DNA of 64,000 nucleotides, taken from NCBI RefSeq assembly GCF_032062105.1, contig NW_026937360.1:620001-684000 (forward strand), read 5' to 3'. This stretch comes from Saccostrea cucullata. Lineage: Eukaryota. The translations under genes and the position numbers were made by a program. Shown one piece after another: positions 1 through 64,000 of this stretch (within the stretch, counting starts at the first letter, position 1; each line of letters begins with the position of its first letter). The notes beneath the pieces were generated by a model. It saw nothing but the letters and a program-made list of their open reading frames with translations. It searched no databases and had not been told where the DNA came from.

Positions 1-497
1 CTAAAAATATAAACAAATATAATGTAAATAAATCAGTGCCAATCGTAATTTTTTCACATCGTTTTATGTTCTCGTAATCTAAATGTTTTCTGAAGCTTGA
101 CGAGAATCCCTTTAGAATCTTAAAATTTGAAATCCACAAGATAAATGAAAAAGTACGGTTTCGATATTACAGACAACTGCTTCTTGAATGCTAGTAAATT
201 ATAAATTACTGATACTATCCTATTTTGAGATTTGTTACCAAGATATAATTTTGTCTAAAATCACATTTTTCTGTACTCACCAGTACTTTGAGGTTAAAGG
301 ATGCTTGTCTTCATCATTGACAACATTTATATAGTTTATTAGAGAGCAGTTCTTAAAGCAAACTTGGTATATTAAACATTTAACATTTTACAATTTTAGC
401 AAGTATGTAATAATTCTATTATCACGTGCATTTATTGGTATTTTGACTAAAATATTTCAAAGCAATTGTTAGACTTTTAATTTTCTGCTAGATTTAA

Positions 498-817
498 GGA
501 CAGATGATACAAACGAAAAATGGATGCCTGGATTGGTATACATTTTTTTTGGCCTAATTTCATTGCAAATGATGCAAATAATAAATTTCTAGAATATAAA
601 GAAATTGTAAACCTTCTGTGATGTTCAAAAGTCTGCCCTTCTGAAACCATTCTTATTAATCTATACAAATATTTTTCACTTTAAATTCCATTTTTGTGCA
701 ATTTTGAATAAAGAATTAAAAACTACGCGGTGAAAGTTATTCATTTTATTCATTTGAACAAGACCCAAGTTGTTATTTTAAAATTCTTTGACAAAAGTTT
801 GTTTGTATCATCTGTCC
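498..817. mobile_element. TTAA-flanked MITE (Kolobok/piggyBac-type non-autonomous element)
   Basis: ttaa-GGACAGATGATACAAAC at 494-514 and GTTTGTATCATCTGTCC-ttaa at 801-821: 17-bp perfect TIR with TTAA on both sides. Confidence 0.8.
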
Positions 818-1540
818 TTAATTAGGAATTATTCTTTCGCCCTCTTCAATACACAGAGCTCAAGTTTGACGTGACAGCTAGATATGTGATGTTTACTTCA
901 GTAAGGCACCAGATTCCATTTCTGGGGTTTTCTATGATCCGTTATTGTACTGTTTGGACATTTGTATTGTTTGTAATGATTTTTTTTTATCGATCGATCA
1001 CTGTTTGTTAGCGTGTTCATCTTGTTTTTACATGACTTAACAGAATTGATGGCCTCAAGGAAGAATGGCAAAAGCATCAAAGTCATTTTTAGATTGGAAA
1101 AATTACAATTCGCTCATATACACTTTCATACAATGTACCTCTTAACATAGTCGACATAGAGATACGTCCTTTATGAAAAATTAAAGGATAATGTTTCAAT
1201 GATCGCCCATCTCTATAAGTATCAACATGTGTGTATTCTGGAAAATTAATTGCTAAGTTCATTGGTCGTATTCATTAAGCCCATGTAGCTTAGTGGTTAG
1301 AAACCGTTGGTAAAGTCTAAATACAAGGTCAACCTCTCAGCATGGGTGTTCGTGCATTTTGTGCGGTAATTGTACAAAGAAACTTCTTATGAAATTCTTT
1401 AACAATGTTAAATTTCAAATATTATTTTCTTTCGAAATAATTATCATAAAAATGTATTTATTTATCTACCATTTCGAAATAAGATTTAAGATACCGTTAT
1501 ACAATGTATTAATATTTCCTCTCTGAAATATAATGCAGTA

Positions 1541-1755
1541 TTTATAAAGGGGCGGCACAATTATAAAAGCTGTAGCGGAAGTATTGATTAGATTAAGAAA
1601 ATTACACAGCGTCGAATTTTCCTATTTTAATAAGATTGTTCTGCATACTTTGGCGCCGTAGCAAAACTAAAGAGATGTTAATCTGGGAACTTCAAATTCA
1701 GATATATAATGAAAGGAAGGTGATTTGTGCATAAATTCTTACACTAAATATCAGT
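1541..1755 (+). promoter_or_regulatory. Probable promoter and non-coding first exon of the GPCR gene
   Basis: TATAAA-GGGGCGG-N-TATAAAA cluster at 1543-1568, then a strong donor CA|GTAAGT at 1754. The GPCR coding exon is preceded by an acceptor tcttgcag| at 4048. The linkage between them is inferred. Confidence 0.4.
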
Positions 1756-4065
1756 AAGTATTTTTCATTGTACAATACAACTATTTAAATGATTTCTCTT
1801 CCTTTGTAATATTTATATTAATTGTAATTTATTTTAGGGCAATATCTTTTAAATATATTACAGATTTGGGAATTCCCAATTATTTTTATAATGATGTATT
1901 TCCCTTCACTATTTGACAGGTACATGTTTCTTACCAAAATCATATACATTTGATGTATTTTTTTTAAAATTGAGATTTGTCGAGGACATTGCATGCTGTG
2001 GAAATTGAATAATCAAGAACCGTAGGTGATACTTGTAATGAAATAAAATGAAATGAATTTTATATCCTGAAATAATATTTTTATAATTGATACGAACTTA
2101 CATACCAAAAACTTACCAACCTACCAAAACGTACAAAAAAAAATATTTCTCTATTGAAGGAGATTCTTTCCACCTGCAGGTAGATGAAATTTCAGATTTT
2201 AAGGCAAAAAATAATGAGAATGCGTGCAGAGAAAATGAATCTTACCAAAAAAAAAAATGACAAATGAATTTACAGTCAACATGGCCAACTAATGTATTAC
2301 AGGAGGAAAACGAAAAGAGGATAACAGGAGAAGGGTGGGGGCTCTAATATCAAAAATCATGCTTTAAACTTTATTAACTTTTCAAAAAAAGACAAAATGC
2401 ACGTACGATACTTCATCATCAATTTTATTGTTTCGTTTTGAAGTGATTGTCTCCTGTATTATATAACATTATGTTTTATCAGCCTTTGTAATATATATGC
2501 AAATTCTATCAATAACAATCCTTAAGTAAGATGAAATTGTAAAATTACATGTAATTTTAAAAAAAAAAACATTGTCATTTTTCTATGGCTTATATAAAAA
2601 GTGTGTTGTATTTAAACGTTGCTAATTGATTTCAACCCACTTAACTTTAAAAGATCGGGGAAAAAAATATCTCATGTTGTTTAGTGTTTGACTTATAGGT
2701 AACATCTTGTTAATTCTCGTCTTTCATTTATCATGAAGTTCAGATCGACCATATGTTAAAAAGTCGAACATTTACCCTGTGGAGATAGTGATCGTAGGTT
2801 GCAGTACTCTATGGTTTATAAGTTTCAGGCACTCAGAAATTTAAAGCAATTTTTAATGGTTTTCCCCCGATCGCTTATAACTCTTAAAGAGATAGTCAGA
2901 GGTAAATTATTGTTACGTTTACTGCAGACTTGTTTCATTTAAGGTTTAAGAGGATCAATCTTCATTCCTTTAATCTTATTTCACTCTTCATTATAGCACA
3001 ATTTTTTCTTTCTTGAATTTTAATTGGTTCATTAATGTTTTAACCTACTCTTAACAACTTACCGTGGGTATAGATTGCTTTAGAACAAAGATTGAGAAAG
3101 ACATTGCAATTCAACATGTTCAACGTTACAAAATAAGCTCTGCAAAAACCAAAAAGTATTAATATGAACAACATTGGAATAGTGCAACAAAATCACAAAG
3201 TGGCTATTAAATAATCTCATAACTTATCATAATTCTTTCTATGGCAATTATTCTACAGATGTCTTAGGTTTCAATTAAGGGCATCAACGCATTTGCATGA
3301 ATGATATTGATATGAATATGTTAGCTAGGTCAAACAAATCCCCGAGATTTTGCTAATGAAGTACTTGATTTACATCAAACAGTAACAAATTCAATGTTAA
3401 CTTGCATCCTTACGAAGTAAATACTTTAATATCCAGCAATCTGTAAACTCGTTCATTCTGTCGATATTTTGCCTCGGAGTGCCCCATCCTCAAGAGTGTC
3501 TGCATTAATCTGGAAAGCTTTTCATGTGGTCATTGATGGAAATGTTTCAGTGTTCTCCATATAAGTGTCAGTGGGGAAATATTGGTAATGCATTAAAATA
3601 TAAAGTCGTAGATTTGCATGATATGACCTAGACTAGTGATAAGTTTAACCTAATTACAGCTTGGAATTGGGGGAATGGTATTGGTTTAAAAGTATCTTTT
3701 GTATTCAGAAAAAAATGACACACATCTAATATACATCTTAAGTATAGTTATGTATTATCATTCTTGTAGACCTATGTTTGAAATGTTCCTGCTAGACTGC
3801 TACTGTTTTCATGTAATGCCACTTTCATTCATAAGCACATGTAACGTTATTCTTAATCTGTCTTGAAAATGATTGAAGAGCATCGTTATCAAAATTGTTC
3901 ATCACATTCTCTCATGCATTGGATCAACAGTTTATTTACAAGGACATAGTTTAATGATAAACATTAAAAGTGGGTTTATATTTTATCAAACCAATTACTC
4001 TCGTTCCTACGGTGCTGCTAGATAATATTGTTTGTATTCATCTTGCAGGTTTACAAGAAGACACA

Positions 4066-5190
4066 ATGGGCGTTGAAACATTAAAAGACTGGAATGAGGA
4101 AGAATCGCAAAAGTATACGTTAAGCACGTGTATTCTTTCCTTCTACTTGGTTATTGGTTTGGTAGGAAATACACTAGTGATTATATTATATAAAACCAGA
4201 ATGAATTCAAAAAATGACGACAGATATTTTATTCCCGCAATAGCTATCATTGATCTTATTGGATGTGTGTTTTCCACAACGCTATCTCTGTTAAATAATG
4301 AACAACCCGTAATGTTTCCAGGTTCATTTTCTTGCAAACTCATACAGTTCGGAACGTGTTCATCCATAATTGCATCACTTTTTATGCTGTTAGTAATATC
4401 TGTCCAACGGTTTCAGAAAATATGCCGCCCATTTGGTTTTCAAATGAACTTGAATCACAAGAGGTTGGCTACAACTATAGCCGTCATATTGGCTTGTTGC
4501 TTTTCAATTCCCATGTTGTTGTTATACCAAAACATTGAAGTTACACATGAGACGAAAAATATAACAGGGCACATATGTGGATCCGCCCCGGGAACTGAGA
4601 AATTAGGTGATTTTACGAGAGCTATTTTAATCACCGTCGAAGTGGGGGCAGTTTTCAGCATGACAGTCCTATACATATTGGTTGGTCGTAAGTTGATAGA
4701 ACAGTTCAAAGTTTCACGAAAGCTACATGACATTAACTCCATATCTGGAACAAGTAACAGCGGGAGTAATGAACGGACAACAATACGAACTGTTCCATCA
4801 ATTGATGCTGAATTGACTGACAATTTCAGCAATGTTGAAAACGATAAAAAGGAACTTTTTCAACAAGATATGCGAAACGGTAAACGTAGAAGTACCATTA
4901 ACAGGTCCAAAAAGAAACCAGTTAGTAATGGCCGTCGCTACTCCATTATGTTTATGGTGATATCTTTAGTTGCAATTGTTTGCTACATTCCACCCTGGAC
5001 GTTTGTTATTCTGGAGGCCAAAGATTCAGATTTCTGGAGAAGTTTGACCTTCGATGAGGTCCAGGTTTTCTTGATTATTCGCAATCTTTATATCGTCAAT
5101 CATATCGCTAACCCTTTCATTTACGGGTTTTTTGATCCAAAGTTCAGACGTGAGGTGAAAAACTTGCTTTGTGGGTGTAAAATTCGATAG
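4066..5190 (+). CDS. Class A (rhodopsin-like) GPCR, peptide-receptor-like, 374 aa, single coding exon
   Basis: Seven hydrophobic segments: TM1 GLVGN, TM2 IAIIDL, TM3 CKL...ISVQRF followed by KICRP, TM6 CYIPPW, TM7 NPFIY plus helix 8 FRREV. The track start at 3970 is a GTG in intron sequence; the first ATG after the acceptor at 4048 is 4066. Confidence 0.93.
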   Translation: MGVETLKDWNEEESQKYTLSTCILSFYLVIGLVGNTLVIILYKTRMNSKNDDRYFIPAIAIIDLIGCVFSTTLSLLNNEQPVMFPGSFSCKLIQFGTCSSIIASLFMLLVISVQRFQKICRPFGFQMNLNHKRLATTIAVILACCFSIPMLLLYQNIEVTHETKNITGHICGSAPGTEKLGDFTRAILITVEVGAVFSMTVLYILVGRKLIEQFKVSRKLHDINSISGTSNSGSNERTTIRTVPSIDAELTDNFSNVENDKKELFQQDMRNGKRRSTINRSKKKPVSNGRRYSIMFMVISLVAIVCYIPPWTFVILEAKDSDFWRSLTFDEVQVFLIIRNLYIVNHIANPFIYGFFDPKFRREVKNLLCGCKIR

Positions 5191-5994
5191 TTTAGATGAT
5201 GGTATAATTTTCGAGATCCCTATTATGATGACTTATTTCATGTAAATATACTTTCAATGAACACTTGTACATATGTAGGAAGAGTTAAATCACAAGCCTA
5301 AGGTTAATTAAGACGACCTAACGTGTTTATTATGTACATGTTTTATACGTAATCGTCATTTAAAACATTCTTTTAGTATAGTTTTCTACACTAAATTATA
5401 AGCTATATTAAATTCTGAATTGTTATGTCCGAGTTCAACATTTATTCATGTTGAAACTATACAGTGTTTAATACAGAAATGTTGGATCCGTCCATATGTG
5501 CATATGTTTTGGGGAAAAAAGGGGGAAAATTTTTCTACAAGATAATTGTTGAAAAATGTAAATTATAAAATTTGAATAGAACATTTAAATGATGTGAATA
5601 ATTTTGCTTCTCTCACTACTGTAACGACAAAGTTAAGCACATGTATCATTATTTAAAGTGTAAATCGCCATAGACTTCTGAATGCTGCCATACTTTTAAC
5701 ATGTGATCATAAGATGCTAAGAATGCTCCAATGTTTCATAAACAGTCATAATTTTTTTTTTAAATACAGCATCACATCTGTTCGCAAAATATTAGTTTTT
5801 TTTTGTAAGAACACAATTCATATTTACAAATAAAAAAAATATATAATTAAACTCGAATAATAAAAGACAAGCAAATAATACTTTTGAAAAGTGTCCAGAT
5901 TAAAATCAGAAATATTGTTATAAATGGATGCATAAATAGTTCAGACCATGATGAAATATATGGAGATAACGAACGATATTCAATCTCAAAAGTT

Positions 5995-8445
5995 CATTAA
6001 ACAATACAAAATAGGAGCAGAGAAAACACGGACCTCCGACCTATCAAAGGTGGGATCAGGTGTCATGAAGGAGTGAGCATCCCCTGCCGAACGGTAACAC
6101 CTGCCGTGTGCTACTTTGGGATTTCAGGGAAAATCCGTGGTCAACTCAGTGTGTAAGTAATGGACAAGCAATTAGTATGAAAAGCGTCAGTCAGCATTTG
6201 ACTCGATAATAAATAGTGTTTGCTGACAAGATCATTGTGTCGACCATAAAACTTATGAAATGATGATAATGATTATAAACGAGACTGTTGTTATTCTTGA
6301 TTCATCAACTTGTTTCAATAATTAATCTCGTTTTAGAAATTGTACATACGTAGAGCATGCTCATGATCGAATCAACTGAGAGATATAAACTCCGTATACA
6401 GGTGATGAAGGTATATTGCTGCATAAGTATGGGCAGCTGACGATTGAAAAGTAAAAGTCATCACGTTTATCATAGAGCTTGTTTGTTAGTTTGCATTTAA
6501 CGTCCTTTTCGAGTAAAACATACAAATATGAAACAGGTGTGTCAGACTCGGTGGTATATAATATCTCAATATCACTGGGATATGTCGTATCGACATAAGA
6601 TTTGAAATAACCATTTTTAATTGATAATACGTCATTGATATTTCAGTACATAATTTTGGCAAATTCTGCTTCATATGAATATATAAAGTTCTTCTTATAA
6701 CGGTGCAAAATTGGTACCCATTGGAATTCCAATAGGTTGTTGGAAGACCTGGTCTCTAAAACCACATAGATATCGTCAATCAGAAACTCAAGCATCTTTT
6801 TTGATGTCAACTTCAGAGTACTTGTGTGTACAATCAGACTGTTTATTAACAACATAATTTTGCAAATGACCAATGACAGGGTAAGTAAATTTTCGAGTTC
6901 CATTTTATTGATAAAGCAGCTGTCGATTATATCAAAAAGCCTGGACTTTGAGTTATCATGGGAAATGGTTAAATACGTAAGTTTTGAAGCTATTGATTTT
7001 GGTAAAATTTTGTGAATTCAGTTTTTTTCAAAAGTTCTTTGGAATTTTTAAGTATGCACATCTGATTTACACCACCTCTCGAATATACGAGGGCTGTTCA
7101 ATAAATAATGTCCTGAACTATATGACATACATTACAGATATCATATGACATTAAACTTGACTTTCTCTCATTATTGAATTTTTCATGAATTTAAAACAGT
7201 TTATGTGACCACTTTTCATCACATATTTTCATCGTGAGAAGCTAAGAAACAAGGGCTTTTCGAGACACTGCATTAAAATTGAATGGTAAAGAATCAGTAA
7301 ACTAGAGTGAAAATAAAAGCTTCATTAAAGCTGCCGTAAACTTGTTAAAAATCCCAAACAAATATTCGCTGAAATATGTGACATTTACAGCAACAAATGC
7401 CTGTTTTATAGACAAAAGAGCAGGTAAATTTCAATGATAAAAAATTATATAATGGGCATTAAAAATGGGTACCCTCCTTGCCAACAAAAATTATAACAAC
7501 TTATGTACTGTTCGCCAAATTTCAACAAATAATATTTGATGATGCATGATTGACTTTAAGACACATAGCAAATTTGATAGACATCACATCGGGGGTAGTT
7601 TACACTGTATTTAAGAAACTTTTGACGGTAAAAAAGCTTGATACCCAAATGTCACCCTATATTTTGAAAAATGAGTTAAAAAGACAGCGTGTACGAAATT
7701 CTTAACAATTATTTTAAAATATCAGTAATTGTAGTTATCCACGTCTGTTTTATTTTCAAAAAGATATTGGAACATGAATATATTGCTTAAAACCCTAAAA
7801 CCAAAACTTACCATAAGATGTACTTGATAAAAACGGCGAATGTCTGATGATTGCACAGGTATGCAAGAGCACAAATACAGATTTATATGTAACTTTCTTA
7901 AACATTAGTGGTATTGCTGTTCAAAACCGTATTCGGAGAGACAGTTTAATTTCTGGAGGAGTCTAGAAAGCATTTTTTGGCCAAAAAATCAAAAGGTTTA
8001 TTGGAGGAAGGACCCAGAATCAGGAATCCACTACACTGAATTTCTTCAAGACAGCGTCCAAACCCGCATACCCAGAAGAGTAAAGGGGTTTTCGGGATAA
8101 ACAGAAAGTTAATGTTTTTTCACATAAACAATATTCGCTAGATCTTTGACCGTTTGACTTGTTTCTATTTCCAAGCTTGGAAAAAAACACCTTTCAGAAG
8201 GAAGAAACAAGTCCGGGAAATCATTGGATCTGCCATTTTCCAGTATACTAAGGGTCATACCCAAAAATGAGTTCTAAAAACGACCAGAAATTGGATGAAA
8301 AATGTTACGGACATATATTTTACTTAAAAGAGATTAATTAGTAAAATCATGAAGACTAAATCATTGAAAAGCGTCTTTTGCTTCTTTCTGAGCACCGAGG
8401 ACATTATTTATTGAACAGCCCTCGTATTGTCGCACAGTACGTATG
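5995..8445 (-). mobile_element. Degenerate Penelope-like retroelement (RT region and 3' end), split by a mariner
   Basis: Minus-strand frameshifted motifs YCATIYSRGGVNQMCILKNSKEL (joined across the mariner), KMLEFLIDDIYVV, VFQQPIGIPMGTNFAP and YSYEAEF. The 3' motif at 6027-6111 is shared with the copy at 48241-48325. Confidence 0.8.
7088..8424 (+). mobile_element. Full-length but decayed mariner transposon (1337 bp)
   Basis: 27-bp perfect TIR CGAGGGCTGTTCAATAAATAATGTCCT with TA on both sides. A degenerate YSPDLAPSDFFLFPKL-like motif (YSLDL*PFDLFLFPSL) lies at ~8132-8180; no intact ORF remains. Confidence 0.92.
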
Positions 8446-11400
8446 TTTTATACATTTTCCAGAGAAGAAGTCATCCAAGTTCGATGTTTGATAGAGTTCT
8501 TCAAACATTTAGGATGTCTAAATTTATTTGGTCATTCAGTCTTAGCATTCCAAATAATTCCAATTAATTTGAGATTACTTTAATACATGCATTAAACGTA
8601 CAGTGTTTCAGTGTAATCATTCATTTTTAATGATTTCGCGTCTATAAATATGTAACTAAATCATGAATCTTTAATCTAAAGTGTTCTTGTTGTGATCAAT
8701 TTTTTTAAACAAGATCGAATAAAAAAGATCAAATGCTCTAGGGTCATATTTTATTCCATTCGGCGATCAAACGCTATGCATATCTTCATTTCACAAAACC
8801 GACTAAAAGGTTAATCCACAAATTTTGCAATTTATCAGGAACAGATTTTATTGTACAGGCGGCTCTTAGAAATGTATACAACGTGCTTCTGAATGATAAT
8901 GGAAGTCAGAACTCAGTAGACAGGGGATGGAAGATGGCAGAAACTGATTTACAAATATTTGTTCCAGAGAATAATATTTGTTTTCTGTCACTTAGATTAC
9001 AAGATTTCAGATTTTAAGAATGCATCTTTATGAAAAGCGATTCAGTGATTTAACGATAAAATTGGATTCCTTACGAGAAAAATTATTTGCTTCATCCCCC
9101 TTCTATTCTTTTGTAAACAGAAATGTTATACGAGGGGTGCTCATCTTCGTATGGTATTGAAATAAAACTCTCTCTGTGTTTGTTCGAAGAAGCATGTTAG
9201 ATCGTACTTCGCAATAGTGTTTATTATGACTAGACAGTGTATCGCAACGTCTCATATCAAACCGCTGAGTATATTGGTTAATGTCATCAAGTTTCAGGGC
9301 TGCTATTTTACCATCATGCCACACAAATTAAGCTTCTGTGAAGCAGAGATGTCTGAATTATTGCATTTGTATTAAGTTGTTTCTGACATATAGAGGATGT
9401 CTCTAAGAAAGTATTTTAGAAAAGACATAGGCACACATTGGCTTTGAAATACACATCTTAAACAACATTTAATCTTCAAAGCTACATTGTTAGGTTTGGG
9501 TTCATAATGTCATTTAGTTTCAGGAATGCAGGAATTAAAAAAAAATCTTTAAGGACAATTCTTTACATTCAGGCTTTCTGTGATAACTTTGAAAAATAAG
9601 ATAACAGATATAAGTCAATATCCAGGTATAAGTAAAAAGTGTATTTAAAACATTTTCCATCATCAGTATTATTCAAATAAGATGATTAAAAATTATAGTT
9701 TCATGAGAAAAAGGGGAAAAAAATGTATCATCATAGAAAAGTTATAATTTCTTCAATATTTTTGTTCGATATTTGCCTCATTTACATTAAAATAAATAAA
9801 ATACAATTTTATCCCGATACATGCATCATTGTTTTGCTTCTAGAAGGTGTCAAAAAGTTGAAACATGAAAATGAAAATTTTAAATGTCAGTGCAGTAGAT
9901 GTACATTCTCCGTGAGCCTAACGTCACACGAAAGGTTGATAGTCAGCTTTTGGGTAAACTGCGTCAACGCTCAATTTACTGAACATGTATATGTTTTGAT
10001 ATTGCTGTATGTCTCGGAACGGAGCCATTTTTCATCAGATTATTTTGTTATGTATAGTGTTTGGACAAGAGGGGAAATTGTGATTTTGATGACCCTGCTT
10101 TTCTAAGGAGTAGGACTCAATATTTCAAATAAAAAATTGCAATCTTCAGCAAGTTTCATTTTAACCTTTGATATATATCAGGTAAACAAATGACGTGATT
10201 AAATTAAGAGATGAGGCTTTTCAAGTTCTTGGCCTCTTCATTAAGACAGGGAGTTAGACCTTAAACCTGTGTCAGTTGTATTCTATTGAAAATACTTTAG
10301 ATTTGTAAAATTCTTTTCTTACCATTGGTATTTTGAAAGATCCTGTTTTCTTGATTGCCATTTACATTTCGACCCCTATCAAACTGGTATAAATTCATGG
10401 TAATGGTACCAAGTACCAAGTAAAGCTAAGATGGTCATATGTAGAAGTTATCCCGCTTAAGATAATTTTGTAGATCACTGATTGGGAGAAAACTAATCAC
10501 ATGACGCCCTGATACTTAAATAATATATTACAATTTTAGAAATACTCTTCTACTCAATGACATCAAGCATGAAACAGTTGGCATGTTTACAACAAGCAAT
10601 AATTATTACTTTTACGAATAGTGTAAAATTCTGTCCTCTTGGTCCAGGGTTCATGTCAAAGATTGAAGTTAATATATTGAAATTTATTTAACACTCTATC
10701 TTATCTTGTTTATGTTTTAACCTTTAGGAGACATGCAACATAAATTTGATATTGATTTCAGATATTTTACCACGCTATTGAAATTTTGTCACATAAAATC
10801 AGAATTATTCCACTTCCAGGCAAAACTGTAGTGGTCATACTGAAACGGAAATTGGTGTTGTGATTTAGTTTCGTTTTAACGTTAGACCTACGTTCTTATA
10901 TAAATTCTTAAACACTAAAAATATTAATTCTCAGATCATATAAGTAGTATGAGACTGCCTATATACGGGGCTGCACTGAGGTAATACATGTTGTATTACG
11001 GGAACCCAGGGGACCTTTCTGGTGACGGAGTGGATAAACATTATTGCATTTAAGACCAAGGCACTGCAGGGGCACTGTTTCACAGTACACCAATGCACGT
11101 AAGACCTAAATAAGGCAGTCACTTGGTTTAGAGAGAGGTGGCACCACAGAATGTGCCAAGATGCAGCAGTATATTTATGTTGAAGTGATACAAGAATTTT
11201 ATTTGCACGTTACAATACTTTAAGTTATTACTTATATCAACATTAAGACATAAGAGTATATTTGCTTACCAGACAAAAAATTTAATTTCCAACACTGGCA
11301 CTGTTGAAGTCTGACAAAGCATTTTGCAAAATGTGAACGTATATTTATGTTGAAGTCAATTTTATTTCTTATAGACCAATGGGTTAAAATATTAAGCTAA

Positions 11401-12312
11401 CATGCAATAGACAGTTAATTCTGTTTTAGGTGGCTAGTTTATTCTGTTTTAGATGGCAATGAAAATATCGCAAAGATCTCTGAAAAATTGGACCAGGAAA
11501 AATAAATTAAATAAGGAAAGATACCATAACACTAAATTCGAGGTTAACAGATAGGTGGTCTATCCCATTAGGAAGTTGAAGTGTTTAGCCCACATAGCAT
11601 CCCGCATCATCTTTCCCTGTTGATCAATAAGATTTCCGCATGACCAAGATATACAAACGTAATTTACTGTGTCAAAAGATCCTTGAATTACTATCTAGCG
11701 TATCTAACAATCTGTTCAGCCCACATATCAACTTCTGAGCAATATGGCTATGTTTTTTTTAAATACATGTTCATTAACTAGACCAATCAATTCTCCTCTC
11801 TGATATCAATCTTCTTTCGCCCCAAATTGCACTTCATCCCAAAAAAAAAAATCTTCGTTCGAATGTAGAAGACTTTAATAGAAGAAAATACATTTATTGA
11901 TAAACAACACAAAACAAAAACAAACCGAGCATGAATTATCTAATGCAATGTATTGACGTGTTGTAATAAAAGAAAACGAGACTAAAAATAACATTCAAAG
12001 AAGGAGACATTTGCGCAATATCTTGAATTGCAGAAGTAATTTATCAGTTATTGATATAATTTGTGACCTAATTTGATAAGATTTATTGAATAATATTATC
12101 TTAATATAAACAAACGTTCTATATAAATATGGTTGTTTTTATATCGGAAAATAGAAAAGAATTTAGGATCTACATAAATTATATCTTTTTGCATTAAATC
12201 CATAGTCATGATATCAACAGACCCTATATTATTATGCATTTTATGAATGATGTGTCAATTGCGTGTAATTAAACGTCTTGTACATTTTTACACTGTAGTA
12301 CGTTTTGATTAT

Positions 12313-13768
12313 TTACAAAGGTTGGACAATGCCTTTTTGCATGACGGGGCCGTCTATATGCAGTAGGAGAAGAGGCCATACTAGGTAATCACATAATTTA
12401 CCACTCTTCGTGTACTCTTTGTAAAAATCTCTGTTCAAAGGATCTTCCCTTTGGCAGGTAAAATCCAAGAACATGGGGACCTCTTGCATTCTCATCATCC
12501 AGCAAATGGAAATTGAGGCTTTTATGTAAATCTCACAACTGTGGATATATTCGCCATATTTGGTTTGAAATTCTTTGTCAGCTAAGATTTTCTGTAAAAT
12601 AATATTTACTAGCAACGCAAAAAAAAAAAAAAAAAGAATAAAGATATTGATACTGACATATTTCTTACAATGAAAATTATAATTTAAAAGGGCATATGGT
12701 TTCTCATTTTCAGGAATGTTTTATATACATGTATTAGCATAGAAACAAACGATTAATTATATTGTAATATTGCTAATATCGGTTAGGCAATAGGAAACAG
12801 ACGATTAATTACATTGTAATACTAATATTGATAAAAACGTGGGCGTTGGATAGGCAAGTAGTGCATGATTCTCTAGGGTTAATTGAGATTAATTTATATC
12901 ACTGCTGATTAAGTATTGGATTTTTCTAGATGAAATTCGTTTAATTAAGCAAAAGATCCATATTTGTAAGCAAACTAACACAAGCAAGAAAACTGAGATG
13001 CTGATTATTCAGAATTAATATCATATATACCTTCTGAACTCGACCAACAGAGTCAGTTCCACACATTAGTTGTATTTCCTTTGATTTTTGTCCTTGTTCA
13101 GCAATCACATGTGGAGAATCTATCTACATGTTTAAATCATCAGTGGAAATTGTAAAACATAGTCCAAATATAATGCTAAGAAGAAATGGACATTTTTAAA
13201 GACAATGATACATGTATTAATACCTCTTCATCAAAGTATATTCCAAACTGTCCCAGGTGATGGCGCTGTTGTTCACTTATTATTTCGCAGCTGGTATAAA
13301 TATTCTATGTAAAAAGAGAGTAAAACTACAAGAATACAATATTATTATATATTTATTTTCTAATTCTTTTAAAACCATTAAATTTGTTTTGAAATATATT
13401 CATCTATCAGGAGCTTAAGGGATTATAATATGATATTTATTGAGTAAATCAAACTACAAAACAGATTAGACATAATGTTATTGTGGAACGTATAGATATA
13501 AAGCTATTGCTTTCAATAATAATTATAACCTGTAGAAGTTCTAGCAATATCTTGACGGTTTCTTCCTCGCTTCTACCAATGGCTACTTTCTCGAAAGCAT
13601 CTGACCACTCGTTGTCATAGAGTTCTGAGAACCTCTCAGCTACGTTGAGTGGTCTATTGTCATCACTTAAGTCTGTAATGGAAGGGTTCCCATCCCTAAG
13701 TCGGGATCCCGCAATGGTGCTTAATCTAGTTAGAAAAAATAGGTGAGTCATCGCTGCATTTTGTGAAT

Positions 13769-13835
<67 letters not shown>

Positions 13836-15526
13836 TATATATATATATATATATATTTGAATGTTTGTAAGTAGTATTTTGGATCTTCTTTATTACCAAA
13901 TATTCTTCTGTGTAATAAATATACATATACATGTATTTTTTTTTAAATTTTTATGGTATGTAGGTATGTTCAATTTGATAGAACTTAAAGATATGCGAGA
14001 GTCTGTATTCGATAAACCCGTCTTCAAGATTCCTATTTTCTGCTTAACATTATGTTTAAATGTAATATATTCTTTTTATGTTCCATACCTTATAAGCAGA
14101 GATTCTTTTTCTTGTTCAAGATTAGAGACTTTCAGTTCCAGTTCTCGATGAAGCCTCGTATGTTCCTGAAGAGTTGACATCAATGCCTGGTTTTGTGCAG
14201 TAACATTAGTTATTTCTTTTTTCTGCTGCTCAAACTTGGTGTACAAATCAGATACTGTACTATCACTCATGCCTTGAATATCATCCATTCTTCCTTTGTT
14301 CTCAATATGAGATGCTTTTTTTCTGAAAAGGTAACATGCACAATGTACAACAAAAAAAACACATGTAATACAATGTACATGTAGTTAATTATTCAGCTTC
14401 ATTGTATGAGAAGAAATACGAATATCTAGTATATCCCAAAAGAAATTAAAAAAAAGGAGATCCTTACTTGTCCTTTGCATATTGCTTCTTGGCATTTTCG
14501 GCATATTCCATTATTTCATAGATCTTTAAAAGTGCGTCCCTTATATTAACGTGAACGTTGTCGTAAAACTTTGCATTGGAATTTAATACACTGTTCTTTC
14601 CAGTGAATTTTTTGTAGCAGGTTTGTATTGTATCAAATAATGATTCTATCTCATGCAACCTTGAAAAGAAAAAAAAATATCAAGAATGTAACGGACAAAG
14701 TAATTATTTATAATAAGAAAATAAATTATTGTAACTTTTTTGTGCTATTTTCTATTTCTGTATGCATAAAACTAAAATCAAGTGACTTATTAAGCTTTAG
14801 CATTTTGTAAACAAACACAGTGGAAGATTGATTTTAAACCTGGATAATACGATCGTATGTGAAGTTATAAATAATTTATTTTTTATCACAACTCATCAGA
14901 TAGAAAAGGTACGATAATAATTACTAGGTGATCACTCACTCCATTTGTTTTTCAGTCCTAATTTCCCTATTTTCTTCTCCATGGTTAGAGAAAGGTTGCT
15001 GTCGTTTGAAATCTTTGAAATTATCTTCATATTGTGTTGAAATATCTTTAAGATCTCTGTCTTTGCCAATTGTTACTTTCATCTTACATTTTTTGCAAAA
15101 GTTTTCTTCACCTTCAGTCTCATTGCATGAGTCGCTCTCTTCGGCCTTACGATTCTCAGTAGTCGAAATCACGTTTTGGGGCACATTTTTAGTTTTGTCG
15201 CTGTTCGGAGTCTTTTCCACACTTTCTTGTCTTTTTAAAAACGTATCTGTTGAATTTGTTTGAACAGGTCCAACCATCTCATGCTTTGTGCCATTAGAAT
15301 CAGGTAAAATACGACTCTCCTCTTTGACCAAAAATGTGACAAATTGTCCATCGTTTACTTCGGTGAAGAGTTCATTTTGATTGTCAGTTTCGTGCACTTG
15401 CATCGGATCTGGACTTTCAGGTCGTATGCTGTCGTCAAATTTTTTGTATTGACCATTTAAAGCCTGAATTCCTTTAATTGTTCCACTCGAAACTTCTTTC
15501 TTTTTATTTTTGAATAAGCTGTCCAT
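12313..15526 (-). CDS. Mieap/SPATA18 C-terminal-domain protein, paralogue A (~553 aa, 7 coding exons, long charged low-complexity N-terminus)
   Basis: Exons 15526-14940, 14659-14468, 14322-14089, 13725-13530, 13304-13224, 13123-13031, 12591-12313. All introns are GT-AG, the frame is continuous and the total is 1662 nt. Core motifs DLSDDNRPLNVAERFSELYDNEW and YTKSG..CDYLVWP...GPVMQKGIVQP. Confidence 0.85.
13772..13856. repeat. (AT)n microsatellite in intron 3 of paralogue A
   Basis: Direct reading; one interruption (gaa). Confidence 0.95.
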
Positions 15527-17038
15527 ATTTCAATTAATCTGATAAGATAATATAATATATCAATTATATGAATAGTAATTCAATGTGTTTTTCTACTTTC
15601 TTTTTTCACGAAAGCTTTTCAATGGGAATTGGCAATATATATATACTATGACAAAAACTCTTCAAATAATGATAAGAAAAAATCAAGAGGTCTTTATGCA
15701 CAATGATTTTGAATGAAATCGGTAGAAGTTTTAATAGATGTATATAAACGAAATACAAACCTGTTCACATCGAGACATGACAATGATTAGGACGTAATAT
15801 GTCCTTTCCTGTATCTAAAGAGATAAAAACAGCAGTTCTATCTCTTCCAAGGATACCCCTCATTAGATGTGTGTTTACATGTACGTATACGACAGTTTTA
15901 GAATCATATTTAAACTTCCTTCTTCAAAACAGCTATCAGAAATTCCCTTAAAGAATCATTCAGTCGTATTTTGGATTTTAAATAAGATCATCATACTATT
16001 TTTACCTATGGTCAAGGATATTAAAGTTAGAAGTATGCTTGGTAGATAAATATAACCGTCACTCATATTGCATGAAGAATTTAAATTCATAAAAAATGTG
16101 TCACGAATGAATTTTTCAGACAAATTAGACAAAGTAAAAATATAATGTAACATAGGTTTTCAAAATCATTGTCAGAATTTAACTATTGAAAAATCAAGTT
16201 AAAATCAAATTAAGAACCAGTGTTAATCAAAGTACATGTTTTTTTTCTCTTAAAAAATAGAAGCCCATAAATCCTGTGTGTGTACATGTAACATATATAT
16301 TCTTTAATTAGATCGTAGTTAGGAGACACACCAGGAAGGAATTTCAGTGGTGAGAAACGGTTGCTGTTTTTAATCTAAAGGAAATGAATGCCAGCGAACT
16401 GATAAAGTTCAGGAGGAAGAGAAATATGTACATGAAGTTATTAAATTAAAAATCATTACTTATAAGTGTGTCCCAAATATAAACTTTTATGTATCTCCTT
16501 CTTGAATATCAGATACATTTTGTTGATACAGAAAAACTCAGTAAGGAATGCTCGCGCCGCATGTATGTTTTCCAACGGAAGATATAAAAGTTGGACAAAT
16601 GTCTCCAGATCTGAGAAATTCTATAAAACGTACTACTCTGGCCAATGCCGATGTGGCCTCAATGTATGATATGAATTAATATAAATATTTGTTGCAAAAA
16701 AATCATACTACGTTCTCATTTTAATATGATCACAATTTTATCTATCTTGTGCATGTGGTTTTTAGATTAAAAATAAGGGGCTATTTATAATTTTTGAGAA
16801 TAGATAGCACTCAATCTATTGTAATAAGCTTTTTGCTAATCTTAACAATTTCGAAGATAAAAAATATCTTTAAAAGGGACACTTCATAAAACCCTTGCAT
16901 GTCTGGCAAAAAGTAAGAAAAACGCAGTATACAAAGAAAATTCTTATCAAGAACACAAAATACAGACAAGCAAGGCCTTCGTTCACAACGCTCCCCAGCC
17001 ATATTTGTACATATTTGTCTTGATTCTTCTCTTCTGAA

Positions 17039-17807
17039 GGGTGCATGGACATAGATTTGAAGTTAATATTTTTTGTATAATATAATGACATATATTTTAA
17101 TAGCATTTCACACAAAAACATATTAAAAATCTTATTTCATTTTAAAGTTATTAAAACTTAAAATTTTTAGACGGGTTTGATTGAAACATCCTTGCACTTT
17201 TACAAATTTTAATTTTATTCTTAATCCTTAGGAAAAGTGGCAATCATGTTGTGTATTAATGAAAAATATTAAAAATTTAATCCAGAAAATTCAGAGTGGA
17301 AATGTTCGAAAGGAAAACATACATACAGTATATTTCAGTCAGTGCAGTTGTGGTGAGCAGACTTTAACAATTGAACGCGACCGGTGAATCGTAAACACCA
17401 ACAATAACATAGCTCGTGCCCTGTTTTAAAAAACTGTGTACGTATCACGGGTGTGATTTGCTAAACTCTGTACACATCACTTAGTGCGAAATGACGATAC
17501 TTGTGAAGGGGTTTTGCTTTTTAACATTTCTACTCTGAATTTAATTACTTTTCTGGATTAAAGTTTTAATATTTTTCATTTATACACAACAAGAACGTCG
17601 CTTTTCCTAAGTATTAAGAATAAAAGTAAAATTTGTGAGTGTGCAAGGATGTGTCAATCAAACCCATTCAAAAATTTAAAGTTTCAATAACTTTTAGATG
17701 AAATAAAATTTTGATATTTTTTAATTTTTTTGTTTGAAATGCTATTAAAATATATAAGTCGTGATATTAGAAAGAAAATATTAATTTCAAATCTGTGTCC
17801 ATGCACC
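17039..17807. mobile_element. Foldback MITE with long (~270 bp) inverted arms
   Basis: GGTGCATGGACATAGATTTGAAGTTAATATTTT... mirrors ...AAAATATTAATTTCAAATCTGTGTCCATGCACC. The arms stay complementary to ~17310/17520. Same family as 25425-25676. Confidence 0.85.
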
Positions 17808-18439
17808 TTTCATGGACATTTTCTTTCCTACTTTGAATCTTCTATTTTTCAAAGATTAATAATTATGTACATAAAAAATTCTCCATTTATCCTTATAAAA
17901 TTTTAAAAATCCCGACCTATGAAATATTAGATATGATACCAGTGGTATGATTTAAATTGAATGAAATTTTTCATGGGGATAATAGAATATTAATGTATAT
18001 ATTACTGTGACTTTTTGTATACTTTGGTCCTTGAAGAAATTATTTAACTTTATATTTCAAAGGCAAGCTTTGATACCTACTGGACCCTTCCGTTTGCCTA
18101 AGGCTTATAAAAATAATGATGTGATAGGTGTAGTATTTGTAATTGAGATTTTGAAACATTTTCCGATATATTCTACTAATCATTGAATTTCTTCAGTGGT
18201 TTTCCGTTCAAATTTCAAAATCTGATACGTTTTAATCAACTTATTATGGAAACAGGGAATATAATGAAAGCTTATGTCTATTACTAGTATAATTGATTTT
18301 AAAAACAACAAAATATGATGGTACTTAATATCATGTGTTCTCCTAGGTCTGTTATCTTGATGACAATATTTTCATAGAATGTGACTCAGACAGAATGTCC
18401 GCAAAACAATTTTAGTAAATATTCCATTCATGATTTGTC

Positions 18440-18736
18440 GCCCGTGTGGCGCAGTGATTATAATATCTGTTCTAGAGTCGCGAAGTAAAGAATTGATCCT
18501 TACGTCGCGGGTTCGAATCTCATTGTAGAACGTGAAGACCGGTCCGTCGGATGAGATCGTATGAAGTCCTGTGTTGCAGTAGGTGCTGGGACGAAAAAGA
18601 TCCCTCCCTGCTCAGTGGTCCCGAGTGCCGAGTACAGGACAAAAGCAGCTCTCCGCCGGCAGGTCGTGGCTTCTCCATATGAGTGAAAAATTCTCGAGAG
18701 GGACGTTTAACATATACAATCAATCAATCAATCCAT
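18440..18736 (+). mobile_element. tRNA-derived SINE
   Basis: Pol III A box TGGCGCAGTG and B box GGTTCGAATC, a GC-rich body and a (CAAT)n tail. A related 3' fragment lies at ~27040-27146. Confidence 0.85.
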
Positions 18737-19185
18737 CCATGTTTTTATTATGGTCTTTGTATGATTTAGCTTTTGTGTTTTTTTCTAAAGCGGTTAAGAA
18801 TTGGCACTATGTTTTATACATGATTGTAATTTGGCTGATAATAATCTCATCTGTTTTCAGTTGGGTACATTGACAATAGCTGGCTAATTCTCTACGGCTT
18901 CAAATAATTGAGTTTAATTTGTACAGAAAATTATATACATCTACTTCTAAAAAGCCTCTAAGAGTTAAGCACTGTCTCCTTCCTAAAGCATAGGTTTGAA
19001 TGATCAGCTTGAAATAATACACAGCGGGCATGAAAATACACTTTAAAAAGTATATAAAACACATTAACGGGGTATATTTAAAATGTTTTCTGAATACGTA
19101 TGTTTATTTATATATGTATTTTACACACAACAATATCACAGCCATGACGAATTACACGGTAATGAGAAATTTTTTAATCTATTCT

Positions 19186-22100
19186 TTAAGTTGGTTGCAG
19201 TACACCTTTTCGGTACACAGTGCCATTTTCGTACATCACTGCAGGCCACACAACATAATCCACCACAGTCCCAGATCTGGTATAATGACTAAAGAGCATT
19301 TTATCAAATGGTTCCCCAGCGGCTGCATTAAAGTGAAGTACAAGGGGCGGATCTTGTATGTTCATAAGCCAGCACAATTCGGAACAACGATGTACATAGT
19401 GTTTTAGTTCGTCACCAAGATTATCTATTCCAAGTTGCTGATCAATTCTCTGCAAATGGACAATATCTTATTAGTAAATAGTCAATTAATTTAAAAGTAA
19501 TAAAAAGATGAAATTCTCTATTGTAATGCTATAATAACAGGTTTTATAAAATTTTGAAACTTACCTTTTTGACAAACTGATATATTTCCATTGCATTTTC
19601 TTTCTGAAATGATTTGATCGCTTTCCGTAAGGATTGTGGTATTGCCTGTAATACAATATATCAATAAGAATGTCTCTTTCATGTAACCTTTTATTACGTA
19701 TCAAGAATAGGACCTAAAATAATAGACTATCTATAAGCCTGTGGTACTTTGAATGCTTACCCTTCCATTATCATCGGAATCATTCCCACAAAATGATGCG
19801 TCTTTTATGAAGTTTCTCCTCTGATCCATGGCCGAGGATTGACATGTCTCAAAGACATTCTTGTAGTAGAAGAAATAAAAGGATAATAATAATTTGAAAA
19901 TAATAAATGACAAAGAAATGATAAAAAACGACAATGGAATTTCATACACAAAGTTATATATTTGAGAAAAAACATTACTTAAAAAATGTGAAATATAGTT
20001 TAAATGGTCTTTGTTTACATTAAGAACCTCTCTACACTGCACACTAAAGAGTTCTGATTCTAATGTGTTTTTCTGAAGTTAGAGTGATCTGCCCTTAGAA
20101 ATTAATTCTGAAAAATAGAACTTTACAATATATTACTGAATTTGTAATGAATTCAAGTATTCTTAACATTTTAAAGGGCCAATATGAATTAACTGTACGT
20201 GTTATTTACGTGTATTTTCTCTATTGAAATAATTAACAGTGATTTCTATTCACTGATACTGTGTGGTCTTTGAACATTTTTCCCGGGGGTAAATGCCACG
20301 CACCATACAGCAAAAATTAGATAAATAAGCTCGATATTAACTCCTTTATACAAAATATTTTTCTCAATGTCCCAAAAAAAATTTTTGCACTTGTATAGAG
20401 AGGGTCCTTAAACATGAAAACATGGAAATGTTGAATTTTATATAATTTACATGGAAGTAGTGTAATCTTTTCTCCTGTTGAAAATCCGGGGTGCCAATAA
20501 CTTTACCTTCAAAATATTTCTTAGTTGATCGATTGCCTGTCTTTCAGAAACATTTTGCTTCAATAGTTCCTCCAATGCATTGGTCCACTCGTTGTCGTAC
20601 AGTTCTCCAAAAGCCTCTGCTAGTTTCATTGGTCTCTTGGTGTCTGACAAATCCTGTATGCTGGGATTGTTGTCATATACTTTAAGACCTGCCACTTGGC
20701 TTAACCTATTACAGTGTAACAGTATAGGAATTTGAATGTTATTCGTACAATTATGTAACGTTGTAGAACAATATTTTTTATAAATAAATTAAAAAGATCA
20801 AGATCGGGCAATCTTTAGAAAATTGTTCGTTCTACCGTTAAAACTGGTCCGACTCAATTTTTTTTTAACTTTAAGCAAACAATTATTTTTGTATACATTT
20901 CAGGAAATAGAATTTAAAATTTTCGCATTGGTACTGAGATTTTCTTAGGAAAAAATGTCTAACCTTTCTCTCGACCAAATGCTTTTCATTATAAGTCGGA
21001 AAATGGCAAACGAACATTTTTAAGTTTGCCTTTGAAAAATTTTATGTTAATTAAGTTATGTACAGATATTGATTATATAATTGAGTACCTGGTTAAGAGA
21101 CCTTCTTTTTGTTGCTCTAATAATGTGACTTTTTCTGTAAGCCTTTTGTCTTCTTTCTTTAGCTGTTCTATTTGTCTATCAAGCTGTTCAAGACGAAACT
21201 GGAGCTTTTCATTTTTATTTATTTCGTTGCAGATAGCTTCCTGTTCTACCTTTGATTTATCAATGGCTTTATACTTCTCAATAGAACTAGAAAAATTCAT
21301 TTAAAGTAAGAAAAATACAAAAATCTGAATAACAAAATACATTTTATTAACTATTCTTAATGTAATAGCAAATTTGTAACACATTTCTGAGTTAAATGTA
21401 TAAATCCCCCTTGTCTTAAAACTTAGTATGAAAACACAAAACTCCCTAATTAAGTACTAACAATACTTATTTGAAATGCATTTTATTAAGGAAAGATAAA
21501 TCTGCAAAAAGAAAAAAAAAGAACTAGCGAAGAATTTACCTCCGTAAAGATTCCAGTAAATCAAACACATTTTCAGTTTTCTCTCTTAGATGAGTACTTT
21601 GTATAAATCCTATATTGTCATCTTTCACTATACATGGAACGTTAAGTAGTATCACCCACTGTTCACAAGTACTGCGATCGTCTGCCGAGTAGTCTTGTAT
21701 ACGGTCCTGAATCTGAACAAGTTTGTCATGTAAAGTCTCTATCATCATTTCAAAAAACTTCTGTGGATCGCCATCAATAAATACCCTGAAATTCAGAACC
21801 AATCTAATTCTGTTGATTTGTTTACTTTTTGTTCAATGTTTCACTTAATATTGATAGAGTACACCCACTTGCTGGTGTAGGACTGCAAATTAGATCTGTT
21901 TTTGTCACACTCAGTGATTTTTCTTGAGCCAGCGCCTACAGCATAACAAGGCCGTGACATCAGGAATTAGACTTTACAGCGTGAGTCCACCAATCACTCT
22001 ATGCACTGTTTTTTGACTAGCGAACTTATTCTTTTGACAGTGTTAGATTTAGCAGAAAAAAAACTGTTTGAAATAGACCTGGGAAATATCAAGGAATATC

Positions 22101-22415
22101 TCTTACTATATGCTGTCTGGAAAGCCATTCATTTGCTCCTGAGATTATATTCTATAAAGCAAATCGCAGACTTCACTAAATTTAGATCTAACTCACAGAT
22201 TAAAGTATCCATTTATTTTAATTCAAAAGGATAAAAGTGTTAAATAGCATAATTGTATTTGAAAAAAAAAATACAGAAAGATTTTCCAATAGTTTAGATT
22301 AAAATTTAAGATTGAAGATAAAAAAGTATTTTGCTTTTCACATGAATAAAGAAAATGAAAGAAAGACACAACAATGTATGTACATGTGAACATACCAGTC
22401 TCCCTCCTCCTCCAT
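19186..22415 (-). CDS. Mieap/SPATA18 C-terminal-domain protein, paralogue B (~368 aa, 7 coding exons)
   Basis: Exons 22415-22396 (MEEEGD), 21785-21540, 21286-21089, 20705-20507, 19859-19761, 19645-19565, 19449-19186. GT-AG introns and continuous frame, 1107 nt. Core motifs DLSDTKRPMKLAEAFGELYDNEW, ELCWLMNIQDPP and VVWPAVMYENG. Confidence 0.85.
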
Positions 22416-25400
22416 TCTGTTGACTAAATTGTTTCCTTTCAGGTAATTAAAAAATCCCTTGTTTCGTTTCTTTAACGGAAGTTATTTTTTTAAATTCCAA
22501 ACCTACTAAATACACTTGTGCACGTGACATATTATAAAAAGAATACATAATGTCCTAGATATGTGCCAATTTTAACGTCGAGTTGACATAAAGATAAGCG
22601 TATTGATATGTTATGTTCATGATTATGCAAATACAAATTTTATCTTCTTGAGTTACATGTAGTAGTTTACTTGTACTATCACTAATCAAGACTAATCAAA
22701 TCTACATTAATTGACAGTTCCTTTATTAGAACATTAATTGCTAGGATAATACCGACTGTTTTCTTTTTCTTCGTTATCTTTTTCAACTTTCCTCCACATA
22801 CGTACTTTCAGTTTTTATTCCCTCTCTAGAATGTGGCCAGGGTATATATTTAGTGTTCTTTTGCACTTTTGACATTTTTATTAAACGTTAGAAGCAAAAA
22901 CATATTGATTGCAGCTATTTAGAAATGCATCAATAATTTATCAGGACCTTTCATTTGATCTTGATCTCACCTTACCTAAGTTAGCTTTTAGTTCAATTTT
23001 TCACAAACTAGAAGATTTTTTTCTGCAAATTTGATGAGAGCAACATTTTCTGTTCGTAACTTTTATTAAACAATACGATTAAAACTAAGTAAAACTGCGT
23101 CAAATACATTTACATTTCACAATCCATATTAATTTTTACATATAGATCCCCATCTTTAATATTACATATAAAGGTATATATGTATATATACACATGCATT
23201 GAGTTATCTTATTTTTTAACAAAGAGTATCTGTTATGCAATCGTAGTGAAGATAAATCTTTGTTGTCAAGAAAATACTTGCAAAATAATGTTTTCTGCTC
23301 TTTTGTCTTTGTTTATCATGAAGTTAAGGAAGCTCTAAACAATGCAGACTAAAGAGCTTTACTTATAGGAAATAGAGTACAAAATCCCACGATGAGCCCA
23401 TGGTATTATTTGTGACACAATGTAGAGTAGAGAGCTGAATAGATGGGCATTACCTGATTGGCTGAAATGAGGTATGTGCATGTATTTTTTTTCATTCCAA
23501 AGTAAAAATATTTATGTTTGAAATAAATGAGGAATGTAGGAATATTATAAAAAATACAGAAATACCAGGAAAGATTGTAGGATCGAGGGATGTCTTTTTT
23601 GGCAGTGTTATTTAATGCCGATAGCTGTAAGTTGTTATCAACTGCAATTTTGACCTACACTCGCCATGAGTCCCTAAATTTTTTGGTTTTTTTTTTTATA
23701 AGCGATTGGATTAAAGTTTCAAACGATGCCAAGGATTTGTCTAAAATTAAATTAGTATAGTACTGAGAGGGCAAATGGTTTGTATAGAGTTCTATGTAAA
23801 AATAATTACTACTCTTTTCCCTACATAGGGTAGTTTTATGCAATTTGAGTGATCAGACCCTAGAAAGAAGATTTTTTTAAAACAAAAAATGCTATTTACA
23901 GTTATTTAAACGATCTGTTATAGACTGAAACATTTTTAGCATTATATAAGACAAAGAAAAAACAAGAAAAAACAATTGAGTTCATTATTATCATTAATTA
24001 TCATTAATTTTCCCAATGTAAGTAAACAGCAATAATTTTTGTCAATAGTCTCTGAACATTTTTCCTGCGGAAATAAGCCAGGTAACAGATTTTACAAATG
24101 AATGAAAAAGTCTCAATATGCACATATAGTTTTCTCAAAGCCCAAAAAGCAGCTTCTTTTAGTGTTTAGAGTTCTTTAAAGAATACTTCATCTCCTTTTA
24201 AATTATGTCCCTGTGGAAACATCAAAATTCGGGGGTGACTAATGTTTTTTTTGAATTTCGTGGCTCAGCGTTATCCACGAGATAACATCCGAAGAAACAA
24301 TTGCTTAGTTAGCATAATTATTCAATGTAACTTCTCTATATAAGTTACCCTCGAAATTTCCTTCATACAAACAAATTAAATTTTGTTTGTGTACGAACAT
24401 TGATCCAAATGAAATAAATTTTTCTACAATATTTACCAAATAGTTCTGTTTACTTGATATATATGTAAGTAATAAGGAACATAAATGTAGCAGATCATCA
24501 CTTTCTTATCCAACGAACATTAACTGATTTTGTATTTATATTGATGAAACAGCCTATCATTCTTATATTTTTATTGAAAATAAAGCATATTATCTTCATT
24601 GCATAGTGATATATTTTTAATTACAAATAAAAAAAAATACAAAATTATTGAAATGCCTGATGGTCATAATTTCATCGAATCCAAATTAAATATTTTGTAA
24701 TATCAAATACAATCAAAAATCACAGAGTATTTCAGTCATATGAAAAAATAGCATATACATTGAATGTTAATTATATAATAATGATCCGTATAATTATGCC
24801 TATTAAAACAGTCAGTATGATAAGAAGTAAACATCATTGTCTAATTCAGTACTTTTGGTTGAAGGACTCCTTTCTGAACCAAGGGTCCGTTCTCGTGAAG
24901 AAACACAGCTGGCCAGACAATGAAATCTACTCTGTCACCTTGTTTTGTGCAACACAAAGTTTTTACATTTATACTTGATAATATTGTCCTGTCAAAATCT
25001 AGCATCATTGGTGGATCTTGGATAGACAGTATATAGCACAACTGTACAAAAATATAATAATTATTTAAATGCAGTTTAAAACTTTGTGGAAAATTTCGTA
25101 AATTGGGACATATTTAAAATCTGCTGGAGCTACAAATATAGTTCAAAATCAAGTATATTTTTAAATTCTCAAAATGTGATTGAAGAGGATTAAAAAATTT
25201 ATATAATAATAATACCTTGTATTCTAATATAAACGTCAATGTGAGCAAAAGCGACTAATGCCGTCATCATTTTGGTTGAAGATCAATTACTTTGGAAATT
25301 ACTTTGTCTCCTTGTTTTGTGTACATTCTTCCGGTGACATCTTAAGGTAAACAAAGTTTTAAAAAAAATAAAATACATGTATCACGATCTACTTGACAGC

Positions 25401-25424
25401 TTTAATATTGTTTTATTCATTTAA

Positions 25425-25676
25425 AGGTGCATAGGTTTAATATTTTTCATAAATGCACAACAAGATTGCCGCTTTTTCCTAAGTATTAAGAATAAAATTA
25501 AAATTTGTGAAAATGCAAGGATGTGTCAATCAAACCCATCCAAAAATCTTAAGTTTCAATAACTCTTAGATGAGAAAAGATTTTTAATTTATTTTCACGT
25601 GAAATGCTATTACAATATATAAGTCGTGATATTATAAAGAAAATATCATCAACTTCAAATCTGCGTCTATGCATCT
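25425..25676. mobile_element. Internally deleted copy of the 17-kb foldback MITE, TTAA-flanked
   Basis: ttaa-AGGTGCATAG ... CTATGCATCT-ttaa. The body matches the right arm at 17563-17807. Confidence 0.8.
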
Positions 25677-26298
25677 TTAATTGATATTTAATTTTTGTCA
25701 TTGAAAAGAAGTTTATTGTTTTCAAATTCTAAAAACAAAATGCTTATTTTTTTCCAGACATAGATAATTATTTCACAAATATTTCCAAAAACAAATTGCT
25801 CAGTTTTTAATCTCAACCTCTAATTGCACTTTGGATTTAGATGGTTTTGCAATGGCTTCTATCAGGTTCTCTCTCTGATCTCTAGCATATCTAAGGCAGC
25901 TGTTGTAAATTTCCTGCAAGAAACGAAATAGTTTATGAAATATGAATAATGTTTATTTCTTTTTCATTCAAATGAAGTGTATATAATTTTAGCATCAATA
26001 AAAATTACCTTTAATACTTCAAGAAGCATTTGAATAATTTTTTCTTCTTCAAAGTTTTCCCCTTCTAAAACTTCAAACACTTCTGTCCATTCGTTGTCGT
26101 ACAGTTCGCTGAACTTTTCTGCCAGTTTGTTTGGGCGATTTTCATCTGATAAATCAGCTATACCAGGGTTATTTAACCGGAGCTTATCACCAGCCACTGC
26201 ACTAAGTCTAAGGAAAAATCAAAAATGAAAAAGGCTCATTTTTAAATGAAATAGTAAAAATTTTATAGCAAAAAAAAATTATCAACAGAAAGGATATA

Positions 26299-26507
26299 CT
26301 GTAGAAGTATTTTTTTCCGCGTGGTATTAATTTACGCTATGTACACGGTCTCACAAATTTTCCGCGGAAATTTGTCCAAGCGTACTTAATATAAATGTAA
26401 GGCATGTAGTGACAATCTAGAAAATCCGCGTAATTTTCTACCCGCGGATTAAACAGAAATTGAGATTCTGCGGAATTATGACCCCGTGGAAAAAAGTACG
26501 TCTACAG
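26299..26507. mobile_element. Tc1/mariner-derived MITE
   Basis: ta-CTGTAGAAGTATTTTTTTCCGCG ... CGTGGAAAAAAGTACGTCTACAG-ta: imperfect TIR with TA flanks. Confidence 0.7.
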
Positions 26508-28779
26508 TATACTAAACCCATATGCAGTAGCTGATAATCATTGAGGTACTTGTGTTTATAAACATTATAAATCATGGTATTATACCAAGCTATCTTTACA
26601 TGTTACAAGATCCATCAAAATCACGCCTTTGACAATTTGCAAACAAAATTTTGAAAAAAAAACTATTTTTAAAATAGTTAATTATGAGACATATTTGCGG
26701 ATTAAGGAGTTGATTCCTACTTCGCGGGTTCTAAATGTGCCGACGAATAGTAATTGTTGTCTTTATTTTTAAATATTATCTCTTTTTAATTTTTATGCCC
26801 CGTTATCGAAAATTCAGGGGTATATAATTCTGCCTTGTCCGTCTAGCTATCTGTTTATCTGTCTGTATAGTCCGTTTAAAAACATTTATCTTGCGCATAA
26901 CGTTTGAGTGGGTGGAGCTAGGCTTTCCTATTTCACAGGTGTATCCTTTCTTTCGGTATTCAAAAATTTTGACCCTGACCTTCTTATAGTTTGACCCAAT
27001 TTTCAAACACAATTACCAAACTCTATCTTTCGCCATCACTGGTACTAAGTGCCGAATACAGGTATAAATTTGCAGCTTTAAATAGGCAAATGATGGTGTC
27101 TCCATATAAGTGATAAATTCTCAAGAAGGAGCTAACCAACAAACAAGCTTTGTTGCTTATTTCTTGTATTAATATAATAAATGTAGAGTACTTATTATTA
27201 AGTTACTTTTTTAAAATAAAAAATAAGTAATTTTTCTGTAATGCAGTAAAAAAAATCAATTTCTTATATATTTTTTTAAATTAGAGAATGCAACGATGCC
27301 AAGAAATTTGACGAAATCCTGAACAGTAGGGCTAATTGACTTGATAATTACATAATTTCGTCCATTTTAAGGAAAAGTTTAGAATGACTTCTTGGTCCTT
27401 GCTTAGTCTATGTAAATTAAAAAAAAATCTTTTTTAAAAAGTTTGAACCTTGTAAGTGCTTTCTCCTTTTCACTTTTTTCTTCTTCAACTCTGAAATAAA
27501 AGGACAAATTGAATATACATTTGATTGTATAAGAAGTAAGTCAGTAATAATTAAACTGACAAATATTTAACTCATTGCTTATATTTCTTGTGCACATTTT
27601 TCATTTGATTACAACAACAATGACCAACATCTAGATGTTAAGAACAAGTTAAGAAGATTCATTAGGTCATTTCTTATTGTTACAAACGTACCTCACTTAA
27701 GTAAAACACACTTCAATTAAATTTGTAAAATCAGTGGACGCTTCAAAATATATACTTGACCAGTTTTATTTTATTTTATAAAAAAAAAACGTACTTTTTC
27801 AATGCATTCTCTTTTTCGTATCTTTCTTCTTGAAGTCTGAAATGTACGTAAAGGACATATTATTAGAAAAACTATAATAATGAGAGATTCATTTATTCCC
27901 CCTGTGTCATGTAAATATCATTTTTACAAGGAAAATACAGATCATGACTTTGTTTCATATACAAATTTTGCAGTGTTTATTTTAAATATTAATCTTCAAT
28001 CGTTCGCTATATTTTATGGTTTTAATGATATTGAGAGAAGTTTTATGATTCTTTAATGACAAAAGATCGACGAGATAAAGTGGTCTCAGTATAAACTATG
28101 TTAGCTTTGGATTGAAAGTGTAATCATGTGACAAGCGTTTAAATCACAAACTGAGTAAAAATAAATAAGACTGCAAAAAACTATCAAATATAACAGCAGC
28201 CTACTTTGAAGCCTGAGGCGATATGTTTTTAATTACTCTTTGGTCCTCATTAGCTGCTTACAAATTGTCAATGTAAAAGTTGCCCAATTATAAGCACTGA
28301 TTATGGACAGAGACAGCATGAATTGTACAATTTCAACGTGATCTGCGACCAAGGCAAGACTAAGGGCTCAGGATTGTCATATTAAAGCTATAAAATGCTA
28401 ACAGTTTACGAGTTTGTTTGTTTCATGTACGATATAAGAAAGGTGAAATTTTAAAATAAAAGAACTCTGGTAAGAATTAGTGTAAAAATGCATAATATCT
28501 ACCTAGTTTCCAGTCTTTTGATTTCGATCTGGCTTTCATACAGTCTATAATAAAGAAACATCGTATAAAATATTATCAAAAATACACATCATTTATGAAC
28601 ACTGTATACTGGGTACCGGTATTATGTTGAAGCAGAAATAAACCCTACTGGTATTCCTTGTTTTCTTTAGAATATCATTTTATAAGATCTTGTATATGAA
28701 TAGGTGCCTCCAAAATGTGGACATTTCAGTTTAAACTTGATTAGGAATGAAATGTCTTGGAATTAAGTCAATTTGTGTT

Positions 28780-29175
28780 ACAAAGAAAGACGTGTTTCAA
28801 TGCCATCAGACATGCATGCATGCTTCGATTAGAACAACTCATTTAACACGGTTATAAAATATTTTTTATATCAAACTTGTTTATGGTGTACCACTAAAAA
28901 GCTGCCTAGCAAGTTTAAAAGCAAGATGACAATCTTGTTTGGAATATTAATATATTGCAGTAAGAACCCGATCGTGAACCCAATTATAAAAACTGCCATA
29001 ATTCAAAAATTATGAAAGCGAAAGCAAATGCAAACCTGGTCTGTTTTAGAAAAAAAGTGCGAAAAACCAAGTGGACAGACTGACAGAAAGAAGGACAGTC
29101 AGACGGACAGTAAGACGAACTGACAGACTCAGAGGACACCTATAGTCCCCTCCGGCTCCACCGGTAGGGGACAAA
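28780..29175 (+). mobile_element. Helentron/pearl-like non-autonomous element remnant
   Basis: (GACA/GACG)n tract followed by the terminal hairpin GTCCCCTCCGG...CCGGTAGGGGAC. The left boundary is approximate. Confidence 0.55.
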
Positions 29176-29391
29176 CAATTCGTTTTCCTGTAACCCCCTC
29201 CCCCTTTCATCATTCATTATATACAGTTTGTTTTTAATTTTAAATATAACATACTTGATAAATATTAATTTCTTTTTACGATAGTCAGGTTAAAAAGCAT
29301 ATATTAGAACAACTTGGTTAATGAATGGTACAGTTTTATCACATGAAAGTTTTTTTTATCAAGTTCTATTTCTTTATGGATGTACATGTAG

Positions 29392-29395
<4 letters not shown>

Positions 29396-29465
<70 letters not shown>
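29396..29465. repeat. (AT)n microsatellite
   Basis: Direct reading. Confidence 0.95.
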
Positions 29466-29467
<2 letters not shown>

Positions 29468-29723
29468 TTACAAAATTATATGCCTAACATGATTTTTTTT
29501 AAATTTTCATATGCTAGCAATAAGTTTTTTTGTGTGTGGTAGATAGAATTTATTGCAAAGAAAAATATATATACTTCGAATTTGATAAGTTTTTCTCTCT
29601 TCTTTCATCTTCAAGGACTCTTCTTACTTCTTTTAAATCCTCTTCTCTCTCATGAAGTCTTACATGCAAATTTGTACATGTATGTATTATTAATAAAACT
29701 TAACTTTTACAGATGCATTTTAA

Positions 29724-30231
29724 AGGGGCATAGACACAGTTTCAACTGAATTTTCTTTAAACCAATTTTAATGTTTGCGATTCCTTACTAAGGTAATTCT
29801 AATGATCAGCAAAGATATGAACATCATTAATTTTGTTGATTTATAAACTAAAGGAGATACAGAACTTAATACCCTTCCTAATGTAAACAAGGCTTGTTCC
29901 CTGTTTTTGTTTACATATATAAAATATCATATGAACAACAAAATGCAATTCAGCAAATCATAAGAAACTGTCTAATCGCATTTATAATTAACTTCTTTAT
30001 TGAAAACATCTGCATTGAATGTACATATATTAGTATATTTAACCTATGTAAACAAAAACATGGCACAGGCCTTGTTTACATAACAAAGGTTTGTCACTCT
30101 AAAACTGTCTTGTATCTCGAAAATTGAAATTCAAATTTTTGATGTTTATGAGAAATAACTTAGTTGAGTAAGTTAAAACATAAACATAAAAAATGGATTT
30201 TTTTATTAGCTGAAAATGTGTCTATGCCCCT
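29724..30231. mobile_element. TTAA-flanked MITE
   Basis: ttaa-AGGGGCATAGACAC ... GTGTCTATGCCCCT-ttaa, plus internal inverted motifs (TGTAAACA/TGTTTACA). Confidence 0.85.
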
Positions 30232-32210
30232 TTAATGCATGCCTTTTAAGTTTTATATAAAAAAAAGTATGTGTAAGTATGGATAGATAATTACTTAGCT
30301 TCCTTCGTTTTGACATCAGTCTGGCTATCAGACAATCTGTAAATAGATTTCATTTTTCTGTACATGTGTTTTTCATGTGCGAGAATACAAGAATGCTAAA
30401 AATAAAGACTTTATAAGTACTGACTTAGTTTGTTTAGTCTTCGGAAATGCATGATGAATATTACATGATACTTAAATCGATGATGTCATTCCATTTCTAG
30501 AGGAGCCACATTAGCCAAAGGGTCCAAGACCTGATGAAATATAATTGCCCCGAGGGTCTATTTGACTAATAATTTATATTTTTATAGTACATTTAATACA
30601 ATTAATATGCGAAGTCATATGTTTTTCTTTTGTATTTCAAAGTCATTAGGTAATAAGGCATTTTGTAGGTAATAAGTACACCATTACTTCATGTAATCTT
30701 TAGTAATTCCCATGGATACTTATTGCGCCCTGTTACTACCAGATCTTTTTTTTATGTAAAGCAGAAATTATTTAAAAGCGTCAACAACAAAACAGGCAAA
30801 GTTTCTACATGTAGTTGTGACCTAGAAATTTTGATATATCAACGAATTTTAAAATATAAATCTTTTTTTTTCATTCCTCTTTACTTTGTCAGTAGGAGTA
30901 AGGAGCTAACAACGATCATTTTGATAAAACCGATGGCATCGACTTTTTTTATTGTCAATTTCCTTTATTTCACAGTAACAGAGTAAAATCGTTGTCTTAC
31001 TATGATCAATGAAAACACGACAGAAAGAATACATCATATATATTTTAAGTAATGTACACAAAAAAAGTATTAATTGCAATAAACAATCCTTGCATGTTTA
31101 CCTGACATGTAGGCTTACGCATTCTTCTTTTAGCTTCTCTACTTCTACTTCATACTGGAACCTCTGTTGACTAAAAATGATAATGTAACTTTTACACACT
31201 TTTTATTCATTGCATTATTAATAATTATTTTGTTTTGCTTAATATATTAGTAGGGATTGTAATATCAAACTAGAAATGATACATGATTGACAAACTGTCA
31301 TTCACCATTGAAGATAAGATTTTGTTTCATCTTCTATAACATTAAAACATCATCTGCATGTAAGTTTACCTTGTTTTCATCTTTACATTCTTTTCTATTT
31401 CTTATGATATAAAACTTCACGCATTTATGAAATATAATGATTACATATAATTATCTTAATGTTGCATTGGTTTTATCACAGAAAAAGGATCCTGCAGTAA
31501 TGATAACAAAACAAATTTTAAAATGAAGTACATGTAGCAGCAAGGTATTGAAAAGTTTGAATTTTTATCAACTGAATTTGTTATATAAATTTTACATTTG
31601 CAAAACTTCGACATTTAGCAATTTGTTAATCATGCTCTATATTTCTACAAGGGAAGGTAAATTTCACAAAATGTCATACGTTTGATGAATTGGGCACTGG
31701 AATGATGTTTCGTAAGAAGACACCTTGTTACGCTTTCTGAAAAATCAGCTCAAACAGTATTATAATCAAATTAATACCAAACGATGAAGAATACCTTTCT
31801 ATGGATTCCTCATGAGGTCTATTTAATAAACGTGGAAGATGAAATCCAATCGGCTTTATGCAACATCCGTACAGAAATATACATAGTCCTGTACAGATGC
31901 TTTTGCAAAAGATGCATCCAAAGGTCGCACAGATCGCGTCGAAAAGACATTGTTTGAACCTGAATGGACATCTGCGAAAATTAAATAATGGAATTCAATA
32001 CTGTTGTTTTACATTGTTTTGTTTTGAAATAAAAATGAAATGATAATTCACTTAGAGGACTGAATATATCAGGAAAATGACATTGACCGAAGTACGGACC
32101 TGCATTTTACTGAATTTATTTTAGGATCTTAAACTGTCGAACTCAACTCATTTTAGTTTATTGTTACTAGGATTTTTAGTACATGAACTATATACATTTA
32201 TGCATCTATT

Positions 32211-32785
32211 TAAGCATTTAATTCATATTTTTGGATGTCTTCCAGTCCTACAACACACCTGGCCGTGCCGACAAATTATCATACCGCGCTAACGCGCGGT
32301 ATTCAATTTGTCGGCACGGCCAGGTGTGTTATAGGACCGAAGACATCCAAAAATATGAATTCAATGCTTATATTTACATTCCCTAATTTTCCTTCTTTAT
32401 AATTGCTTATTTCGTTAGTCTTAAATGTGAATTTAGGGCCCTTCAAAACTGTCGTGGTTAATAGATGTAAGAGCTGTTTGTGACGTCAATGACGTTAGAT
32501 GACGTTGCAAAGTTAAATGACTCAAATAAACATTGCGAGGAAAAAAGTGACAAATTAAATCTTAACACACATTACATTAATTTTTATGTTATTTTCAGGG
32601 TTAAAGTTTTTCATTAAATTGAAATAAAACATTTTTCATTTTAGTGTTCTTAGAGTATTGAAAATGCATATAGTTCCTACTGTGTATTCTAACGCGCGGT
32701 GACAAGGTTTCGCGTGTGTTATAGAAATTTGAACGTCGTGGATTTCTAATGGATTTCATAAGGAAAATTAAACTGAATGTAAATA
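32211..32785. mobile_element. Hairpin-headed non-autonomous element (Crypton-like)
   Basis: Near-perfect 160-bp palindrome at 32211-32370 centred on CCGCGCTAACGCGCGG, followed by the short inverted pair TATTTACATT (32371) and AATGTAAATA (~32776). Confidence 0.65.
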
Positions 32786-33489
32786 TTCAAAAATGATTTG
32801 AAGTAGGACATTACTTTGTTATTTTGGAAAAGTTTATCATACTATGTTACTTTTCTAAAATCACTGGAAAAACATCGCTGGTTATATAAAAGGCCTGTAA
32901 TTATACATAATTACTCAGTAAATTGTTTCAATTACATGTACTTTTAAGGTCAGACTCTTAGAAATGAATATATCCTAATATCTTGTCATACAAATTCGAC
33001 AAAACTTTTCTAAACTTGTGACATGATATTAAGTCTCTTCCAAAGAAAAAAAATGTTTGTATCATCTGTACTTAAGAGTCATCTGAGTATAATACAACAA
33101 TTAAATGGACCCAAAGAGTATAAAATTTTGATATATTAACAAAAAAACTCCTCCTTTTACAAAATTACTTAATCCCGGGTCAATGAAATTCAAGTGTTTG
33201 GTAGAGACACCCACCCTTACCATGACTATGAACTTAGTTCCTTGGCTCAATTTTCAGGGGCGGAGGAGATGATTTTCGACGAATTAATGCATTTTTACTA
33301 AACTATCATTAGAGGTTTACCTTCGGTGTCTTTGACCCAGGGGCACGGAAATTCAAAATTTTGTTCTCATTATAGCTAAGTGTTTAGTTAGTGAGTCTAA
33401 TATCCAGGAACAGAGATGAATATTTTCAAAAAATTAAAGCATTTTCACTATTTATCTCATGTTTATCCTATAATAATAATAATAATATA

Positions 33490-35655
33490 CCTATGGAAAA
33501 TCAGTATAGGTCGATATGTGGTAATAAGGACTCATGACAATTGATATTGACCGAAGAAACAGAAAGTGATAGTGACCGAGCCTGCGAGGTCGCTATCATT
33601 TTCTGTGTCTGAGGTCAATATCAATTGCCATGAGTCCTTATAACCACATATTGACCGTTCACTGAAGTCCATAATAGTTAAATTATATAATCACTCAATT
33701 TGAATGCACAGACATAGTCCTTACTGAACGGACTTGGCTGTCATTACGTCATAATGGTTAAACTCACGCTTCTTATATCATGACGTCACGTACTACGTAA
33801 CTTTGGTGCAACCGAACGGCGTGTCGTGCGATCCGCCGACGTGCTTTCGCGTCGACATAACAGAAGGAGGAATATCACTTGACGTTCTTTCAGCCAATGA
33901 AAATTACGAAACAATCTTCTTATATAATATTTTTGATATCATACAGTTTAATGCAGTTGTGACGTCAAATATTTTTTGCGTTGGTGTAATAAAGTAACAT
34001 AAAGTGGAGTCCTACAAAACAGTACATGAATTAAAAAATAAATAACAAGTTTATAAACTTCAATGGGAATTGAAGTGGGTCGGTCACGTGATCAAATCCT
34101 GTGAAGGCCGAAGGTCTTCTCAGAAGATTTGATCACGTATCGACCCACTTCAATTCCCATTGAAGTTTATTAACTTAAATTGTTATTTATTACTTATATA
34201 TACATTTGAGACAGACAATTGAATAATTTCGAATATTATTAGTTATTCAGGTTCAATCAAGGGTGTACGGGGATTTACCCCGGGTTTTATTCCATACACC
34301 CTGGATAACGAATTTATTTCCTTTGTACCTATAAAAATGCTTTGTAAACATAAGAGTGTGTCTCAATCTATCGATTAGATATCGTGACGTCATGTTATTT
34401 GGTTTTTATCATAGAGAATGTATGCATTGTGACGTCACGTTTTATTTACACCCGGCTCAAGTCGGGTGCACGGATATTTACACCCGACTTTGTAACCAAT
34501 CAAAGCTCGTGTTACAAGCTAGATAGGAAATAATAATTATTGCACTAACCGTACGTCGTAGATTTTGAAAAATGACGCAAGGTGTAAATCGGCTTGAATG
34601 GCGGTTACGCTTCGAATTCATCAGGCGAAGGATTCTATTTCGAAGGGAATATTTTGTGAAAGGCTACTTGTGATCAGTACTAGTGAAAAGAATGTTGTCA
34701 TGGAATATTTTTATTTGTGAAAATTGATAATCAATGCTGAAAAGACAAAAGAAACACGTCCGAAGATCGCTGATAAAAAGTTGGAGGAATTTCGGTCGCT
34801 GGAACGTGAGGGATGGATCCGATGGATGGAAAAAAAACTTGACCGAGCCAGTTAGTTTGCAATCAAGCGTTACATTTGATCAAAAACATTCAACCTACGA
34901 TTTCAATAACTAAATGTATAATTATGATGTAAACACGGAGACACTGGCGACAACTTACATTGAACTACGACAACGCCGAGATGTTTATCAGCTGTTCGTG
35001 GCGTTATTGTGATGCTTTGATATTTTTCAACAGATTTACACATTTATCGTGAGTAGAATTTAATGAAAAAATATAGTTTATCATGAAGATTTAATTTAAG
35101 GTCTACCCCCAAAAATAAGGATAAACGTTAAAGACTGTGCAGCTGACAAATGTGACATAAAAATTGTAAACAAACTTACAAAGGCTAGATCTAGTTCTAT
35201 CGGTATATATTCTCTATGTACACAGGTTATATCGATAACCTAAAACTGTATGAAATACTTGTTTACATTGTATATAAAATAATTATTATTTTACTTGCTT
35301 ATTTTGTTCATTTTGTTACATAGAGGAAGTCATTTCATATTGATGTATCGGTAGATATTATTGCGCCGTGTGATTAGGTCACGTATTGACCCCTGACCTC
35401 TGACAAACTTCATACAGAATTGAAGATATTTGTTCTCTGTATGTTCATATAATGAAAAGATACCACAAATGTATATATTAAACATTGGTTTTGAAGTATT
35501 GAACATGTGATAAAAAAGAACTTCCCATGGTTTTTTGTTGGACATGATTTTTATCAACCTCGTTGTGTGTTTTTATTTAAAAAAAACAACAACACACAAC
35601 TCGTTGGATAAAAATCATATCTAAATACAAATCATGGGAGATCCTAAATATAATC
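33490..35655. mobile_element. Cluster of nested hairpin elements (Crypton-like)
   Basis: Long palindromes at 33509-33657, 34047-34177, ~34245-34310 and ~35520-35640, with TGACGTCA-rich bodies between them. Confidence 0.6.
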
Positions 35656-36521
35656 AATAAAGCCCCGCACTAACACCAGCTCCTTGAGCCATGAAATTTG
35701 ATAACTATGTTTTTGGTTAGTTTGTTTTCTATCCGGGAGAAGATAAAATTTTCAAAGAATTAATGCTCTTTCACCATACAATTTATAAGCCGTGATCTAA
35801 CGCCAGAGACCTTGACTATGTCGCCTTAAATTTCACTGCTTTGGCATAGGGCTCAATGCTTATTACGATCATGCTAAACAGTTTGACTGCCTATTTCCAG
35901 GTGAAAAGAAGACGACTTTCATCGAATGGATTAAGGTATTCAATCCCTAATGGGATCAAACTCAGTGAAATTGAATTCATAACAGATATCTAGGATTGAA
36001 TGCTCAGTTTATTTATACATACATGTACTTCCCATTTGTTGATATTAGTATGTATAGTGGGATATGTCCTAATTTATGACCTTGAGTTTTGGTAAGAGTT
36101 ATGTCCCCTTTTTCTTTTTAATAATGAAAAGAATTAATTAAAAAAAATTTAGCCGGTAAAAAAATTGTTTTCAATTAATTGTCATTCTATTTTTAATAAT
36201 TCAATGCATCTTTCCACCGCAGGGTTTATGGATATTCAAATTATTTTAATTTTTATTTTGAAAAAATGCTTTTCCCCATAGACTTCAATGCAATCTTTGT
36301 TAATTAACTACTGCTTAATTAATGACATTTATAAAACTTTCTCGCGGGCAATCCTTTTCCACTATAAAATCCTTTAATATAATATCAGTGTATTATGTAC
36401 TTGAAGTACATTTAAGGGTAGAGAATTAGGTCCTATTAGGGATGGAAATCATTAAATGTGATGGCCAAAGGGGTACAGTGACCAGGAAATTTACAGTTTT
36501 AGACATTTGCTTGACTACAAC

Positions 36522-36578
36522 ATTATTATTATTATTAATATTATTATTATTATTATTATCATTATTATTATTATTATT
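36522..36578. repeat. (TTA)n microsatellite
   Basis: Direct reading. Confidence 0.9.
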
Positions 36579-36859
36579 GGGTATAAGAAATCAAAAAATA
36601 TTCAAATGTTATCGTACGACGCACGTCGGTAGTCGAATGGGGACAGACAAAAACGGATAGCAATAGATCACCTGATCATGAGGTAAAGTAGGCCACCATG
36701 AACTTTTCAAACTAACAAACAAATTCGAAGAACTGTGGTCGCTTTTAGTGTCATTGTGGGTGAGATATCACTTTTTATGGCATATTGTGTCAAATATAAA
36801 TGTCTTTTTTATGTGTCAATAAGAAGTTATCACGCGAGTTGTTTTTTTTTGTTGTTGAA

Positions 36860-37850
36860 AATTTTGTCAATTGTGAAGGTCAGGGGGTCAAAAATCTTAG
36901 CATGCTCAGAAATGGCTTGTCACAGGATAGGCACATTTCAAATATGAAAGCCCTATCTCTTCTCAATCAAAAGTTATAAGGAAAAATTAACAGTTTTAAA
37001 AGTAGGTCAAGCTTCAAGGACAAGGTAACAAAATTAAAAATCGAAGTGTATTTAGAAAGGTCTTGTCAATAGTAATACACATTGTAATAAGACAGCCATA
37101 TGTTTCTACAAAGATATGAGCAAGGTTAAAGTTTTTGAAAAGTGGGTCAAACTGCAAGGTCACAAGTTCAAAAATTATAATGTATTTAGAAAGATCTTGT
37201 CACAGATAAAACACACGTTTAATATGAAAGTCCCATCCCCTCCCATTCGAAAGTTATGCCCCCATAATCGAAGAATTGAGGGTATACAGTTTTTGCCCTG
37301 TCCGTCTGTCCAGCCGTCTGTTTGTCCACAAAATCTTGAACCTTCACCATAACATTTGAGTGGGTGGGGCTATGACTTTCATTCTTCAAAGGTTTAATCC
37401 TTTTTTACAAAACCTTTTTTTCGGGTACCACTAAATTTGATCACGTAACCTTGTCTTGACCTTGGAGTTTGACCCAAATTTTACCGAAAAATTCCGAACT
37501 TTAACCTTGGCAATAACTTTTGAATTTTTGGTGTAAGGACTTTCATACATCACATTTGTATCTAATGTGACAAGTCCTTTCAACGGCTATAAAACTATTA
37601 ATCAAAACCTTTGACCTTAATTTTAGAGTTTGACTCTCTTTTCAAAAACTTTAACATTTATTTAACAAAATTTTTAAACGGTTAGTACAGGGGCTTTCAT
37701 ATTTCACAGATATATTTCTTGTGACAAGACCTTCCTTTGAAAACCACCAATTATGGTCTTTTTGACCTTGACATTAAAGTTTGACTTGCATTTGAGAAAT
37801 TCCAACCCTCACCATAAGGGGGCATATGTGATTCACAAACACGTCTCTTT
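36860..37850. mobile_element. Two opposed Helentron-type elements with degenerate ~140-150 bp internal tandem repeats
   Basis: Repeated units containing AAGGTCTTGTCA and GGTCAA..T.CAAGG on + (36860-37255) and their complements on the other strand (37255-37850), with a (CTGT/CCGT)n tract. A related fragment lies at 26793-27010. Confidence 0.6.
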
Positions 37851-39015
37851 TATAGCTTTTAGAAGGTCTCGAATATGTATAACTCTATATTGAGAAGATT
37901 TCATCTTAAAATGCATGCCATTGGAACATAATTCTCCTGAGAAAAATACCATGTTACTTCATTTGTCTTCTTAAATAGTCAAAAAGTCTACATGTATTTA
38001 AAAGGGGGACTATACATGTAATGTTATAAAATTAGTAAGTATATTTATAAAATATCGCTGTTCGTTTAAAAAATGTCCTTCGGGGATAAAAAAAAAAAAA
38101 ACAGTAACATGCAATTATTATAAAGAGCCTTTGTAAAATTAATTTAAAATTCAAACATATATCTAATTGATATCATAAAGCATAACATGCGTTAATTAAA
38201 GGAGTTTTATTTTACATTTAGTATTTACCTTAACCTTTGAAATTGCAGATGAATATGTATACACTTTAGTTTCCTTCAAGGTTGAAGCTACCGTCTACAG
38301 CAATATGTAAATCTTATTAAAGATTTCTTCAACATCACCATTCGACGAAATGTATTGACTCAAAAATCACTTAGTAAGTTAAAGTATCGTACCTTTTTAT
38401 AATTATATTTTGCACTTATATAAAATACCCGTGCTGTGTTTAGTCTCTTTTTAATTATATTTTGTATATGTTTATTTGAGGTATTAGTCATTCATGTCAA
38501 CAAATACAGAAATTGAAATATTTTTTAAAGAGTTGTATTATAAACCTTTTCCTTTTCATGCATAAAAAGTCAAAAGACAGAAAGCAGTTTTTTTTAAAGT
38601 AAATGCATGCATAATATATATATACATGATATAATATAACATACCTGGAATCTTTATCGATCTTGCCATAAAACGGTATTTTTCGACATATCCATCTTCT
38701 TAATTCCCCACATTTGGTTGATATTTTTGAAATAACTACACAAAAAAAGCACATTGACTTGGTTGACCCTTCCGAGTTATCTATCAATGGTTCCACATCG
38801 TGCAAGTCCACTGCAATGTATTTACCCTTATGATGCTCTCGTTCAGACCTGTCAAATAATACATAAAATATCTATTCTTTTTTTACAAATATATTTATTA
38901 TATATTATTCAAAAGAAATTTATAAGGAAAACCACATTCGCATTATTAGCGCTGAGATGCGCTTTGGAGTTGCATTTAAGCAAACGATGAAAATTTAAAG
39001 CAAAAGAAGAGCGTG

Positions 39016-39043
<28 letters not shown>
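39016..39043. repeat. (CT)n microsatellite
   Basis: Direct reading. Confidence 0.9.
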
Positions 39044-39046
<3 letters not shown>

Positions 39047-39785
39047 GAAAATTGAGAATTGTTATCCCTGTTGCTTTCCATTGTGAAAACAGGGGACAAA
39101 TCATGTACATATAACAAAATATTTATTAATCAGTTTCTCGACATATGCACTTTACCAAGCCCTCCAACTACATATATATAAAGTGTTGCCTTCAGCCTGA
39201 GTCAAACAGTTAATGATAACTGAATGATATATTTACATAATCAGTATTGGTACACTTATTTTGTGATATTGATTTCTACTTATCGAGGATACATCCTTAG
39301 GTACATACCCGGTAAATGGCAAGGACATTGTGGGAAAAAAGAGAAAACAAAATATATCATGTGTATATCAGCTACACGCAATATCATATTTTAATATGAT
39401 AGGTTTAGTAGACTGTATAAAATGACAAGCATAAGCCATAAACAGTAATTTGTTTGAAATAGGTAACATTAAACGATCAAGGCCTTCGTTCTATTTTTAT
39501 CTTTTCCGTGAAATAACTACTTAACCTATATAGCTAGATTTGCATCTTTAAAAGGATAGTAATTTAATTTAAGAAGTTTTCTTATGAATGAATTATAATA
39601 TATATGAATGCAGTAGAAACACGAACAAAAACTGTAACTTACATTTCAAAGAAATGTCATCGTCAGCATTATATCTTGTATTTTTTTTACCAGAAAGATT
39701 ACAAGATTACCTAGATTTAATACACCAGGATATACCAAAATCTAAACAACTACTTTCGTTTTGACTATACTAAAGGGCGATTACT

Positions 39786-39921
39786 ACGGAAGCCCAATAG
39801 TGCAAAAAAGAAATTTTCTTTATTTAGTTATTTCGTTTTCTTTATTTAATAATTTCGTTTTTCTTATTTAATTTGTTTTTTTTTTCTTTATTTATTTTTG
39901 ATTTGCACTATTTGGCTTCTG
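39786..39921. mobile_element. Small MITE
   Basis: ACGGAAGCCCAATAGTGCAAA ... TTTGCACTATTTGGCTTCTGC inverted ends with a repetitive TTTCTTATTTA interior. Confidence 0.65.
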
Positions 39922-40073
39922 CAGATTATTCTTAGAATGGAATGGCATGGACGAAGTATTTTGGCAGATCCTGATTGATTGGCTATTATAGTTGGCTCAT
40001 ATTTTCTTAAACTGCTACGCCATTCAATCATTTCTCATTTTTTTGTAGTGTATAGTTAAAAAACATCTCTAAT

Positions 40074-64000: not shown

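Follow-up and report, generated by a model that had tools for sequence, protein, structure and literature searches.

Coiled coils encoded by heptad-sized symmetric exons are already known, and the design described here is therefore not new; its closest precedent is found in the chicken BG genes. According to the accessible text of two reports (PMC5938342, PMC4046983), these members of the butyrophilin family build a dimeric coiled coil from symmetric exons of heptad-multiple length with a split first codon. Many of the exons comprise 21 nt; they encode a cytoplasmic tail that follows an Ig-V domain and transmembrane segment and is shortened by intron read-through. The BG genes form a multigene family with copy-number variation, and exon number varies among genes and haplotypes, from 27 to 37 (PMC5938342, PMC4046983). 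In MIKC-type MADS proteins, exon duplication lengthened the heptad helix of the K-domain (accessible part of 10.1101/2023.03.15.532791), but this was a single, ancient and fixed duplication in a transcription factor and not continuing turnover. The micro-exon genes (MEG) of Schistosoma possess exons of 3-81 bp and encode secreted proteins, as far as the accessible part of the source describes them (10.1101/2023.06.21.545858). A general description of heptad-multiple exons was not found in the literature searched, which consisted mostly of non-subscription papers.

We analyzed a window of 64,000 nt from the oyster Saccostrea cucullata (contig NW_026937360.1, positions 620,001 to 684,000) that contains the gene LOC134248027, here also termed paralogue C (Table 1). 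Like chicken BG, the gene has serially spliced symmetric whole-heptad exons. It differs in that its five exons, 42 or 84 nt long, lie ahead of a MIEAP head and in that the oyster proteins lack an Ig-V domain, a Pfam search of P0004, P0005 and P0105 at E ≤0.05 giving no family other than MIEAP; no homology is claimed. Schistosoma MEG proteins vary through exon skipping. The oyster gene shares their runs of short symmetric exons, but in the RefSeq X1 model the five heptad exons contribute 252 nt to a coding sequence of about 1014 nt, i.e., about a quarter, and their skipping was not seen among the matches listed. We consider it likely that the spliced MIEAP-family exons encode a predicted dimeric coiled-coil stalk of 12 unbroken heptads, that this stalk grew as two unit types were duplicated, and that it differs between haplotypes and species mainly because entire exons have been gained or lost, and not through combinatorial splicing.

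Table 1 Features of paralogue C (LOC134248027) in the window, in the order of transcription.
Feature	Positions	Strand	Basis
5' coding exon; hydrophilic beginning, then Cys-containing helix	38645..38847	-	exon mapping; RNA contigs stop at 38645
Alternative Cys-rich hydrophobic exon, 177 nt, phase 2-2, non-heptad length; likely membrane anchor	31795..31971	-	exon mapping, RNA, KD19 1.91
Alternative 57-nt exon of RefSeq isoform X2, phase 2-2	31680..31736	-	RefSeq mapping only; no RNA joint among the matches listed
Helix-starting exon, 69 nt, 23 aa, phase 2-2, non-heptad length	31102..31170	-	mapping, RNA
Heptad exon 1, 42 nt, A-type unit	30295..30336	-	letters, RNA, RefSeq mapping, unit similarity
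Heptad exon 2, 84 nt, A-like half and B-type half; AAG acceptor, poor pyrimidine tract	29575..29658	-	letters, RNA, mapping, similarity
Heptad exon 3, 42 nt, A-type; probable duplicate, akin to exon 1	28503..28544	-	letters, RNA, mapping, similarity
Heptad exon 4, 42 nt, B-type	27795..27836	-	letters, RNA, mapping, similarity
Heptad exon 5, 42 nt, B-type; conserved pre-core unit	27449..27490	-	letters, RNA, mapping, similarity
Core exon, 199 nt, conserved, phase 2-0; MIEAP domain begins	26009..26207	-	profile match, RNA, mapping
Following MIEAP exon; RefSeq model stops here, residue 338	25803..25913	-	RNA, RefSeq, mapping
3' exons of MIEAP head, disrupted in assembly (frame break, stops); last exon diverged from transcripts	24841..25341	-	profile match, RNA	

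A check of the letters returned exactly the five segments of Table 1. Each is preceded by AG and followed by GT, has phase 2-2 and is open solely in the frame that gives the peptide originally proposed for it. All five, as well as the upstream exon 31170-31102, end with AA or AG, and each following exon begins with A, so that Lys or Arg results at every possible junction. The letters by themselves are weak support, because just four of the eight stop-free 42-nt segments between AG and GT in 26208-31101 are real exons. Six successive GT..AG joints (26207-27449, 27490-27795, 27836-28503, 28544-29575, 29658-30295 and 30336-31102) are present in RNA contigs of runs X1 and X2. A comparison over a narrower region, which takes in five of these joints, shows all five in contigs of runs X2, X3 and X4. 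RNA support thus comes from four of the six runs examined (X1-X4; three studies), while the remaining two, raw reads X18 and X20 from one study, show a diverged form. The core exon matches RefSeq P0002-P0004 at 100%, P0004 and P0003 align exactly onto all five heptad exons, and none of the three RefSeq isoforms of LOC134248027 lacks any of them. It is thereby confirmed that the five segments are genuine exons that are spliced consecutively. Lengths, coordinates and phase had been put forward in a preliminary description on the basis of the letters, and it had named absence of the junctions from transcripts as the finding that would speak against it; RNA joints and RefSeq isoforms agree with it on all of these points.

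At the start of every one of the five exons, a split codon for Arg or Lys precedes Leu or Val, and together the exons encode 12 in-register heptads. Hydrophobic periodicity has its maximum at 3.5 residues, a value reached in 66 of 10,000 shuffles. Both the split-codon pattern and the period bear out the claim of a heptad register shared across the exons. Note that the d positions are mostly polar (4/12 hydrophobic), which counts against a stalk. Structure predictions were carried out for the S. echinata orthologue P0005, not for the assembled S. cucullata allele. AlphaFold2 predicts a single helix for residues 90-192, and the homodimer prediction for residues 90-395 scored 0.50 compared with 0.03 for the best of three controls, although a plain coiled coil may pass because the predictor has memorized such structures. 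Runs for this homodimer showed at least 90% contact agreement, pLDDT of at least 80 and unbroken in-register contacts from residue 90 to 184. Of the solved homodimers, 21 of 30 in a microbial benchmark and 17 of 29 in a eukaryote benchmark (animals 7/16) reached the score mark; of the single chains, none of 23 and none of 30, respectively, did so. The coiled coil anticipated from the letters is thus predicted for P0005 as an in-register dimer, with a head that appears weakly GrpE-like.

Judged by its profile matches, LOC134248027 belongs to the MIEAP (mitochondria-eating protein) family (PF16026, cut-off 27 bits): orthologue P0005 reaches 76.9 bits, the last exon in the window by itself 30.6 bits, and the truncated RefSeq protein P0004 24.9 bits over profile positions 1-80 of 195. 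The human family member Mieap/SPATA18 is described, in the accessible text of PMC10845071, as having two coiled coils flanked by IDRs and a role in cardiolipin condensates. The bivalve MIEAP orthogroup OG24 has on average 53.1 genes in a bivalve, compared with 0.6 elsewhere (PMC8382680, the accessible part of which deals with family size alone), and the S. cucullata genome contains at least 64 core-exon loci. Searches of mostly non-subscription literature (main texts) yielded no paper on the exon architecture of bivalve MIEAP genes, and nothing relevant on Mieap exon structure or GrpE likeness was found in a comparable set of papers.

The likeness to the nucleotide-exchange factor GrpE (PDB 1dkg, 4ani, 9bls) is a lead only. 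It would consist of a long paired helix, a helical dimer bundle and a small C-terminal beta domain in the predicted model. When the model was used with Foldseek, GrpE occupied the top five positions (E-values 0.18-0.49), and VIA aligned it to 4ani_B (Z 6.0, rmsd 4.2, 146/154 residues) and 1dkg_A (Z 6.2, rmsd 7.0, 146/158 residues). On the other hand, identity to GrpE is about 10%, the oyster model carries about 100 additional helical residues and the Z values lie within the range of common arrangements. A wide VIA search with the whole model returned generic coiled coils, with GrpE absent from the best 50 matches, and the family profile, when run against PDB sequences, had zero matches at E ≤0.001. 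In the ESM Atlas, feature matches stayed below 0.9, and structural neighbours fell into MIEAP and plant GIL1/IRKI clusters, which we likewise treat as leads. The last exon modelled by itself gave a poor structure (pLDDT 62) and no useful matches.

Judging from the exon sequences, the array is likely the result of duplications of two 42-base unit types, as the claim of serial exon duplication had held. Exons 1 and 3 are identical at 27 of 39 nt, exons 4 and 5 at 28 of 39, and exon 4 shares 32 of 39 nt with paralogue F. A resemblance to paralogues D, E and F had also been proposed; it holds clearly for just the B-type units (exons 4 and 5 and the latter half of exon 2), and the matched stretch covers the last 14 pre-core residues instead of 28. 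The intron flanks (150 nt) share just short AT-rich matches and therefore lend duplication no support, and Tandem Repeats Finder did not detect the units.

Exon mapping of ten S. cucullata RefSeq proteins, from a genome with the many core-exon loci mentioned above, placed these units in a wider context. Among internal pre-core exons 59 of 66 have phase 2-2, and symmetric phase is thus a trait of the whole family and nothing peculiar to the five exons. Multiples of 21 nt make up 25 of 60 symmetric pre-core exons versus 2 of 18 after the core. Without LOC134248027 the former count is 20/53 (nominal p 2e-5 against 1/7), with the restriction that exons are not independent, two of the genes being close paralogues. 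Of the seven further genes whose stalk exons are symmetric, three lack heptad-multiple exons altogether (0/7, 0/4, 0/2). The enrichment implies some selection on register. Across species, the homologous stretch comprises 84 aa in S. cucullata, 77 aa in S. echinata P0005 and 49 aa in Ostrea edulis P0105; as the preliminary description had led us to look for, stalk length differs by whole heptads.

A route to such a stalk can be outlined as follows. Introns upstream of the MIEAP core are nearly all phase 2, and a duplicated stalk exon therefore stays in frame. Copies of whole heptads would leave head and dimer interface in the same register and might survive more often, in which case multiples of 21 nt would become enriched. 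The product would be a parallel homodimer with an optional N-terminal Cys-rich membrane anchor, a stalk of a predicted length of about 12.5 nm, to which each 42-nt exon would add about 2.1 nm, and a weakly GrpE-like MIEAP head, whose reach from the anchor would depend on stalk length. A modular phase-2 stalk, a predicted anchor that is optional and possibly a GrpE-like head would be a first anatomical outline of a family that ranks among the largest gene expansions in bivalves and is usually labelled as a mitophagy family by name only.

Other transcripts carry different sets of units, in agreement with the claim that unit number varies. Type 1 denotes the assembled form. Types 2 and 3 were reconstructed from joints, loose ends and depth sums and not from complete sequences. 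Type 2 contains exons 2-3-4 with substitutions; in runs X18 and X20 its exon 3-4 joint is covered by 4 and 23-24 reads, respectively, and a direct exon 4-5 joint by 0 reads. In type 3, an exon-3-like unit precedes a diverged exon-2-like unit (depth 189.5 in run X2, 48.9 in X3), and its motif has zero matches in the genome assembly. Run X4 yielded type 1 without 2 or 3 among the matches listed, X3 types 1 and 3, X18 and X20 type 2 without type 1, and X2 all three. When the assembly was searched for a second copy of the array with 27400-31250 as a DNA query, only the region itself and an intronic repeat matched; exon 2 matched only itself, and a region search for full-length proteins of types 2 and 3 returned just the seven already known. 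Types 2 and 3 may be unassembled paralogues instead of alleles. A spread of three transcript classes over six RNA runs would also be compatible with alleles.

Should the types be allelic, membrane-tethered GrpE-shaped dimers with a BG-like polymorphic stalk can be envisaged, with alleles differing in number and order of heptad exons, a conserved switch of the Cys-rich anchor, and maintenance by selection as in immune loci. We regard this as possible but doubtful. The distance between head and membrane would then differ among individuals, and if the stalk haplotypes were true alleles, the locus would offer a direct test of selection on coiled-coil length in an oyster gene family.

Still less probable, and in our view unlikely, is tolerated drift, in which stalk length is nearly irrelevant, phase-2 exons duplicate frequently, register-breaking copies are mildly purged and the assembled allele is decaying. 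It departs from the likely course of whole-exon gain and loss only on whether stalk length has a function. Drift would fit the large family with its fast turnover (accessible part of PMC8382680), the wide spread of stalk lengths among paralogues with their many non-heptad exons, and the broken 3' exons. The assembled allele indeed has no complete MIEAP domain, as a frame break and stops lie in 25341-25206; these are either a true lesion or an assembly error. With its head broken, this copy may not be under selection. Against decay speak the open frames of the five exons, their abundant splicing in three studies and the transcripts of runs X2, X18 and X20, which span the last exon with letters other than those of the assembly, and the heptad enrichment with the register selection that it implies also argues against pure drift.

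The least probable reading is the one advanced in the preliminary description, a splice-tunable ruler in which transcripts of one gene omit subsets of heptad exons and thus produce several stalk lengths. Arithmetically, any subset can indeed be skipped with frame, heptad register and the Lys/Arg junction codon preserved. However, no skip joint was found among the listed matches of RNA contigs and reads from six runs, the known contigs fully account for the depth at the exon-edge positions 29647, 29588, 28535, 28527, 27820 and 27809, with zero remainder, and all RefSeq isoforms retain the exons. Low-level skipping may occur all the same, since Logan contigs can lose minor isoforms and the raw reads reached a depth of only about 25. 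The same contigs do expose skipping of the 177-nt Cys-rich exon, visible as a loose end at 31172 in run X4; by contig depth, this exon is included in 131 of about 310 (run X2) and 21 of 51 (X4). The splice switch seen in LOC134248027 is thus the Cys-rich exon and not the heptad exons.

In homologues, annotated isoforms give the ruler some backing, but these are automatic models and mostly skip single exons. Isoforms of O. edulis LOC125681055 omit exactly the 14-aa equivalent of exon 1 (3/7 compared with isoform X1) or an 18-aa exon, and those of C. virginica genes omit 21, 28 and 42 aa. Coiled-coil-like pre-core isoform indels are multiples of 7 in 11 of 38 cases (p 0.015), distributed over 8 of 22 genes; the other 27 are not, and among all pre-core isoform events only 13 of 60 are heptad multiples (p 0.08). 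A hand-curated table with stronger enrichment (14/36) was set aside for the uncurated counts; it split composite events and omitted N-terminal Cys-rich, post-core and orthologous ones. Since skipping of a single heptad exon is annotated in both species (14 aa in O. edulis, 21 aa in C. virginica), a weak form of the idea survives family-wide.

The stalk of heptad exons in gene C (LOC134248027) is real and expressed, and was probably built through exon duplication. Five consecutive exons measure 42, 84, 42, 42 and 42 nt, and the phase 2-2 attributed to them in the preliminary description was found in each, with AG before and GT after; 84 nt exceeds the usual microexon size limits. Stop-free AG-42-GT segments also occur by chance (4 of the 8 candidates in the region are real exons), and the five exons were therefore tested against RNA. 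Six consecutive joints with GT..AG ends were all present in contigs of RNA runs X1 and X2, and contigs of X2, X3 and X4 contained all five joints inside a narrower mapped interval. Exons 1-5 are thus joined in order in RNA contigs of four of the six mapped runs, from three studies, one of which may have contributed to the RefSeq gene annotation. All three RefSeq isoforms of LOC134248027 in Saccostrea cucullata match the core exon, where the MIEAP domain (PF16026) starts, at 100% identity and include the peptides of the five exons; for two of these isoforms, exact mapping reproduced the exon boundaries.

Features of gene C and of its surroundings in the window
Feature	Position	Strand	Basis
Cys-rich hydrophobic optional exon	31971-31795	-	RNA contigs, hydropathy
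Heptad exon 1	30336-30295	-	RNA contigs
Heptad exon 2	29658-29575	-	RNA contigs
Heptad exon 3	28544-28503	-	RNA contigs
Heptad exon 4	27836-27795	-	RNA contigs
Heptad exon 5	27490-27449	-	RNA contigs
3' exons of gene C	25341-24841	-	
Dispersed repeat	~29720-30235		
Reverse-transcriptase frame	50544-52730	-	RVT_1
GPCR, rhodopsin family	3961-5190	+	7tm_1
Tandem repeat	43832-44885		

The MIEAP exons in the window form six tandem genes, and the genome holds at least 64 core-exon matches; PMC8382680 gives 53.1 MIEAP-family genes per bivalve and 0.6 elsewhere. Gene C opens with a 5' exon, which is followed by two optional exons, one of 177 nt (Cys-rich and hydrophobic, KD19 1.91) and one of 57 nt; then come an exon of 69 nt, the five heptad exons and the core exon of 199 nt. 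Its 3' exons carry a frame break and stops in the assembly and have two 12-nt patches in common with the last exon, where assembly and mapped transcripts mismatch at many sites. This disruption is either genuine or an artefact of assembly. With its end at residue 338, the RefSeq protein spans only the first 80 of the 195 positions in the Pfam model. The intron between heptad exons 1 and 2 harbors a dispersed repeat of ~510 nt with inverted-end similarity, present in at least 40 copies in the genome assembly at ~80% identity.

The proposed heptad register is borne out by the strongest hydrophobic period over the 84 stalk residues, which is 3.5 and was reached by 66 of 10,000 shuffles. The first codon of each heptad exon is split and encodes Arg or Lys, and Leu or Val comes next; of the 12 heptads, 9 have a hydrophobic residue in the a column and just 4 in the d column. 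For P0005, the intact S. echinata orthologue, AlphaFold2 predicts one helix (residues 90-192, mean pLDDT 82.5) that continues into the core. An in-register homodimer is also predicted for its residues 90-395 (score 0.50 versus 0.03 for the best control), with at least 90% of contacts in agreement between runs and pLDDT of at least 80. The predicted contacts at 111, 118, 125 ... 181 assign position a to the first residue past the core junction. Of solved homodimers, 21 of 30 from microbes and 17 of 29 from eukaryotes reach the mark applied, as against 0 of 23 and 0 of 30 single chains, respectively, although a coiled coil may do so through the predictor's recall of known structures. The MIEAP domain of the P0005 model also bears a weak likeness to GrpE: the top five Foldseek rows are all GrpE chains (E 0.18-0.49), aligned from the stalk end to the C-terminus with Z ~6 (4ani_B: rmsd 4.2, 146/154). 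This possible likeness of the MIEAP head is a lead, not a result. A further lead is the resemblance of this domain, in the Atlas, to clusters of plant GIL1/IRKI C-terminal domains (TM 0.65 across 214 residues).

Serial exon duplication, as had been suggested, is supported by the nucleotide sequences of the stalk units, which fall into two types. A-type exons 1 and 3 are identical at 27/39 nt; among B-type units, exons 4 and 5 agree at 28/39 nt and the second half of exon 2 matches exon 5 at 24/39 (codon-shuffle p ≤0.0008). The claimed resemblance to the residues before the core in paralogues D, E and F holds in part: exon 4 matches the 14 codons immediately preceding the core in F at 32/39 nt, whereas A-type units match the 14 residues further upstream in D, E and F only weakly. 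Comparison of the intron flanks of the heptad exons revealed no convincing similarity. Ten S. cucullata RefSeq proteins were mapped to the genome. Phase 2-2 applies to 59 of their 66 internal pre-core exons, and a length divisible by 21 nt to 25 of the 60 symmetric ones (20 of 53 when gene C is left out), compared with 2 of 18 beyond the core; since the exons and the genes are related, p-values for these counts are nominal. Three of the mapped genes have no such exon. Gene C is therefore a tidy case of a family-wide pattern. The 893-aa paralogue P0217 (G000:C263:43001-63000, L022-L023) has a stalk of 14 phase 2-2 exons, seven of them 21-nt multiples, including three of 84 nt.

The preliminary description had further envisaged a splice-tunable ruler. 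No tuning by splicing was visible in gene C, and joints skipping heptad exons were absent among the alignments listed in two mappings of RNA contigs and reads to the gene, a search in which contigs can lose minor paths and raw-read depth was ~25. Exon-edge depth sums in X2 and X3 equal the known contigs exactly (e.g., 954.9 and 112.6 at 29647), leaving no room for a further skip contig at those positions. As a positive control, the 177-nt exon was both included and skipped in the same RNA data. The corresponding Cys-rich stretch (55 aa) is optional in two O. edulis genes, which suggests a conserved anchor switch through this exon. Automatic isoform models of homologues do skip single heptad exons: isoforms of O. 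edulis LOC125681055 lose exactly the equivalent of exon 1, and those of C. virginica genes lose 21, 28 or 42 aa. Across 22 isoform sets, multiples of 7 account for 11 of 38 coiled-coil-like pre-core indels (p 0.015) and for 13 of all 60 pre-core indels (p 0.08). The heptad exons of gene C itself appear to be mainly constitutive.

Stalk length does vary between species, comprising over the same stretch 84 residues in gene C, 77 in S. echinata and 49 in O. edulis, the exon borders of the latter two being deduced from protein alone. Besides transcripts of the assembled form (type 1), two others were present in the mapped RNA. Type 2, seen in the raw reads of X18 and X20 and at a depth of 293.9 in X2, carries exons 2-3-4 with substitutions. 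No type 2 read crossed the exon 4-5 joint in X18 and X20, at 85% no X20 sequence mapped to exon 1 or further 5', and in X2 contigs exon 5 is preceded by a different B-type unit; additional units probably separate exons 4 and 5. In type 3 (X2 189.5, X3 48.9), an exon-3-like unit lies immediately 5' of a diverged exon-2-like unit. Neither type has a match in the genome assembly. Their distribution over the runs fits alleles, the alternative being unassembled paralogues, and the stalk is likely variable between haplotypes.

Exons of heptad size are already known from chicken BG genes, in which 21-nt exons, varying in number among haplotypes, encode a dimeric coiled coil (PMC5938342, PMC4046983). 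Gene C works like these genes but is not related to them; it is another case of the same design. Identity as a micro-exon gene was rejected on composition. The literature searched, with subscription papers mostly outside it, yielded no description of MIEAP exon architecture.

MIEAP-domain proteins also occur in bacteria, namely P0184, P0198 and P0187 from Candidatus Endonucleobacter bathymodioli (two) and Endozoicomonas sp. Mp262. They share 39-57% identity with one oyster core exon, and the two tested match the Pfam MIEAP model above the cut-off; transfer from a bivalve host or host mimicry is possible. Elsewhere in the window, an intact 728-aa reverse-transcriptase frame separates the core exon of paralogue D from its 3' exons, a GPCR is encoded in a single frame, and a tandem repeat comprises 4.6 copies of a ~166-nt unit.
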